Shown: positions 1 through 64,000 of the stretch, piece after piece
Layout of the letters: every line of letters begins with the position of its first letter
Numbering within the stretch: position 1 is the first letter of the stretch
Assembly: GCA_034422315.1 (NCBI GenBank)
Contig: DAOUJT010000190.1
Span: 1,518 to 65,517 of the forward strand
DNA: 64,000 nt
From: Chloroflexota bacterium
GTDB taxonomy: Bacteria > Chloroflexota > UBA11872
Direction of reading: 5' to 3'
The notes under the pieces: model-generated
What the model was told of the DNA's origin: nothing
Seen by the model: the letters and a program-made list of their open reading frames with translations, nothing else
Database searches by the model: none
Position numbers and translations under genes: made by a program

Positions 1-1
1 C

Positions 2-1348
2 GCGACGTTCGTACGGCGCAACTGGCGCTGGGAGAACGGGATCGTGGTCGGGTACGACCACCGTTTCGGTTCGGAGCGCTTCGCGGCGCACGTCGCCTCG
101 GTCCTGGCCGGCAACAGCATTCCCGTGCACCTTGTGGACACGCCGTGTCCGACTCCGGTGGCGGCATTCAGTACCGCCGACCTGCGGGCGGCCGGCGCGG
201 TGATGATTACCGCCAGCCACAACCCGCCGGCGGACAACGGGTTCAAAGTCCGCACGGCCACCGGCGCGGCCGTGGATCCGGATGCGCTGGCGTTGATCGA
301 GGACGCTGTTTCGGCCGTCGACGGCGACGCGGTGGGATTCCTGGATGCGGCCCCGGCCGAACGGGCGGGATTGCTGCGCCCGTTCAGTCCGGATGCCGCG
401 TACCTCAACCACGTAGCCAACCTGGTGGACCTGGAAGCGCTGCGCGCCCGCGACCTGCGGGTGGTGGTGGACGCGATGTACGGCTCGGCGGCCGGATGGC
501 TGCCCCGGATTCTCGAGGGCGGGCGGCTTGACGTAACGGAGATCCACGGCGAATGGAACCCCCGGTTTCCGGGCCTGGTGCGGCCGGAGCCGATCCCCCC
601 GCAGACGGATCAGGCCGCGGCGGTGGTTCGAGACACGTCCGCCGCCGTCGGCATCGTGACGGACGGCGATGGGGACCGGCTGGGGATCGTGGACGAACAC
701 GGCGAGTTCGTGGACCAACTGCGCACGATCGGTCTGCTGGCGTACTACTTCCTTGAACACGGCGGGCTGCGGCAGCCGCTCGTAAAGACGCTCACGACGT
801 CCTCGATGCTGGAACGACTGGGTCAGCAGTACGACGTGCACGTGGAAGAGGTCGGCGTGGGCATGAAGTTCGTGGCCCCGGCCATGCGGGAGCTCAACGC
901 CGTGATGGGCGGCGAAGAGAGCGGCGGGTACGTGTTCCAGCCGCACATGCCGGAGCGCGACGGCGTGGTCGCCGGACTGTACTTTCTGGACCTGATGGCT
1001 CGTGAAGGCAAAACCCCGGCCGAACTGGTGGAGTTGCTATTCGAGAAGCTGGGTCGCGAGTACCACTACGCCAGGTACGACCTGGAGTTTCCGGCAGAGG
1101 ACCGGGCCGAGATCGAGGCGCGGGTGCAGGCCTGGATGCCGGACGCCATTGATGGGTCGCGCGTGTTGCGCCGCAACGAGATGGATGGATTGAAATACTA
1201 CTTGGACGACGAGAGTTGGCTCCTGATCAGGTTCTCCGGAACCGAGCCGCTGCTGCGGGTCTACACGGAAACCACGTCGCCCGAGCGTGTGGCCACCCTG
1301 CTGGATATCGGCGCGCGCGCCGCCGGAGTGGAAGTCGCTGACGCATGA
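2..1348 (+). CDS. phosphomannomutase/phosphoglucomutase (alpha-D-phosphohexomutase), N-terminus outside window
   Basis: The frame is open back to base 2. All four family loops are visible in translation: phosphoserine loop ITASHNP, Mg loop DGDGDR, sugar loop GEESGG and phosphate loop RFSGTEP. Confidence 0.9.
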   Translation, partial: ATFVRRNWRWENGIVVGYDHRFGSERFAAHVASVLAGNSIPVHLVDTPCPTPVAAFSTADLRAAGAVMITASHNPPADNGFKVRTATGAAVDPDALALIEDAVSAVDGDAVGFLDAAPAERAGLLRPFSPDAAYLNHVANLVDLEALRARDLRVVVDAMYGSAAGWLPRILEGGRLDVTEIHGEWNPRFPGLVRPEPIPPQTDQAAAVVRDTSAAVGIVTDGDGDRLGIVDEHGEFVDQLRTIGLLAYYFLEHGGLRQPLVKTLTTSSMLERLGQQYDVHVEEVGVGMKFVAPAMRELNAVMGGEESGGYVFQPHMPERDGVVAGLYFLDLMAREGKTPAELVELLFEKLGREYHYARYDLEFPAEDRAEIEARVQAWMPDAIDGSRVLRRNEMDGLKYYLDDESWLLIRFSGTEPLLRVYTETTSPERVATLLDIGARAAGVEVADA

Positions 1349-1719
1349 GCGATCAGGACGTCACGATTGTCGCGAAGCCTTGGGGCCGCGAGGTGATCTA
1401 CGCCTCCACTGAGTTGTATATCGGCAAGATCATCGAGATCAGCGCTGGTGCGCGGCTGAGCCTGCAGTACCACGAAGCGAAGGACGAGACGATTTACGTG
1501 CTCGACGGGCGGCTACGGCTAGTGATCGGCGATTCGGCCGACGCGCTGGAGACGCGCGACCTGGATACAGGTGCCAGCGTGCGCGTGCATACCCGGAAGG
1601 TACATCGGTACGAGGCGCCGCACGGGGATGTGCGCGTGCTGGAGGTGTCAACGCCTCACCCTGACGACGTGGTGCGACTGGTCGACGACTACGGACGCGA
1701 AGGCACGTCCGCGCCCTGA
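1345..1719 (+). CDS. cupin-domain protein (type II mannose-6-phosphate isomerase-like cupin)
   Basis: ATGA start/stop overlap with the upstream phosphomannomutase. Cupin beta-barrel motifs are present (LSLQYHEAKDETIYVLDG ... VHRYEAP). Size is 124 aa. Confidence 0.7.
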   Translation: MSDQDVTIVAKPWGREVIYASTELYIGKIIEISAGARLSLQYHEAKDETIYVLDGRLRLVIGDSADALETRDLDTGASVRVHTRKVHRYEAPHGDVRVLEVSTPHPDDVVRLVDDYGREGTSAP

Positions 1720-3131
1720 CTTTCGGCCCTGGCGGCCATTGCGCGCCTGTAATGGGCAAGCGCGATTGCTTCCGCCACAAGGTAGACGGCGGCAATGGCC
1801 GTCGCGATCAACAGCACGGAGAGGACGGTGCGTGGCGAGTCGTGCGCGAACGCGTAACCGGTGACCGTGGCGGCCAATATGACGGCCAGACCGATCCAAA
1901 CGCGCAGGTGTCCCGCGCCGATGTGCAAGCTGGCGGTCACCGCGGCGATGGCTAGGAGCGCGGCGGCGGCGACGTAGAGGGGGAGCAATTCGACGTAGGG
2001 CGGATAGCGGTCGCCGAAGATCAGGCCATATACACCTTCCGGCCAAGCCAGGATGATCAGCGCGCAGGCACCGGAAACCGCGGCCATCAGTGCCAGGCTC
2101 GCCAGGTACGCGCGGATGACGCCTGCGCCGACGGCGGCCCGCCAGACGACGAAGGGCAAGAGCACGATCCCCACCATCATGCCGCTCCAGAAGACGATGC
2201 GCCCGATGAGCGCCAGCGCCGCGTAGGCGGCGGCTTCATCCGGGCTGAAGAAGGCTTTAACGGCCAGCACATCCAGATGCAGCAGGCCGGCGAGCGCAAA
2301 GAGAATCAGCGCCACGCGTACGTGATCCGAGATTCCCAGCGGCGCCGCTTCCGTTTCAGACGGAGCGTCCGGTCGGTTCAAGACGCGTCGAGCACTCAGC
2401 CAGCCGAAGATGATGCCGGCCAATGCGGACGCAGGACTCGCCAGCAGGGCGCCCGTAGCTCCGCCGCCGGCCAGCACGGTTGCCGCGCCGACGATGAGCC
2501 GTCCGAAGCCGTGCGCGGCTAGGGCGAAACCGAGCCCAACGAATTCACGTGCGCCCTGCGTGATACCGCGCGCCACTGGTTCGAAGGTCAGGGCGCCGGC
2601 TGCAACTCCGGCAACCACGACCGGCCACGCCGAGGTCAACTGCAGCGCGGACTGAATGAGGGGCGACGCCGCCACGATTCCAAGCATGAGAATCAGGGAA
2701 ACCAGGCCGGTCCAGCGGACAATTGTTCGAGTTAAGGTCCGCAGTTCGTTCAGTCGGCCCAGGGCGACCAGTTCGGCGGCCTGGCGCGCAACCAGCGTCT
2801 GAACGACCTGTGCCGGGGTGACCAGCAGCGACAGCGCGCCGAGCACCGCGAAGGCCTCGGCGTAGGCGCGCGGCTCCAGCCCGCGGGCCATGATGAGCTG
2901 AAAAGCGGACGTGGCGGCACTGCCCATGAGCAGAAAAGGCGCCAGCCGTCCGTTGTCCCGCAGGATCGTTTGGACGATGCGCGGGGCCGACGCCGAAGCG
3001 TCGACCCTGGAGGTGTCGAAGCTGGTGTTCAGTCCTTGTAGTCGTCCCGGGCCGGGCTCCAGGCCTCGATCAGGAAGCAGCGGCTGGTGGCGGTGGCCTC
3101 GTGCGGCACGCCGGATGGAACGCACCAGCAA
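1689..3131 (-). CDS. polytopic membrane protein, Wzx/MurJ-like polysaccharide flippase family (start uncertain)
   Basis: Very hydrophobic 480-aa ORF with many predicted helices, in a glycan-gene context. Its first ~100 nt overlap the cupin gene at 3029-3373, so the true start is probably internal. The first internal ATG is at 2927. Confidence 0.55.
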   Translation of the reverse strand: MLVRSIRRAARGHRHQPLLPDRGLEPGPGRLQGLNTSFDTSRVDASASAPRIVQTILRDNGRLAPFLLMGSAATSAFQLIMARGLEPRAYAEAFAVLGALSLLVTPAQVVQTLVARQAAELVALGRLNELRTLTRTIVRWTGLVSLILMLGIVAASPLIQSALQLTSAWPVVVAGVAAGALTFEPVARGITQGAREFVGLGFALAAHGFGRLIVGAATVLAGGGATGALLASPASALAGIIFGWLSARRVLNRPDAPSETEAAPLGISDHVRVALILFALAGLLHLDVLAVKAFFSPDEAAAYAALALIGRIVFWSGMMVGIVLLPFVVWRAAVGAGVIRAYLASLALMAAVSGACALIILAWPEGVYGLIFGDRYPPYVELLPLYVAAAALLAIAAVTASLHIGAGHLRVWIGLAVILAATVTGYAFAHDSPRTVLSVLLIATAIAAVYLVAEAIALAHYRRAMAARAESQGADVPSRP

Positions 3132-3373
3132 TTGCCCTGTTCGATTGAGTGGACCTCGTCACCGATCTTGAGGTCAAACGTGCCCTCAATGCAGTAGCCA
3201 ATCTGTTCGTAGACGTGGTCGTGAAGGGGCACCACGCCGCCTTCCTCGAGGTGGATTTCGGCGACCAGCATCGTCTCGCCCCAGATCAGGGTGCGCCGGC
3301 GCACGCCGGGCATCATGTCGGCGAGGGGTCGGTCAGCATTCGAAACTACTGGCACGATGAGTCTCCTTGTCAC
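3029..3373 (-). CDS. cupin-domain protein
   Basis: 114-aa ORF with cupin metal motifs (PLHDHVYEQIGYCIEG ... VPSGVPHEA). Confidence 0.65.
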   Translation of the reverse strand: MTRRLIVPVVSNADRPLADMMPGVRRRTLIWGETMLVAEIHLEEGGVVPLHDHVYEQIGYCIEGTFDLKIGDEVHSIEQGNCWCVPSGVPHEATATSRCFLIEAWSPARDDYKD

Positions 3374-3415
3374 TCACACTTGGTGCATTGTCGCAAGCCG
3401 TGCGGTTCCGGTGGG

Positions 3416-4639
3416 TTATGTGGCTGGCGGGCGGCCGAGTGCCCGGCGAATCAATTCCAAGCCAGGTTCTTCGCCCCGCACGTGGAGCGGAGGCCAATCG
3501 CCCTTGAGGCCGGTTTCGGAGGAAATGCAAACGATTTCGTCGTCGGAGTCGATCTGGCCCTCCCGCGCGAGTCGGGCTGTTACGGCCAGGGGAACGGCGC
3601 CGGTCGGTCCGACCCAGAGGCCTTCGACCCGCGCCAGCCGGCGCTGCATGTCGAGGGTCTCCTCGTCGGAGACGTCCCCGGCCAGGCCGTCCTGTTCGCG
3701 GATGCGGCGGAGGGTGAGCCGTCCCTTGGCGCCCATGTCGCCGACAGCGGTGCCTTCGGCCACCGTATAGCCGATCGTCTTCGCCCCTAGTTCGTCGCCG
3801 GTCCGCCAGGCTTCAGCGATGGTGTTGGCCTCGGTGGACTGCGCGGAAACCGGTCGTGGCGGTGTCTCTATGCGGCCGGTGGCGGCAAGCGCCGCCCATG
3901 CGCGCTGTCCCGCCATCAGCGTTTCGCCCATCCCGACCGGGTACACCATCAAGTCCGGCGCGTGGCCGAGCTGCTCGTAGGTCTCCAGGGCGATTGACTT
4001 CTTGCCCTCCTGCTTGTACGGGTTGCGGGAGGCGCCGCCGTCGAAGAACCAGCGTTGATCCACAGCGGCGTCGAAGTGACGAATCATGTCGTCGTAGACG
4101 CCGTCGTACCAGATCACGTCGCTGGCGACGCCCGCAATGTGGGCCATCTTGGCTGCAGTGCTTTGCGTGTAGCAGCAGACCAGGCCGCGCAGGCCGGCGC
4201 GGGCGGCGTAGGTGGCGATTGAGGAGGCGGCGTTGCCGGTGGAGACGACGCCGATGGCGTCGAAGCCGAACTGGCGGGCGCACGATACAGCTGTCTGGCT
4301 GGAGCGGTCCTTGACGGTGCCGGTGGGGTTGGAGCCGTCGAACTTGATCCAGAGACGGCGAAGGCCCAGTTCAGCGCCGAGGCGTGGGATCGGGAACAGC
4401 GGCGACGGCTGCTCGCCCAGGGTGACGAAGTTGGCGGCGTCGTGCACGGGCATCCAGGCGGCGTAGCGCCAGACGCCGGTTCGCCGCGGCTGGGCCAGGG
4501 GCTCGTCGGTCAGCCGCTCCAGGTCGTACTGGATTTCCAGCAGCCCGCCGCAGGCCTGGCAATTCAGGGTGTATTCGAGCGCGTGGGACTGCTGGCAGTC
4601 GACGCAGCGCAGGCTGGTTGCGGCGGATTCGGAGCGCAC
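3416..4639 (-). CDS. threonine synthase-family PLP-dependent enzyme with N-terminal zinc ribbon
   Basis: PLP-lysine motif NPTGTVKDRSS. The fold-type II PLP enzyme length fits. N-terminal CxxC...CxxC (CVDCQQ...CQACGG). Confidence 0.75.
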   Translation of the reverse strand: MRSESAATSLRCVDCQQSHALEYTLNCQACGGLLEIQYDLERLTDEPLAQPRRTGVWRYAAWMPVHDAANFVTLGEQPSPLFPIPRLGAELGLRRLWIKFDGSNPTGTVKDRSSQTAVSCARQFGFDAIGVVSTGNAASSIATYAARAGLRGLVCCYTQSTAAKMAHIAGVASDVIWYDGVYDDMIRHFDAAVDQRWFFDGGASRNPYKQEGKKSIALETYEQLGHAPDLMVYPVGMGETLMAGQRAWAALAATGRIETPPRPVSAQSTEANTIAEAWRTGDELGAKTIGYTVAEGTAVGDMGAKGRLTLRRIREQDGLAGDVSDEETLDMQRRLARVEGLWVGPTGAVPLAVTARLAREGQIDSDDEIVCISSETGLKGDWPPLHVRGEEPGLELIRRALGRPPAT

Positions 4640-4747
4640 GTGTCCGGTCCATGGCAGACGGGAAGCGATAGCGTACCGCTCCTTGAGTGGCCAACGCCTC
4701 GCCGGGGGGAGCCGGCGAGGCGTTGGAACGGGTGGGAACGCCCCGGG

Positions 4748-4990
4748 TTAGTTCAGGCTGGGCGTCCGAATCCGTGCATGGCGTCGCGCGCAGGCTGCGC
4801 ACTCGGTTGTGCCGGGCAGAAGCTCAAGACGAAGCGACTCAATCAAGCCGCCGCAGTCCTGGCATTGACCCGAGCTGACGCCGCTTGGCAGTGCGCCAAG
4901 GATGTCCCGAATCGCGACCTGCAGGTCGCGCGTGGATGCATCGCCTGCGCGATCGGCCCAACCGTCAATCTGCGTTTCGCTCATGGACAC
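4748..4990 (-). CDS. TraR/DksA-family C4 zinc-finger protein
   Basis: 80 aa with CQDCGG-x17-CAACA, a CxxC-x17-CxxC arrangement typical of the DksA/TraR zinc finger. Confidence 0.65.
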   Translation of the reverse strand: MSMSETQIDGWADRAGDASTRDLQVAIRDILGALPSGVSSGQCQDCGGLIESLRLELLPGTTECAACARRHARIRTPSLN

Positions 4991-5005
4991 GCCTGTGTGG
5001 GCAAT

Positions 5006-5037
5006 GGTGGGCGGGCCGCACGTGCGGCCCGCCCACC
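5006..5037 (-). terminator. GC-rich perfect palindrome downstream of hsp20 (candidate intrinsic terminator without U-tract)
   Basis: GGTGGGCGGGCCGCAC/GTGCGGCCCGCCCACC is a perfect 32-nt palindrome. It lies 14 nt after the hsp20 stop and 16 nt before the next gene start. No T-run follows it. Confidence 0.45.
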
Positions 5038-5050
5038 CGGTCGCCGAGTT

Positions 5051-5506
5051 CTACGCGGACTCGATGGCGATGGTGGCGGCCCTGGCCTCCTCGGCCTTGG
5101 GAACGCGCACCGTCAGAACGCCGTTCTCGTACTGGGCGCCCGCGCCGGCGGTCGTGGTGCGCACGGGCAGGGGAACGCGGCGGTGAAAGCGGTCCGCCCG
5201 CCGCTCGCGGACGTGGTAGCGGCTGTCCTCGGCCGCCTCGGTCTTCGCCTCGGCCTCGTGGGCGCCCTGAATGATCAGGTCGCCGTCAGCGGTCGTGATC
5301 TGGATCTCGTCGGGCCGGAAGCCGGGCACCGAGGCGCGGACCACGATGGCGTCGTCGGTCTCCTCAACGTCAACGGGTGGGAGCCACCCGGGGGAGTCGT
5401 GGAACGCGAGCCGCAACGGGTGGGCGAACCACTCGTCGTCGAAGAACCTGGGGGCGATCGCCTGGCGGCGAGCCTGTGGCCGCCAACGTCGGATTGCGAA
5501 AGTCAT
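5051..5506 (-). CDS. small heat-shock protein, Hsp20/alpha-crystallin family
   Basis: Alpha-crystallin domain (VDVEETDDAIVVRASVPGFRPDEIQI ... NGVLTVRVPK). GGAGG RBS upstream of the ATG. Confidence 0.9.
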   Translation of the reverse strand: MTFAIRRWRPQARRQAIAPRFFDDEWFAHPLRLAFHDSPGWLPPVDVEETDDAIVVRASVPGFRPDEIQITTADGDLIIQGAHEAEAKTEAAEDSRYHVRERRADRFHRRVPLPVRTTTAGAGAQYENGVLTVRVPKAEEARAATIAIESA

Positions 5507-5547
5507 CTGGGAGCCTCCATATAGCTCATTCCATTGCTGACGTTTGA

Positions 5548-5576
5548 ATCATAAGAGTTGAGCCTATATCTGTCAA
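5548..5576 (-). promoter_or_regulatory. sigma70-like promoter of hsp20
   Basis: On the minus strand: TTGACA (5576-5571), a 17-nt spacer, then TATGAT (5553-5548). It sits ~40 nt upstream of the hsp20 ATG in a locally AT-rich stretch. Confidence 0.5.
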
Positions 5577-5691
5577 GTAACAAACGCAGTAATACTGCGT
5601 GCCATTCGCGCAAGTCTGGTGGCCGGTGCCGGACAGGTGTAGGAAGAGACGGTTGCGATGCGTCGGCGTCTGCCGGGATGCGGTGCCGCGG

Positions 5692-6771
5692 TCAGAAGCC
5701 GGCCGGCGCGTCCAATCCGAGTCGATCAGCCATCCCGGACAGCGGATCGATCACGCTTGACGGGTAGGCGATGCCGTTGGCGACGCGATCCTCAAAGTGC
5801 TCCCACTCGGGCTGGCCGGGCATTTGCACCTTGTCGAAGCCGGCCGCCGGCGGCAGCGCGTTGACGGCCGAACTCTGTGCGTCCATGGCCGTGCGGAAGG
5901 CATCCAGCGGTAGGAAGGCGCCGACATCGATGGTCAGGAAGAACAGGCTGCCCCAAGGCACCCGAGTCTCGGGGTCGAGGGCGCCCTTGATCAGCGTGGC
6001 GCCGTCGCCCGAGAGCACGCCGGCCATCAGGTCGTGTACCAGGCCGATGCCGTACCCCTTGGGCCCGCCGGCGGGCAGGACGTAGGCGAGCTTGGAGGCG
6101 TCGGTGGTTGGATTGCCCTCACCATCGGTCGCCACGCCCTCTGGCAAGGCGCCGGTGGTCGTTCCCACCATGTGGAGCTTGTTGAGGGCATACGCGCCGG
6201 ACGCCATGTCCAGCACCACGGGCTGCGATCCGTGCGTCGGAAAGGCCCAGGCGAGCGGCGTATTGCCGGTGGCGGGCTGCCGGCTGCCGGTGGCGAGCAT
6301 GCAGGGACCGGCCATGTTGCTGGCGGCGTGCCCGATCAGACCGGCGTCGGCGGCCATCAGCGCCCAGTAGGCGGCGGCGCCAAAGTGGCCGGTGTCCGAC
6401 ACAACCGCGACACCCACGCCGCGCTCGTGCGCGATGTCGATGGCGGCCTGCATGCCGGCCCGGCCCCCGAGCTGTCCGAGAGAGCGGTCGCCGGCCACGC
6501 GGGCGGCGCCGCCGGAGCAACTGACGCGAATGTCGGGTGTGGGGTTGATCGCGCCGGCTTGCAGGGCTTCGGTGTAGGCGGCGAGCAGCCGTGTCCCGTG
6601 GGAAAACACGCCGCGCAGGTCGCAGTGAACCAGGGTCTCCACAACAAAAGCCGCGTCGTCGCGGGGAACGCCGGTCGCGATCAGCGCGTCGGTTCCAAAG
6701 GCGCGCATCGCGTCGGCTGGGATGCGGGCGTGGCCGATGTCGTAGCGCAGCCGGTCGCTCATGCGTCCCAC
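5692..6771 (-). CDS. Ldh_2 family (malate/L-lactate/ureidoglycolate dehydrogenase type 2) oxidoreductase
   Basis: 359 aa with the family motif CDLRGVFSHGTRLL and overall similarity to the neighbouring paralog. Confidence 0.75.
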   Translation of the reverse strand: MGRMSDRLRYDIGHARIPADAMRAFGTDALIATGVPRDDAAFVVETLVHCDLRGVFSHGTRLLAAYTEALQAGAINPTPDIRVSCSGGAARVAGDRSLGQLGGRAGMQAAIDIAHERGVGVAVVSDTGHFGAAAYWALMAADAGLIGHAASNMAGPCMLATGSRQPATGNTPLAWAFPTHGSQPVVLDMASGAYALNKLHMVGTTTGALPEGVATDGEGNPTTDASKLAYVLPAGGPKGYGIGLVHDLMAGVLSGDGATLIKGALDPETRVPWGSLFFLTIDVGAFLPLDAFRTAMDAQSSAVNALPPAAGFDKVQMPGQPEWEHFEDRVANGIAYPSSVIDPLSGMADRLGLDAPAGF

Positions 6772-7823
6772 TCCGGGTCCACGCCGTAGGCGCGGCCGGT
6801 TTCAGCCACCGCGTCGAGCAGCCCGCTGGGGTAGCCGATACCGTGCTCAAACGCGTCGGCCCGTTTGAGCCATTCGGGCTCGCCGGGAACCAGCACGCGG
6901 TCGAAACCCTCGGCAGGCTGCAGCGCATGGATGGCGTCAATCGTCTCGTCCATGTCCGCGACAAACTCGGCCAGCGGGCGGAATGCCTCAACTCGAATCG
7001 CCACGAAGACCTGACCGACGGTGCCCAGGTGGTCGGGTGTCCGATTCACGGCGGCGGTGGCGCCCGCCAGGATGCCGGACAGCGTTTCCATGACGATGCC
7101 CAGCCCGAAGCCTTTTGGTCCCGCAAACGGATTCAACCAGACCAGCTGATTGGGGTCCGTGGTCGGGTTGCCCTCGGCGTCCACGCCGACGTCGGCGGGA
7201 ATGGACTGCCCGGTCGCGGCGGCCACCCGAACTTTCCCGAGCGCCGAAAAGCCAACGGCCATGTCCGCCACCACCGGATAGTTCGTGCCGGCCGGCAGTG
7301 CCCAGGCAATCGGTCCGTTCGTGAGCGCCGGTGTGCGGCTGCCGAAGGCCAGGACACCGGAGGCGCCGCCGCCGCTGCTGGTCACGAAGGCCACGCAGCC
7401 GGCCTCGACAGCCTGCAGCGCCCAATGCGCGGCGGGTCCGAAGTGGCGTCCGTTGTGCACGCAGACCATTCCTGCCGCGCCATCGCTGGCCAGATCGATC
7501 GCCCGCTGCATTCCGATCTGCGCTGAAACAGCGCCGGGTGCGCCGCCAGCGTCGATCGCAGCGGTTGCGGGCCGTTGCTGGAGTGTTTTGACTTCCGCGT
7601 CGGGCACGACAAGCCCTGAGCGGATTTCAGCCGTATAGGGTGTGACCCGGGTGACGCCGTGGGAAAACACGCCGCGCGCGTCGGCTTCCACCAGCACGTC
7701 GGCGATCAGGGCGGCCCGGTCGTCCGGCACGCCGGCGGCATGCATCACGCTGGTGGTAAAAGCGCGCATCCCTTCCACCGGCACGCGCTGGCCAACCGCC
7801 GCCTGCGCGAAGTCGGCGCTCAT
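6759..7823 (-). CDS. Ldh_2 family oxidoreductase (tandem paralog)
   Basis: 354 aa with motif ADARGVFSHGVTRV. It overlaps the downstream paralog by 13 nt. Confidence 0.75.
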   Translation of the reverse strand: MSADFAQAAVGQRVPVEGMRAFTTSVMHAAGVPDDRAALIADVLVEADARGVFSHGVTRVTPYTAEIRSGLVVPDAEVKTLQQRPATAAIDAGGAPGAVSAQIGMQRAIDLASDGAAGMVCVHNGRHFGPAAHWALQAVEAGCVAFVTSSGGGASGVLAFGSRTPALTNGPIAWALPAGTNYPVVADMAVGFSALGKVRVAAATGQSIPADVGVDAEGNPTTDPNQLVWLNPFAGPKGFGLGIVMETLSGILAGATAAVNRTPDHLGTVGQVFVAIRVEAFRPLAEFVADMDETIDAIHALQPAEGFDRVLVPGEPEWLKRADAFEHGIGYPSGLLDAVAETGRAYGVDPEWDA

Positions 7824-9016
7824 GGGTTGGCCGCGATTGAGGCCCTGATCGCTTCTCCCAGAATTCGCACGCCGGTACGAATCTGCTCGTGCGGGGCATG
7901 GCTGAAGGCCAGTCGAATTGCGCCCAGCCCCGCACCGTCCACTCGAAACACCGACCCGCTGCGGACCAGGACTCCGGCCGTTTCACAGCGTCGAATTACG
8001 TCGTCCAAGAGCTCGGGCCGACGCAGCGTGAGCCAGCAGAAAAAGCCGCCGTTCGGTGGAGTCCAGGTTGCGAGGTCGCCGACATGCTCGTCCAGGGCGG
8101 CGAGCATGATGTCGCGCCGCTCGCGATAGATGTCCTGCAGGCGGGCGATCTGTTCTTCCATATGCTCGCGCATGAATTCCGAAGCCAGGGCGGAGGCGAA
8201 GGGGCTGGTGCCGCCGTCGGTTTTGAGCGGCAAGACACGCTCGGTCAGTGGGGCCGAGGTGAGAATCCAGCCCAGCCGGATTCCCGCGCCGAGAATCTTG
8301 GAGAACGTGCCGGCGCGTGTCACCAGACCGGAGCCGCCGTCAAGCTCGTACATGGAAGGCGGGCGCTCGCCGTCGTAGTGCAACTCGTAGTACGCGTCGT
8401 CCTCAAACACGGGCACGCCGTGTCGGTGACAGACTTCCAGCACCTCCAGGCGCCGCTCGCGCGTGATCGTGGTCCCCATGGGATTCTGGAAGGTGGGAAT
8501 GGTGTAGAAGATGGCGGGTTGCCGCGTGGCGAACAGTTCGTCAAGGGCATCTGGCACGGGGCCGTGAGCGTCCCAGGTCACGTGCGCCCCGTGGTCGCTG
8601 ACGCGCCGCACAAACAAGGCGCCGAACGAGGCATGGTCCAGGGCAATGATCTGATCCCGGTTGACAAAGGTGCGCAGCACCATGTCGATGGCCTGCCCGG
8701 ACCCGTTGGTAATGATGATCTGGTCGCGATCGACTTCAAGTCCCTCGAAGACCCGCAGCTTTTCGCGAACAACATCCACCAGTTCCAGGCTGCCCTTACG
8801 TCGGCCGTACAAGAGGGCGGGATAGTTCTCGGGAAGGGCGTTGCGGGCGGCCTCCACCATCTGCTTGAGTGGCAGGGCCTCGTTGGCGGGCTGGCCGACC
8901 AGCAGATCCGCAACGATGTCGTCGGGCGCGCCGGAGGCGGAAACCATCGTGCCCGGGGCGGCGCGTTGGCGAGCCTCGTCGCTCAGGCAGCACTCAAAGT
9001 CAAAGTTCTTAGCCAC
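7820..9016 (-). CDS. class I/II PLP-dependent aminotransferase
   Basis: 398 aa with PLP-lysine motif TFSKILGAGIRLGW. It overlaps the downstream gene by 4 nt. Confidence 0.8.
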   Translation of the reverse strand: MAKNFDFECCLSDEARQRAAPGTMVSASGAPDDIVADLLVGQPANEALPLKQMVEAARNALPENYPALLYGRRKGSLELVDVVREKLRVFEGLEVDRDQIIITNGSGQAIDMVLRTFVNRDQIIALDHASFGALFVRRVSDHGAHVTWDAHGPVPDALDELFATRQPAIFYTIPTFQNPMGTTITRERRLEVLEVCHRHGVPVFEDDAYYELHYDGERPPSMYELDGGSGLVTRAGTFSKILGAGIRLGWILTSAPLTERVLPLKTDGGTSPFASALASEFMREHMEEQIARLQDIYRERRDIMLAALDEHVGDLATWTPPNGGFFCWLTLRRPELLDDVIRRCETAGVLVRSGSVFRVDGAGLGAIRLAFSHAPHEQIRTGVRILGEAIRASIAANP

Positions 9017-9041
9017 GGCGCCATCGGACTGCGAGGGTCGG

Positions 9042-10727
9042 CTAATAGATGCCGCCCCCCTCCATGTAATCTTCCTCGGGTTTGGTGGCTACCGGAATGG
9101 GCCGGTTCTCACACACGATGGCTTCGGTCGTCAGCGTCATGATGCCTACGCTCACGGCGGCTCGGATGGCCGCAATTTCGATCGCGGCCGGATCGATGAT
9201 GCCCCGCTCATAGAGGTCCGTGTAGTCGCCCACGACGGCGTCCCAACCGTGCCAGTCGGGCAGCTTGCGCACGCGATTGACTGTGACGGAAGGATTGACG
9301 CCCGAGTTGCGGGCGATGCGCCGCATCGGTGCCTCCAAGGCGTCAACCAGGATCCGTGCGCCGACCGCCGCATCTCCGGTGAGTTCGTCGGCGACGTCCT
9401 GTGCCGCTGTCTGCGCGCGAAGCAGCGATGTGCCGCCGCCAGGGACAATGCCTTCGCGCAGGGCCACTTTGACGGCCCCGACGGCATCGTCGGCCTTATC
9501 CTTCAGATGGTTGATTTCCTGCTCGGTGACGCCGCCGACCGCCACGATGCCCACGGCCCCGCCGAGGCGGGCAATGCGGCGCTCGAGTTTCTTGACGAAG
9601 TTCGGGTTGGCCTCTTCCTCCAGCTGCGCGCGCAACTGGTTTTGGCGATCCTGGATGTCGGCCTCGTGGCCGGCGCCTTCCAGGACGACGGTGGCTTCGC
9701 GGTTCGCGACGACACGCTTACAGAAGCCCAGCCACTCCAGCGGGACATCCTGCCAGCGGATACCGAGGCTCTCCGAAACCACGGTGGCGCCGGTGAGTAC
9801 GGCCATGTCTTCCAAGAGCTCGCGCATCTCGTCGCCAAAGGAGGGCGACTGGATGGCCACCACGTTCAGGTTGCCGCGGAGCTTGTTCTGGAGCACAAAC
9901 GTCAGGGCGTCGTGCCTGAGAATATTGGATACCAGGAGCAGGTTGCGGTTATCGCTGGACGCGACCTTATCGAGAATGCTGGTGAGCTGATCGGCGGTTA
10001 CAAGGTCCTGGTCGGTAAGCAGGACCCTGGCATTCTCCAGCGAGCCCTGCATCTTGTGGGTATCGGTGACGAAGTAGGGTGAAATCCAGCCCTTGTCGAT
10101 CTGCATGCCCTCGACGTAGCGCGGTTCGAGGCGTTTGCCCCAGCGGTGGTAGTCGACGGTGACGAGGCCGTCGCGACCGACTCGGCTCATGATTTCGCCG
10201 ACGATTCGGCCGAGTTCGATGTCGTCGCCCGAGATCGTGGCGACATGGCGAATCTCTTCGGCGCTTTCCACGGGCCGGGCCAGGTCGCGCAGGTGCTCAA
10301 TGGCTGCTGCCTGGGCCCGCCATAGACCCTCGCGCAGAAGCATGGCGTTCGCGCCCGCGGCGATGTTGTAGAGGCCCCGGTGCACGATGGCCTGAGCCAG
10401 AACGGTGGCGGTGGTTGTCCCGTCCTCCGTCATGTCGTTGGTCTTGGAAGCTGCTTCCTTCATGATCTGGATGCCCAGATCGAGAAGCACGTTGTTCACC
10501 CGCTCAATCTCGTTGGCGACGGTGACGCCGTCATTCGTGATCTGCGGGGGGCGTAGCGTTCGCGCAAATGCCACGTTCCGGCCACGAGGCCCGAGCGTGG
10601 ACCCTACGGTGTTGGCAACGATATCGATGCCGGCACGCAGCGTCTCGCGGGCCTCGTGACCGAAGCGAACTTCCTTCTTCTCGGGCGGGGGAAGCTTGTC
10701 CCCAATCGTGCCCGGAATATTGGGCAA
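9042..10727 (-). CDS. groEL: chaperonin GroEL (divergent copy)
   Basis: 561 aa, located 10 nt downstream of groES. It has the EDGTTTATVLA ATP loop and AIQSPSFGDEMRELLEDMAVLTG, the equivalent of the canonical AVKAPGFGDRRKAML motif. Confidence 0.9.
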   Translation of the reverse strand: MPNIPGTIGDKLPPPEKKEVRFGHEARETLRAGIDIVANTVGSTLGPRGRNVAFARTLRPPQITNDGVTVANEIERVNNVLLDLGIQIMKEAASKTNDMTEDGTTTATVLAQAIVHRGLYNIAAGANAMLLREGLWRAQAAAIEHLRDLARPVESAEEIRHVATISGDDIELGRIVGEIMSRVGRDGLVTVDYHRWGKRLEPRYVEGMQIDKGWISPYFVTDTHKMQGSLENARVLLTDQDLVTADQLTSILDKVASSDNRNLLLVSNILRHDALTFVLQNKLRGNLNVVAIQSPSFGDEMRELLEDMAVLTGATVVSESLGIRWQDVPLEWLGFCKRVVANREATVVLEGAGHEADIQDRQNQLRAQLEEEANPNFVKKLERRIARLGGAVGIVAVGGVTEQEINHLKDKADDAVGAVKVALREGIVPGGGTSLLRAQTAAQDVADELTGDAAVGARILVDALEAPMRRIARNSGVNPSVTVNRVRKLPDWHGWDAVVGDYTDLYERGIIDPAAIEIAAIRAAVSVGIMTLTTEAIVCENRPIPVATKPEEDYMEGGGIY

Positions 10728-10736
10728 GGCGGCTCG

Positions 10737-11039
10737 CTAGCTGATGATGGCGAGGACGTCGCGCTCGCTGACGATCAGGTAGTCCTCATCGTCCAGGCGC
10801 AACTCGGTTCCCGCGTACTTGGCGTAGAGAACCTTGTCGCCTTCCTTGATTTCGAGCGGGATCGTCGCGCCCTCGTCGTTCACACGACCGGACCCAACAG
10901 CCAGCACGGTGCCTTCCTGCGGCTTTTCCTTGGCCGTGTCGGGCAACACCAGTCCGCTGGCGGTGGTGGTTTCTCGGTCTTCAGGCTGAATCAGCACGCG
11001 GTCGCCCAGCGGCTTGACCTTGGTCGCAACCGTGGCCAT
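10737..11039 (-). CDS. groES: co-chaperonin GroES
   Basis: [18 protein letters not shown]... is a typical GroES N-terminus. I chose the internal ATG at 11039, which is preceded by GGAGGAG. The track ORF extends to 11087. Confidence 0.9.
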
Positions 11040-11269
11040 GCAATCTCCTCCGTGGCAGTCCGACGCCAGATTGAACGTCTGCGTCAAGGATAGGTGGTAG
11101 CTGCCGAGTCGTCAGGGGCAGCAGCAAAACATGATAGCCGATACCATCGCCAGCGCCGTATGGGACGCTGACGTTCGGCCAGCCGATGGTACCCTACCGC
11201 CACTCCCGCCGCACTGGGTTCGCTTAGGATGCGGCCGACTCACGTGTCACCCGCACCCGGGGAGTTGGT

Positions 11270-12499
11270 GTGACCGCTACTCATGAGGCCGCAGCCGCTT
11301 CGAGACCGTTTGACTTATTGATCCGCGGTGGAACCGTCATTGATCCTGAGGCGGGATCTTCCGCCAGGGCCGACGTTGGGGTGACGGGCGGCCGCATCGC
11401 GGCCGTCGGCCTGGACTTGCACAGGGACGCCGACGAGATTGTGGACGCTCGCGGCGCCTATGTCGTCCCCGGCCTCGTCGACTTTCACGTGCACGTGTAC
11501 TGGGGCGCCACGATCTGGGGCCTTGAGGCCGACAAGATTGGCGCAGCCGGTGGGACGACCTCGTTCCTCGACACAGGAAGCGCCGGGGCCATCACGCTGG
11601 CGGGGATGCGCCGCTATGTGATCGAACCGGCCCGCACTCGCATTCGAGCGCTCGTGCACATTTGCACGGCCGGACTGATCACGACCCTCGGCGAGTTGCG
11701 CGACCCGCGTTACCTGGACATCGCGGGGACCGTACGCGCAATCGATGAGAATCGAGACATCGCGCCTGGGGTGAAGATTCGGTACTCGGAGAACATCGTT
11801 GGCGAAGGCGCCCAGGCCAAGGCCGCGCTTGACGCCGCGGTGGAAGCCGCGAGACTGGCGGGAGTCTGGCTGATGGTCCATATCGGCTACACCCCGGAAG
11901 CGATTCCCGATGTGCTTGACCGGCTACGGCCAGGCGACGTCGTCACGCACAGCTACACGCCGTTGGCAGGTGGGCTGGTGGACATGGGCGCTCGGCAGAT
12001 GCTGCCAGCGGTTCGCGCGGCGCGGGACCAGGGCATCGAGTTTGACATCGGGCATGGCAAGAGCAGCTTCGGCTGGCACACGGCCCGGGTCGCGCTGGAC
12101 GCGGGCTTTCCGCCGGATTACATCAGTTCAGACCTGCACCGCGGTTGCGTGCACGGCCCGGCATTCAGCCTGCCCAACGTGATGACCAAGTTCTGGCTGC
12201 TGGGGATGCCTCTGGAGGACATCGTGGCGCGCTGCACGATTGCGCCAGCCAGAAAACTGGGCCTTGCCGCCGGCACGCTGCGCGTGGGCGATGAGGCCGA
12301 CATCGCGGTGCTGGCGGTTGACGAGGGTCCGACCACCCTGGTGGATTGCACAGGCGAGGAGCGAACCTGGGACCGCGAGTTGCGGGCCTCGCACACATTC
12401 CGCGCGGGGGTGCGGCTGGACCCCGAGATCCTCGGGCGCTCTGAAAAACTGCCGGTCGAGCTGTCGTCGCAGCCAATGACCCGCGACTCAGACGCTTAG
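11270..12499 (+). CDS. amidohydrolase-superfamily metallohydrolase (dihydroorotase/deacetylase-like)
   Basis: 409 aa with metal motif PGLVDFHVHVY and a later HxxY/D pattern typical of TIM-barrel amidohydrolases. Confidence 0.7.
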   Translation: MTATHEAAAASRPFDLLIRGGTVIDPEAGSSARADVGVTGGRIAAVGLDLHRDADEIVDARGAYVVPGLVDFHVHVYWGATIWGLEADKIGAAGGTTSFLDTGSAGAITLAGMRRYVIEPARTRIRALVHICTAGLITTLGELRDPRYLDIAGTVRAIDENRDIAPGVKIRYSENIVGEGAQAKAALDAAVEAARLAGVWLMVHIGYTPEAIPDVLDRLRPGDVVTHSYTPLAGGLVDMGARQMLPAVRAARDQGIEFDIGHGKSSFGWHTARVALDAGFPPDYISSDLHRGCVHGPAFSLPNVMTKFWLLGMPLEDIVARCTIAPARKLGLAAGTLRVGDEADIAVLAVDEGPTTLVDCTGEERTWDRELRASHTFRAGVRLDPEILGRSEKLPVELSSQPMTRDSDA

Positions 12500-12501
12500 A
12501 A

Positions 12502-12714
12502 CTAGTCCTCCAGGTACCGCACCAGCGCCGTAAAGGCGCGGGCCAACTCCAGCCCCTCTTCTTTCTCCATGTGCATAACCAAGCCGCGCTCGAAGAGTTC
12601 CAGCGTGATCGTGCCGTGGGTCGTCTCTTCGGAAATGGCCACGGCGTTGCTCAGGTAGACCTCCTGAAACACGGGCTCGTGCCGGTGGTCGCCGTTCGGT
12701 GACGCGCTCTCCAC
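12502..12714 (-). CDS. hypothetical small protein (70 aa)
   Basis: I trimmed the 152-aa track ORF to a GTG at 12714, which is preceded by GGAAGGGG. The longer version overlaps larA. No family was recognised. Confidence 0.3.
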   Translation of the reverse strand: MESASPNGDHRHEPVFQEVYLSNAVAISEETTHGTITLELFERGLVMHMEKEEGLELARAFTALVRYLED

Positions 12715-12838
12715 GTAATCGCCCCTTCCGCCGCGGCCGTCGCGCCGTAATCGAGAGTCTACTGAGGTTGTCGATACTGCGTCTGCCTGTGGGCACAATG
12801 AGAGTGCCGTCACGCGCTCGGCACTGGTCAGTCGAGGG

Positions 12839-14092
12839 TCAGGCCGCGATGTAGGGAATCGTAAAGGGCCCGCGCGGCAGCACGCAGGCGCGGCCCGCGG
12901 CGCCAACCAGCTCTCGCGTTCGCTGCGCGACGTCACGGCAAGGAAGACAGTGCGCGGCACGGACCTCGTCGTCGGTTAGCCCGTCGGCGCGCAAATGCAC
13001 GGTGGCGGTGTCAAGAACCCGCCCGAAGATCTGGTTCTGCCACTGGTCGCCTCTCACGCGCGGAGCGTCCTGGATGGCCTTGACCATTGAGCCTGGTGTC
13101 TCGTGTTCGCGGAGGATGTGAACGAAGTCGCCGTGTCCAGAGCCTTCGCGGCACTCGGCGGCCATGACGATGTGTCCGCCGGAACGAACGATCTGCGCCG
13201 CGGCATCCATGCCCTTCACGGCCTGGTAGAGGTTGAGGTCCAGCGGGTGGCCGCCGTTGGTGGTGACAACGACGTCGTAAGCCTCATCGACCGGCTGCAT
13301 CGCCGCCTGAAGCGCCACCTGGCATCCGGCGTCATGAGCCGCCTCCAAGTTGCCGGCAAAGATGCCGGTGATCGCGCCGTCGCCCGCGATCGTGACGTTG
13401 AGACTGAACTCGCATCCCGCCAGGCGTGCCGCTTCTCGCTGCTCGCGGTGGATCGGATTGCCCGCCAGCGTGCCCCAGCGAGCGTTGGAGTGACCGATCA
13501 TGTCGGCATCGTGGTTACGCAAGATGCTCGCTTCGCCCGCGACACCGGGCAGGATGAGCTTGGCCCCACCGCTGAAACCGGCAAAAAAGTGCGGTTCGAT
13601 GAGTCCGAGGGTGATACGAACGTCGGCGTCGAGGTAACGGCGGTTGATTAGCACGGGACGCCCCGACGAGGTCCGGCCTATTTCCCGCAAGCGTGACGCG
13701 TCGTGAGCGTCGTGATTGGAGATCCGCAGGTGACGGCGCAAGTCAGGGCCGAGCATGCGGTCGAGTTCGTCGTCTCGGGTGGGTCGATGCAGGCCAGTCG
13801 CCACCAGCACGTGCATGCGACTGGCCGCGTTGGCGCCCAACTCGCCCAGTAGCGCTTCCAGCATCAGCCGGTTCGGCGCCGGCCGGGTGCTGTCGCTGAT
13901 CACGACGACAATGGAACTGTCCGGCGGAACCAGATCGGCCAGCGGCGGGCTGGCGATCGGGCAGCGGAGCGCCTGGCGCAGCTCCTGATCCGGATTGGCG
14001 ACGCGAGGCGGGTCGCGCGGTTCAATGACATCGGCGTCCACGTCAAGGTCAATAGGCAAAACGCCGTCGCCGTAGGCCAGATCTACGCGCAT
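12839..14092 (-). CDS. larA: LarA-family nickel-pincer-dependent 2-hydroxyacid racemase/epimerase (DUF2088)
   Basis: Motifs DSTRPAPN and EPHFFAGFSGGAK (NPN-tethering Lys region). The start was moved to the ATG at 14092 (MRVDLAYGDG...), because the longer ORF overlaps the xerD region. Confidence 0.75.
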   Translation of the reverse strand: MRVDLAYGDGVLPIDLDVDADVIEPRDPPRVANPDQELRQALRCPIASPPLADLVPPDSSIVVVISDSTRPAPNRLMLEALLGELGANAASRMHVLVATGLHRPTRDDELDRMLGPDLRRHLRISNHDAHDASRLREIGRTSSGRPVLINRRYLDADVRITLGLIEPHFFAGFSGGAKLILPGVAGEASILRNHDADMIGHSNARWGTLAGNPIHREQREAARLAGCEFSLNVTIAGDGAITGIFAGNLEAAHDAGCQVALQAAMQPVDEAYDVVVTTNGGHPLDLNLYQAVKGMDAAAQIVRSGGHIVMAAECREGSGHGDFVHILREHETPGSMVKAIQDAPRVRGDQWQNQIFGRVLDTATVHLRADGLTDDEVRAAHCLPCRDVAQRTRELVGAAGRACVLPRGPFTIPYIAA

Positions 14093-14272
14093 ACCGGGGG
14101 GCTCGAAAATTGCGTCTGAGTCTAGACGAGAATCCGCGTTTTGACCGGCTTTCGTGTTAACATAACGGTCCCCATCCGCACGGTGTGCGCGGCGGGAGGT
14201 GGCCAAATCCAAGCAAACGCCGCCCGTCGCCAGGGAGTACGACGTCGAAATGCTTGTTACTCGGCCGTGGCG

Positions 14273-15169
14273 ATGATGCGCGCCACCGTGGACGATTTCG
14301 TCCAGCATCTGCAGACCGAGCGCGGCCTGTCCAAGAATACGCTGGCGGCATACCGGAGCGACCTACGGCAGTTTGAGGCGTTTGCGCGACAGGCCGGCCA
14401 TAGCGGCTGGAATGTTCCGCCGCAGGTCGTTCGTTCGTTTATGACCGACCTCATTCAGCGCGAGTACCGGCAGACGTCGCGTGCGCGCAAGCTGGCGGCA
14501 GTAAAGGCGCTGTATCGCTATCTGCTCGCTTCGGATGTTGTGGCCACCGACCCAACGGCCGGAATGGACGGCGCCCGCGTGACAAGGCGTCGCCCCCGAA
14601 TCATCACCACCGCTGAAGTCGAGCGCCTGCTGGAACAGGCGGCCGACGCCTCCACGCCCGAGCGAATGCGCGACCGCGCGATGCTGGAAGCCTTGTACGC
14701 CACCGGGATGCGCGTGTCCGAACTTGTGGGGCTGGACGTGGAAGACGTGGACTGCTGGGAACGGGCGATCGTGTTGGGGCGGGATAGCGCCAGCGCCCGC
14801 ACCGTGCCCCTGACCGAGCGGTCGGCCGAGGCGCTGCTGGCCTACCTGACTAACGGTCGTGAGAAGCTCCTTCGTCGTGTCGACGAGCCGGCGGTGTTTC
14901 TGAATCACCGCGGCAGCCGGCTGACCCGTCAGGGCTTTTGGCTGATCGTCAAGGCCTACGCCCAGCGCTCGAACATCGAGACGCCAATCACCCCGCACAC
15001 CTTGCGGCACTCCTTCGCTGCCCATCGTCTGCAGGGGGACAGCAGCGTGCGCGAGGTGCAAAAGCTGCTGGGCCACGCCAGCCCGGCGACCACGCAGGTC
15101 TACGCTGAACTGGCGCGGGAGAATCGGTCGCAGTCGCCAGGCGGAACGGGAGCCGGGCGCCCGGCGTGA
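14273..15169 (+). CDS. xerD: tyrosine site-specific recombinase XerD/XerC
   Basis: MMRATVDDFVQHLQTERGLSKNTL is an N-terminal SAM-like domain. Catalytic motifs are RDRAMLEALYATGMRVSEL, HTLRHSFAAH and LLGHASPATTQVY. Confidence 0.85.
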   Translation: MMRATVDDFVQHLQTERGLSKNTLAAYRSDLRQFEAFARQAGHSGWNVPPQVVRSFMTDLIQREYRQTSRARKLAAVKALYRYLLASDVVATDPTAGMDGARVTRRRPRIITTAEVERLLEQAADASTPERMRDRAMLEALYATGMRVSELVGLDVEDVDCWERAIVLGRDSASARTVPLTERSAEALLAYLTNGREKLLRRVDEPAVFLNHRGSRLTRQGFWLIVKAYAQRSNIETPITPHTLRHSFAAHRLQGDSSVREVQKLLGHASPATTQVYAELARENRSQSPGGTGAGRPA

Positions 15170-15993
15170 CAGAAGCCGCTCGTGGCGCCGAGGTTCTGCG
15201 GGCGGCCGGCGGCGCCGCCTCGCCGCAATGGGCGGTTGTATGTGGAAGTGGGCTTTCGGGGCTTGTGGAGGCCTTTGACCTGCGCCTGTCGATGGACTAC
15301 GCCAACGTACCGGGATTCCCGATCGCCACGACCGTCGGACACCCAGGCCACCTGCACCTTGCGGCAGCACATGGTGTGCCGGTGTGGGTCTGCCAGGGGC
15401 GTCCGCACTTCTACGAGCACGGCGACATGCCGACGATAGCCACATTCGTTCGTGTGCTGCTGGCCGCGGGCGTCACCCGCCTGCTGCTAACGAACGCAGC
15501 GGGAGCGCTTAATCCGGCTTATCGGACCGGTGACGTGATGGTGTTAACCGACCACTTGTTCCTGCCCGGTCTGGCGGGACACCACCCGCTGGTGGGGCCA
15601 AACGATCCGTGCGGCGAGCGTTTTCCGGCGATGGCTGACGCATACGACGCCACGCTGCGAGCTGTGTTGTCGGAGGAGTTGACTCGGGCCGGCCTCACGG
15701 TTCGCGAGGGTGTCTATGCCATGGTCGCCGGGCCGTCGTATGAGACATCGGCGGAGACGGATTTGCTGCGTCAACTTGGGGCGGATGCGGTCGGAATGTC
15801 CACGGCGCCTGAGGTCGTGGTCGCGCGCCACGCGGGAGCCACGATCGGGGCGGTGGCCACGATCACCAACGTGGCCGGAGTTGGGAAGTCGGGTGACGAG
15901 GGACATTCGACGGTTGTTGACATGGCGTCGACGGCAGCGCCGTTCGTTGGCGCGGCCCTGGCAACGGTTATTCGGCAGTTGGACGCGGGTTAG
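15166..15993 (+). CDS. punA: purine nucleoside phosphorylase (trimeric PNP family)
   Basis: Motifs CGSGLSGL, GPSYETSAE and GMSTAPEV. It overlaps the xerD stop by 4 nt. Confidence 0.85.
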   Translation: MTEAARGAEVLRAAGGAASPQWAVVCGSGLSGLVEAFDLRLSMDYANVPGFPIATTVGHPGHLHLAAAHGVPVWVCQGRPHFYEHGDMPTIATFVRVLLAAGVTRLLLTNAAGALNPAYRTGDVMVLTDHLFLPGLAGHHPLVGPNDPCGERFPAMADAYDATLRAVLSEELTRAGLTVREGVYAMVAGPSYETSAETDLLRQLGADAVGMSTAPEVVVARHAGATIGAVATITNVAGVGKSGDEGHSTVVDMASTAAPFVGAALATVIRQLDAG

Positions 15994-16694
15994 GTGGCGC
16001 GCAGACGCAGCAAGTGGCGGAGGAAACGGAGGCCTTCCAGAGTGGACGCCTTGCTGATGGCTCGCGTACGGCGGTCAAACGTATAGGGCACGTCCACCAC
16101 GCGGTGGGCTTGGCTGCGGACGAGGATTTCGAGAAGGATTTTGAAGCCGACCGGCTGCAGGGTCGCGCCGGCAAGAATGCTGCGGCGAAACGCGAAGAAG
16201 CCGCTGAGGGGGTCGGTGGTTCGTCGCGCAACCGGCAGCATGATGCGAGCCACGCGGGATGATTCCCGGCTCACAAGCCGCCGCCAGAGTCCGCCGAGAC
16301 CGAGTTCGCGTCCACCATGCACGTAACGGCTGGCGACGACAATGTCGGCGCCGGCCTCTAGGGCGGCGATGAGGTCTGGCACAACGTTGGGCGGATGTTG
16401 CAGGTCGCCGTCCATCACAACGACGATCTCCTCAGTCACATCGCTGAGGGACTCGACGACTGCGCACGCCAAGCCTCGCCGACTTGAACTGTGGTTGAGG
16501 CTCACGTTCGAATTTTCGCGGACCAAGTCCCGGATCTCATGGGTTGTGCCGTCGGTGCTGTCGTCGGCAAACACGATGCGAAACGGCGCGCCGGCAAGCG
16601 CGACGGTCACCTGCTCCACCAACGGGCCAGGGTTTCCGCGCTCGTTGAAGGTCGGCACAATCACGGCAACCGTGGGCGCGTTGTCAGGTGGCAT
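15990..16694 (-). CDS. GT2 glycosyltransferase, polyprenol-phosphate mannose synthase-like
   Basis: Motifs VIVPTFNERGN, FADDSTDGT and VMDGDLQHPP, which together form a Dpm1-like DxD arrangement. Confidence 0.8.
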   Translation of the reverse strand: MPPDNAPTVAVIVPTFNERGNPGPLVEQVTVALAGAPFRIVFADDSTDGTTHEIRDLVRENSNVSLNHSSSRRGLACAVVESLSDVTEEIVVVMDGDLQHPPNVVPDLIAALEAGADIVVASRYVHGGRELGLGGLWRRLVSRESSRVARIMLPVARRTTDPLSGFFAFRRSILAGATLQPVGFKILLEILVRSQAHRVVDVPYTFDRRTRAISKASTLEGLRFLRHLLRLRAT

Positions 16695-16827
16695 GCAATC
16701 GGTGCGGAAGTCCGCAGCGGGCGGACGCGGGCGAGCCTAGCATCGTCGTTGACAGAGCACGGACCGACCGTAGACTGAAACTGCGACCCACGTTGCGGCT
16801 GATCGTATCCCCACACACGCCGTAGTC

Positions 16828-19296
16828 ATGGCCGGTGGCGAGGGCTCCCGGCTACGACCGCTGACCATTGAGCGCCCTAAACCAATGGCGATGCTGGGCG
16901 ACGCGCCGGTCATGGAACACATCCTTCGGCTGCTGCGCGCGCACGGCTTCACCGACGTGATCGTGACGTTGCACTACCTCGGCTCCACGATCGAGAACTA
17001 CTTCCAGTCAGGCGAGGACTTCGGTCTACGGATCGCCTACACGTACGAGAACGAGCCGCTGGGCACCGCGGGCAGCGTGGCGCTGGCCCGAGACCAGTTG
17101 ACCGAGCCCTTTCTCGTGATTTCGGGTGATGCGCTCACGGACGTTGACTTGACGGCGCTGGCAACGGCGCACGAGTCCGGCGATTCCCAGGCCACATTGC
17201 TGCTGGCTCGAGTTCCCAATCCGTTGGAATACGGCGTGGTGGTGACGGAAGACGACGGGCGAATTGTGCGGTTTCAGGAGAAACCGTCCTGGGGCGAAGT
17301 GCTGAGCGACGCCGCCAACACCGGGATCTACATGCTTGATCCGTCGGTATTCGACCTGATTCCGCTAGGTCACGAAGTCGACTTTTCGATGGATGTATTC
17401 CCCGCCATGCTGGCCGGCGGGCGCCCGCTCTACGGGCATATTGCCGACGGCTACTGGACTGACATCGGCACGCTCGACGCCTACCGGGCGGCGAATGCTG
17501 ATCTGGTGTCAGGTCGGGTGCGCACGTACGGCGGCCCCTCCTATCGATCGGATACGCCGGCAGTGGATCCGACGGCTCGCGTTGATCCCACCGCGCAACT
17601 GCGGGGTCCGGTCTTCATAGGGCGTGGGAGCGAAGTTCACGCCCACGCGGTTATTCGCGGTCCCGCGGTGATCGGGGACAACACGCTGATTGCCGAACGG
17701 GCCGAGATTAGCGAGGCCGTGATCAGCGGCAATGTAGTCGTCGGCGTGGGCGCGAACCTGGAGCAGTGCATCGTGGCCCGGCACGCCAACCTGGGACGCG
17801 GCGTGACGATTCGCGAAGACGTGGTGATCGGCGACCGCAGCACGCTGGCCGACGGGTCGTCCGTCCGACCGGGCGTGCGCATCTGGCCGCGCAAGTTCGT
17901 GGACGAAGGCGTGGTTGTGGACCGAAGCCTGATCCACGCGCCGCAGGCTCGGCGGACGATCTTTACGCACGGCGGCGTGGCCGGGCTGGCGAATTTCGAA
18001 CTCACGCCCGAGTTCGCGGCGCGGTTGGGCGCTGCCTGGGGCAGCACGCTGCCGGTCGGAGCATCGGTGGTGGCGAACCGAGACCAGACACGGCCTGCCC
18101 GCATGGTGAAGCGCGCGCTGATGGCGGGCTTGGCCTCGGTAGGCGTTCGCGTGATTGATATCGGCGCCACGCCGTTTCCGGTTGGTCGATTTTCGTGCAC
18201 AAGGTTTGGGGCTGAGGGCACGACCCATGTGCGCACGTCGCCGTACGACGCGGCGGCCGTGGACGTGCGCTTGACGAACCCGCGCGGCGTGGACATTCGG
18301 CCCACCGAGCAGCGCAAGATCGAAGCCACGTTCATGCGGGAGGACTTCCGGCGCGTCGGCTCGGAGTCGATTGCGGAGATTACCGTGGCGGCCGCCGTGG
18401 AGGCGTATCAGGAAGCGTTGCTGCGTGTCGTGGCCAACTCCGAGGTGACGCACCGACACGTCGGCGTGGTGGTGGACTACAGCGACGGAACCTGCGGCGA
18501 GACGCTGCTCAGCGTCTTGACTCGCCTGGGCGTGCGCGACACTGCCGTGGACGCCTCGCCTGTTGACGTGGGGTCCGGCGGAATGGCAATTGCGGAGCGC
18601 CTGGCCCGGCTGGGGCGGATCGTTACGGCGGTGGGCGCGACGTTCGGCGCGGTCGTCGGTCCAGACGGCAACCGCATCTGGCTGGTGGACGAGCAGGGAG
18701 CGCCGATTGACAGCCTGACCGTTATCGCGCTGGTCCTGGACGGGCTGAGGGCGCGAGGAATCTCGGGTCCGCTGGCCGTGCCGTTCACGGTGCCGAATAG
18801 CCTCACGTCCTATGCCGGCGAGTTGGGATTCACGCCCATCCGCACGCAGGCCAACGTCGCTAACATGATGCAGGTGAGTGACGCCCAGCGGGCGGTCGTG
18901 GCCGCGAACGGCCGAAATGCGCTGTCCTTTCCGGACCTGCATCCAGGACCCGACGCCATGGCAACCCTGGTGCATTTGATCAGCGCGCAGGCGTTGAGCG
19001 ACTTGTCGGTATCGGCACGGGTGAGTTCGCTACCGGCGTTCACGCTGGCGCACCGGGAAGTGGCGGTAGCCTGGGAGCGGCGGGCGCAGTTAATGCGCGT
19101 GCTGAATTCCCACCCCGATCGCAGCGACGAGGGTGATATCGACGGGGTCGTCTTCGGCGAAGGCTATGAGCGGGCGGTGGTCGTTCCCGATGATGACCGG
19201 CCGATGTTCCGCGTAATGGCGGAGGGCGAGGGCTCGGTGGCGGCGGCGTCGCTGGCCGACGAGATTGAACACCTAGTATCCAGCGCCGCCCAGTGA
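16828..19296 (+). CDS. fusion protein: sugar-1-phosphate nucleotidyltransferase + left-handed beta-helix + phosphohexomutase-like module
   Basis: The N-terminus MAGGEGSRLRPLT is the NTP-transferase loop. The middle carries hexapeptide repeats, and the C-terminal ~430 aa align to the PGM/PMM fold. In-frame upstream residues (HAVV) look conserved, so the start may be non-canonical and upstream. Confidence 0.85.
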   Translation: MAGGEGSRLRPLTIERPKPMAMLGDAPVMEHILRLLRAHGFTDVIVTLHYLGSTIENYFQSGEDFGLRIAYTYENEPLGTAGSVALARDQLTEPFLVISGDALTDVDLTALATAHESGDSQATLLLARVPNPLEYGVVVTEDDGRIVRFQEKPSWGEVLSDAANTGIYMLDPSVFDLIPLGHEVDFSMDVFPAMLAGGRPLYGHIADGYWTDIGTLDAYRAANADLVSGRVRTYGGPSYRSDTPAVDPTARVDPTAQLRGPVFIGRGSEVHAHAVIRGPAVIGDNTLIAERAEISEAVISGNVVVGVGANLEQCIVARHANLGRGVTIREDVVIGDRSTLADGSSVRPGVRIWPRKFVDEGVVVDRSLIHAPQARRTIFTHGGVAGLANFELTPEFAARLGAAWGSTLPVGASVVANRDQTRPARMVKRALMAGLASVGVRVIDIGATPFPVGRFSCTRFGAEGTTHVRTSPYDAAAVDVRLTNPRGVDIRPTEQRKIEATFMREDFRRVGSESIAEITVAAAVEAYQEALLRVVANSEVTHRHVGVVVDYSDGTCGETLLSVLTRLGVRDTAVDASPVDVGSGGMAIAERLARLGRIVTAVGATFGAVVGPDGNRIWLVDEQGAPIDSLTVIALVLDGLRARGISGPLAVPFTVPNSLTSYAGELGFTPIRTQANVANMMQVSDAQRAVVAANGRNALSFPDLHPGPDAMATLVHLISAQALSDLSVSARVSSLPAFTLAHREVAVAWERRAQLMRVLNSHPDRSDEGDIDGVVFGEGYERAVVVPDDDRPMFRVMAEGEGSVAAASLADEIEHLVSSAAQ

Positions 19297-19631
19297 GTAC
19301 CCGCTCGGGCGCGCCGGCCCGGGTCACCGCGGTTGATATCCGTCGTGAAGGCGACGCTGCGCTCGGTATTGACTGGGCCGACGGATCGGCTTCCGTGATT
19401 CCGCTGCGGAAGATCCGTCTGGCCTGCGGCTGCGCGGTCTGCCGCGACGAACTGACCGGCGCCCTCCTGCTGGACCCCGAAGCGATTCCGCCCGACATCC
19501 GCGCCTATCGAATCGCGCCGGTGGGGAACTACGCGCTCACGTTCGACTGGAGCGATAGCCACAGCACCGGCATTTTCCCGTGGGAGATGCTGCGCGCGCT
19601 GGCCGACCGGAGCGGGTCCGAGAGCCGGTAG
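19293..19631 (+). CDS. DUF971-domain protein (gamma-butyrobetaine hydroxylase-like N-terminal domain)
   Basis: 112 aa with LRLACGCAVCRDELTG ... YALTFDWSDSHSTGIFPWEML, as is typical of DUF971. GTGA overlap with the upstream gene. Confidence 0.7.
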   Translation: MSTRSGAPARVTAVDIRREGDAALGIDWADGSASVIPLRKIRLACGCAVCRDELTGALLLDPEAIPPDIRAYRIAPVGNYALTFDWSDSHSTGIFPWEMLRALADRSGSESR

Positions 19632-19638
19632 GCGCGCG

Positions 19639-20487
19639 TCAGCTGGAGATCTTCTCGACGGTGCGTTCGTAGCGGCGCTGCATTTCGGGTCCACGCCAGA
19701 TCATGAACTCCTCAGCGACGGCGCGGGCGTTGACTTCCGACGGCGGCAACGGGATTTCGATGGTGGCTATGGATATGCGGTCGGTTCCCCAGACGTAGGC
19801 GGCAACTTCGCCCTTGCTGACGATCAGATTCACTCCCACATTGGCTTCGACCACGGGCACGCCGTTTTCACGCGCCCTCGCGATCACGTTCAGGTTCTGC
19901 TCGCGGCTGCGCGAGCCAAAGGAAGGGATCAGTAAGGCTTGGGCGCCGTCCATGACTTGGGCGCGGGCAATCAGCGGGTTCCAGCGGTCGTTGCAGATCA
20001 TGGTGCCGACGCGGCCAACGGGGGTGTCGATGGCGCGAAGGCTGTGGCCGAGACGGTTGAAATCCCAGTCGTCGCACGCGCCCTCGGCAAGCTGCGTCTT
20101 GTAGTAGGTTCCGCAGTGTTCGCCATCGGGTCCCAGGATGATGGCGGCGTTGTAGACGCCGTCGTCGCGCCGTTCGGCGTAGCCGAAGCAGAGCACGATG
20201 CTTAGTTCGCGCGCCAGGTCGCTGAAGCGCTGGATGTATGGACCGTCCGGCGGCTCGGCGATCTCCCACATGTCAGCACGGAGATCCGGGTCCTCAATGA
20301 CCTCCATGACTACGTAGCCCTCCAAAAATCCTTCGGGAGCTACGACCAGTTCCGCGCCCTGGGCCGCGGCCTGGCGAACGAAATCCTCCAGCTTGTCGGC
20401 GTTGGCGGGCTTGTCCCACTTCTTTGGCTTGATGGACAGAGCGGCCGCGCGGACTGATCGATACATTGCGCCGATCCCTTCGACCAA
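19639..20487 (-). CDS. carbon-nitrogen hydrolase (nitrilase superfamily)
   Basis: The E-K-C triad context is visible: VVAPEGF, YYKTQL and MICNDRWNP. Confidence 0.8.
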   Translation of the reverse strand: MVEGIGAMYRSVRAAALSIKPKKWDKPANADKLEDFVRQAAAQGAELVVAPEGFLEGYVVMEVIEDPDLRADMWEIAEPPDGPYIQRFSDLARELSIVLCFGYAERRDDGVYNAAIILGPDGEHCGTYYKTQLAEGACDDWDFNRLGHSLRAIDTPVGRVGTMICNDRWNPLIARAQVMDGAQALLIPSFGSRSREQNLNVIARARENGVPVVEANVGVNLIVSKGEVAAYVWGTDRISIATIEIPLPPSEVNARAVAEEFMIWRGPEMQRRYERTVEKISS

Positions 20488-20589
20488 GAGTTATCCAGGC
20501 CCTATACGGTGACGCTGACGACTCGAAGCGGGCTTGTCAAACGTTCGCGGTTCGCAGCGAGGTAAGCGAGCGAGCGCGCCAGGTTTCGC

Positions 20590-21144
20590 TCAGACGTCAG
20601 GGCGGTCGCGTGGTCCGAGCCAAACGTTCTCCGGGACGCCTGCCTCGTGGTTGAGGGCGCGCGCGAGCTCAAAGAGCACGTCGCTCAGACGGTTCAGGAA
20701 GACTGGGACCTCCGGGCTGACGAGTGCTTCCGAAGCGAGACGAAAGACTTCGCGTTCGGCGCGGCGGCAGACAGTTCGGGCCAGGTTGACACCGGCCGCG
20801 GCGGGCGTGCCGCCGGGCAGGATGAAGTGCTGGAGCGGAGGTAGGTCCGCGCGGTAGCCGTCCAGCCACGTGTCGAGCGCGGCTACATCCGCCGCCGTGA
20901 TGCGGTCGCCACGGGCGCGTCCGCCCGGATTGGCCAAGTCGGAGCCCAGGGTAAAGAGGCGAGTCTGCATCCAAGCCAGGCGATCGAGGTGATCGCCAGC
21001 CGGGCAGGAACTCATGGCGACGCCAATGGCGGAGTTGAGCTCGTCTACGGCGCCCAGAGCGGCGACGCGGGCGTCCGTCTTCGATACGCGCGCGCCGTCG
21101 AAGAGGCTGGTCTGGCCCTGGTCGCCGTGGTGCTTACGGGTCAA
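20590..21144 (-). CDS. PduO-type ATP:cob(I)alamin adenosyltransferase
   Basis: N-terminus TRKHHGDQGQTSLFDGARVSKTDARVAALGAVDELNS and a length of 184 aa match the PduO/MMAB family. Confidence 0.8.
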   Translation of the reverse strand: MTRKHHGDQGQTSLFDGARVSKTDARVAALGAVDELNSAIGVAMSSCPAGDHLDRLAWMQTRLFTLGSDLANPGGRARGDRITAADVAALDTWLDGYRADLPPLQHFILPGGTPAAAGVNLARTVCRRAEREVFRLASEALVSPEVPVFLNRLSDVLFELARALNHEAGVPENVWLGPRDRPDV

Positions 21145-21201
21145 TGGCGGCCCAGGACAGGCTTCCGTGGCGAATGTTTCACGTGAAACATTGCAGCGAT
21201 C

Positions 21202-22674
21202 TCAGGCGGGCCCGGCGCGGACGGGGAGAAACACGCGGGCAATTGAATCACCGCCGATGTCATTCCAGCCGGAACTCGGTTGGGCCAATCGACGCGCCAG
21301 CGGCGAGTCGGTCTGGATGACCACGGCGTCAGGGTCAATGTCCATGAGTTTCTGGCGCCAGCCCGACCCGAGACCAATGACGGTGAGGTAGTCGCTAAGC
21401 GTATGGGGCACGAAGAGGTCGAAGCGGCCGTCGATGAACACAAGCGCATCCAGCCAGAGGGCCCAGGTGAGGAACGCGCCCCAATGGTAGGTGGCGAAGA
21501 TTCGCGTCGCTCCGGTATCGGCGACGAGGTCGCGGGCGACAGCCGGCATAGGCACGACGGTGGGTCCATCGAGTGTGCGCGGGCTGATAGCGACGGCGAC
21601 GCCGATAGCCGAGGCCACGACCAGCGCCCCGGTGACACGCACCGCCCAGGCTGGAGGATGCAGGCGGGGCGCGCCGGTAAAGGCCAGTGGGCCAGTCAGC
21701 AGCAACGGCGCCAGGACCGCGGCGAAGGGCATGACTTTGCGTGTGCTGTAGCCAGCGGCCACCACGACGACCAGCACCAGGACATCGATTGGGGCGACAC
21801 GACCGCGTCGCAGGACGAGCAGCAGGCCGGTGAGAACCAGAAAGGCCGCGAAGAACCACCAGGTGTCGTTGAAGGCCTCGGGCGGCCGCCAGTCGCTGTT
21901 GAAACGACGAAACTCGCCGCCCCATTGAAAGAATGGCTGGGCCAGCAGGCGGGGTCCAGACGGGTTAATGGCCGGGGCGACGACCGACAAGGCCGTGACG
22001 GCGGCGAAGGGGCCAACGCGTGTGCAAGGGCACGGACCAATGAAGGGCAGCCGTGACCGTGCCCAGAGAGCTTCAAAGAGGAGGGCGCCGAGCAGGGCGA
22101 AGCCGATGGGGAACGACGCGTGGACATTGCCCCAGATAACGAACACGAGCGGCAGCAGCCACATCCAACGCGAGCCGGTACGCCGGTGATGCAACGCCAG
22201 GGCGGCGGCCAGGGCGGCGGCCAGTAGTCCGAACGCCAGCGGACGGATACCTGCAAATGGAAATAGCGGCAGGGATGCCGCAGCCAGACCCGCGGTTCGC
22301 ATCCACGGGCCGACGCCGTGGGCGGCGAGTGTGCGTTCGAGCAGACCCCAGATGAGGGCGTACACGGCGGCAATGCCCAGGACTGCGACTAGAACGTCGC
22401 CTCGGTCGATCAGTTGAAAAATGATCAGGGCGGGAAGCCACTCGTGGACTGTCCAAACCGCATCCCCGGCGCTAAAGGTGAATGGGTCGGGATAGGGGAG
22501 TTCGCCCCGGCTGGCGATGAAGCGACCGTTGCTGAGGTGTACCCAGAGGTCGGCATCCAGTGGCTGGGCGGCGGCCAGCGCGGCAATGGCCAAAATCGCG
22601 GCGACGGGGGCCGTGGTCATGCGTCGACCGACGTTGGCGGACGGCTGCTCGGCGGCCTGAGACAGCGCAGGCAC
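21202..22674 (-). CDS. polytopic integral membrane protein (possibly GT-C-type glycosyltransferase)
   Basis: 490 aa with more than 10 hydrophobic segments. No catalytic motif was recognised with confidence. Confidence 0.5.
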   Translation of the reverse strand: MPALSQAAEQPSANVGRRMTTAPVAAILAIAALAAAQPLDADLWVHLSNGRFIASRGELPYPDPFTFSAGDAVWTVHEWLPALIIFQLIDRGDVLVAVLGIAAVYALIWGLLERTLAAHGVGPWMRTAGLAAASLPLFPFAGIRPLAFGLLAAALAAALALHHRRTGSRWMWLLPLVFVIWGNVHASFPIGFALLGALLFEALWARSRLPFIGPCPCTRVGPFAAVTALSVVAPAINPSGPRLLAQPFFQWGGEFRRFNSDWRPPEAFNDTWWFFAAFLVLTGLLLVLRRGRVAPIDVLVLVVVVAAGYSTRKVMPFAAVLAPLLLTGPLAFTGAPRLHPPAWAVRVTGALVVASAIGVAVAISPRTLDGPTVVPMPAVARDLVADTGATRIFATYHWGAFLTWALWLDALVFIDGRFDLFVPHTLSDYLTVIGLGSGWRQKLMDIDPDAVVIQTDSPLARRLAQPSSGWNDIGGDSIARVFLPVRAGPA

Positions 22675-22686
22675 GGCCCGTGACTC

Positions 22687-23682
22687 CTAGCGCGTCGTCG
22701 GCAGATGTCGCCGCAAGAAATCCGTGCTGTTGCGGACCACGGTCTGAGCACTGGCGTTTAGCAAATGCCCCACACCGGGGTAGAGGTAGAGGTTACTTGC
22801 CACGCCGGCCTCCTCCAGAGCCAGCCGGAGCTTTGATGCCCAGGCCGGGTTGACCGCGAGATCGTCCGCGCCCTGGTGAACTTCCACAGGTCCGGTGAGT
22901 CGCTCAAGGTAGTTGCCCGCGGATAGGGCCGCGCGCAGCTGGTTGCTTGAGCGGGACGTTGGAACGCGGTAGTAGTCGGAGATATCGTCGATCCAGACGC
23001 TGAGTGGCGCCCACAGGGCTATGGGCCCAATCCAGGGGTCCACGACGCCGGCGCGAATCGCCAGTTCGCCGCCGAGGCTATGCCCCCAGATGCCAATGAG
23101 GCCGCGCTGGGCTTCGGGAAACTCTCGCGCCGCCGCCGCCAGGTTCAAGACGTCAATCGCGAATTCGAGCCTGGCGCCGATGTTGAGCCGCATGTCGTCT
23201 TGCGAGCCGCCGAGTCCTCGATAGTCGGTGGCGAGCGTCACAACGCCGCGTCGGGACAGGGCGTCGGCCATTACCCGCGTGCCGACACCCGTTGCGTACT
23301 GACTTGGCAGCACGTATCCGTGATTCAGCAGCGCGACCGGAAACGGCCCCGGGCCGGTTGGGATTGTGGCCATTCCCGTGATGTGAAGGCCATCGGAGTC
23401 ATAACTCATCAGGTATGACGTGTAGTCGTCGTGGCGCGCCGCCATCTTGTGCAGTCGAATCTCAGAGGGCGGATACCGGCGCGCCCGCAGCGCGGGAATG
23501 GAGAGGGGCGAACCGCCGGGACTGCGCGCATCGGGCTGTCCGACAAGGTTCCAGATGTCACAGCCGCTGACGGCCAGCGCGCTTGTGCCGGCCGCAATCA
23601 GACCGAGCAGACGGCGACGGTCAAGGCCCGGTTGAGCGGTTGCCGTGGGGCCGGCCGGCGGGATAGGCGCTTGCTTCTGCAT
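22687..23682 (-). CDS. secreted alpha/beta-hydrolase (S9/dienelactone hydrolase-like), Tat-lipoprotein signal
   Basis: Twin-arginine signal plus lipobox (DRRRLLGLIAAGTSALAVSGC) and nucleophile elbow GHSLGG. Confidence 0.75.
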   Translation of the reverse strand: MQKQAPIPPAGPTATAQPGLDRRRLLGLIAAGTSALAVSGCDIWNLVGQPDARSPGGSPLSIPALRARRYPPSEIRLHKMAARHDDYTSYLMSYDSDGLHITGMATIPTGPGPFPVALLNHGYVLPSQYATGVGTRVMADALSRRGVVTLATDYRGLGGSQDDMRLNIGARLEFAIDVLNLAAAAREFPEAQRGLIGIWGHSLGGELAIRAGVVDPWIGPIALWAPLSVWIDDISDYYRVPTSRSSNQLRAALSAGNYLERLTGPVEVHQGADDLAVNPAWASKLRLALEEAGVASNLYLYPGVGHLLNASAQTVVRNSTDFLRRHLPTTR

Positions 23683-23732
23683 AGATGGGCATTCCTCGGG
23701 CGCGTACGGCGGCGGCGACGGCTTCCGGCGGG

Positions 23733-24749
23733 TTACCGGCTGATAGACGCCATGCCGTCCGCGACGCGTTCGACAAGCCGGGAGTCGACGGCACGCGCCG
23801 CAGCGTGCAGAGCGTTCTCAACCGCGACGGCATTGGAACGCCCGTGTCCAATGATGACAACACCGTTTACACCGAGCAGCGGTGTGCCGCCATATTGAGC
23901 GTAGTCGGTGCGGCGCCGTACGGCGCGGAAGGCCGGATACATGAACGCCACGCCGGGCAAGGTATAGGGATGGCGGCGGACGGCGGCACGCAATTCGCCG
24001 ACCGCAAACTCAGCCGTGGCTTCGAAGGCCTTCAGCACGAGGTTGCCCGTGAAGCCGTCGCAGACCGCGACATCGACGCTGCTATGGAACAGCCCGCCCG
24101 GCTCGACGTTTCCAACGAAGTTGAGCGTCGACTCGGCCAAAAGCTCGGCAGCCGCCAGCGTGAGCGGACTGCCCTTGGTCGCCTCTTCGCCGATGCTGAG
24201 AACGCCGGTGCGGGGCTTCGGATTGCCTATGAGCTGCCGTGAGTAGACGGCCCCCATCAGGCCGAAGTCGCGCAAATGCTCGGGGCGGGCCTCGGCATTG
24301 GCTCCGACGTCTATCAGCAGCGTTGGGGCTTCCCGGCTGGGTATGAGGACTGCGAGGCCGGGTCGGTCCACGCCCCGTGCGCGCCCGACCAGAAGGACGC
24401 CGGCCGCCATAGTCGCGCCGGTGTTGCCCATGGATACAAGCGCCTGAGCCTCACCCGCGCTCACAAGTTCGGCGCAGCGGCGGATCGAGGCGTCGGGTGT
24501 CGAACGCACAGCTTGGACGGGGTGTTCGCCCATACCGATGGTTGAAGGCCCGGATTCCAGTCGCCAGGCCGACGGATTCTCGCCGCCGTTCGAGAGCAGG
24601 CCGCGCATGACCTCGACATCGCCGACCAGAATGGCGCGTTGGCCGGTTGACCTGGCCCAACTGATGGCCCCCTCAATCGTGGCCTCGGGCGCGCGGTCAC
24701 CGCCCATAACGTCCAGCGCGATGGCCGGTCCCTCGGCAGCGGCCGTCAT
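23733..24749 (-). CDS. plsX: phosphate acyltransferase PlsX
   Basis: 338 aa with N-terminal LDVMGGDRAPE and GNTGATMA motifs typical of PlsX. Confidence 0.9.
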   Translation of the reverse strand: MTAAAEGPAIALDVMGGDRAPEATIEGAISWARSTGQRAILVGDVEVMRGLLSNGGENPSAWRLESGPSTIGMGEHPVQAVRSTPDASIRRCAELVSAGEAQALVSMGNTGATMAAGVLLVGRARGVDRPGLAVLIPSREAPTLLIDVGANAEARPEHLRDFGLMGAVYSRQLIGNPKPRTGVLSIGEEATKGSPLTLAAAELLAESTLNFVGNVEPGGLFHSSVDVAVCDGFTGNLVLKAFEATAEFAVGELRAAVRRHPYTLPGVAFMYPAFRAVRRRTDYAQYGGTPLLGVNGVVIIGHGRSNAVAVENALHAAARAVDSRLVERVADGMASISR

Positions 24750-24759
24750 GCGTGGATCG

Positions 24760-26730
<1,971 letters not shown>

Positions 26731-27003
26731 TCAGTGGGACGGGTGTGCCTGATACTCGCAGAACCAGCAGGCCAGTGGGGCCGGCCGATCACTGCGCGAA
26801 CGTGCGCTGCAGGGCGGCGGTTTCGGATAGGTTCTTTCCGTTGATGCCCGAACCGCCTCCGCTTTCTTGTGTCCGGGATCAGGTGGGCTGTCCGATGGAC
26901 TTATCGTACCACAGGACGATCGATTTTGGACCGTCGTCTCCCAGCGCAACAGGCCGTGATCTGGCGCTGTCGCGCAATATGAAGCTACAAAACTACTATC
27001 CGA

Positions 27004-28071
27004 CTACTCCACAAACTCTCCGTTTTCTTGCAGCAGCGCACCATCGAGGTACAGCGCGCTGTCGGTGCGCAAGTCCTTCACCATGTCCCAGTGAACCGCC
27101 GACTGATTCTTACCGCCGGTGAACTCGTAGGCGCGTCCGACGGCCAGGTGCACCGTGCCGCCCATCTTCTCGTCAAACAGGATGTTCTTGGTGTGGCGCT
27201 TGATGCCGTCGTTGGTCCCGATGCCGATTTCGCCAAGCCGGCGGGCGCCCGGGTCCGTATCGAGGATGGCGTTGAGAAACTCTTCGCCGCGTTCGGCGGC
27301 GGCTTCCACGATCAGGCCGTCCTTGAACGTGAGCGTGATGCCGTCGACCTGGCGACCCTGGTAGATGGCCGGGAACTCGTACCGGATTCGGCCGTTGACG
27401 CTGTCTTCGATTGGGGCCGTGAATATCTCGCCGTCGGGCATGTTCTTCTTGCCGTCGGCTGGTTCCCAGATGCGACCGGCGGTCCGAAGGGTCAGGTCCG
27501 TATCCGGACCGACGATGCGGACTTCCGAGCCGCTTTCGAGCCGCTGCTTCAGGGAGGCGAGCTTGGCGGTCATCTCGGACCAGTCGATGTTGGTGGCGCC
27601 GTACAGGAAATCGGCGTACTCGCTCAGCGACATCTCGGCCTCTTGGGCCAGCGCATTGGTGGGATAGTCGCAGAGAACCCAGCGGACGTTCTCGATGATC
27701 TGATCCATCACGGGACGGCGCGCAATCATGGTCTTGGCCAGTCTGGACGGGTCCACGTTGGCCAGGGCGCGGGTGTTCTCGGTGGCGCGGATACGGATGG
27801 CGACCTGGATGGAATCGGCCTGGAATTTGGCGATCGGGTCAAGGAACTCGAGCTGCTCATCGCTGGCTTCGGACAGGAACACTTCCTGGGCGTCCTCGAA
27901 TCCCACGTTGAGCCGCGGGTGCCCGCCGGCCGCCAGCACGCGCCGGTAACAGGCCATCAGGAGCGGTTGGGCATTGGCGGTGCCGTCGATGACGACCAGG
28001 TCGCCGGGGCCTACCTCGGTCGAGTGCTGCACTAGGATGTCGGCGAGCGTTTCCACGCGGGGGTCAGTCAC
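27004..28071 (-). CDS. M29-family aminopeptidase (AmpS/PepS-like)
   Basis: The 355-aa ORF resembles thermophilic metalloaminopeptidases over its full length (EIGIGTN ... HLAVG motifs). Confidence 0.75.
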   Translation of the reverse strand: MTDPRVETLADILVQHSTEVGPGDLVVIDGTANAQPLLMACYRRVLAAGGHPRLNVGFEDAQEVFLSEASDEQLEFLDPIAKFQADSIQVAIRIRATENTRALANVDPSRLAKTMIARRPVMDQIIENVRWVLCDYPTNALAQEAEMSLSEYADFLYGATNIDWSEMTAKLASLKQRLESGSEVRIVGPDTDLTLRTAGRIWEPADGKKNMPDGEIFTAPIEDSVNGRIRYEFPAIYQGRQVDGITLTFKDGLIVEAAAERGEEFLNAILDTDPGARRLGEIGIGTNDGIKRHTKNILFDEKMGGTVHLAVGRAYEFTGGKNQSAVHWDMVKDLRTDSALYLDGALLQENGEFVE

Positions 28072-28199
28072 GAGTCGGATCCCTCGGCGGTTAAAGACGG
28101 AGATGCACCCATCCTCTTACGCCACCCCCGCACCTCTCAACCACATGTCCGCACGACGTCCGGCTGAAGCTCCTCCCGGGCGACGCCCAACAGTCCGGG

Positions 28200-28766
28200 G
28201 TGGGTATGGCTGACCTTCGGCCCTGGGAAGTCCTGGAGTCGCGGACGATTTCCAGCGACCGCTGGCTGACGCACACGCTGGAACACGTGCGCCTGCCGAG
28301 CGGCTACGAGATCTCGGAATATCACGTTCTGAACCAGAACGACTTTTGCCTGATGGTGGCGGTGACGGCCAGCGGCGAGGTTCCGCTTGTGCGGCAGTAC
28401 AAGCACGGCGCGCGCGCCGTGGTGCTGGAGTTTCCCGCCGGGCTGGTTGAAGACGACGAGACGCCGGACGCCGCGGCTTCCCGCGAACTGCTGGAAGAGA
28501 CCGGCTATGCCGGTCGTATGCACTGCGCGGGGACGCTGCTCACGAGTCCGTCGCGCAATCGCAATCTGGCGCACGTGTTTGTCGTTCTGGACGCCAAGCA
28601 GGTCTGTGAGCCCGAGCCCGAGGAAACGGAACAGATCGAGGTCGTCATGACCCCGCTCGCCCGGTTGCCGGAGTTGGTTGCCCGAGGAGCCATCCGCGAC
28701 CTGGGCTCACTCGCGACATATGCCCGGGCGCGGGCAGCGTTTCCCGATCTTGGCTGGGAGGGTTGA
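28200..28766 (+). CDS. NUDIX hydrolase (ADP-ribose pyrophosphatase-like)
   Basis: Nudix box GLVEDDETPDAAASRELLEETGY. Confidence 0.85.
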   Translation: MGMADLRPWEVLESRTISSDRWLTHTLEHVRLPSGYEISEYHVLNQNDFCLMVAVTASGEVPLVRQYKHGARAVVLEFPAGLVEDDETPDAAASRELLEETGYAGRMHCAGTLLTSPSRNRNLAHVFVVLDAKQVCEPEPEETEQIEVVMTPLARLPELVARGAIRDLGSLATYARARAAFPDLGWEG

Positions 28767-28852
28767 GGCAATCGCGGGCGCAAAGTGCCGCCACTAGGTA
28801 GCATGCGGTCCCGAATGCCCGCGTAGCGCGCGACGGATCCCCCAGCCTTCCC

Positions 28853-29926
28853 ATGGTTCGTATACGTCCCGAGATCGACGCGCTGCACGGCTATACGCCG
28901 GGCCACCAGCCAAGCGAAGGCGGCTGGATCAAGCTAAACACCAACGAGAGTCCGGCCGTGGCCCCGGGTGTGCTGACGCGGCTGCGCCAGGCCATCACCG
29001 ACGACGTGCGCCTGTACCCGAATCCAGTGAGCCAGGAACTGCGCGAGCGGCTGGCGGACCGTCACCTGGTGACACCTGAGCACGTATTCGTGGGCAACGG
29101 GTCGGACGACGTGCTGAACCTGATCATTCGAGCGGCGTGTGGGCCCGGCGATCGGGTGGTAGCCCCGAATCCCAGCTACTCCCTGTACCCGGTGCTGGCC
29201 GAGATCCAGGGCGCGCGGATGGTGCACTGTCCCCTGGGGCCAGGGTTCGAGTTGCCGGTTCGGCAACTGGCGGCCGCGCGCGGAGCTGTGACGTTTGTGG
29301 CCAGCCCCAACAATCCGGCCGGCACGCACTACGGAGCCGACGAACTGCGCTGGCTGGCGGAGCGCACGAACCTGCTGGTTATCGACGAGGCGTACGTAGA
29401 ATTCGCGTCGAGCGACCGGATTGACCTGGCGCGCACGCTGCCAAACGTGTGCGTGACGCGCTCGTTTTCCAAAGCGTTCGGTTTGGCAGGGATCCGCTTG
29501 GGTTATGCGGTGAGCGATCCCGAGTTCATTGAGGTCTTGCACCGCGTCAAGGACTCGTACAATGTCAGCCGGCTTGCGCAGGTTGCCGGGGTGGCAGCCT
29601 GTGACGAAATCGCGTGGGCGGAGGCGCACTGGGAGGCAACTCGCGTCCGGCGGGACGCATTTGCGGAGGAGCTCCGCGGACGCTTTGATCTCCAGGTCTA
29701 TCCATCCGAAGCGAATTTTGTGTTCGTTGAGTGCGCGCCCCACGACGCGGGCGTTATTCAACGTGAACTCGCCAACCGTCGAATTCTGGTCCGCCGCTTT
29801 GCTGAGGAGCCCCGGCATGCCAACGCGCTGCGCGTCTCGATTGGATCGGACGCCGATATGCGGGCGGTGCTGGAGGCCCTCGGGGAGATCCTGGCGGTTG
29901 GGCCGATTCGCGACGAAGAGAGCTAG
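28853..29926 (+). CDS. hisC: histidinol-phosphate aminotransferase
   Basis: 357 aa with PLP-lysine motif SFSKAFGLAGIRLGY and N-terminal YTPG typical of HisC. Confidence 0.85.
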   Translation: MVRIRPEIDALHGYTPGHQPSEGGWIKLNTNESPAVAPGVLTRLRQAITDDVRLYPNPVSQELRERLADRHLVTPEHVFVGNGSDDVLNLIIRAACGPGDRVVAPNPSYSLYPVLAEIQGARMVHCPLGPGFELPVRQLAAARGAVTFVASPNNPAGTHYGADELRWLAERTNLLVIDEAYVEFASSDRIDLARTLPNVCVTRSFSKAFGLAGIRLGYAVSDPEFIEVLHRVKDSYNVSRLAQVAGVAACDEIAWAEAHWEATRVRRDAFAEELRGRFDLQVYPSEANFVFVECAPHDAGVIQRELANRRILVRRFAEEPRHANALRVSIGSDADMRAVLEALGEILAVGPIRDEES

Positions 29927-30005
29927 TTCGATGTCTTGGTCTATCTCGGTCGCTTCACCATGCACTCAGCCATTGCGCCGCATGGTTCGCAGGGAGGTTT
30001 CGTAG

Positions 30006-32186
30006 TTGGAAGGTCTGGTCTGGCTTGTACCCGCGTCGATCATCGTTTCGGTGCTCGTCGTCATCTACCTGGCGCGCGATGTTCTGACACGTCCGGTTGA
30101 CCGATCGGCGAACCCCGCGGATCTCATTCCGGCCATGCAGGGCTTGGACGCCGAAGATCGGTCGGAACTGTTCGGTCGGATGTCGCTGAACGGCGACCGC
30201 ATATTCGACGGCGCCACGGCGTTCCTGCAGCGGCAATACCGCACCATCGCCTGGATGGCCATCGTGGCGGCCGCCTTCCTGGCGGTTCTGCTGCTGTTCT
30301 TTGGCGAAAACGAGGCCAAGGGCATAGAGGCCGGCGACCTCGCCTGGCGGACCGGGGTGTCGTTCCTGGTTGGCGCCGTGCTGTCCGGTCTCTCGGGCGT
30401 GATCGGCATGATCATTGCCGTTCGGTCCAACGTGCGAACCGCTAGCGCCGCCACCCGGTCGCTCGGCGACGCGCTCACGATTGCGCTGCGCGGCGGGGCG
30501 GTTTCGGGAATCCTGATCGTGGGCCTCAGTTTGCTCGGCGTGTTCATGCTGTTCTGGCTGTTCGGAGGGTTTGAGAACCCGAAGGTGACGCCGGAACTAA
30601 TCGTTGGGTTTGGGTTTGGGGCTAGTTTCGTGGCTCTGTTTGCCCAGCTTGGAGGCGGGATTTACACGAAGGCCGCCGACGTTGGGGCAGACCTGGTAGG
30701 CAAGGTGGAAGCCCGCCTGCCGGAAGACGACCCGCGCAACCCCGCGGTGATCGCCGACCTGGTGGGCGACAACGTGGGCGACTGCGCCGGACGTGGCGCG
30801 GACCTGTTTGAGTCCACGGCCGCCGAGAGCATCGGGGCCATGATTCTGGGTGTCGCCGTTTTCAAGGCGACCGGCGAAGACAACATTGCCTGGATTCTGT
30901 TTCCGCTGGTGGTTCGGTCGTTCGGGGCCCTCGCTTCGATCGTCGGACTGCTGGTCATCCGGCCTGACCGCGTGCGCAACGCGCAGCGGGCGCTGGACGT
31001 GGGGTACTGGACCACGGCGATCCTGGCCACGGTCGGGATGGCGATATCGGCCCTGGTGATGCTGGAGTCGTGGTGGTTCTTCCTCTGTGGCTTGATCGGC
31101 ATTCTGACCAGCGTGGCCTTTGTCTACATCACGCAGTACTACACGGCGTTCAACCGGCCCGTGCGAGAAATCGCCGAGGCCTCCCGGACCGGCGCGGCCA
31201 CCAACATCATTTCCGGACTGGCCGTTGGTCTGGAAAACACGGCCATGCCGATCATCGTCATTTCGGTGGCGCTCTGGGCGTCTTTCCAAGCCGGCATTCA
31301 AGGGTTTGCGGACCTCGGCATCACCATCGGCAACTTCGAGGCGGGCGTGTTCGGCACGGCCGTCGGCACGATGGGGATGCTGATGAGCGCGGCCTACATC
31401 CTGGCCATGGACACCTTCGGCCCGATCGCGGACAACGCGGGCGGGATCACGGAGATGGCCGAGGCGCCGGAGGACGTGCGCGACATCACGGACGGCCTGG
31501 ACGCGGTGGGGAACACGACCAAGGCGCTGACCAAGGGCTACGCCATCGGTTCGGCCGCGCTGGCGGCCTTCCTGCTGTTCAGCGCGTACCTGGAAACCGC
31601 CGATCTGCACTCGGTCGATCTTTCCAAGGTCGAGGTATTCATCGGCGCCATGTTGGGCGGAATGCTGGTCTTCCTGTTCAGTTCACTGGCGATCCGCGCG
31701 GTAGGCCGCGCGGCCCAGGCGATGATCCAGGAGGTCCGCCGCCAGTGGCGCGAGAATCCGGGAATCATCGAAGGCACGGTGGAGCCGAATTACAGCCAGG
31801 CGGTAGACATCAGCACGCGCTCGGCGCTGCGGGAGATGATCGCGCCCGGACTGCTGGCCGTCATCATGCCGATCGTGGTCGGGCTGGTGCTGCGAGCCGA
31901 GGCCGAAGCCGCCCTGCTGATGGTCGGCACCATCGCCGGCGTCCTGCTGGCGACGGTGATGAACAACGGCGGCGGCGCCTGGGACAACGCCAAGAAATTT
32001 ATTGAGGCAGGGCACCTGCGCGACGAGAACGGCAATCCAATCGGCAAGGGCACGGACGTACACGCCGCCTCGGTTGTGGGCGACACCGTCGGTGACCCGT
32101 TCAAGGACACCGCCGGGCCGTCGCTGCACGTGCTGGTCAAGCTGCTGAGCACGATCACCCTGGTGCTCGCCCCGGTATTCATCTAG
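30006..32186 (+). CDS. hppA: membrane-bound ion-translocating pyrophosphatase
   Basis: 726 aa and polytopic, with signatures GDNVGDCAGRGADLFES and DTVGDPFKDTAGPSL. TTG start preceded by GGGAGG. Confidence 0.92.
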   Translation: MEGLVWLVPASIIVSVLVVIYLARDVLTRPVDRSANPADLIPAMQGLDAEDRSELFGRMSLNGDRIFDGATAFLQRQYRTIAWMAIVAAAFLAVLLLFFGENEAKGIEAGDLAWRTGVSFLVGAVLSGLSGVIGMIIAVRSNVRTASAATRSLGDALTIALRGGAVSGILIVGLSLLGVFMLFWLFGGFENPKVTPELIVGFGFGASFVALFAQLGGGIYTKAADVGADLVGKVEARLPEDDPRNPAVIADLVGDNVGDCAGRGADLFESTAAESIGAMILGVAVFKATGEDNIAWILFPLVVRSFGALASIVGLLVIRPDRVRNAQRALDVGYWTTAILATVGMAISALVMLESWWFFLCGLIGILTSVAFVYITQYYTAFNRPVREIAEASRTGAATNIISGLAVGLENTAMPIIVISVALWASFQAGIQGFADLGITIGNFEAGVFGTAVGTMGMLMSAAYILAMDTFGPIADNAGGITEMAEAPEDVRDITDGLDAVGNTTKALTKGYAIGSAALAAFLLFSAYLETADLHSVDLSKVEVFIGAMLGGMLVFLFSSLAIRAVGRAAQAMIQEVRRQWRENPGIIEGTVEPNYSQAVDISTRSALREMIAPGLLAVIMPIVVGLVLRAEAEAALLMVGTIAGVLLATVMNNGGGAWDNAKKFIEAGHLRDENGNPIGKGTDVHAASVVGDTVGDPFKDTAGPSLHVLVKLLSTITLVLAPVFI

Positions 32187-32248
32187 ACGCGTTGACATTG
32201 GGCCGCCCGCCAGGGTGCGCGCCGGCGTCTCGCTGGGTCGCCTGACCC

Positions 32249-33058
32249 ATGTGGGGCGAGGTGCTCGTCCTGGCGGCGGTCCAGGCGCTGACCGAGTTTC
32301 TGCCGGTCAGCAGCTCGGGCCACCTGGTGCTGGTTCCCGCCTTGGCGGGCTGGTCCGATCCGTTTCTGACGGGGCTGACGCTGTCGGTGGCGCTGCACCT
32401 GGGTACGGGTCTGGCCCTGGTGATCGCGCTCTGGTCGGATTGGGTGTGGTTGGCCCGCGGCGTCGTCGGCAAGGGGGATTCGGTTGCGCTGGCCCGTCGG
32501 CTCTTGGCGGCGCTGGTTGGATCGACGTTGCTGATTGGCGTGATTGCGCTTCCGCTGCGGGGCTGGCTGACAACCCTGCGCGACCCGACGCTGGCGGCGG
32601 TGCTGCTGATCGTGTTTGGACTGGGCCTTGCCGCGGCCGACCGCTTCGGTACCAGTCGCCACACCTTAGCTTCTACGCCTTTCGCGCTCTGGGTGGCGGT
32701 TGGCTTGTCGCAGTTCGCGGCACTGGTTCCCGGGGTGTCTCGGGCGGGTATCACGATGACAGTGGCCCGCGGACTGGGCGTGGATCGTCAGGCCGCCGCC
32801 AGGTTTTCCCTGTTTCTGCTGGCGCCGGCGGTGGCGGGCGCGGGCCTGGTTCAGTTTGTGGACATCATCGTCGGTGGGTCACCGCCAGGCAGCATCCCCT
32901 TGCTCGTGGGGGCTTCCTTGGTGGCCGCGGTCGTCGGGGCGGCGGCGGTGCGCTGGCTGCTGCGATTCGTCGCTCGACACAGCCTGATCGCGTTTGCGGT
33001 CTACCGCGTGGGCGCAGGCGCTCTGGCGCTGATCCTGCTGCTGACGCTGCGCGCCTGA
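32249..33058 (+). CDS. uppP: undecaprenyl-diphosphate phosphatase
   Basis: The EFLPVSSSGHL signature, a length of 269 aa and a membrane-protein profile. Confidence 0.9.
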   Translation: MWGEVLVLAAVQALTEFLPVSSSGHLVLVPALAGWSDPFLTGLTLSVALHLGTGLALVIALWSDWVWLARGVVGKGDSVALARRLLAALVGSTLLIGVIALPLRGWLTTLRDPTLAAVLLIVFGLGLAAADRFGTSRHTLASTPFALWVAVGLSQFAALVPGVSRAGITMTVARGLGVDRQAAARFSLFLLAPAVAGAGLVQFVDIIVGGSPPGSIPLLVGASLVAAVVGAAAVRWLLRFVARHSLIAFAVYRVGAGALALILLLTLRA

Positions 33059-33113
33059 CAGATTCTCGCGGCGGGCGCGGAATCCCTCCATATAATCGCT
33101 CTTCGCAGGCGAG

Positions 33114-34151
33114 GTGCGTATGCGCATAGGAATTCTCAACGCGACCGGGTACTCCGGCGGCGAACTGGTTCGCTACTTGGCCGTCCACCCGGAGTTCGAA
33201 ATCGTCGGCGCGACCGCGCGCAGCCAGGCCGGACGCCGTCTGCACGAGGTGTTTCCGTGGATGCGCGCCAGCGGTCGGGCTGCCTACGCCGACCTGGAGC
33301 TCACGCCCGAGTTGAACGGGAGCGCCGACCTTGTGATCTCGTGCCTGCCGCACAAGGCGTCGGCGGCGCAGTTGGCGCCGTTTTTGGACGACGGGATTCG
33401 CTGCATCGACGTCAGTTCCGACTTCAGGCTGCGCAATCCGGCGGACTACCTGCGCTGGCACGGCGTGGAGCACGCGGCGCCCGAATGGATCGATTCGGCC
33501 GTCTATGGGCTGACCGAGTGGCATCGCGAACAGATTTGCGAGACCAACCTGGTCGCCAATCCGGGCTGTCACGCCATCACCGCGGCGCTGGCGCTGGCGC
33601 CGGCGGCGAGCGCCGGGTTGCTGGCCGGACACGTGATGGTGGATTCGAAGACCGGGGTTTCGGGAGCCGGGCGTTCGGCGTCGGCTGCCTACGGGTTCTC
33701 CGAGATCAATGAAGATTCGTCGGCCTATCGCGTGGCGGATCACTACCAGAGCCCGGAGATCGCACAGGAGTTGAGCGACATCGGCGGCTCGCCGGTCGAG
33801 GTGACCTTCGCGCCGCACCTGGTGCCCATGACGCGCGGCATCCTGATTACGGCGTACGGGGCGCTGAATGAAGCCGTCGCGCCGTCGCAGGTCGAGCAGG
33901 CGTACCGCGACGCCTATGAGGACGAGCCATTCGTGCACCTGGCGGGCGTGCCGCCGCACACCAAGTGGACATCCGGCGGGAACCATGCCTTTGTGCACTG
34001 GACCGTCGATCAGGCAACGCAGACGCTCGTGGCGATGGCGGCGATTGACAACCTTGGCAAGGGCGCGGCTGGCAGCGCAGTCCAGAATGCGAACGTGATG
34101 GCGGGGATCGACGAGCAGGTCGGCCTGGCGATTCCGCCGAGTCATCCGTAG
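33114..34151 (+). CDS. argC: N-acetyl-gamma-glutamyl-phosphate reductase
   Basis: Active-site Cys context ANPGCHAIT. First gene of the arg operon. Confidence 0.9.
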   Translation: MRMRIGILNATGYSGGELVRYLAVHPEFEIVGATARSQAGRRLHEVFPWMRASGRAAYADLELTPELNGSADLVISCLPHKASAAQLAPFLDDGIRCIDVSSDFRLRNPADYLRWHGVEHAAPEWIDSAVYGLTEWHREQICETNLVANPGCHAITAALALAPAASAGLLAGHVMVDSKTGVSGAGRSASAAYGFSEINEDSSAYRVADHYQSPEIAQELSDIGGSPVEVTFAPHLVPMTRGILITAYGALNEAVAPSQVEQAYRDAYEDEPFVHLAGVPPHTKWTSGGNHAFVHWTVDQATQTLVAMAAIDNLGKGAAGSAVQNANVMAGIDEQVGLAIPPSHP

Positions 34152-35381
34152 ATGCACGAGCCACCCGCGGAACTTGACGGCTTTCGGGTCATTCCGGGGG
34201 GCACGCTGGCGCCGCGCGGATTCGTGGGTGGCGGCCTGACCGCCGGAATCAAGGCTACGGGGGCGCTGGATCTGGGCGCGATCCTGAGCACGCGCACGCC
34301 CTGTCAGTCGGCGGCGACCTTTACGACCAACCGCGTGTGCGGCGCCTCGGTAACAATCAACAAGGAGCGTCTCGCCCGGAAGCCGGCCCGCGGCATCGTC
34401 TTCAACAGTGGCAACTCGAACGTGTTCACCGGAGCGCGCGGGCGGGCCGATGGGCTGGCGTTCATCGACGCCTTTGCCGGCCGGTTCGGCGTGCCGGCCG
34501 ATGAGATTCTGGTGGCGTCGACGGGCGTAATTGGATTCCACCTGCCGATGCCAAAGATCCTGGCGGGGGTCGAGTCCCTGGACCTGACGTCTGATGCCGG
34601 TGAGGCGGTCGCGCGGGCCATGATGACGACAGACATCGGCCCTAAGACGCTGGCCCTTGAAGTGCCGGTATCCGGCGGCACCGTCCGAATTGGCGGCGCG
34701 GCCAAGGGCGCCGGCATGGTGCATCCGAACATGGCCACGATGTTCGTATTCATGACCACAGACGCCGAGTTGGAAGGCGGGACGTTGCAGCGGCTGCTGA
34801 GCGCGACCGTGGCCGACTCCTTCAATCTGCTCAGCATCGACGGCGACCAATCGACGAGCGACACGGCCCTGCTTCTGGCCAATGGGGCAAGCGAAACCGG
34901 CTCGATCCAGGAGGGCACGCCGGACGCGGACGCGTTTACGCGCGGTTTGCGGGCGGTGTGCCGCTGGTTGGCGCAGGAGATCGTGCGCGGCGGCGAAGGC
35001 ATTACGAAGGTCTTTGCCGTGACGGTGCGCGAAGCGTCGGATGACGCCACGGCGCGGCAGGCGGCGCGCGCGGTCACGACCTCGTCGCTGGTGAAGACCG
35101 CGATTCACGGCGGCGACCCGAACTGGGGCCGGATTGTGATGGCCCTGGGCAATAGCGGCGCTGTGTTCGACCCGGATCTGCTCGATATCTGGATCGGCGA
35201 TACGCAGGTCGTCCGCGACGGAGCCCCGGCGGTGTACGAGGAGTCTCTGGTTGCCGAGCACTTCCGGCAGCCCGACGTGACGATTGATGTTGCGCTGAAC
35301 CAGGGCGAGGCGAGCGCGACGGCCTGGGGTGGCGACCTCTCGGCGGAATACGTGGCGATCAACGCGGAGTACATGACCTGA
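34152..35381 (+). CDS. argJ: bifunctional ornithine acetyltransferase/N-acetylglutamate synthase
   Basis: Autoproteolysis-site region PNMATMFVFMTTDA. The TAG of argC directly abuts this ATG. Confidence 0.9.
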   Translation: MHEPPAELDGFRVIPGGTLAPRGFVGGGLTAGIKATGALDLGAILSTRTPCQSAATFTTNRVCGASVTINKERLARKPARGIVFNSGNSNVFTGARGRADGLAFIDAFAGRFGVPADEILVASTGVIGFHLPMPKILAGVESLDLTSDAGEAVARAMMTTDIGPKTLALEVPVSGGTVRIGGAAKGAGMVHPNMATMFVFMTTDAELEGGTLQRLLSATVADSFNLLSIDGDQSTSDTALLLANGASETGSIQEGTPDADAFTRGLRAVCRWLAQEIVRGGEGITKVFAVTVREASDDATARQAARAVTTSSLVKTAIHGGDPNWGRIVMALGNSGAVFDPDLLDIWIGDTQVVRDGAPAVYEESLVAEHFRQPDVTIDVALNQGEASATAWGGDLSAEYVAINAEYMT

Positions 35382-35437
35382 GCGCCGGCAATCTCGAATC
35401 TGACCAGACAGCCACGCCCGATCTGACCGGCCGCTAC

Positions 35438-36205
35438 GTGGTCGCGAAGATCGGCGGCACCGCGGACATGGCCGCCGGGCGGATTGGGGCTGACGTGCGC
35501 GCCCTGGTCGAGGACGGCGTGCGCGTCGTGATAGCCCACGGCGGCGGCGACGAACTGACGGCTTGGCAAGCGGCGCGCAAACGCAAGACGACCTGGCACA
35601 ACGGCCTGCGCGTGACCGACGACCAGACGCGGGACGACGCGGTGTTGGTGTTCCGCGGTCTGGTGGCGCCCGCCGTGGTGGGCGCTCTGCAGCAGGCCGG
35701 CGTGTCGGCGGTCGGCATCAGCGGACCGGACGGCGGCGTGGTGCGTGTCTGCCAGGCGTCGCCGGAGCTTGGCTGGGTAGGACGAGTCCAAACGGTGAAT
35801 ACGGCGATTCTCGATGACTTGACCTCCGGGGGACATGTGCCGGTGGTTTCGCCGCTCGGGGTCGACGATCGTGGCTCGCTCTATAACGTGAATGGTGACG
35901 ACATCGTGGGGGCGCTGGCGCGCGCGACGCGGGCCGCGGCCCTGGTGTTTCTGACCGATGTGGACGGTGTCAAAGGCGCCGATGGCGAGGTGCTGGCGCA
36001 CCTGGACCCGGTTGGCGCCGAGCGCTTGATCGGGGACGAGGTGATTGCGGGTGGCATGGTCCCAAAGGTCCGGTCGGCCGTGGCCTTGCTGGGCGAGGTT
36101 GGCACGGTCTGCATCGCCAACGGTTCGCGACCCCATGCCTTGCGGCGCGCTTTGGACCCGACCGGCGGCGGCACCCAGGTGAGGGCCGAAGCCGCGTCTC
36201 TATAA
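35438..36205 (+). CDS. argB: acetylglutamate kinase
   Basis: Amino-acid kinase fold with VVAKIGG and VIAHGGG motifs. The start (GTG) is uncertain. Confidence 0.85.
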   Translation: MVAKIGGTADMAAGRIGADVRALVEDGVRVVIAHGGGDELTAWQAARKRKTTWHNGLRVTDDQTRDDAVLVFRGLVAPAVVGALQQAGVSAVGISGPDGGVVRVCQASPELGWVGRVQTVNTAILDDLTSGGHVPVVSPLGVDDRGSLYNVNGDDIVGALARATRAAALVFLTDVDGVKGADGEVLAHLDPVGAERLIGDEVIAGGMVPKVRSAVALLGEVGTVCIANGSRPHALRRALDPTGGGTQVRAEAASL

Positions 36206-36257
36206 TCCGAGTCGGAACGGCGACTGCCGTTCGATCCCCGCCGAGGCTGAACGACGC

Positions 36258-37436
36258 ATGGGCTGGCAAGAGCTGGAAGCGCGCTATTACCACCAGGCGT
36301 TTCGCCGCTTTCCGGTGACCCTGGTGCGCGGTGAGGGGTCGCGCTTGTGGGACGACGAGGGCAACTCGTACCTGGACTTCACCGCCGGCATCGCCGTCAC
36401 CACGCTGGGCCACGGCGATCCCGAGCTGTGCGACGCCGTGGCGGACCAGGTCCGATCCCTGGCGCACATTTCCAACCTGTTCTACACGACGCCGCAGCTC
36501 GAAGTGGCGCAGCGCCTGGTGGACAACTCGGCGCTGGACCGTGTGTTCTTCGTCAACAGCGGCGCCGAAGCCAGCGAGACCTGCCTGAAGATCGCCCGCA
36601 AGTGGGGGCGGACGCAGCGCAATGGCGCGTACGAAGTCATCACGGCGGAGCACGGATTCCACGGCCGGACGATCGCCACCACGGCGGCCACCGGCACCCC
36701 CGCCTACCAGGAACCGTTTGCGCCGATGCCCACCGGGTTCACGCACGTGCCCTTGAACGATCTGGATGCGATGGACGACTCGATTTCGTCGGCAACCGCC
36801 GCCGTCATGGTGGAACTGGTCCAGGGCGAGAGCGGCGTACGCATGGCGGACGTGGACTACGTGCAAGGTTTGCGCAGGGTCTGCGACGAGCATGGCGTCC
36901 TCTTGATCTTCGACGAGGTCCAGACGGGAATCGGACGAACCGGGCGCCTGTTCGGCTACGAGAACTTTGGGGTCACCCCCGACGTGATCGGGCTGGCCAA
37001 GGGGCTGGGCGGCGGCCTGCCGATCGGCGCCGTGCTCAGCAGCGAGGCCGTGAGCGTGCTGGCGCCGGGTGAGCACGGATCCACCTTCGGCGGCAGTCCG
37101 GTGGCCTGCGCCGCGGCGCGAGTCGTGCTGGACCGGGTGACCGCACCCGGATTCCTGGACGAAGTGCAGGCGAAGGGCGAACACGTGCGGGCAAGGCTGC
37201 GGGACAGCGCCGGGCGGGGCGCGCGCGTCACCGGCGTTCGCGGCCTGGGGCTGATGGTCGGCTTTGACCTGGAGTCCGAAGACGTGGCAACCGAGGTCGT
37301 TGAGCAGGCTCGCGGCAACGGATTGCTGCTGATCAAGGCCGGACCGGAGACGATCCGCATCGTGCCGCCGCTCACGATCAGCGTGGATGATCTCGACGAA
37401 GGTCTGGATGCGCTCGACGCCGCGCGAGGCGCCTGA
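36258..37436 (+). CDS. argD: acetylornithine aminotransferase (class III)
   Basis: Motifs DEVQTGIGRTG and GSTFGGSPVA. Confidence 0.9.
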   Translation: MGWQELEARYYHQAFRRFPVTLVRGEGSRLWDDEGNSYLDFTAGIAVTTLGHGDPELCDAVADQVRSLAHISNLFYTTPQLEVAQRLVDNSALDRVFFVNSGAEASETCLKIARKWGRTQRNGAYEVITAEHGFHGRTIATTAATGTPAYQEPFAPMPTGFTHVPLNDLDAMDDSISSATAAVMVELVQGESGVRMADVDYVQGLRRVCDEHGVLLIFDEVQTGIGRTGRLFGYENFGVTPDVIGLAKGLGGGLPIGAVLSSEAVSVLAPGEHGSTFGGSPVACAAARVVLDRVTAPGFLDEVQAKGEHVRARLRDSAGRGARVTGVRGLGLMVGFDLESEDVATEVVEQARGNGLLLIKAGPETIRIVPPLTISVDDLDEGLDALDAARGA

Positions 37437-37476
37437 CGAGATCCCCGCGCCCCGTCGGCTGAGATAGGCCGCGCTC

Positions 37477-38919
37477 ATGTGGGGTGGACGGTTCGACAAA
37501 CCGCCGGCGGATGTCGCGCGCGCCTTTACGCGCTCGTTTCCCGTGGATCGCCGCATGTACCGCGAGGACATCGTGGCCAGCCGCGCCCACGCCGCCATGC
37601 TGGGCCGGCAGGAGATCATTCCCGCGGGAAGCGCGGATGCGCTGACCACGGCGCTGGACGAGTTGCTGGATGAACTCGATCGGTCTGGAGGACCTCCGGC
37701 GAATTCCGACGACGAGGATGTGCATAGCTTCGTCGAACGGAAACTGACCGAGCGGACTGGGGACCACGGCCGACGACTGCACGTGGCGCGCAGCCGGAAC
37801 GACCAGGTCGCCACGGACTTCCGGCTCTACTGCAAGGGGTTCTGCCTACGTCTTGCAGGCGCAGCGCTTGACTTGCTGGGCGTGCTGGCACGGCGGGCCG
37901 AAGAGGAAGCCGAGACTTTCGCTCCAGGGTTCACGCACCTGCAGGTCGCGCAGCCGGTATCGCTGGGGCACTACTTCCTGGCCTTATTTGAAATGCACCG
38001 GCGCGATGTGGACAACATCCTGTACGCCTACACCGTGGCCGATGTGTGCCCGCTGGGCGCGGGAGCATTAGCCGGCGTTGCATTCGACATTGATCGCGAG
38101 TTTGTCGCGGAGGAACTGTGCTTCAGCCAGGTGGCGCGCAACAGCTTGGACGCCGTGTCCGACAGGGATTTTGCGAGCGAGGTGCTGCAGGCCTGCGTGA
38201 CGCTCAGTGGTCACCTGTCGCGCTGGGCGGAAGACCTGGTGATCTGGGCTTCGCCGGGATTCGGCATGGTGCGGTTCGACGACGCCTTTGCGACCGGCAG
38301 CAGCATGTTGCCCCAGAAGCTCAACCCCGACGTGGCGGAGCTGACACGCGCAAAGGCCGCTGCGGTTGCCGGTGCGGCTGTCGGATGGCAAGCGACGCTC
38401 AAAGGGGTGCCGCTGAGCTACGCCCTGGACATGCAGGAGGACAAGCGCGCGGTGTTTCGAGTGGAAGACGACGTACTGGCGGCGCTGCGGGCACTAACCG
38501 GAGCCCTGGACACACTGACGGTGAACCGCGAGCGCATGGCGGCAGTGGCCGGTATGGGGCATTCCACGGCCATTGAGATTGCCGACGACCTGACCGAGCG
38601 GGACGTACCCTTTCGCGACGCGCATGCGGCCGTGGGGCGACTGGTTCGCCTCGCCGAGGATAGGGGCGTCGAATTGGCCGACCTGGACGATGCCGACTTC
38701 GCGGAGGCCGACGCGAGGCTTTCCGCGGACGTGCGGGACAGGTTGGATATTCCGAGCGCCGTCGCGCGCCGAACGTCACTTGGGGGCACCGCGCCGGCCC
38801 GAGTGCGCGAGGAAGCCGCGCGCGCGAACCGCTGGCTGCGCTGGCAGCGTGGGCACGTGCAAGACCTGACGAGTCGAGGCCTGCCAGCAGCCTTACAACC
38901 GCCGGCACATTCTCAATGA
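37477..38919 (+). CDS. argH: argininosuccinate lyase
   Basis: Fumarate-lyase signature GSSMLPQKLNPD and N-terminal WGGRF. Confidence 0.92.
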   Translation: MWGGRFDKPPADVARAFTRSFPVDRRMYREDIVASRAHAAMLGRQEIIPAGSADALTTALDELLDELDRSGGPPANSDDEDVHSFVERKLTERTGDHGRRLHVARSRNDQVATDFRLYCKGFCLRLAGAALDLLGVLARRAEEEAETFAPGFTHLQVAQPVSLGHYFLALFEMHRRDVDNILYAYTVADVCPLGAGALAGVAFDIDREFVAEELCFSQVARNSLDAVSDRDFASEVLQACVTLSGHLSRWAEDLVIWASPGFGMVRFDDAFATGSSMLPQKLNPDVAELTRAKAAAVAGAAVGWQATLKGVPLSYALDMQEDKRAVFRVEDDVLAALRALTGALDTLTVNRERMAAVAGMGHSTAIEIADDLTERDVPFRDAHAAVGRLVRLAEDRGVELADLDDADFAEADARLSADVRDRLDIPSAVARRTSLGGTAPARVREEAARANRWLRWQRGHVQDLTSRGLPAALQPPAHSQ

Positions 38920-38973
38920 GTGAATTGGCTCGTGGGTCGCGTAGCGCAGCGATTGGGCGTCTGATCGTTTTCG

Positions 38974-39786
38974 ATGCCGCGGAGAGAACGAGAGTCGAGG
39001 GTGACTAGCTCATCCGAAACGCCGATTCAACTCTCAATCGTCATCCCGGCGTTCAACGAGACGGGTCGTCTGGGCGCCACGTTGCTTGCGGTTAACGAGT
39101 GGGCCGTCGGCCATCAGGCCCGGGTTGAAGTCGTCGTGGTAGACGATGGATCGACGGACCGCACGCTTGAGATAGCCCGAATCTGGGCACAGGAGACGGG
39201 GGATACCGCTGAGGTTGTGCCCTTGGTTCTGGCTGAGCCGCATCGCGGCAAAGGCGCGGCCGTGGCACGCGGCATGTTGGCGGCGTGCGGCGCCGTCCGG
39301 ATGTTCATGGATGCCGATCTTGCGGTACCGCTGGTTTTCGTTGAACGAATCGTTGAAGAGATTCGGCGCGGAGCCGACGTTGCGATCGGCTCACGGGAAC
39401 TGGACCAGTCACAGCGAATTGACGAGCCGTGGCGCCGCCATGCGCTTGGGCGTGGATTCAACCGTTTGGTGGGCTGGCTGGGCGTCGGTGGATTCACCGA
39501 CACGCAATGTGGCTTCAAGGGGTTTTCGGCGGATGCGGCCGAGGACATCTTTCGTCGGGCTCGGCTCTATCCAGCCGATAGCGACGTTATTCAGAAAGAG
39601 CGAGTGACCGCCTTTGACGTGGAACTGTTGGCCATTGCCGGCCGTCGCGGCTGGCAGACCGTGGAAATTCCAGTCGAGTGGCGACACGTGCCGATGAGCA
39701 AAGTTCGCCCGCTGTCCGATGCCGTCTCGATGCTGTTCGATGTTCTGAGGGTACGGTGGTACCTGCTTCGCGGGGTGTACGACTGA
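38974..39786 (+). CDS. GT2 glycosyltransferase (dolichyl/polyprenyl-phosphate hexosyltransferase-like)
   Basis: Motifs LSIVIPAFNE, VVVDDGSTDRT and MDADLA. Confidence 0.8.
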   Translation: MPRRERESRVTSSSETPIQLSIVIPAFNETGRLGATLLAVNEWAVGHQARVEVVVVDDGSTDRTLEIARIWAQETGDTAEVVPLVLAEPHRGKGAAVARGMLAACGAVRMFMDADLAVPLVFVERIVEEIRRGADVAIGSRELDQSQRIDEPWRRHALGRGFNRLVGWLGVGGFTDTQCGFKGFSADAAEDIFRRARLYPADSDVIQKERVTAFDVELLAIAGRRGWQTVEIPVEWRHVPMSKVRPLSDAVSMLFDVLRVRWYLLRGVYD

Positions 39787-39883
39787 CTACGGAGCGGCCT
39801 GCGCTCGCCGCACGGGATTTCGCATCATGCGAGAACGCTGATGCCAGGCGACGGATGGCCCCACGGCGATTGACGGGGTCGAC

Positions 39884-41461
39884 GTGAGGGACAAGCGCAT
39901 CGTTCTGTTCGACGGCTGGCTGGCCACGCTGGGCGGAGGCGAGCGTCAAGTTCTAAGCGCGGCAAGTGCCTTGCGGGAACTGGGCTCGGTGAGCGTAGTC
40001 TCGCACTGTCCGTTGCCACGATCCGCTGTCGTGGACTGGGCAGGTATCGATCTGCACGGGGTGGGCTTCCGCTTCATGCCTGAGCGGCCGCAACTTACCG
40101 GACGCGATGTCGCCGGTGACGCCGACTTGTTCATCAACGGCACCCATCTAAGCTTGGTTGACGGTCGGGGCTTGCCATCGATCCGGTTCGTCTATTTTTC
40201 GGCGCGTCGCAGCAGTACAGCCTGGCGGGTTGTTGGCAGCGCGCTACGTGGGATTGGCCGGGGACTTGGCGCCGCTCACGAGCGAGCCGGCTGGTTTGGC
40301 ACCGAAGCCCATAGGGGTGCCCTGTTCCGCCAGTCCGACGGCGACGGCCGGATCAGCGTTCGGGACGGAACCCGAATCCGCTTCTGGCTGAGCGCGATGA
40401 GCCATGAGGACCGCACATACACCATTGCGACGAAATCCGGCGACGCGCTTGCGGAGGGAACCGCAGGGGACAAAGGCGACTTTGCGCCGAGTCCGTGGGT
40501 CGATGTTCCGACGGGCTGCCGGGAGTTGGCAATCCGGTCGGCGGCATCCGGCGGGACAAACCGCTGGGAGGGTCGGCAGTTGGGCCTGGGGCTGGGATCC
40601 ATCGAGGAGCGCGGCGCGTTGCCACGAGATCTCTATCAGCGAGTGACCCGACGCCTAGTCCCGAAACTGGCCTACTGCGCGGGAGACGACCATGCCGCCA
40701 GGTATTCCGACGCGCTGCGCTCGTTCGACGCGGTGACGCCCAATTCACACTTCACCGCGTCGTGGCTGCGGCGCCGGTGGGGAGTGAGAGGGCCAGTCAT
40801 CGAGCCACCGGTTATCGCCGATGCTCGTCGTGCAATGGAGACACGGAAGCCGCTGATTGTGTCTATTGGCCGGTTCTTTATCGGTGGTCATAACAAGAAG
40901 CATCTCGCCATGGTGCGTGCATGGCGGGCGCTGTGTGACCGTGGCTTGGTTGGCTGGCGCCTGGCGCTGGTTGGCGGCGTTGGCCAGCGTCACGTGGATG
41001 CGGCCTATCTACGCCAGGTTGAGTCTGAGGCGCGCGGACTGCCGATCGACATGTATCCAAATGCCGACGAAGCAACTGTGCGCGACTTGCGGGCCCAGGC
41101 TGGCATTGCGTGGCATGCGGCGGGATACGGGGAGTCTGAACGCCGTGATCCCGAGCGGTTCGAACACTTTGGAATGGCAGTCGCCGAACTGATGATGTCC
41201 GGCGCCGTACCGGTCGTTTTCGACGGCGGCGGACTGCGCGAGATCGTCGTGCCAGGACGCAGCGGGTTTCGCTGGCGCACGCTGGATGAGTTGGTCGCCG
41301 CGACGCTGACGCTGATTCGGAACGGACGGCGGCGAGCGGCGATGAGCGAAGCGGCCCGCCAACGCGCTGAGCGCTGGTCGCTGGCGAACTACCAGCGACG
41401 GATCGTTGAACTGGCCCACGACGTTATGGCGAGGCATGAAGGGGCGAGCACATCGGGCTAG
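39884..41461 (+). CDS. GT4 (GT-B fold) glycosyltransferase
   Basis: C-terminal EHFGMAVAELMMSGAVPVV, an EX7E-type motif. 525 aa. Confidence 0.75.
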   Translation: MRDKRIVLFDGWLATLGGGERQVLSAASALRELGSVSVVSHCPLPRSAVVDWAGIDLHGVGFRFMPERPQLTGRDVAGDADLFINGTHLSLVDGRGLPSIRFVYFSARRSSTAWRVVGSALRGIGRGLGAAHERAGWFGTEAHRGALFRQSDGDGRISVRDGTRIRFWLSAMSHEDRTYTIATKSGDALAEGTAGDKGDFAPSPWVDVPTGCRELAIRSAASGGTNRWEGRQLGLGLGSIEERGALPRDLYQRVTRRLVPKLAYCAGDDHAARYSDALRSFDAVTPNSHFTASWLRRRWGVRGPVIEPPVIADARRAMETRKPLIVSIGRFFIGGHNKKHLAMVRAWRALCDRGLVGWRLALVGGVGQRHVDAAYLRQVESEARGLPIDMYPNADEATVRDLRAQAGIAWHAAGYGESERRDPERFEHFGMAVAELMMSGAVPVVFDGGGLREIVVPGRSGFRWRTLDELVAATLTLIRNGRRRAAMSEAARQRAERWSLANYQRRIVELAHDVMARHEGASTSG

Positions 41462-41539
41462 CGTCGACTCTGCGCGACGTTCGACGCGATGGTCTGCCAG
41501 TCGACGGGCTGCGGTTGCTAGCATCGTACGTTCGCGCCT

Positions 41540-42790
41540 TTGATGTCTGGGTTCGACGTGGCACTACTTGTCCAGAAGTTTGGCGGCTCGTCGCTCGCAA
41601 CCAGCGAGCGGATTCGAATCGTGGCCGATCGGATACATGACTCACTGTTGCAAGGTGATCGCGTAGCCTTGGTCGTCTCGGCCATGGGCGACACAACCGA
41701 CGATCTGATTGCGGCGGCCCAGCGCTTAGCCACTCGGCCGAACTCGAGGGAACTGGACTTCTTGCTGTCCACCGGCGAACTGGTGTCTGCGGCCTTGATG
41801 TCCATGGCTCTGCACGAGCTCGGGCGCGACGCGGTCGCACTCTCGGGTCCTCAGGCCGGCATCCGGACCAACGGGCGTTACGGTCGCGCCCGAATCACGG
41901 AGATCGAGCCGACGCGAATCCGTGCGGAACTCCAGGCCGGGCGCGTGCCGGTAATGGCCGGGTTTCAGGGCCTGGGGCCTGATGGTGACATTGTCACGCT
42001 CGCGCGGGGAACGTCGGACACCTCTGCCGTTGCCTTGGCCGTGGCATTGGGGGTTGACCGTTGCGAGATCTACACCGATGTGGACGGCATTTTCACAGCC
42101 GATCCGCGAATAGTGCCGGACGCGCGCAAGCTCGATCTGGTGATCTACGACGAAATGTTGGAGATGGCAAAGCTCGGCGCCCGTGTCATGCATCCGCGCG
42201 CGGTCGAGATTGCCGAACACTTCGGCATGCCGGTGGTGGTACGTTCCAGTTTCAGCGATGCACCAGGGACGGAAATCGTGGCTGAATCAGCGGTTCCAAT
42301 CGAGACCATGCAGCGAGTGCGCGCGGTCGCGCACGACACCGACGTGGCGCGGGTGACGATTCGCGGCGTCAGCGATCGACCGGGGCTGGCGCATGCCTTG
42401 TTCCAGCCCCTGGCTGACCGACACATCAACATTGACGTAATCGTGCAAAACGTCTCGGACGGCGGGGTCACCGACCTTTCGTTCACCATCGCCGAAACTG
42501 ACCTGGACGCGACGCTCGACCTGATTCGCCCTGTGGCGGCGGAGATCGGCGCCCGCGATGTGGCGGCGTCAACCGAATTGGGCAAAGTGAGCATTGTGGG
42601 TGTGGGCATTCAGAGCACGCCCGGAATCGCATCCCGGATGTTTGGAGCCTTGGCGGCTGTCGGCATCAACATCGTGAGCATCACGACCAGCGAGATTCGC
42701 CTGACCTGCCTGGTGGACAAGTCGCAGGTCGCGCGCGCGACTGAGCTGTTACACGACGAATTCGATCTGAGTGCTCCGGACTCCGCGTGA
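41540..42790 (+). CDS. lysC: aspartate kinase
   Basis: N-terminal VQKFGGSSL, and a C-terminal duplicated ACT-like region. Confidence 0.9.
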   Translation: MMSGFDVALLVQKFGGSSLATSERIRIVADRIHDSLLQGDRVALVVSAMGDTTDDLIAAAQRLATRPNSRELDFLLSTGELVSAALMSMALHELGRDAVALSGPQAGIRTNGRYGRARITEIEPTRIRAELQAGRVPVMAGFQGLGPDGDIVTLARGTSDTSAVALAVALGVDRCEIYTDVDGIFTADPRIVPDARKLDLVIYDEMLEMAKLGARVMHPRAVEIAEHFGMPVVVRSSFSDAPGTEIVAESAVPIETMQRVRAVAHDTDVARVTIRGVSDRPGLAHALFQPLADRHINIDVIVQNVSDGGVTDLSFTIAETDLDATLDLIRPVAAEIGARDVAASTELGKVSIVGVGIQSTPGIASRMFGALAAVGINIVSITTSEIRLTCLVDKSQVARATELLHDEFDLSAPDSA

Positions 42791-42885
42791 CGCCGCGCAT
42801 TCGTTCCGTGGATGGCCGCTGGTACCATAAAGTTGCGCGCCAAACCTGTTAGAACGTTGCCTGGAGCGGGAGTGGCGATAGCGAC

Positions 42886-43392
42886 ATGATCGAAATGATC
42901 GTGGACAGTGTGCGGGTGAATCTCATCAGTCCCAGTCGCGTGGTGGTGCTGAAGGAACGGGATGGCCCGCGCTATCTCGCCATCGTGATCGGCCAAGGCG
43001 AGGCTGACGCCATTGCCGTCAAGCTGCAAGACCATGACGTTCCGCGGCCGCTGACCCACGACCTCCTCAAGCAACTGATCGAATCAGTTCAAGGGGCCGT
43101 TGAGCGCGTGGTGGTGACCGATCTGGTGGACACGACGTTCTTTGCGACGATCGTGCTGGACGTCAACGGCAGCCGCCGCGAACTGGATTCACGGCCGAGC
43201 GATGCTATCGCGCTGGCGGTGCGAGCGAACGCGCCGATTCTGGTTGAGCCGTCAGTCCTCAACGAGGCTGGTTTCGAGCCGGACGTTTCGGGTGAGGAGC
43301 CCGGTGAGGGCGAGCCTGTGGCGGAAGAAAAGCTCGAAGTATTTCGCGAGTTCATCAATCAGCTCGACCTGGACGATCTGGGCAAGTCCTAG
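42886..43392 (+). CDS. bifunctional nuclease (BFN/DUF151) family protein
   Basis: N-terminal VVVLKERDGPRYLAIVIGQGEADAI ... RPLTHDLL is typical of DUF151. Confidence 0.75.
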   Translation: MIEMIVDSVRVNLISPSRVVVLKERDGPRYLAIVIGQGEADAIAVKLQDHDVPRPLTHDLLKQLIESVQGAVERVVVTDLVDTTFFATIVLDVNGSRRELDSRPSDAIALAVRANAPILVEPSVLNEAGFEPDVSGEEPGEGEPVAEEKLEVFREFINQLDLDDLGKS

Positions 43393-43408
43393 GCTGCTGA
43401 CCGCGTTA

Positions 43409-43431
43409 GGCGGGACGCCGAGCATCCCGCC
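43409..43431. terminator. hairpin between convergent genes (candidate bidirectional terminator)
   Basis: GGCGGGA-(9 nt)-TCCCGCC, a perfect 7-bp stem between the stops at 43392 (+) and 43439 (-). No U-tract. Confidence 0.3.
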
Positions 43432-43438
43432 GGCACGC

Positions 43439-45649
43439 TCATCGTGTTGACTGGATGGTCACGCGTCGAAGCGCCGCCGCACCGTTTGACCCAATAGCGG
43501 CGACAACCCAGTTGCCCGCAGCCGTTGCTGCGTCGGCGGCTGCGATGTGCGTCTCTCGAACACCAAACGCGGACCCTGGCTCCGACGCGAGCCGGCGTGC
43601 GATACCGCCGCTTGCGGCGACGGCCCAGATCTCGGAGGCGCCCGCGCTTGCGGTGCCCAGCCGATGAATGCCGTTTCCTACGTCAACCACATAGGTGGAG
43701 GCAAGGACAGGTCGCTGGCCTGTTGTCGGCGCGTGCAGCGCGAATGTCGCCGTCGGTCCAGACGATGTGGCCCCTTGGGTGATGGGCGCGTAGGCAACTC
43801 CGTGGTCTGCGTGGAGGGCGATGAGCCGTCGGGGGGTTGAGGTGACGCTGGCCAGCGGATCGGACACGTGCAATTCAAACTGCCCTGCGGCGTCGGTCCA
43901 CGCCGCGGTGCCGGAATCGAAGCCGACGCCGATTACGAGAGCTCCCGAGATCGGAGTCCCATTGGCATCCTGCACGACTCCTGTGACCCCGCGGCCGGCC
44001 GCTCGCCAGCCGGAGAAGAAGCTAGCCAGATTGATCCGCTCGTTGTGGGTTAGAAGGGCTGCGGCGTGCGAGCGGTCAACCTTGGCCTTAGTGGCGCCGG
44101 CCAGTCCCGGCGCAAGCGCGCCCAAGGGTGTGACGCCGTGACACGACGAGCACTGGGTGTCATACGTCCGGCGGCCGCGCTCGACGGTCGGAAGCGCAGG
44201 TAGCCCGGCGAGCGAGCCGTCTATCACCGCTAATCCAAAGCCCGGAACGAAGACGGACGTTCCGTCGAACCAGGAAAGAGTCCAGGCCGTTTCACCGCTG
44301 ACGGCGACCGTAGGCGCGGCCGGCAACCCGGACACGCGTACGGTTCGGTGACTTGGCGATAGATTCACAACTGCGGCGCGCGGTCCCTGGTCAGTGTCCA
44401 CGACCAGCGCATCGAGGTCCGGTCTGTGTACATCCACCCGGGTCAGTCGTCCGGAACCCGCAACGAACCGACGTGCCAGCTGCATCACCCCAAAAGCCGG
44501 TGCCGGAGGGTCAGCAATCGCACTGGACCACAGACCGAAATCCGGTTCGCCGCGAGGCGATCTCCCCGACGGGTCGCTGGTTCCCTTGTATACCAGCAGG
44601 CCGCTAGCGCCCTGGCGCACGGCGCGCAGGGTGGCGGAGGCCAGAAAGGCGCCGTTTATCGGCGCATGAACCAGAGGATCGACCGCAAGATCGCCGTTAA
44701 AGTTGATTTCTTCCACATAGTGGGGCCGTCCGGCAGCAATTCCTGAAATCGAGCGCACGCGGTTTTCGAACCATGACAGACGTGTGCGAAGGACGTTGGC
44801 CGACGTTGTTTCGCCGATGCGATGCATGCCGTACCAGTGCCAGGTCAGGAAGTCGTGGTAGGACGCTGAGTCCACGGAACGCAGGTACGTCGACCAGTCC
44901 ACGTCGGGCGCATTCCCGCAGGTCCGGCTACCGTCTGGATTCAGCGTGGCGCCGGTGTCGATAGCATCGAGCGACGGTCCGCCCAGAGCCACGACGCCTG
45001 AGCCAAGGCGCGCCGCCACGGCGGCGCGGGCCGCGGCATAGAGTTCCGCGTACGCTGCGCCGCTGCCGCAGGCGTAGTGCTGACCGGCGTTCTGATGATT
45101 GTTCGGCTCGTTCCAGATGGTGTAGGGCCAGGTCAACGCGATGGGACCGAAGTGATCCCGCAGGCGCTCGATGGCGTCCGCCACGTACTCGGCATAACCC
45201 TTGACTCCGGCGGCGTTGAAGCGTTCGCTCTCGTGCTGCGAACTTGGGGTGCCGTCAGCAGCAGGTACCCAGGCCGGCGCGGCGACAAAACTGACCATTG
45301 GCGTCGCGCCGGCGTCGAGGACTCGCTGCACAAAGGCATGGAGCTGGTTCCAATTGAAGTCGGCGGGCGTGCTGCCGACCGCCGCGCCAAGAAATCGATG
45401 CCCTACCCACACGCGTACCAGATCGGCTCCGAACAGGGCGGCCCGGTCAATGCCGCCGTCTCGATAGAGGTCGACGATTTCGTTGGTGCCCAGCTTGAAA
45501 TCGAGCGACTGCGCGAAACCAGTCGAGGGCTGATCGAGACGAACCGCGATATCAGCCGCTGGCGAGCCACCGAGCAGCAGGTTGCCAAGGAGCAGGGTAC
45601 CGACGAATCGGGCTGCGTAGCGCCAGCGAACGGTCAGGCTGCCGCCCAT
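43439..45649 (-). CDS. secreted multidomain protein: clan GH-A-like glycoside hydrolase + c-type cytochrome motif + CarboxypepD_reg-like domain
   Basis: Hydrophobic N-terminal signal, YTIWNEPNN (NEP acid/base motif) and HYVEEINF. The CSSCH heme-c motif is at nt 44138-44152. GVTGVVQDANGTPISGALVIG is a beta-sandwich repeat. Confidence 0.65.
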   Translation of the reverse strand: MGGSLTVRWRYAARFVGTLLLGNLLLGGSPAADIAVRLDQPSTGFAQSLDFKLGTNEIVDLYRDGGIDRAALFGADLVRVWVGHRFLGAAVGSTPADFNWNQLHAFVQRVLDAGATPMVSFVAAPAWVPAADGTPSSQHESERFNAAGVKGYAEYVADAIERLRDHFGPIALTWPYTIWNEPNNHQNAGQHYACGSGAAYAELYAAARAAVAARLGSGVVALGGPSLDAIDTGATLNPDGSRTCGNAPDVDWSTYLRSVDSASYHDFLTWHWYGMHRIGETTSANVLRTRLSWFENRVRSISGIAAGRPHYVEEINFNGDLAVDPLVHAPINGAFLASATLRAVRQGASGLLVYKGTSDPSGRSPRGEPDFGLWSSAIADPPAPAFGVMQLARRFVAGSGRLTRVDVHRPDLDALVVDTDQGPRAAVVNLSPSHRTVRVSGLPAAPTVAVSGETAWTLSWFDGTSVFVPGFGLAVIDGSLAGLPALPTVERGRRTYDTQCSSCHGVTPLGALAPGLAGATKAKVDRSHAAALLTHNERINLASFFSGWRAAGRGVTGVVQDANGTPISGALVIGVGFDSGTAAWTDAAGQFELHVSDPLASVTSTPRRLIALHADHGVAYAPITQGATSSGPTATFALHAPTTGQRPVLASTYVVDVGNGIHRLGTASAGASEIWAVAASGGIARRLASEPGSAFGVRETHIAAADAATAAGNWVVAAIGSNGAAALRRVTIQSTR

Positions 45650-45654
45650 ATGCG

Positions 45655-46659
45655 CTAGGTCCGACGGACGACTTCGCGCTGCCCGGAGACGGAAGACTGC
45701 CGGATAGCCGCCAGGACCTCCAGCAAGTGCACGCTGTCTTCAGGCGGCGAGCCGTTGGGGGCTGAGCCGCTGATTACCGCCAGGAAATGTTCGTCGGGAT
45801 TGCTCCCACCGGACAGGCCTGCAACTTCACGCGTGACCTTGGCTGCGAGGTCGTCTTCCAGGATCACCTCCACACCGCCGGACGCCCAGTCCGCGCGGAT
45901 CGCGCCGTTGCCGGCGACCACCGCCAAGCGCTCCCCGAACGTGTGGCCGGTGCCGATGATGGAAAGCGTGCCAATCGCGCCGTTTTCGAAGAGAAATACG
46001 GCCGCGCCGTCGGCTTCGACTTCCAGGTCGTAGGTCCGCATGCGCGCGTCGACTTCGACGATGCGAAGTCCGGTCGTCCAGATCAACATGTCCATGAGGT
46101 GGCTGCCGGAGTCGCTCAGCTGTCCGCCGCCACCCAGGGCGAGCGTGCTGCGCCACTTGCCTCGGGCTGCTCCAATCCAGGCCTGCCATTGGCTGGCCTG
46201 CACGTGGGTGATCTCCCCCATGTCGCCACTCCGCAGGCGCTGGCGCATATAGGTGTACCCGGGGCTGAAGCGCCGCTGGAAGCCGACCACCACGTGTCGA
46301 CCAACAGCTTGGGCGTGATCGGCAATCTCCTGCGCTAGCTCGGGCGTGTGCGCCAGAGGCTTTTCGCACAGCACGTGCGCCCCGGCGTTGAGGGCGCCCA
46401 TCACGTGCTCGTGGTGCAGCGTGTGGGGTGTCGACACCAGCACCACATCCGGGTCGGTTGCCGCCAGGAGGTCACGCCAGTCCGAGTAGGCGGGAACCTC
46501 ATTCAGATCCGTCAGGCCGGACCTTATGGTCGAAATCGCCGCGTCGGACGGATCAGCCAGGCCAACCACGTCAACCTCGGGCATCCCAAGAAACCGCCGC
46601 AGGTGACCGGTGGCGTTGCCGCCTACGCCAATGGCGCCAAGTCGGTAAGGCATGGACAT
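45655..46659 (-). CDS. Gfo/Idh/MocA-family NAD(P)-dependent oxidoreductase
   Basis: N-terminal Rossmann segment LGAIGVGGNATGH and the VLCEKPLA motif. Confidence 0.8.
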   Translation of the reverse strand: MSMPYRLGAIGVGGNATGHLRRFLGMPEVDVVGLADPSDAAISTIRSGLTDLNEVPAYSDWRDLLAATDPDVVLVSTPHTLHHEHVMGALNAGAHVLCEKPLAHTPELAQEIADHAQAVGRHVVVGFQRRFSPGYTYMRQRLRSGDMGEITHVQASQWQAWIGAARGKWRSTLALGGGGQLSDSGSHLMDMLIWTTGLRIVEVDARMRTYDLEVEADGAAVFLFENGAIGTLSIIGTGHTFGERLAVVAGNGAIRADWASGGVEVILEDDLAAKVTREVAGLSGGSNPDEHFLAVISGSAPNGSPPEDSVHLLEVLAAIRQSSVSGQREVVRRT

Positions 46660-46721
46660 CGTGCAGTGCGCCCGGACGGGCGGAAGTCTACGTCAACGCG
46701 CCGAAAGTTAGCGGCCGCGGC

Positions 46722-47024
46722 CTATGCGTCTCGGGTCGTCGGGTCTCCGGGCACGAACTGACCGCCGTACGGAAGCGGGAGGCGTTCCACGGTCTCTCGA
46801 AATGTGCCGCGCCCCTTCAGCAGGTCGTGCACGTCCCAGCCCTGCGCTTCCAGATGTTCGAGCACATAGGCCAGTTCGTAGCGGTCACCGGTTTCTTCGT
46901 CGATGAACGCATCGGTCCATCCCAACTGGTATCGCGGTACGGGAAACGTGCCCTCGCCGTTGCGACGGGGGATCTGGAAGCGGAACTCGGATACGCGGAT
47001 GTGGTGGCGCGGCTTGCTGGTCAT
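46722..47024 (-). CDS. hypothetical protein (100 aa)
   Basis: ORF with host-like codon composition. No motif was recognised. Confidence 0.4.
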   Translation of the reverse strand: MTSKPRHHIRVSEFRFQIPRRNGEGTFPVPRYQLGWTDAFIDEETGDRYELAYVLEHLEAQGWDVHDLLKGRGTFRETVERLPLPYGGQFVPGDPTTRDA

Positions 47025-47097
47025 GTGGGTTTCTGGTTGTGGGCCAAGGCAGCCTGGATGGCTAGCGTGCGATTGTGGAGAGCGTGTCGGTCCCGTG

Positions 47098-47901
47098 TCA
47101 ACGGTTGACCGTCCGGCCGACGACGATCAAGTTCCGCGAGTCGTCGCGCCAGGGCTGGCGCGTGTAGTCGCCGTACACCGCGTCAATCTGCAGCCCGGCC
47201 TCTACAAACTCCGCCACCACGTCGTCTCGCGTCACAAGCGCCAGGCTGTAGCCCAGCCGTCGCTCGTCAACCAGCAGCGGACCGTCGTAGTAGCGGTAGA
47301 TGAGGGTGCTGCAACCGCGACGCGCGGCCTCATCGTAGGTGTAGAAGCGTTCGCGGGATATTCGTAGGCCAGAGGAAGGATCGCGTTCCAGGAATTCGAC
47401 CTCCTCGTGGTCTGGCGTGGCGTCAAGGGGTGTGGCAGAGAAGACATCAACGGCAACGCCGCCACCGGGCCGCACGTGGGCCGCGGCGTTGTGCAGCGTC
47501 TCCAGACGGGCCTCTCGGTCCGGCAGCAACAGGTATGAGTTGAAGCCGACAAATGCGAGGTCGTACGTCTTCGCAAGCCGGCACGTGCGCATGTCGTCGC
47601 GTTGCAACTCAAGACGTGCTCTGGTTGACTGCGTTAACGCAGCGCGGCGTGCCGCAGCTCGCTTCAGCATGGCGGCTGAGGTATCCACGCCGGTGACTTG
47701 GAAACCGTGCCTGGCTAGGGGAATCGCCATGCGGCCGGTGCCAACGGCGAATTCCAGCAACTGCGGTCCCAAACGTCGCCCCTCGGCGGCCCAAAAGTCC
47801 AGCTCCGCTCCATCGCACTCGGGATACTCAAGGTCGTATACCTGAGCGGCCGGGTCATAGCCGGTTTCGCGAAATGGCGGGGGTGTGGCCAATTTCGGCA
47901 T
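47098..47901 (-). CDS. class I SAM-dependent methyltransferase
   Basis: Motif I LEFAVGTGRMAIPLA and post-I VTGVDTS. Confidence 0.8.
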   Translation of the reverse strand: MPKLATPPPFRETGYDPAAQVYDLEYPECDGAELDFWAAEGRRLGPQLLEFAVGTGRMAIPLARHGFQVTGVDTSAAMLKRAAARRAALTQSTRARLELQRDDMRTCRLAKTYDLAFVGFNSYLLLPDREARLETLHNAAAHVRPGGGVAVDVFSATPLDATPDHEEVEFLERDPSSGLRISRERFYTYDEAARRGCSTLIYRYYDGPLLVDERRLGYSLALVTRDDVVAEFVEAGLQIDAVYGDYTRQPWRDDSRNLIVVGRTVNR

Positions 47902-47934
47902 GCGACCGTCAGGGCCGATTTGCGGCCAGAGGCA

Positions 47935-48642
47935 TTAGTCGGCGCCGGCGTAGTTCAGCGGCGCTTCGGCCAGTTCCTCTTCGAGGTTGGCGTGATCTTT
48001 CACGCTGTCCATGCCTCGCCAGCGCGCTTCGGACCGGAACGCGCCCAATCGGCGGGCAGCGGCCAGCTCCGGGAAGGTGCTGTCTTCGTGGTCGCCGATC
48101 TGGGGCAGGTGGTCTTCAAACGACCGGTCCAACACGTACACGCCGCCGTTGATCCAGTGGGGCAGCACGGGGTTAGTGGTGAACTGGCTGACCTTGCGGC
48201 CATCGACTTCCACGATGCCGTACTGGCTGATGTAGGGCGTGAGCAAGATGGTCGCTATGTTCCCGTCGTCCTGATGCTGGTCTAGTATGGGGGCCAGCCG
48301 CTGCTCCGTCAGGATGTCGGCGTTGGAGGCCATCACGATTGGCTCGTCGCGGGGAATCTGCTGCATTCCAAGGCGCAGCCCCCCACCGCGGCCCATGGGG
48401 GTTGCCTCGACCGCGTAGCTGAAGCTGGCGCCCAAGGCCGAGCCGTCGCCGAAATGGTCTTCAATTGCCTCGTGGAGGTAACCGCAGGAGATGACGAAGT
48501 GGTTCACGCCCTGTGCCTGATACCACTCCACCTGATGCTGCATGATCGGCTTGCCGGCCACGGCGACCATGGGCTTCGGAACATTGGCGGTCAGCGGCCG
48601 CAGGCGCTCACCGCGACCTCCGGCAATCAAGACGGCGTACAC
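47935..48642 (-). CDS. sugar-1-phosphate nucleotidyltransferase
   Basis: N-terminal MYAVLIAGGRGERLRPLT loop. 235 aa. Confidence 0.85.
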   Translation of the reverse strand: MYAVLIAGGRGERLRPLTANVPKPMVAVAGKPIMQHQVEWYQAQGVNHFVISCGYLHEAIEDHFGDGSALGASFSYAVEATPMGRGGGLRLGMQQIPRDEPIVMASNADILTEQRLAPILDQHQDDGNIATILLTPYISQYGIVEVDGRKVSQFTTNPVLPHWINGGVYVLDRSFEDHLPQIGDHEDSTFPELAAARRLGAFRSEARWRGMDSVKDHANLEEELAEAPLNYAGAD

Positions 48643-48747
48643 GCAGCTGACCTCCAGGGCATTAGGGGCGCCAAGCGCCTCGAGGCACGATTATAGGAAT
48701 GGGGCGGCGCCGAAACCCGCCACGCCGGTCGGCACCGCTGGCACACG

Positions 48748-49170
48748 TCACTCGATGGACGCCGGATCCGAGGCGTCGCGGAGTTCGATGACGTTGCCGT
48801 CGGGATCGCGAAAGTAAAGGGAACGTCCTTCAGGATCTTCCGTCGGCCCCTCGACCGCCGCACCAGCCGCCACGATGACCTCGGCAGCACGTTCGAACTC
48901 AGCTTCGCCTACGCTCAGCGCCACGTGTTGCACGCCCGAGCGCCGCCAGTCTTGGGTGACTGCCGCGATCTGTCGCTCAGGCGCCTGGAACAGGTGCAAC
49001 GACAGTGCCGGCGCTTGCAGGATTTGACGAAACGTCGTTCGAGGTCCCGGGATCAGGTCCAGGACGCGTGCGTAAAACGCGGCACTGCGGTCGAGATCGC
49101 GTACGTTGATCGCCACGTGGTCCACGCAACTGAATCGGATTCCTTGGCGTCCAGTCGTCTCTCGTGACAC
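48748..49170 (-). CDS. VOC/glyoxalase-family protein
   Basis: Motifs VDHVAINVRDLDRSAAFY and YFRDPDGNVIEL. I trimmed the 231-aa track ORF to the GTG at 49170, which is preceded by GGGGGA. Confidence 0.7.
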   Translation of the reverse strand: MSRETTGRQGIRFSCVDHVAINVRDLDRSAAFYARVLDLIPGPRTTFRQILQAPALSLHLFQAPERQIAAVTQDWRRSGVQHVALSVGEAEFERAAEVIVAAGAAVEGPTEDPEGRSLYFRDPDGNVIELRDASDPASIE

Positions 49171-49315
49171 TTGAGTTCCGTCCCCCAATTGACTGCAGAC
49201 AGTATCGCGCGTGGACCAGAGCCCGCTCGCGGCCACCTGCCGTTTCCGTTCGAGACGGGCTTGGAGCTTAATCGACCACAAGATGTGGGTTGAATGTGTG
49301 GTATATGTAATCAAC

Positions 49316-49331
49316 ACACTAGATGTAGTGG
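49316..49331 (+). promoter_or_regulatory. NrdR-box-like palindrome upstream of nrdR
   Basis: ACACTAGATGTAGTGG contains the palindrome CACTA-gatg-TAGTG. It matches the published NrdR-box consensus acaCwAtATaTwGtgt at 13 of 16 positions. It lies 36 nt upstream of the nrdR GTG. Confidence 0.4.
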
Positions 49332-49366
49332 TTGGATGGTATGATTCACACCCAGTCTGGCGGGGA

Positions 49367-50020
49367 GTGCCCAACATACGGTGCCCATCCTGCAGGTCGG
49401 CACGACTGCAAGTCGTCGATACGCGTGAGGCCGCCGACGCCACACGGCGACGCCGCGCCTGTCAGGAGTGCGGCCATCGATTCACGACGTATGAGCGTCG
49501 GGACGCCTACACGTGCCCGCATTGTGGCCGCGACGAGGCGCGCATTGAGTCGTGGGAGGTAACGCCGCAGCGAGCCTTGCGTCGCCACCGTCGCTGCGCC
49601 GAGTGCGGGCGTGGTTACCAGACGCTTGAACGGTTGGCGCGAATGGACATTCGGGTCCTGAAGGCCGACGGGCGGAGCGAACCATTCAATTGGGGCAAGC
49701 TCTACCGTTCGATCATGATTGCCGGAACAAAGCGTCCGATCAGCAGCGACTGGGCGGAAGCGACGGCCATTCGGATCGAGAATGAACTGCTGAGCCACGA
49801 TGCATTTGATGTCGATTCCAAGCGGATTGCCGACATGGTCATGGAACGCCTGGTGACGCTGGATGAAGTGGCCTACGTGAGGTACGCCTCAAGCTACTTT
49901 GGCGAAGGCGGCATTCCGGAGATGCTGGAGACCATCAGCGAATCGCGAGTGCGTCGCGAGCGCACGGAAATCGAGCGCACAACGCTTCCGCTGGTTCCGG
50001 AGGAACCCGAGGATTCGTAG
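49367..50020 (+). CDS. nrdR: transcriptional repressor NrdR with tandemly duplicated zinc ribbon
   Basis: GTG start chosen (VPNIRCPSC...). It has two consecutive CxxC-x22-25-CxxC ribbons followed by an ATP-cone (VLKADGRSEPFNWGKLYRSI). Confidence 0.85.
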   Translation: MPNIRCPSCRSARLQVVDTREAADATRRRRACQECGHRFTTYERRDAYTCPHCGRDEARIESWEVTPQRALRRHRRCAECGRGYQTLERLARMDIRVLKADGRSEPFNWGKLYRSIMIAGTKRPISSDWAEATAIRIENELLSHDAFDVDSKRIADMVMERLVTLDEVAYVRYASSYFGEGGIPEMLETISESRVRRERTEIERTTLPLVPEEPEDS

Positions 50021-50041
50021 CTCGCGGTCTGGCAGTGTCAT

Positions 50042-51283
50042 GTGGCGGCGCGGCGTGGCTCGCGGCCGGTTGCCCCTGGGGGGAACGCGGTGATCACGGC
50101 CCGCACGTTCATCGGATTCGGGCTGGCGTTGGCGCTGCTGGGATTCGTCGTCGGCGTACGGGATGAACTTGGGCCCGGCCTTCGCACGGCGTCGGCGCTG
50201 GCGTCGGTTGTTCCAGGTAACCCTCCAACGCTGCTCCACCTTCGTCCGCCCCCAGACGTGACCACGCTGGCCTATACCACCAGGGAAGGCTACGAGGTGC
50301 TGGCGGATCTCTATGAGCCGCATGATGCAAAAAATGGGCCCGCGATCATGTTGGTAAATGGGGTCGTTCCGGAGGGTCGCACCTACGAGCCGCTGGTTGG
50401 CTTTGCCAACGGGCTGGCGCGCACGGGATTCGCCGTTCTGGTGCCCGATGCGCTGGACTACCAAAACTATCGGGTATTCCCAGAGGACATTGGCGCGCTG
50501 GTCCGTGGGTTCCAGGTCCTTCAGTCGCGCCCGTCGGTTGATCCGAACCGCGTTGGGTTCATCGGCTTCAGCATGGGCGGGTCGCTGGCGATGGTGGCGG
50601 CATCGGATCCGGAGATCGCCGAGCAGGTGGCGCTGGTCGCGACGATTGGGGCGTACCACTCGCTGGACGCCATGCTGCGGGCCGTGACGACGTCAACCGT
50701 GCAAGTCGGCGACGGCCACGAGTCCTACCAGCCCGACAGCTACGTGTGGCTGGTAACGCGCAACACCCTGCTGTCCACGATTCCCGAAGCCAGCGACCAG
50801 GAGGCGCTCTTCCACCTATTCGCACGAGAGACGCCCGACCCGGATCCTGAGGTGCTGCCTAGGTACGACCTGTCCGGACTCGGCGCACCAGCACGAAGCG
50901 TGTACGACCTGTTCGTGAATCGCGATCCCGCGGCCGTGGGCAGGCTTATGGACCGTGTGCGGGGCACCATGCCAGGAACGTTGGAGTCAATTTCGCCCGA
51001 TGCGCACATCCCGCGACTGCGGGCGCCCGTGGCGCTACTGCACGACAGGAGCGACCTGTACGTACCGGTGCAGGAATCGCACGTCATCTTTGACAGGCTG
51101 GGCGGCGAACCGCGGGCCCGGCTGGCCGTATTGGACGTGATTCAGCACGCGCAACTCGCCGAGCTTGACCTCTCGCCCCCGGTGTTGTTGGGGTCGTTCC
51201 TGCCCGGGATGTGGACGCTCTGGCAGTTCACGTACGACGCCCTGGGGCAGTTGTCACCGGGTGTCGACACGCATCAGGCATAG
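50042..51283 (+). CDS. alpha/beta-hydrolase with N-terminal membrane anchor
   Basis: Nucleophile elbow GFSMGGSLA and a hydrophobic N-terminal segment. Confidence 0.7.
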   Translation: MAARRGSRPVAPGGNAVITARTFIGFGLALALLGFVVGVRDELGPGLRTASALASVVPGNPPTLLHLRPPPDVTTLAYTTREGYEVLADLYEPHDAKNGPAIMLVNGVVPEGRTYEPLVGFANGLARTGFAVLVPDALDYQNYRVFPEDIGALVRGFQVLQSRPSVDPNRVGFIGFSMGGSLAMVAASDPEIAEQVALVATIGAYHSLDAMLRAVTTSTVQVGDGHESYQPDSYVWLVTRNTLLSTIPEASDQEALFHLFARETPDPDPEVLPRYDLSGLGAPARSVYDLFVNRDPAAVGRLMDRVRGTMPGTLESISPDAHIPRLRAPVALLHDRSDLYVPVQESHVIFDRLGGEPRARLAVLDVIQHAQLAELDLSPPVLLGSFLPGMWTLWQFTYDALGQLSPGVDTHQA

Positions 51284-52072
51284 GTCCACGACGTCGGCGG
51301 GCGCGTTGAATCGCACCGGGACCCCGGCAGTACCGACACCGGCGGAGACGACGAGGGGGCGTCCCCGCACATACATCAGGCCGCTCGGCCTGGGCGGCCG
51401 GTGCCGCGTGCGCAACGTCAGCGGCCCATACAACGGGAGGGCGATCTGTCCGCCGTGGGTGTGACCGCTGAGGGTGAGATCAACGCGTCGCTCGCCTAAC
51501 TCGAAGGCCGTGTCGGGGTTGTGGGCGGCGAGGATCGTGAAGATCTCGGGGTTCACGGCATCGAAGGCCGCATCGAGATCGCAGAGGCCAACGTGCGTAT
51601 CGCCGGCACCGACCAGTTGCAGCGGAGCGCCATTGACGGTGAGGCGAACGGAGCGGTTAGTCAGGGTCTGGATGCCGTGTGCCGCCAGTCGAGCTTCCAT
51701 GGCGGGGAGCGACCGGGTTTCATGGCGCAGCCAGCTTGGAGCCGGACCTCGTGGCTTGCCCAGGGCATCGTGGTTGCCCCACACGGCGAACGCGCCCAGG
51801 CGTGCCTCAATTCGTGCCAGCCGCTCTCCCACGTCGGCCGTGAAGCGCTCGTCTTCGACTAGGTCGCCCGCCGCAATCAGCAGGTCCGTCGTCGTGCCGG
51901 CGAGACAATCAAGCGCCGTGAGCGAGCGATGCGGATGTCCGCCCACGTGCAGATCGGAGATCAGCAGAATATTGAGCGATTGGACAGCCGCAGGTAGCCG
52001 AGCTGCAGGCAGCGTGTAATGAAAGGTCATTGGACGACCAAGACTCCGAAAGACTTGCCTCAAGAGCTTCAC
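51254..52072 (-). CDS. calcineurin-like metallophosphoesterase
   Basis: Motifs ISDLHVGG, GDLVED, WGNHD and GHTHGGQ. Confidence 0.85.
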   Translation of the reverse strand: MKLLRQVFRSLGRPMTFHYTLPAARLPAAVQSLNILLISDLHVGGHPHRSLTALDCLAGTTTDLLIAAGDLVEDERFTADVGERLARIEARLGAFAVWGNHDALGKPRGPAPSWLRHETRSLPAMEARLAAHGIQTLTNRSVRLTVNGAPLQLVGAGDTHVGLCDLDAAFDAVNPEIFTILAAHNPDTAFELGERRVDLTLSGHTHGGQIALPLYGPLTLRTRHRPPRPSGLMYVRGRPLVVSAGVGTAGVPVRFNAPADVVDLCLMRVDTR

Positions 52073-52200
52073 GCTAGCCGGTAGCCGCCCATGCGATTGC
52101 GTAGCGGGCGGAGCTGCCGCGTGCCCAAACCTGTTGGAACCCAGCCGCGCATTGCGTGTCCGCCGGATTTCCGCCCATCAGCTTGTTCGAGTGACGGCCG

Positions 52201-53160
52201 CTAGACGGCCACGATGTGCTGATGCTCGCCCATGGCGCGAAATTTGGCATAGCGGGCGTTGACGAGGTCGTCGAGGTCCTGGGTGCAGAGTTCCTGGAGC
52301 ATGGGTGCCAACTTGGCGCGGAGATTGGCGGCGGCGGTATCGAAATCGAGGTGGGCGCCGCCGTCGGGTTCGGGCACGACGCGGTCGATCAGGCCGGCTC
52401 GCAGCAAGTCGGGAGCAGTCAAGCCTAAAGCGGCGGCCGCTTCTTCGGCGTGGTCGGAACTGCGCCAGATGATGGCGGCGGCGGCCTCGGGCGAGGCCAC
52501 CGAGTAGATCGCGTGCTCAAGCATGAGCACCCGGTCGCCGACCCCCAACGCCAGGGCGCCGCCGCTACCGCCCTCCCCGATGACGGTGACGATGACCGGC
52601 ACGCGCAGCCGGGCAAGGCGAGCCATGTTCTCGGCGATGGCCCAGGACTGACCGCGCTTCTCATCGTCAAGCGTTGGGCTGGCGCCGGGCGTGTCCAGGA
52701 AGGTCAGAACGGGCCGCCCAAACCGCTCGGCCATATCGAACAGGCGCAGCGCCTTGCGGAAGCCCTCCGGGTGGGCCATGCCAAAGTTGCGTTCGACGTT
52801 ATCTGCCGTACTTCGGCCCTTCTGGTGGCCCACGACGATCACGCTGCGACCTTCGAAGGTTGCGAGACCCGCGACGACCGAGGGGTCGTCGGCGAAGCGG
52901 CGGTCGCCGTGGAGTTCGGTGAAGTCGGAAAAGAGGCGGTCAATGTAGTCCTGGGTGTGCGGACGTTGCGGATGCCTGGCCAACTGAACCCGCTGCCAGG
53001 GCGTGAGGTTGGCAAATATGTCCGCGGTGCGAGCCTCGAGCTCTAGCTGAAGGACTGCTAATTCGCGCGCGACCTGGGAGCTTGGATCCGGTCCGGCGTC
53101 ACGCTCGAGTTCGGCGATGTGCTGGCGGAGTTCGTCGAGGTCTCGCTCGAATTCAAGCAC
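52201..53160 (-). CDS. accA: acetyl-CoA carboxylase carboxyltransferase subunit alpha
   Basis: 319 aa, immediately downstream of accD, with a typical AccA core (GEGGSGGALA). Confidence 0.9.
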   Translation of the reverse strand: MLEFERDLDELRQHIAELERDAGPDPSSQVARELAVLQLELEARTADIFANLTPWQRVQLARHPQRPHTQDYIDRLFSDFTELHGDRRFADDPSVVAGLATFEGRSVIVVGHQKGRSTADNVERNFGMAHPEGFRKALRLFDMAERFGRPVLTFLDTPGASPTLDDEKRGQSWAIAENMARLARLRVPVIVTVIGEGGSGGALALGVGDRVLMLEHAIYSVASPEAAAAIIWRSSDHAEEAAAALGLTAPDLLRAGLIDRVVPEPDGGAHLDFDTAAANLRAKLAPMLQELCTQDLDDLVNARYAKFRAMGEHQHIVAV

Positions 53161-53175
53161 GGGGGCGCTCCGCGC

Positions 53176-54066
53176 TCAGACGCGCGCGGCCTTGGCGGAG
53201 ACCCGCGCCGGGGCGGCCACTTCCGCCGGCGCAAGGTGACCAATCACCCGGCCCAGGGTTTCGCGTAGTTCACGTCGCGGGACGACGAGGTCAAGCATGC
53301 CCTGACGCAGCACCCACTCGGCGGTGTGGTCTTCTACCGGTGCGCGACGGCGCAGCGTGCCCTGGACCACGCGAGACCCGGCGAAACGAATAGTTGCGCC
53401 GGGTTCGCCCACAATGATGTCGGCCACGGCCGCGAAGCTGGCCGTGACGCCGGCCAATGTCGGGTCGGCCATGACACAGATATGCGGCAGCCCGGCTTCG
53501 CCTAGTCGGGCCGCCGCCGCCGTCGTCCGAGCCATCTGCATGAGCGCGAAGAGACCCTCGTCCTGGCGAGCGCCGCCAGACGCGGTGACGGTGATCACCG
53601 GCAGGCGGTGGCGTAGCGCGTGTTCAAAGAGCCGGGTGATCTTCTCGCCCGTGGCGGAGCCCATGCTGCCGGCGATGAAGCCAAACTCCATGACGCCAAG
53701 AGCGATAGGGCGACCATGCATCGGGCCGACGCCGCAGACGATGGCCTCGTTGCGGGAAGTAAGCGCGCGGGCCTTGGCCACGCGGTCGACGTAGGAGCCG
53801 CTGGGCCGACGGAATCCGAGCGGATCGGCTGCGGTGACGTCGGCGTCAATCTCATGAAACCCGCCGGGGTCGTCGAGCAGGAGGGCGATGCGTTCGGCGG
53901 CGTCAAGGCGGTCGTGATAGTTACACGACGGGCACACGCGCAGCGCGGCTTCGAACTCAGGGCGGTAGTGCATGCCGCCGCACTTGCGGCACGTAACCCA
54001 AAGGTCAACCGGGACATCCGGGTAGCTCTGCATACCGCCGCGACGCCTGACGGCCATCCGGCGCAC
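53176..54066 (-). CDS. accD: acetyl-CoA carboxylase carboxyltransferase subunit beta
   Basis: N-terminal zinc ribbon CRKCGG...CPSCNYH followed by the carboxyltransferase domain. The start could be an internal Met. Confidence 0.9.
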   Translation of the reverse strand: MRRMAVRRRGGMQSYPDVPVDLWVTCRKCGGMHYRPEFEAALRVCPSCNYHDRLDAAERIALLLDDPGGFHEIDADVTAADPLGFRRPSGSYVDRVAKARALTSRNEAIVCGVGPMHGRPIALGVMEFGFIAGSMGSATGEKITRLFEHALRHRLPVITVTASGGARQDEGLFALMQMARTTAAAARLGEAGLPHICVMADPTLAGVTASFAAVADIIVGEPGATIRFAGSRVVQGTLRRRAPVEDHTAEWVLRQGMLDLVVPRRELRETLGRVIGHLAPAEVAAPARVSAKAARV

Positions 54067-54139
54067 CCCTTACGCGCTTGGGGAGACTCGGCTCGGGGGG
54101 CGGGCCTCCCAGCCGCGAGACTGCCGGAGTATATCAGCG

Positions 54140-54943
54140 CTACAAGTGTAAATCGGGTGGATTCAGAGGAACGTCCAGGCGTTCCTCGGGGGTGCGCGCA
54201 AGAGCCAAAGCGCCAACCCACACCGCGCCTCGACGCCGCAGCGCACGGGTTGCGGCCTCGATGGTGGCACCGGTTGTCGTGACGTCGTCCACCAGGAGGA
54301 TCCGGGTCCCGGACAGCTTGCGCAGGGCGCGAAACGCGCCGCGGACGTTGTTGAGGCGGCGTGCGCGGGGCAGCGACGTTTGCGGCGGCGTATCTCGCAG
54401 GCGAATGAGCACGTCGCAGTCGAGTGGGCGGTCGAGGTGTCGCGCGACTTCCGCGGCGAGGAGCCGGCCCTGGTTGTAGCCGCGTTGGCGCTCGCGACTG
54501 GAGGCCAGGGGTATGGGGACAACGAGATCGACCTGCAGGTCGGGAGGCAGGGCTGACATGGCGAGGTTGGCCAGGTCGGCGGCCAGGTAGCGCTTGTTGG
54601 CGTACTTGAAGCGGTGGACGGCCTGGAGGATGGGCGGGGTGTAGGCGTAGGGAACGTAGAGGTGGTTGATGCGGCGCTGCTCGAGGCGGCAGCGGGCGCA
54701 TTGGTCGCCGTAGGTGAGGGGGCGCGTGCATTGGCGGCATTGGGGATGGGGGAGGCGTGTGGCGGTGGCGAGGCAGGGCTGGCAGATGGCGGCGCCGGGG
54801 CGGCCGCAGGCGGCGCAGCGCGGCGGGAAGAGGGCGGCGGCGAGGGCTCGAGTGGCGGTGCGGAGGCTGGCGGCGGCTGACTTAGCGGAGCCGCAAAGAC
54901 CTGCCCCGCCCTGGATTCGGTCGGGCGGGGCAAGTTTCGCCAT
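54140..54943 (-). CDS. ComF-family phosphoribosyltransferase-domain protein
   Basis: N-terminal Cys pairs (CAACG..CQPC, CRQC..CARC) and PRTase motif LLVDDVTTTGATI. Confidence 0.75.
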   Translation of the reverse strand: MAKLAPPDRIQGGAGLCGSAKSAAASLRTATRALAAALFPPRCAACGRPGAAICQPCLATATRLPHPQCRQCTRPLTYGDQCARCRLEQRRINHLYVPYAYTPPILQAVHRFKYANKRYLAADLANLAMSALPPDLQVDLVVPIPLASSRERQRGYNQGRLLAAEVARHLDRPLDCDVLIRLRDTPPQTSLPRARRLNNVRGAFRALRKLSGTRILLVDDVTTTGATIEAATRALRRRGAVWVGALALARTPEERLDVPLNPPDLHL

Positions 54944-54961
54944 CAGCCCACGTGCATCGGG

Positions 54962-57469
<2,508 letters not shown>

Positions 57470-57484
57470 GGGCCTAGCGGCTCC

Positions 57485-57715
57485 TTAGAGGCTGATGGGG
57501 ATCTGGTCCACGAGGTCCTGGAGGCCCTCGCCGATGCTGTTGCCGAGGGAGGTGAGTACGACGATCAGGACGATGACGAAGACGGCGGTGACGAGGATGT
57601 AGCTGAGGACGCTGACGCCCGAGCCCTCCGAGAGGTAGCGGCGCCGCGACTGGCGGGGCGGTCCGGCGGGGTTGAGATTGGCCGTCACACCGGCTCCGAG
57701 GCTTGGTGGGTGCAT
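57485..57715 (-). CDS. small membrane protein, Flp/Fap-type pilin-like
   Basis: The 76-aa sequence SEGSGVSVLSYILVTAVFVIVLIVVLTSLGNSI resembles the Flp prepilin G/xxxxEY plus hydrophobic helix layout, with S in place of E. No tad genes are nearby. Confidence 0.4.
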   Translation of the reverse strand: MHPPSLGAGVTANLNPAGPPRQSRRRYLSEGSGVSVLSYILVTAVFVIVLIVVLTSLGNSIGEGLQDLVDQIPISL

Positions 57716-57782
57716 GCCAGTTTAGACCGGCGGGCGGGTTGGTGGCATGCGGGGCGGCGAAATCGGGGGTCTCGCGCGCAAT

Positions 57783-57806
57783 AAGAGTTTTTTCCAAAAA
57801 ACTCTT
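57783..57806. repeat. perfect AT-rich inverted repeat (11-bp arms, 2-nt loop)
   Basis: AAGAGTTTTTT-cc-AAAAAACTCTT, read directly. It lies 68-91 nt upstream of the Flp-like gene. Confidence 0.9.
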
Positions 57807-57829
57807 GAGGCAGTTCGGGGCGCATTTTG

Positions 57830-58370
57830 GCGGGGTGGGGGAGGAAGGGTGGAGGGGCGAGGGAAGAGAAGTGAGGGTGGATAGGCACGGGGACTGGGGA
57901 CGGGGTGCGGATCGGGTGGGCGGTGTCGTGGCAGGACGATGGGGCGAGGCCTGGGCGGCGCGGCGCGCCGGGGGCGGAGATTGGACGGGGCTGGGCGCGG
58001 GCGTCTGGGAGCGGAATGTGACTGGGGGGTGAAGGGGGAACTGTCTCTCGCCAGCCGGCCCCCAGAGGGGGCCGGCTGGCGAGAGACAGTTTGGGCCGGA
58101 TTTTTTGGCGGGTCGGGGAGGAAAGTTGGGGTTGTGAGGGGGGTGGGCGGAAGGGGAGAGGGCAGCGGAGTGAGTGGTGGGAAGGGGAGAGGGCAGAGAA
58201 GTGAGGAGTGAGAGCGGAAAGGGAAGGGAACGGGGGCGGAAGGGTAGAGGGGAGAGGGAAGAGGAGTGAGAGAAGAGGGGAGCGAGGAAGGGACGGAAGA
58301 GCAGGAAGCGGAGAGCTGGGAGGATCGGGGCGAGTGGGGTGGCGGGCATTTGGAACAGGGGTTGCAGGGC
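57830..58370. repeat. purine-rich (G/A on + strand) tract with dispersed imperfect copies of a ~26-33-nt motif
   Basis: Copies of GGAAGGGGAGAGGGCAG(C/A)G(G/A)AGTGAG are at 58149-58174 and 58180-58205 (2 mismatches). Looser copies are at ~57851-57875, 58238-58270 and 58679-58711. There are many G3-G6 runs. Confidence 0.85.
58039..58091. repeat. perfect 25-bp-stem palindrome with 3-nt loop
   Basis: AACTGTCTCTCGCCAGCCGGCCCCC-aga-GGGGGCCGGCTGGCGAGAGACAGTT. I checked arm against arm. A T6 run lies at 58101-58106. Confidence 0.95.
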
Positions 58371-58490
58371 TTACTCGGATAGTGTACAGTATGTGAGGGT
58401 AAGTGGCAAGTGGGTGGTGGGGAGCGGCTTGTGATGAGGGCGGGTGTAGGGCTGCCGGGGTCGGCGGGTGGACCGGCGCCGGTGATAGGG

Positions 58491-58571
58491 GATGCCGTCA
58501 GTGATGGCAATGCAATCAACGCTGGCATCGCAGGCGTTGCTGGCAGTGCAGGCAACGCTGGCGGGGATGGC
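58491..58571. repeat. 9-nt periodic tract (about 9 units, most ending in GGC)
   Basis: Units are gatgccgtc/agtgatggc/aatgcaatc/aacgctggc/atcgcaggc/gttgctggc/agtgcaggc/aacgctggc/ggggatggc. The tract contains nested inverted repeats CAACGC...GCGTTG and GCGTTGC...GCAACGC. Confidence 0.8.
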
Positions 58572-58599
58572 GAGCCCAAGACGCTTGGATGCTGATGGC

Positions 58600-59030
58600 C
58601 GGGTGGTTCCCTTCGACAGGCTCAGGGCAGGCTCTACGGGCCGCCGACGGACTCCGGGTCGGCTCACCACGAACGGGGGGAAGGGGAGAGGGAAGAGGGC
58701 AGAGGAGTGAGAGGGAAAGAACAAGGGGTTGGTTGCTGTAGCCGGGGGTGTGGTTCGACACGGTCCGGTGGGTACACCCGCCCGGCTCACCACGAACGGG
58801 GTGGGGCCGATGAGTGGCTCGGGGGTGGTTGCCCGGAAGAGGCCGGTTGGAAACCGGCCCCTACGTCCGGAAGGGATGCGGACGGCAGGGGACTCGGGGC
58901 GCTGAGGGCTGGGGGCGCGGGCAGAATGTGGGCGTTGTCGGGAGCCGCCGCTGTGAGGGGATCTTTGCATAACCCAAGGTTGGTTGCCCGGAAGACCCTC
59001 ACCCCAACCCTCTCCCAGAGGGCGAGGGAG
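58600..59030. repeat. cluster of REP-like short repeats and hairpins
   Basis: A 19-nt direct repeat CGGCTCACCACGAACGGGG is at 58660-58678 and 58783-58801. A 15-nt repeat TGGTTGCCCGGAAGA is at 58826-58840 and 58981-58995. Hairpins are GGCCGGTT-gga-AACCGGCC (58841-58859) and CCCTCTCCC-aga-GGGCGAGGG (59008-59028). Confidence 0.8.
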
Positions 59031-59092
59031 CAAGAGCGGCCGCGGTTCGGAGAACGAGGGGCGTTTGCAAGGGTTCGGTGTGAGGGGTTGTC

Positions 59093-61960
59093 GTGGCTGG
59101 CGGGCTGACGGCCGGGGCGTTCATCGATAAGTGGCGGGCGGTGACGCTGAATGAGCGGGCGGTGGCGCAGGAGCACTTCATCGATCTGTGCCGGTTGCTG
59201 GGCGAGCGGACGCCGGTGGAGGCCGACCCGGAGGGGGACGAGTTCTGCTTCGAGCGGGGGGCGCGGAAGGATGGCGGGGGCGGCGGTTGGGCGGACGTGT
59301 GGAAGCGGGGGTGTTTCGCCTGGGAGTACAAGTCGCAGGGCAAGGACCTGGACGCGGCGTTTCAGCAGCTGCGGCAGTACGCGCTGGCGCTGGAGAACCC
59401 GCCGCTGCTGATCGTCTCGGACACGCGGCGGTTCCGGATTCACACGAACTGGACGAACAGCGTCAGCACGGTCCACGAGTTCACGCTGTACGAGCTGGAC
59501 GATCCCGGCACGCGCAACCTGCTGACGTGGGCGTTCAGCGATCCCGAACGGTTGCGGCCGGAGCAGACGCGGCAGGCGCTGACCGAGCAGGCGGCGGCGA
59601 CGTTTGCCGAACTGGCGCAGGGGTTGCGAGAGGCCGGGCACGAGCCGCAGACGGTGGCGCACTTCGTCAACCGGCTGGTGTTCTGCATGTTCGCGGAGGA
59701 CGTGGGGTTGCTGCCGGACCAGATGTTCCGGCGGATGCTGGACCAGGCGCGGCTGCGGCCGGAGCGGTTCGCGGGGATGGCCCGGAGCCTGTTCGCGGCC
59801 ATGCAGGACGGCGGCATGGTCGGGTTCGAGGAGGTGGCGTGGTTCAACGGCGGGCTGTTCGACGACGACACGGCGCTGCCGCTGGACCGGCCGCAGGTGA
59901 ACGCGGTGCGGGAAGCGGCAGGGCTGGACTGGTCGGAGATCGACCCGTCGATCCTGGGGACGCTGTTCGAGCGGGGCCTGGACCCGGACAAGCGCTCGCA
60001 ACTGGGGGCGCACTACACGGACCGCGACAAGATCATGCAGATCGTGGACCCGGTGATCGTGCGGCCGTGGCTGGCGGAGTGGGCGGCGACCAAGGAGAAG
60101 CTGGTCGACCTGCTTGACCGGGCTGAAAAGGCCAAGACGACGCAGACGGCGAGCCGGCGTCGGCAGGAGGCCTCGAAGCGGTTACGCGAGTTCCTGGAGC
60201 GGCTGGCGGCATTCCGGGTGCTGGACCCGGCCTGCGGGTCGGGCAATTTCCTGTACCTGGCGCTGCACGCGCTGAAGGACCTGGAGCACCGGGTGCGGGT
60301 GGAGGCGCAGACGCTGGGTTTGCAGCCGCCGTTTCCGGCGGTGGGTCCGGCGAACGTGACGGGGATCGAGCTGAACCCGTACGCGGCGGAACTGGCGCGG
60401 GTGTCGGTGTGGATCGGCGAGATCCAGTGGATGCGGCGTCACGGGTTCCGCGAAGACCGCGACCCGATATTGAAGCCGCTGGACACGATCGAGTGCCGGG
60501 ATGCGGTGCTGACGGCGGACGGGCAGGAGCCGGAGTGGCCGGAGGCGGATGTGGTGATTGGGAATCCGCCGTTCTTGGGTGCGCGACTCCAGGTGTGGAC
60601 GCTCGGCGAGGAGTACATGTCGCGACTCCGCGAGGTCTTCGCCGACCGCGTGCCGGGCGGCGGCGATTTCGTCTGTTACTGGTTCGCGAAGGCGGGCGAC
60701 CAGATACGGGCAGGTAAAGCACGACGTGCGGGACTTGTCGCGACGAATTCCATCCGGGGTGGAGGAAGCCAAAGGGCCCTTCGTAACGCCACTGACAACC
60801 TCAAGATCTTCGATGCCTGGAGCGACGAGGAGTGGGTCAACGATGGTGCTGCTGTCCGGGTGTCCCTGGTCTGTTTCTCACGCGCGAGCGACTCTGCCCT
60901 CTCAGCCACGAAACTTGACGGTCAAGAAGTCGCGAAAATCTACTTGGACTTATCGGCTGATCACGGTAGCGAGGGCGTCGATCTCACGAAGGCCCAACGA
61001 ATTTCAGCAAACGCGAATGTTGCATTCATGGGCCACGCAAAAGGCGGTCGTTTCGACGTTGCGGGAGAGATGGCCCGTGAGTGGCTGCAACTACCTTCCA
61101 ATCCGCACGGTCGGTCAAATGCCGATGTCCTGAAGCCTTGGATGAATGGACGAGACCTTACGAGTCGGCCGGCCGGGAAGTGGATCGTCGATTTCGGGTG
61201 GACCATGTCAGAAGGTGACGCGGCGCTTTATGAACAACCGTTCCGCTGGGTCAAAGACCATGTCTTTCCGATGCGGCAACGGAACCCGCGCGAGGCGCGG
61301 CGACGATACTGGTACCGCCACATGGATCCACCGCAACGCATGTGGCAGGCCATCGACCAGAAGTCCCGCTACATCGCAACGGCACGAGTCGCCAGACACC
61401 GGCTGTTCGTTTGGTGCGACGCTCGCGTGTGCCCGGATCAGCAACTGATCGTGATTGCGCGCGGTGACGACACGACCTTCGGCATCCTGCACAGCCGCTT
61501 TCATGAACTGTGGTCGCTGCGGTTGGGCACCAGCCTGGAGGACCGTCCGCGCTACACGCCCACGACCACCTTCCAGACCTTTCCGTTTCCCGAAGGTCTG
61601 ACGCCGGACATTCCCGCCGCCGACTACGCCGACGATCCGCGCGCCATCGCCATTGCCGAGGCCGCGCGACACTTGGTCGAACTGCGTGATCGCTGGCTGA
61701 ATCCGCCGGAGTGGGTGGAGTGGGTTGAGGAGCCGGTGGCGGGGTATCCGAAACGGGCGGTGCCGACCAAGGCTGCTCCGGTGCGGGAGCTTCGAAGGCG
61801 GACGTTGACGAATCTGTATAACGAGCGGCCGCAGTGGTTGGTGGATGCGCATGGGGAGTTGGATGCGGCGGTGGCGGCTACCTATGGCTGGGATGCGAAC
61901 ATGCAGGACGCCGATGCCCTAAAGGAACTTCTCAGGCTGAATCTCTCTCTGACCTGCTGA
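59093..61960 (+). CDS. MmeI-family Type IIL (IIG) restriction-modification enzyme: N-terminal PD-(D/E)xK nuclease + N6-adenine methyltransferase + target-recognition domain
   Basis: Nuclease motif D68-x9-E78-x-K80 (WADVWKRGCFAWEYKSQGKDL). Other motifs are LGAHYT, SAM motif I VLDPACGSGNFL (nt 60221-60253), motif IV NPPF (nt 60563-60574) and NSIRGG. The C-terminal ~400 aa form the TRD region. GTG start preceded by GAGGGG. Confidence 0.88.
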   Translation: MAGGLTAGAFIDKWRAVTLNERAVAQEHFIDLCRLLGERTPVEADPEGDEFCFERGARKDGGGGGWADVWKRGCFAWEYKSQGKDLDAAFQQLRQYALALENPPLLIVSDTRRFRIHTNWTNSVSTVHEFTLYELDDPGTRNLLTWAFSDPERLRPEQTRQALTEQAAATFAELAQGLREAGHEPQTVAHFVNRLVFCMFAEDVGLLPDQMFRRMLDQARLRPERFAGMARSLFAAMQDGGMVGFEEVAWFNGGLFDDDTALPLDRPQVNAVREAAGLDWSEIDPSILGTLFERGLDPDKRSQLGAHYTDRDKIMQIVDPVIVRPWLAEWAATKEKLVDLLDRAEKAKTTQTASRRRQEASKRLREFLERLAAFRVLDPACGSGNFLYLALHALKDLEHRVRVEAQTLGLQPPFPAVGPANVTGIELNPYAAELARVSVWIGEIQWMRRHGFREDRDPILKPLDTIECRDAVLTADGQEPEWPEADVVIGNPPFLGARLQVWTLGEEYMSRLREVFADRVPGGGDFVCYWFAKAGDQIRAGKARRAGLVATNSIRGGGSQRALRNATDNLKIFDAWSDEEWVNDGAAVRVSLVCFSRASDSALSATKLDGQEVAKIYLDLSADHGSEGVDLTKAQRISANANVAFMGHAKGGRFDVAGEMAREWLQLPSNPHGRSNADVLKPWMNGRDLTSRPAGKWIVDFGWTMSEGDAALYEQPFRWVKDHVFPMRQRNPREARRRYWYRHMDPPQRMWQAIDQKSRYIATARVARHRLFVWCDARVCPDQQLIVIARGDDTTFGILHSRFHELWSLRLGTSLEDRPRYTPTTTFQTFPFPEGLTPDIPAADYADDPRAIAIAEAARHLVELRDRWLNPPEWVEWVEEPVAGYPKRAVPTKAAPVRELRRRTLTNLYNERPQWLVDAHGELDAAVAATYGWDANMQDADALKELLRLNLSLTC

Positions 61961-61966
61961 CGGGTT

Positions 61967-62122
61967 ATGAGTGACCTCGCACCGCGAAACAATTCCTCGG
62001 TTACCCATCGCCTCTCTACGCCTATCGCCGGCAAATGCCTGCAACTTCTCGACAATCCACAATGCTATATCAACGACTTCAAATGGGCTCCTACTTGGGC
62101 TCCTACTTGGGGTCCTACATAA
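61967..62122 (+). CDS. possible 51-aa small ORF ending in a (W-x-P-T)x3 repeat
   Basis: The ATG is 6 nt after the MmeI-like stop. The translation is MSDLAPRNNSSVTHRLSTPIAGKCLQLLDNPQCYINDFKWAPTWAPTWGPT. It has a weak RBS and falls below the ORF-track size cut-off. Confidence 0.25.
   Translation: MSDLAPRNNSSVTHRLSTPIAGKCLQLLDNPQCYINDFKWAPTWAPTWGPT
62085..62120. repeat. 12-bp tandem direct repeat x3
   Basis: GGGCTCCTACTT / GGGCTCCTACTT / GGGGTCCTACAT, read directly. Confidence 0.9.
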
Positions 62123-62431
62123 TTGATGCACCCAGCGGATTTGGCGGCTCCGATATCATCATCGGATCCTGTGTCCGGTGTGTCCTACACCCATCCATTA
62201 TAGCGGAAATGTAGCTACCGAAAAAGGGGTTGCTACTGTTTCATCTTAAGCGAGGCCGGTGGTAGGTAGGTCAAAGGACCAGCAGGAATAGTGTTGATCC
62301 ACTGACGAGAACCACCTGTCAGTGGCCCTTACGCAGTCGTGCCAGATAAGCAGGGACTGCCGTGCGAGGGGTACATAATAACCTTCCATTACTGACTCGC
62401 CTTCTTGTCAGCTACATTAACTGATCTACAG

Positions 62432-62869
62432 CTAGGGTTCTCGCGCGGGGACCAGACAGCTAACTAATTCAGCGAGTTCATCGGCGATATCACGCTCACA
62501 ACATCGACAACCACAAATATCAGCATGGGCAGGGTTGTCTACGTTGTCACCCTTGCTCTTTTGTTTAGGCGTATGACAAACCTTTAGTGGATAGCCGTGT
62601 GCTGGAAGCACAAAGTCACGAATATCACAAACATTCAGAATTGCGTAACGAGCGTTCGCTCCACGGGTTAGACCAGGACGTGACCTGATCTGTGTCATCG
62701 CTGTTTGAAAGTCAGAACTATAGTATTCCAGCCAATCTACCGATATCTCAGGCCTGTTGTCGTCAAGCATGAATGCTGTGTGGAGAACGGAGCCAAGGTC
62801 AGTTTCGAGTTTACTCTTGCCACAATACCGCGCCACACGATGCCCGTCTTTGATTTTCAATGCCTTCAT
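62432..62869 (-). CDS. hypothetical protein ORF-A (145 aa), Cys/His-rich C-terminal part; last gene of low-GC operon
   Basis: Long ORF in AT-rich DNA. Its ATG directly abuts the TAG of the upstream ORF. The cluster CHTPKQKSKGDNVDNPAHADICGCRCC is at nt 62498-62578. No family was recognised. Confidence 0.7.
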   Translation of the reverse strand: MKALKIKDGHRVARYCGKSKLETDLGSVLHTAFMLDDNRPEISVDWLEYYSSDFQTAMTQIRSRPGLTRGANARYAILNVCDIRDFVLPAHGYPLKVCHTPKQKSKGDNVDNPAHADICGCRCCERDIADELAELVSCLVPAREP

Positions 62870-63601
62870 CTAAAACTCTACGAGGAATGATTCTACAAAA
62901 TGCAATGCATCGTCAGTGGGCAGCACTTCTATATGTCGCTCTTGACCACGCTTTATCTTATACCAAATTGTGTCGTCAGGCAAAAATGCCATTAGAATCG
63001 ACAACCCTTTGCCTGGATCGCCCCACTTTGCTGTGACAGTACCATCACGCTCAACGGCTATCGCAGGACGCTGAATCCAGCGTCTAAAAGTAAGAACCTT
63101 TATTGCAACCTCCAGCGAGGAACAATTAATCGAGCTATACTCAGGGTCTAGATCAGCCTCTGCCCACAACTCGTCAAGTCGATCAGCGATTTCAAAAAAC
63201 CCAGCAAAGCCAAGCATTTTGATTCGCGTATAAATCTTCAGTTCATCGACATATGCTTTGTCAATCTCAATACCTTCAAAGGTCAAACTCTGACTCTCTG
63301 TACTTTCCCGTGCTAAAGCAGGCAGATCTATAGCGCCGCTTCCAAGTAAGGCACCGGCAATAAATGCACGAGTAACTCCGGTTCGCATACGCACCGAATC
63401 ATCAAGGAGACAGCTCCGGATATAGCGATGCAGCGAGTCGCTAGAAAGACTATCGTAATCCTCTTTGGATAATTCGGATTCAGATACTCGATTTTCCCAA
63501 TCAAGCCACAGGCGGTGATGTTGAACACTAGGTAGCCTGATAACTGGCTTAGTCGCAGGAGAATGAAACGTGGCAATTTCTGCCACAGACACCGCCGACA
63601 T
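62870..63601 (-). CDS. hypothetical protein ORF-B (243 aa), middle gene of low-GC operon
   Basis: Long ORF in AT-rich DNA. Its ATG is 1 nt after the stop of the upstream ORF. No family was recognised. Confidence 0.7.
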   Translation of the reverse strand: MSAVSVAEIATFHSPATKPVIRLPSVQHHRLWLDWENRVSESELSKEDYDSLSSDSLHRYIRSCLLDDSVRMRTGVTRAFIAGALLGSGAIDLPALARESTESQSLTFEGIEIDKAYVDELKIYTRIKMLGFAGFFEIADRLDELWAEADLDPEYSSINCSSLEVAIKVLTFRRWIQRPAIAVERDGTVTAKWGDPGKGLSILMAFLPDDTIWYKIKRGQERHIEVLPTDDALHFVESFLVEF

Positions 63602-63602
63602 G

Positions 63603-63998
63603 TCAGCTAAGACCTTGTTCTGACTCGTCGACTCCTTTTGCAGTCTCTACATAGTGACGCAGAGCATTAGTCACTATTTCATGCAAGTCGCGTAGGCGAA
63701 GAGGGTTGATAATGACACGAGCAACCGAAATGATCTCGACTTCGTCCAAATCTTCTAAAGGCTCTTGGTGCAACATGGTACCAGGAGGCAATGGAGGGTT
63801 TATAAAACCCATGTGAAGACAGTATTCGTGTTCATTCGGATTAGCTTGTAAGGCAAACACGTTCACATAAGGTGCCGGATGCGAGTCGTCTATCTTCCAA
63901 ACCTGACGAAGAACAGTAGGCTCAATTTGTTTTGACTCGCCCTGACTTACAGCCTGGTGACCCCTGTTGACAGTTGACTCAGTTTCAGCCATGTTCAA
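63603..63998 (-). CDS. hypothetical protein ORF-C (about 130 aa), loosely DUF3467-like; may be truncated by window edge
   Basis: The probable ATG is at 63992 (MAETEST...), and no upstream stop is visible before the window ends. The pattern YVNVFALQANPNEHEYCLHMGF...VARVIINPLRLRDLHEIVTNALRHY recalls the DUF3467 layout from memory only. Confidence 0.65.
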   Translation of the reverse strand: MNMAETESTVNRGHQAVSQGESKQIEPTVLRQVWKIDDSHPAPYVNVFALQANPNEHEYCLHMGFINPPLPPGTMLHQEPLEDLDEVEIISVARVIINPLRLRDLHEIVTNALRHYVETAKGVDESEQGLS

Positions 63999-64000
63999 GC

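What the first reader, a model, noticed from the sequence alone, without database searches (positions are those of the whole stretch)
62432..64000. Low-GC, translationally coupled three-gene cassette of unknown function next to an MmeI-type R-M gene (candidate undescribed defence/conflict system, cut by the window edge)
Seen in sequence: base composition drops abruptly at ~61.96 kb, by eye from about two-thirds G+C to under one-half. On the minus strand three long ORFs are packed head to tail. The stop of ORF-C (63603-63605) is 1 nt from the ATG of ORF-B (63601). The TAG of ORF-B (62870-62872) directly abuts the ATG of ORF-A (62869). Uninterrupted ORFs of 130-243 codons are unlikely by chance in AT-rich DNA. 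I cannot place any of the three proteins in a characterised family. Established knowledge: defence genes cluster in horizontally acquired islands, often beside R-M systems. Inference: this is a horizontally acquired operon, and its neighbour suggests an anti-phage or toxin-type module. It probably continues upstream beyond base 64000, so the visible genes may be only its distal part.
Basis: partly seen in the sequence, partly recalled or inferred. Interest (0 to 1): 0.85.

Follow-up and report, generated by a model that had tools for sequence, protein, structure and literature searches.

The report
Uncharacterised toxin-antitoxin-like three-gene cassette
The three packed genes are real, complete and horizontally acquired, and two of them form a strictly linked gene pair of unknown function found in bacteria of more than a dozen phyla, which most resembles a toxin-antitoxin module rather than a partner of the neighbouring restriction enzyme.

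Summary
Three minus-strand ORFs are packed 1 nt and 0 nt apart: A 62432-62869, B 62870-63601, C 63603-63992. They lie in a 47% G+C patch inside a 63-70% G+C contig, convergent with an MmeI-type IIG R-M gene.

The operon is not truncated. A longer assembly shows ORF-C starts at 63992, preceded by about 230 bp of non-coding DNA. Only the RBS and promoter lie beyond base 64000.

No protein matches Pfam, NCBIfam, PADLOC, PHROGs or PDB sequences. ORF-A does belong to a large unannotated family: 326 representatives, at least 1449 clusters, 183 species genomes. In 84 of 87 A genes, a gene carrying the C-terminal domain of ORF-B sits directly upstream, most often with a 4-nt overlap. The other three are contig-edge or split genes. 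A natural B-A fusion exists.

The first gene is interchangeable: TIGR04255, a second unknown family, none, or ORF-C. It co-varies with B's N-terminus.

The module is absent from phage collections. It sits mostly among ordinary genes, is sometimes tandemly duplicated, and is only occasionally next to R-M genes.

Best reading: a tripartite toxin-antitoxin-like module with A as effector, B as neutraliser/adaptor and C as accessory. The biochemistry is unknown, because both structure models failed.

The parts
62432..62869 (-). ORF-A, 145 aa. Predicted effector (toxin-like enzyme). Member of a large unannotated family of about 140-aa stand-alone proteins.
   Evidence: ORF. The exhaustive HMMER profile search found 326 representatives at E<=1e-3, and the indexed profile search found 1449 clusters. 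Over 356 family sequences the conserved polar residues are R14 (98%), S43 (100%), W46 (99%), E48 (97%), R62, H99 and H115 (98%), and all are kept in the window protein. The subclade carries an extra Cys motif, GCRCCERDIADELA. No Pfam, NCBIfam, PADLOC, PHROG or PDB sequence hit.
62873..63259 (-). ORF-B C-terminal domain (about residues 115-243). This is the conserved partner domain of the A family and the predicted A-binding neutraliser.
   Evidence: phmmer with window ORF-B alone hit 37 non-self ORFs out of 6411. Thirty-six lie immediately upstream of an A homolog, and one is an orphan copy 1.2 kb from another pair. jackhmmer recovered 86 hits, with the conserved region mapping to B residues about 100-243. 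Near-invariant residues are R141, L145, S162, P179, W193 and F206. P0075 is a natural fusion of this domain to an A domain. dN is 0.20 with dS about 2 against L004.
63260..63601 (-). ORF-B N-terminal region (about residues 1-114). Variable, and co-varies with the identity of the first gene.
   Evidence: It is shared in part only with L003, which also has an ORF-C homolog. It is unrelated in L004, which has a different first gene, even though A and the B C-terminus are about 70% identical there. Across 80 loci, N-terminal sequence clusters never mix TIGR04255-type and U2-type loci, and every B that lacks an N-terminal extension lacks a first gene.
63603..63992 (-). ORF-C, 129 aa, complete. Clade-specific first gene of the cassette and predicted accessory or regulatory component.
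   Evidence: ORF. The only homologs are at the same position in L003 (32-34% identity) and a 99%-identical twin, P0274. No homolog in the 80 other loci or in JGI metagenome contigs. No family or PDB hit.
61961..64000 (.). Low-G+C (0.46-0.55) horizontally acquired patch holding the cassette. It runs on to about 64190 in window-equivalent coordinates.
   Evidence: Composition profiles. Window coordinate = 67187 minus L001 coordinate, and L001 G+C rises above 0.54 upstream of L001 about 3000.
61961..62431 (.). 471-bp spacer between the convergent MmeI-type gene and ORF-A. It contains a 12-nt tandem repeat at 62084-62118.
   Evidence: No terminator-like or promoter-like site was found. The spacer is not conserved in L003 or L004.
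59093..61960 (+). Neighbour only, not part of the module: an MmeI-type IIG restriction-modification gene, convergent with the cassette.
   Evidence: Pfam MmeI_N, MmeI_hel, MmeI_Mtase, MmeI_TRD and MmeI_C. PADLOC REase_MTase_IIG 4e-297. It is not a recurrent neighbour of the family.

Best explanation
The cassette is a complete, horizontally acquired tripartite toxin-antitoxin-like (conflict) module. Its invariant core is the gene pair B->A.

Shown:
- The three genes are translationally coupled.
- A belongs to a large family whose members are essentially always preceded by a gene carrying B's C-terminal domain.
- B-A fusions exist.
- The first gene and B's N-terminus are swapped together between lineages.

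Inferred:
- A is an enzyme-like effector. It has an invariant set of polar residues (R14, S43, E48, H99, H115) and its unrestrained activity would arrest growth.
- B's C-terminal domain binds and neutralises A.
- B's N-terminal region docks the product of the first gene (ORF-C here; TIGR04255 or the 'U2' family elsewhere). That product tunes or triggers release of A.

Speculative:
- The trigger could be phage infection, stress, or loss of the element.
- The substrate is unknown. Because A is acidic (family median pI about 5.6), a nucleotide, small-molecule or protein target is at least as likely as RNA cleavage.
For: - Junctions of 1 nt and 0 nt between the three genes.
- 84 of 87 A genes in 83 loci have a B homolog directly upstream, with gaps of -23 to +38 nt. 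The modal gap is a 4-nt overlap (37 cases). The 3 exceptions are two contig-edge genes and one fragment of a split gene.
- phmmer with the window B alone finds the upstream neighbours specifically.
- Only A, B and the two first-gene families recur across loci.
- P0075 is a natural B-domain-A fusion.
- B N-terminal clusters segregate perfectly with first-gene type, and short B proteins lack a first gene.
- Between the window and L004, A and the B C-terminus are about 70% identical, while the B N-terminus and the first gene are both replaced.
- Invariant polar residues in A contrast with mostly hydrophobic or structural invariants in B.
- Distribution is patchy over more than 12 phyla, in 183 of about 185,000 species genomes.
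- Diverged tandem paralogous pairs (37-50% identity) occur within one genome.
- The cassette has a foreign composition of 47% G+C in three differently composed hosts.
- It stands alone in unrelated neighbourhoods.
- The proteins are soluble and cytosolic.
Against: - There is no experimental or structural evidence that A is toxic or that B binds it.
- Both AlphaFold models were unusable: pLDDT 32 and 53 from 2-sequence alignments, and Foldseek returned nothing below E=0.4.
- B shows no recognisable DNA-binding domain of the kind most type II antitoxins have.
- A is acidic, unlike most RNase toxins.
- There is no match to any known toxin, antitoxin or defence model.
- Strict gene linkage and fusion are equally expected for a non-toxic two-subunit enzyme or an enzyme-regulator pair.
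- Co-variation of the B N-terminus with the first gene could partly reflect shared descent.
Confidence: 0.5

Rival explanations
1. A non-conflict two-subunit or enzyme-plus-regulator complex, for example a stress-response or modification enzyme A with its assembly or regulatory partner B and an optional third subunit. It spreads by HGT but is not toxic.
For: Strict B-A linkage and a natural fusion are typical of obligate subunits. Many relatives sit among ordinary metabolic and housekeeping genes. A is acidic and lacks any toxin signature. B has no DNA-binding domain.
Against: The family is very sparse and patchy: 183 of about 185,000 species. It has no conserved neighbourhood. Diverged tandem copies occur in one genome. 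The first gene is interchangeable. The composition is foreign. All of these are more typical of selfish or conflict modules than of a metabolic function.
Confidence: 0.25
2. A dedicated anti-phage defence system that belongs to a defence island and cooperates functionally with the adjacent MmeI-type R-M enzyme.
For: In this locus the cassette lies between an MmeI-type IIG gene and, beyond the window, a frameshifted AAA_21 ATPase and a DUF6338 gene, in a compositionally mosaic region. L004 has HicB-like and HigA-like antitoxin genes next door. A few relatives flank IIG, type III or type I methyltransferases, integrases or Schlafen/AlbA_2 genes.
Against: The cassette is convergent with the R-M gene and differs from it in composition. 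R-M-like neighbours make up only about 5-10 of 147 flanking genes, spread over 120 Pfam families. Three annotated metagenomic loci lie among housekeeping genes. There is no PADLOC model hit for any component, including representatives of relatives. No background-corrected enrichment could be computed.
Confidence: 0.15
3. Cargo of a phage, prophage or plasmid, for example an anti-defence or superinfection-exclusion module carried by a mobile element.
For: The patch has a foreign composition next to an R-M gene. TIGR04255 genes occur on two plasmids near TA, methylase and CRISPR genes.
Against: No relative of A was found in IMG/VR viral contigs or in 50,697 GenBank phage records. Only two weak hits appeared in 72,556 plasmids. 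There are no integrase, tRNA, terminal repeats or conserved non-coding ends around the cassette.
Confidence: 0.05
4. Chance ORFs or decayed pseudogenes in AT-richer DNA, or an assembly chimera.
For: None beyond the abrupt change in composition.
Against: Shuffle test 0/2000. dN/dS is about 0.1. Protein-level homologs sit in the same order in other loci. The junction is reproduced in three assemblies.
Confidence: 0.01

Closest known systems
Type II toxin-antitoxin modules in general, such as Xre-RES or HigBA (comparison from my own knowledge of the class)
   Same: Two small, co-directional, translationally coupled genes with the putative neutraliser upstream. The distribution is patchy and HGT-like. 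There are several diverged copies per genome. The module stands alone in unrelated neighbourhoods. The downstream protein has the more conserved, enzyme-like residue pattern.
   Different: Neither protein matches any known toxin or antitoxin family. No HTH, RHH or other DNA-binding domain is detectable in B. The putative toxin is acidic. Toxicity and neutralisation are untested.
Tripartite toxin-antitoxin-chaperone (TAC) systems, such as the M. tuberculosis HigB-HigA-SecB-like chaperone (from my own knowledge)
   Same: Three genes are involved. An extension of the antitoxin-like protein appears matched to a third, dedicated component: here the B N-terminus matches the first gene, and in TAC the antitoxin ChAD extension matches the chaperone.
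   Different: No SecB-like or other chaperone domain is present. The third gene is first in the operon and belongs to several unrelated families. The extension is N-terminal, not C-terminal.
Modular 'hyperpromiscuous' TA networks, such as Panacea/DUF4065 antitoxins and NetFlax (from my own knowledge)
   Same: The architecture is modular, with one component held constant while partners are exchanged between lineages.
   Different: Here the constant part is the effector plus its binding domain, and the exchanged part is an accessory gene plus the adaptor N-terminus. No DUF4065 or other Panacea-type domain was detected. I could not check whether A or B are among the unnamed NetFlax clusters.
TIGR04255 family ('sporadically distributed protein'), the only annotated component of related cassettes
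   Same: In 23 related loci the gene in ORF-C's position is a TIGR04255 protein (71-159 bits against a cut-off of 30). It overlaps B's start in nearly all of these loci.
   Different: ORF-C itself is not TIGR04255 and shows no profile similarity to it. TIGR04255 has no known function, and 0 papers in the searched library mention it. On two plasmids it is followed by genes unrelated to B and A.
PADLOC candidate system PDC-M32 (gene B)
   Same: The N-terminal 'DHVARYC...AF' region of one A relative aligned weakly to the first third of the PDC-M32B profile (E=0.047, 12 bits).
   Different: The match is far below significance. The window protein gives no hit at all. I treat this as a lead only.

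Membership tests
Type II toxin-antitoxin system (generic) | Adjacent, co-directional, translationally coupled small genes that co-occur across genomes | tested here: met
   Junctions of 0 and 1 nt. B is directly upstream of A in 84 of 87 cases, with a modal 4-nt overlap.
Type II toxin-antitoxin system (generic) | One product inhibits growth and the other neutralises it by direct binding | not testable with these tools
   The only indirect support is the natural B-A fusion P0075. The structure models were too poor for complex modelling.
Type II toxin-antitoxin system (generic) | The toxin or antitoxin belongs to a recognised TA family, or the antitoxin carries a DNA-binding domain | tested here: not met
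   No Pfam, NCBIfam or PADLOC hit for A, B or C at E<=1. None for 78 A relatives or for the family consensus sequences.
Toxin-antitoxin-chaperone (TAC) tripartite systems | SecB-like chaperone gene plus a HigB, HicA or MqsR-type toxin | tested here: not met
   No such domains in A, B or C, or in the first genes of relatives.
Known or candidate anti-phage defence systems (PADLOC-DB v2.0.0) | Significant match of at least one component to a system model | tested here: not met
   Window A, B and C: 0 families. Representatives of relatives (U1, U2, B, A): none below E=0.01 except chance-level hits. Newer DefenseFinder models were not available.
Defence-island resident (guilt by association) | Relatives are enriched next to known defence genes | tested here: inconclusive
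   About 5-10 of 147 flanking genes are R-M or methyltransferase-like, with 2 integrases and 2 Schlafen/AlbA_2. The three loci examined this way lie among housekeeping genes. No genomic background was available for a statistic.
Accessory or regulatory genes of the MmeI-type IIG R-M enzyme | Same transcription unit as the R-M gene, or recurrent co-occurrence with it | tested here: not met
   The orientation is convergent, with a 471-bp spacer and a jump in composition. IIG-type neighbours occur in only 2 of the 147 flanking genes examined. L004 has none.
TIGR04255 family (for ORF-C) | Score at or above the 30-bit NCBIfam cut-off | tested here: not met
   ORF-C: no NCBIfam hit at E<=1. hhalign of the ORF-C family against the U1 profile gives probability 0.1%. 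By contrast, the first genes of 23 related loci do meet it.
DUF3467 (for ORF-C; a resemblance recalled from memory only) | Pfam PF11950 match | tested here: not met
   ORF-C: 0 Pfam families at E<=1. No profile-profile test against DUF3467 was possible.
A-family / B-domain gene pair (the unnamed family defined here) | The A protein keeps R14, S43, W46, E48, H99 and H115. The upstream gene ends with the B domain and keeps R141, S162, W193 and F206. | tested here: met
   The window proteins keep all of these residues. HMM scores are 150 bits for A and E=5.5e-32 for the B domain.

The most novel reading that the evidence does not exclude
The B-A pair is the core of a widespread, so far undescribed, modular conflict system. 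A would be a toxin with a new enzymatic fold, held by a dedicated binding domain whose exchangeable N-terminal adaptor plugs in different sensor proteins (TIGR04255, U2 or ORF-C). This would give the orphan TIGR04255 family its first functional context, as a trigger or sensor for abortive infection or addiction.
Probability: 0.3. Interest if true: 0.75.

Novelty: new variant of a known kind. Interest (0 to 1): 0.55.

Why it matters
If the reading is right, it adds a new toxin/effector family and a new cognate neutraliser domain to the toxin-antitoxin and abortive-infection repertoire. Together they cover at least 1449 protein clusters, none annotated. They come from environmental lineages that are poorly covered by experiments, such as Dehalococcoidia, anammox Planctomycetota, Desulfobacterota, Acidobacteriota and Latescibacterota.

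The 'constant effector plus swappable first gene' architecture gives a concrete, testable hypothesis for the function of the orphan TIGR04255 family. It also offers a natural system for studying how sensor modules are exchanged between conflict systems.

It also corrects the annotation of at least one locus (L004), where the A gene was missed by the gene caller.

Tried and rejected
- **Family scans.** I scanned A, B and C directly against Pfam, PADLOC, NCBIfam and PHROGs and found nothing. Scanning 78 A relatives and the family consensus sequences gave only chance-level hits.
- **PDB sequence and profile searches.** Searches for A, B, C, U1 and U2 gave nothing below E=0.7.
- **Structure prediction.** The models had pLDDT 32 (A) and 53 (B). 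Foldseek with the B model returned only noise. I did not search with the A model because it would be meaningless.
- **First genome scan.** It was repeated with a 28-sequence subset.
- **First-gene homology.** I tested whether ORF-C, L004-X, U1 and U2 are distant homologs with hhalign. Probabilities were at most 1.7%, so I rejected the idea.
- **Mobile-element ends.** I found no tRNA genes in the window, L001 or L003, no convincing repeats, and no conserved non-coding flanks between the three close loci.
- **Promoter and terminator scans.** These were uninformative. Rfam gave no hit in the window.
- **More subclade members.** Metagenome scans for more members of the window's subclade and for ORF-C relatives found none.
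- **Literature.** Searches for TIGR04255, CHP04255/IPR026349, DUF3467 and PDC-M32 found nothing relevant.
- **Catalytic-motif analogies.** I considered ART R-S-E, TIR, barnase/YoeB-type E-R-H, macro domain and Cys-His peptidase. None fits the order or spacing of the conserved residues. C16 is not invariant (88%). No corresponding Pfam model responds. I dropped all of them as unsupported.
- **Host organism.** The host of the window could not be named.
Full report
**Observation**

The minus strand of 62432-64000 carries three ORFs: A 62432-62869 (145 aa), B 62870-63601 (243 aa) and C 63603-63992 (129 aa from ATG). The sequence shows TGA-c-ATG between C and B, and TAG directly followed by ATG between B and A.

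G+C falls from 0.64-0.70 to 0.46-0.52 exactly after the stop of the upstream gene at 61960. This is the only such patch in a window that is otherwise 0.63-0.70 throughout.

The ORFs exceed chance. In 2000 shuffles of the region, none reached the observed longest stop-free run. The total length of long runs on that strand was 534 codons, against a shuffle mean of 12.7.

The neighbour at 59093-61960 (+) is an MmeI-type IIG enzyme carrying all five MmeI Pfam domains. PADLOC REase_MTase_IIG scores 4e-297. It is convergent with the cassette.

**The operon is complete**

An exact-protein look-up of ORF-B returned two other assemblies of the same sample. One of them, L001 (9326 bp), runs about 3.2 kb past the window end. 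Window coordinate = 67187 minus L001 coordinate.

In L001, ORF-C cannot start upstream of the TTG equivalent to 63998. The ATG at 63992 has a GAGG 7 nt upstream, equivalent to 64000-64003.

Ahead of it lie about 230 bp of non-coding DNA and then an AAA_21 ATPase gene on the same strand. That gene is frameshifted near L001 2670 and really ends near L001 2962. The '80-aa minus-strand gene' called there is a shadow ORF. G+C rises again upstream of L001 about 3000.

Only the RBS and promoter are outside the window.

**No known family**

A, B and C give no hit in Pfam, PADLOC, NCBIfam or PHROGs at E<=1. They give no significant hit against PDB sequences.

The indexed search of 5.8 billion proteins found one non-self relative each for A (P0002, 66% identity) and B (P0004, 72% identity over the C-terminal 46%).

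**Two sister loci**

The contigs of these relatives hold the same layout.

- L003 has C' (32-34% identity), B' (43%) and A' (66%), with junctions of 2 and 0 nt.
- L004 has an unrelated 218-aa first gene, then B'' whose last ~115 residues are 72% identical but whose N-terminus is unrelated, then A'' (71%). A'' abuts the B'' stop. The depositor's gene caller missed it.

dN is 0.20-0.27 with saturated dS for A and the B C-terminus, so both are under purifying selection. The B N-terminus has dN>1 between the window and L004.

All three cassettes are 46-48% G+C, in flanks of 55-68%. Non-coding flanks are not conserved, and there are no terminal repeats or tRNA genes in the window, L001 or L003; L004 carries a tRNA-Ala gene about 4 kb downstream and a weak tRNA-like hit just beyond A''.

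**A belongs to a large hidden family**

An exhaustive HMMER search with the A+P0002 profile over 1.84 billion representatives gave 326 hits at E<=1e-3. Nearly all are stand-alone proteins of 135-160 aa. A profile of 78 of them recovered 1449 clusters in the indexed database. All are 'hypothetical', with no precomputed Pfam domain.

None of the 78 matches Pfam or NCBIfam, and the profile matches no PDB sequence.

Over 356 sequences the conserved polar positions are R14 (98%), S43 (100%), N45, W46 (99%), E48 (97%), R62, H99, D112, S114 and H115 (98%). They sit in the motifs DHVARYC, LSVNWLE, HxP and DPSHxGI. The window protein keeps R14, S43, W46, E48, R62, H99 and H115. Like its two close relatives, it adds an invariant Cys cluster, GCRCCERDIADELA.

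**The conserved unit is the pair B-A**

A scan of one genome per species (185,579 species) found 183 relatives. Eighty loci were retrieved, from Desulfobacterota, Chloroflexota/Dehalococcoidia, Planctomycetota (anammox), Nitrospirota, Nitrospinota, Acidobacteriota, Latescibacterota, Gamma-, Alpha- and Zetaproteobacteria, Bacteroidota/Rhodothermota, Poribacteria, Binatia and Spirochaetota.

- In my six-frame analysis, 84 of 87 A genes have a B homolog ending -23 to +38 nt from the A start. Thirty-seven overlap by 4 nt. The three exceptions are two genes at contig ends and one fragment of a split gene.
- phmmer with the window ORF-B alone hit 37 non-self ORFs out of 6411. Thirty-six are the ORF directly upstream of an A gene, and one is an orphan B copy 1.2 kb from another pair.
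- Iteration recovers 86 B homologs. The shared region maps to window B residues about 100-243.
- P0075 is a natural fusion: B domain at residues 47-147 (E=4e-19) and A domain at 157-264.
- B's near-invariant residues are mostly structural: L145, P179, W193, F206 and a Gly, plus R141 and S162.

**The first gene is exchangeable and tied to B's N-terminus**

Clustering the genes in front of B gives several groups.

- 23 loci have a ~271-aa protein that is a TIGR04255 family member (71-159 bits; cut-off 30).
- 26-28 loci have an unrelated ~220-aa family ('U2') with no database match.
- 14 short B genes (about 136-170 aa, in 9 loci mostly Dehalococcoidia) have no first gene.
- One locus has an ImmA/IrrE-domain protein.
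- L004 has its own singleton.
- The ORF-C type occurs only in the window and L003.

hhalign finds no relation among ORF-C, L004-X, U1 and U2. Apart from A, B, U1 and U2, no gene recurs around the module.

B N-terminal sequence clusters never mix U1 and U2 loci, and every B without an N-terminal extension lacks a first gene. Within the window's own subclade, the swap of first gene (C versus X) goes with replacement of the B N-terminus, while A and the B C-terminus stay about 70% identical.

On two plasmids, TIGR04255 genes are followed by small genes unrelated to B or A. This suggests that TIGR04255 pairs with more than one kind of partner.

**Genomic ecology**

- No relative of A was found in IMG/VR viral contigs or in GenBank phages. 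Plasmids gave only two weak hits.
- The 147 genes flanking 80 cassettes fall into 120 Pfam families. A few are R-M or methyltransferase (N6_Mtase x3, Type_ISP_C x2, N6_N4_Mtase x2), integrase (x2) or Schlafen/AlbA_2 (x2). The rest are ordinary genes.
- Three further metagenomic loci with precomputed annotation place the 271/230/143-aa cassette between riboflavin/NusB genes, RadA/FtsJ/YebC genes and two-component regulators.
- Diverged tandem pairs occur: three pairs in L046 and two in L067, at 37-50% identity.
- All three window proteins are soluble and acidic to neutral. The A family has a median pI of 5.6.

**Interpretation**

These features together are those of a toxin-antitoxin-like selfish or conflict module:

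- tight coupling and an obligate pairing;
- an enzyme-like downstream protein;
- a sparse, cross-phylum distribution;
- foreign composition and stand-alone insertion;
- paralogous tandem copies.

The added twist is an accessory first gene matched to an N-terminal adaptor on the neutraliser. I therefore read A as the effector, the B C-terminal domain as its binding and neutralising domain, and ORF-C plus the B N-terminus as a lineage-specific regulatory or sensing attachment.

Only the linkage, fusion, co-variation and selection are shown. Binding, toxicity, trigger and substrate are inferred.

The main rival is a non-toxic enzyme-regulator complex, which would explain linkage and fusion equally well. 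A functional tie to the MmeI-type gene, or membership of a defence island, is not supported beyond this one locus.

**Limits**

- Profile-profile comparison with Pfam or PDB was not available.
- PADLOC is the 2023 release.
- I could not compare with unnamed clusters from published TA-network studies.
- A weak similarity of one A relative to PADLOC PDC-M32B (E=0.047), and my remembered resemblance of ORF-C to DUF3467, are leads only. Neither passed a test.

**Verdict**

This is a real, complete, horizontally acquired cassette. Its conserved core is an undescribed two-gene family of toxin-antitoxin-like design. It is a new variant of a known kind of system, of moderate interest, with clear experiments available to decide its function.

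Noticed in passing
L001 1719-2962 (window-equivalent about 64225-65468, beyond the window end): An AAA_21-family ATPase gene on the same strand as the cassette is frameshifted near L001 2670. A second frame continues with the Walker-B/D-loop region '...ICLEEPELGLHPD...TTHSD...' to about 2962. The 80-aa minus-strand gene called there is a shadow ORF. This is either a pseudogene or an assembly error.
   Followed up: partly
L001 269-1018: A DUF6338 gene sits in a second low-G+C patch (0.45-0.51), about 2 kb upstream of the cassette. The region beyond the window is therefore a compositional mosaic.
   Followed up: no
window 57800-59000: About 1.3 kb without a convincing gene. It is strongly purine-rich on the + strand (GC skew up to +0.63), with repeated GGGAAGAGGGGAG-type units and a long hairpin (about 25-nt arms, apparently perfect) at about 58040-58095. 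It lies between the ClpC-like gene and the MmeI-type gene. One independent assembly (Logan) breaks between the ClpC-like gene and the cassette, placing them on separate contigs.
   Followed up: no
window 62084-62118: A 12-nt tandem repeat (TGGGCTCCTACT x 2.9, 95% matches) lies in the 471-bp spacer between the convergent MmeI-type gene and ORF-A.
   Followed up: no
L004 1556-1993, 2203-2269 and 2326-3497: The ORF-A homolog (GTG start) was missed by the depositor's gene caller, which called a minus-strand shadow ORF instead. Just downstream are a weak tRNA-like Rfam hit (32 bits) and HicB-like and HigA-like (dnstrm_HI1420) antitoxin genes. This sister cassette therefore lies in a small TA cluster.
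   Followed up: partly
L086 3986-5816 (Crinalium plasmid pCRI9333.03); L087 4022-5324 (Thermus brockianus pTB1): Annotated TIGR04255 genes are followed, with a 4-nt overlap in Crinalium, by small hypothetical genes that match neither the A nor the B HMM. They lie near HNH, methylase, VapC/CopG and Cas6 genes. TIGR04255 may be a general first gene for several different small cassettes.
   Followed up: partly
L039 2224-2826: In a Cyclobacteriaceae locus the gene in front of B-A is an ImmA/IrrE (Peptidase_M78) domain protein. This is a type often found as a regulator of mobile-element or TA-like modules.
   Followed up: no
window 62432-62869 (ORF-A residues 121-138): The window's subclade of A carries an invariant Cys cluster (C121-x-C123-C124 ... 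C138, within GCRCCERDIADELA) that the wider family lacks. It may be a metal or redox site. It is unexplained.
   Followed up: no
window 60800-61400: G+C dips to 0.57-0.59 inside the MmeI-type gene, just upstream of and partly overlapping its target-recognition domain. This could reflect domain exchange.
   Followed up: no
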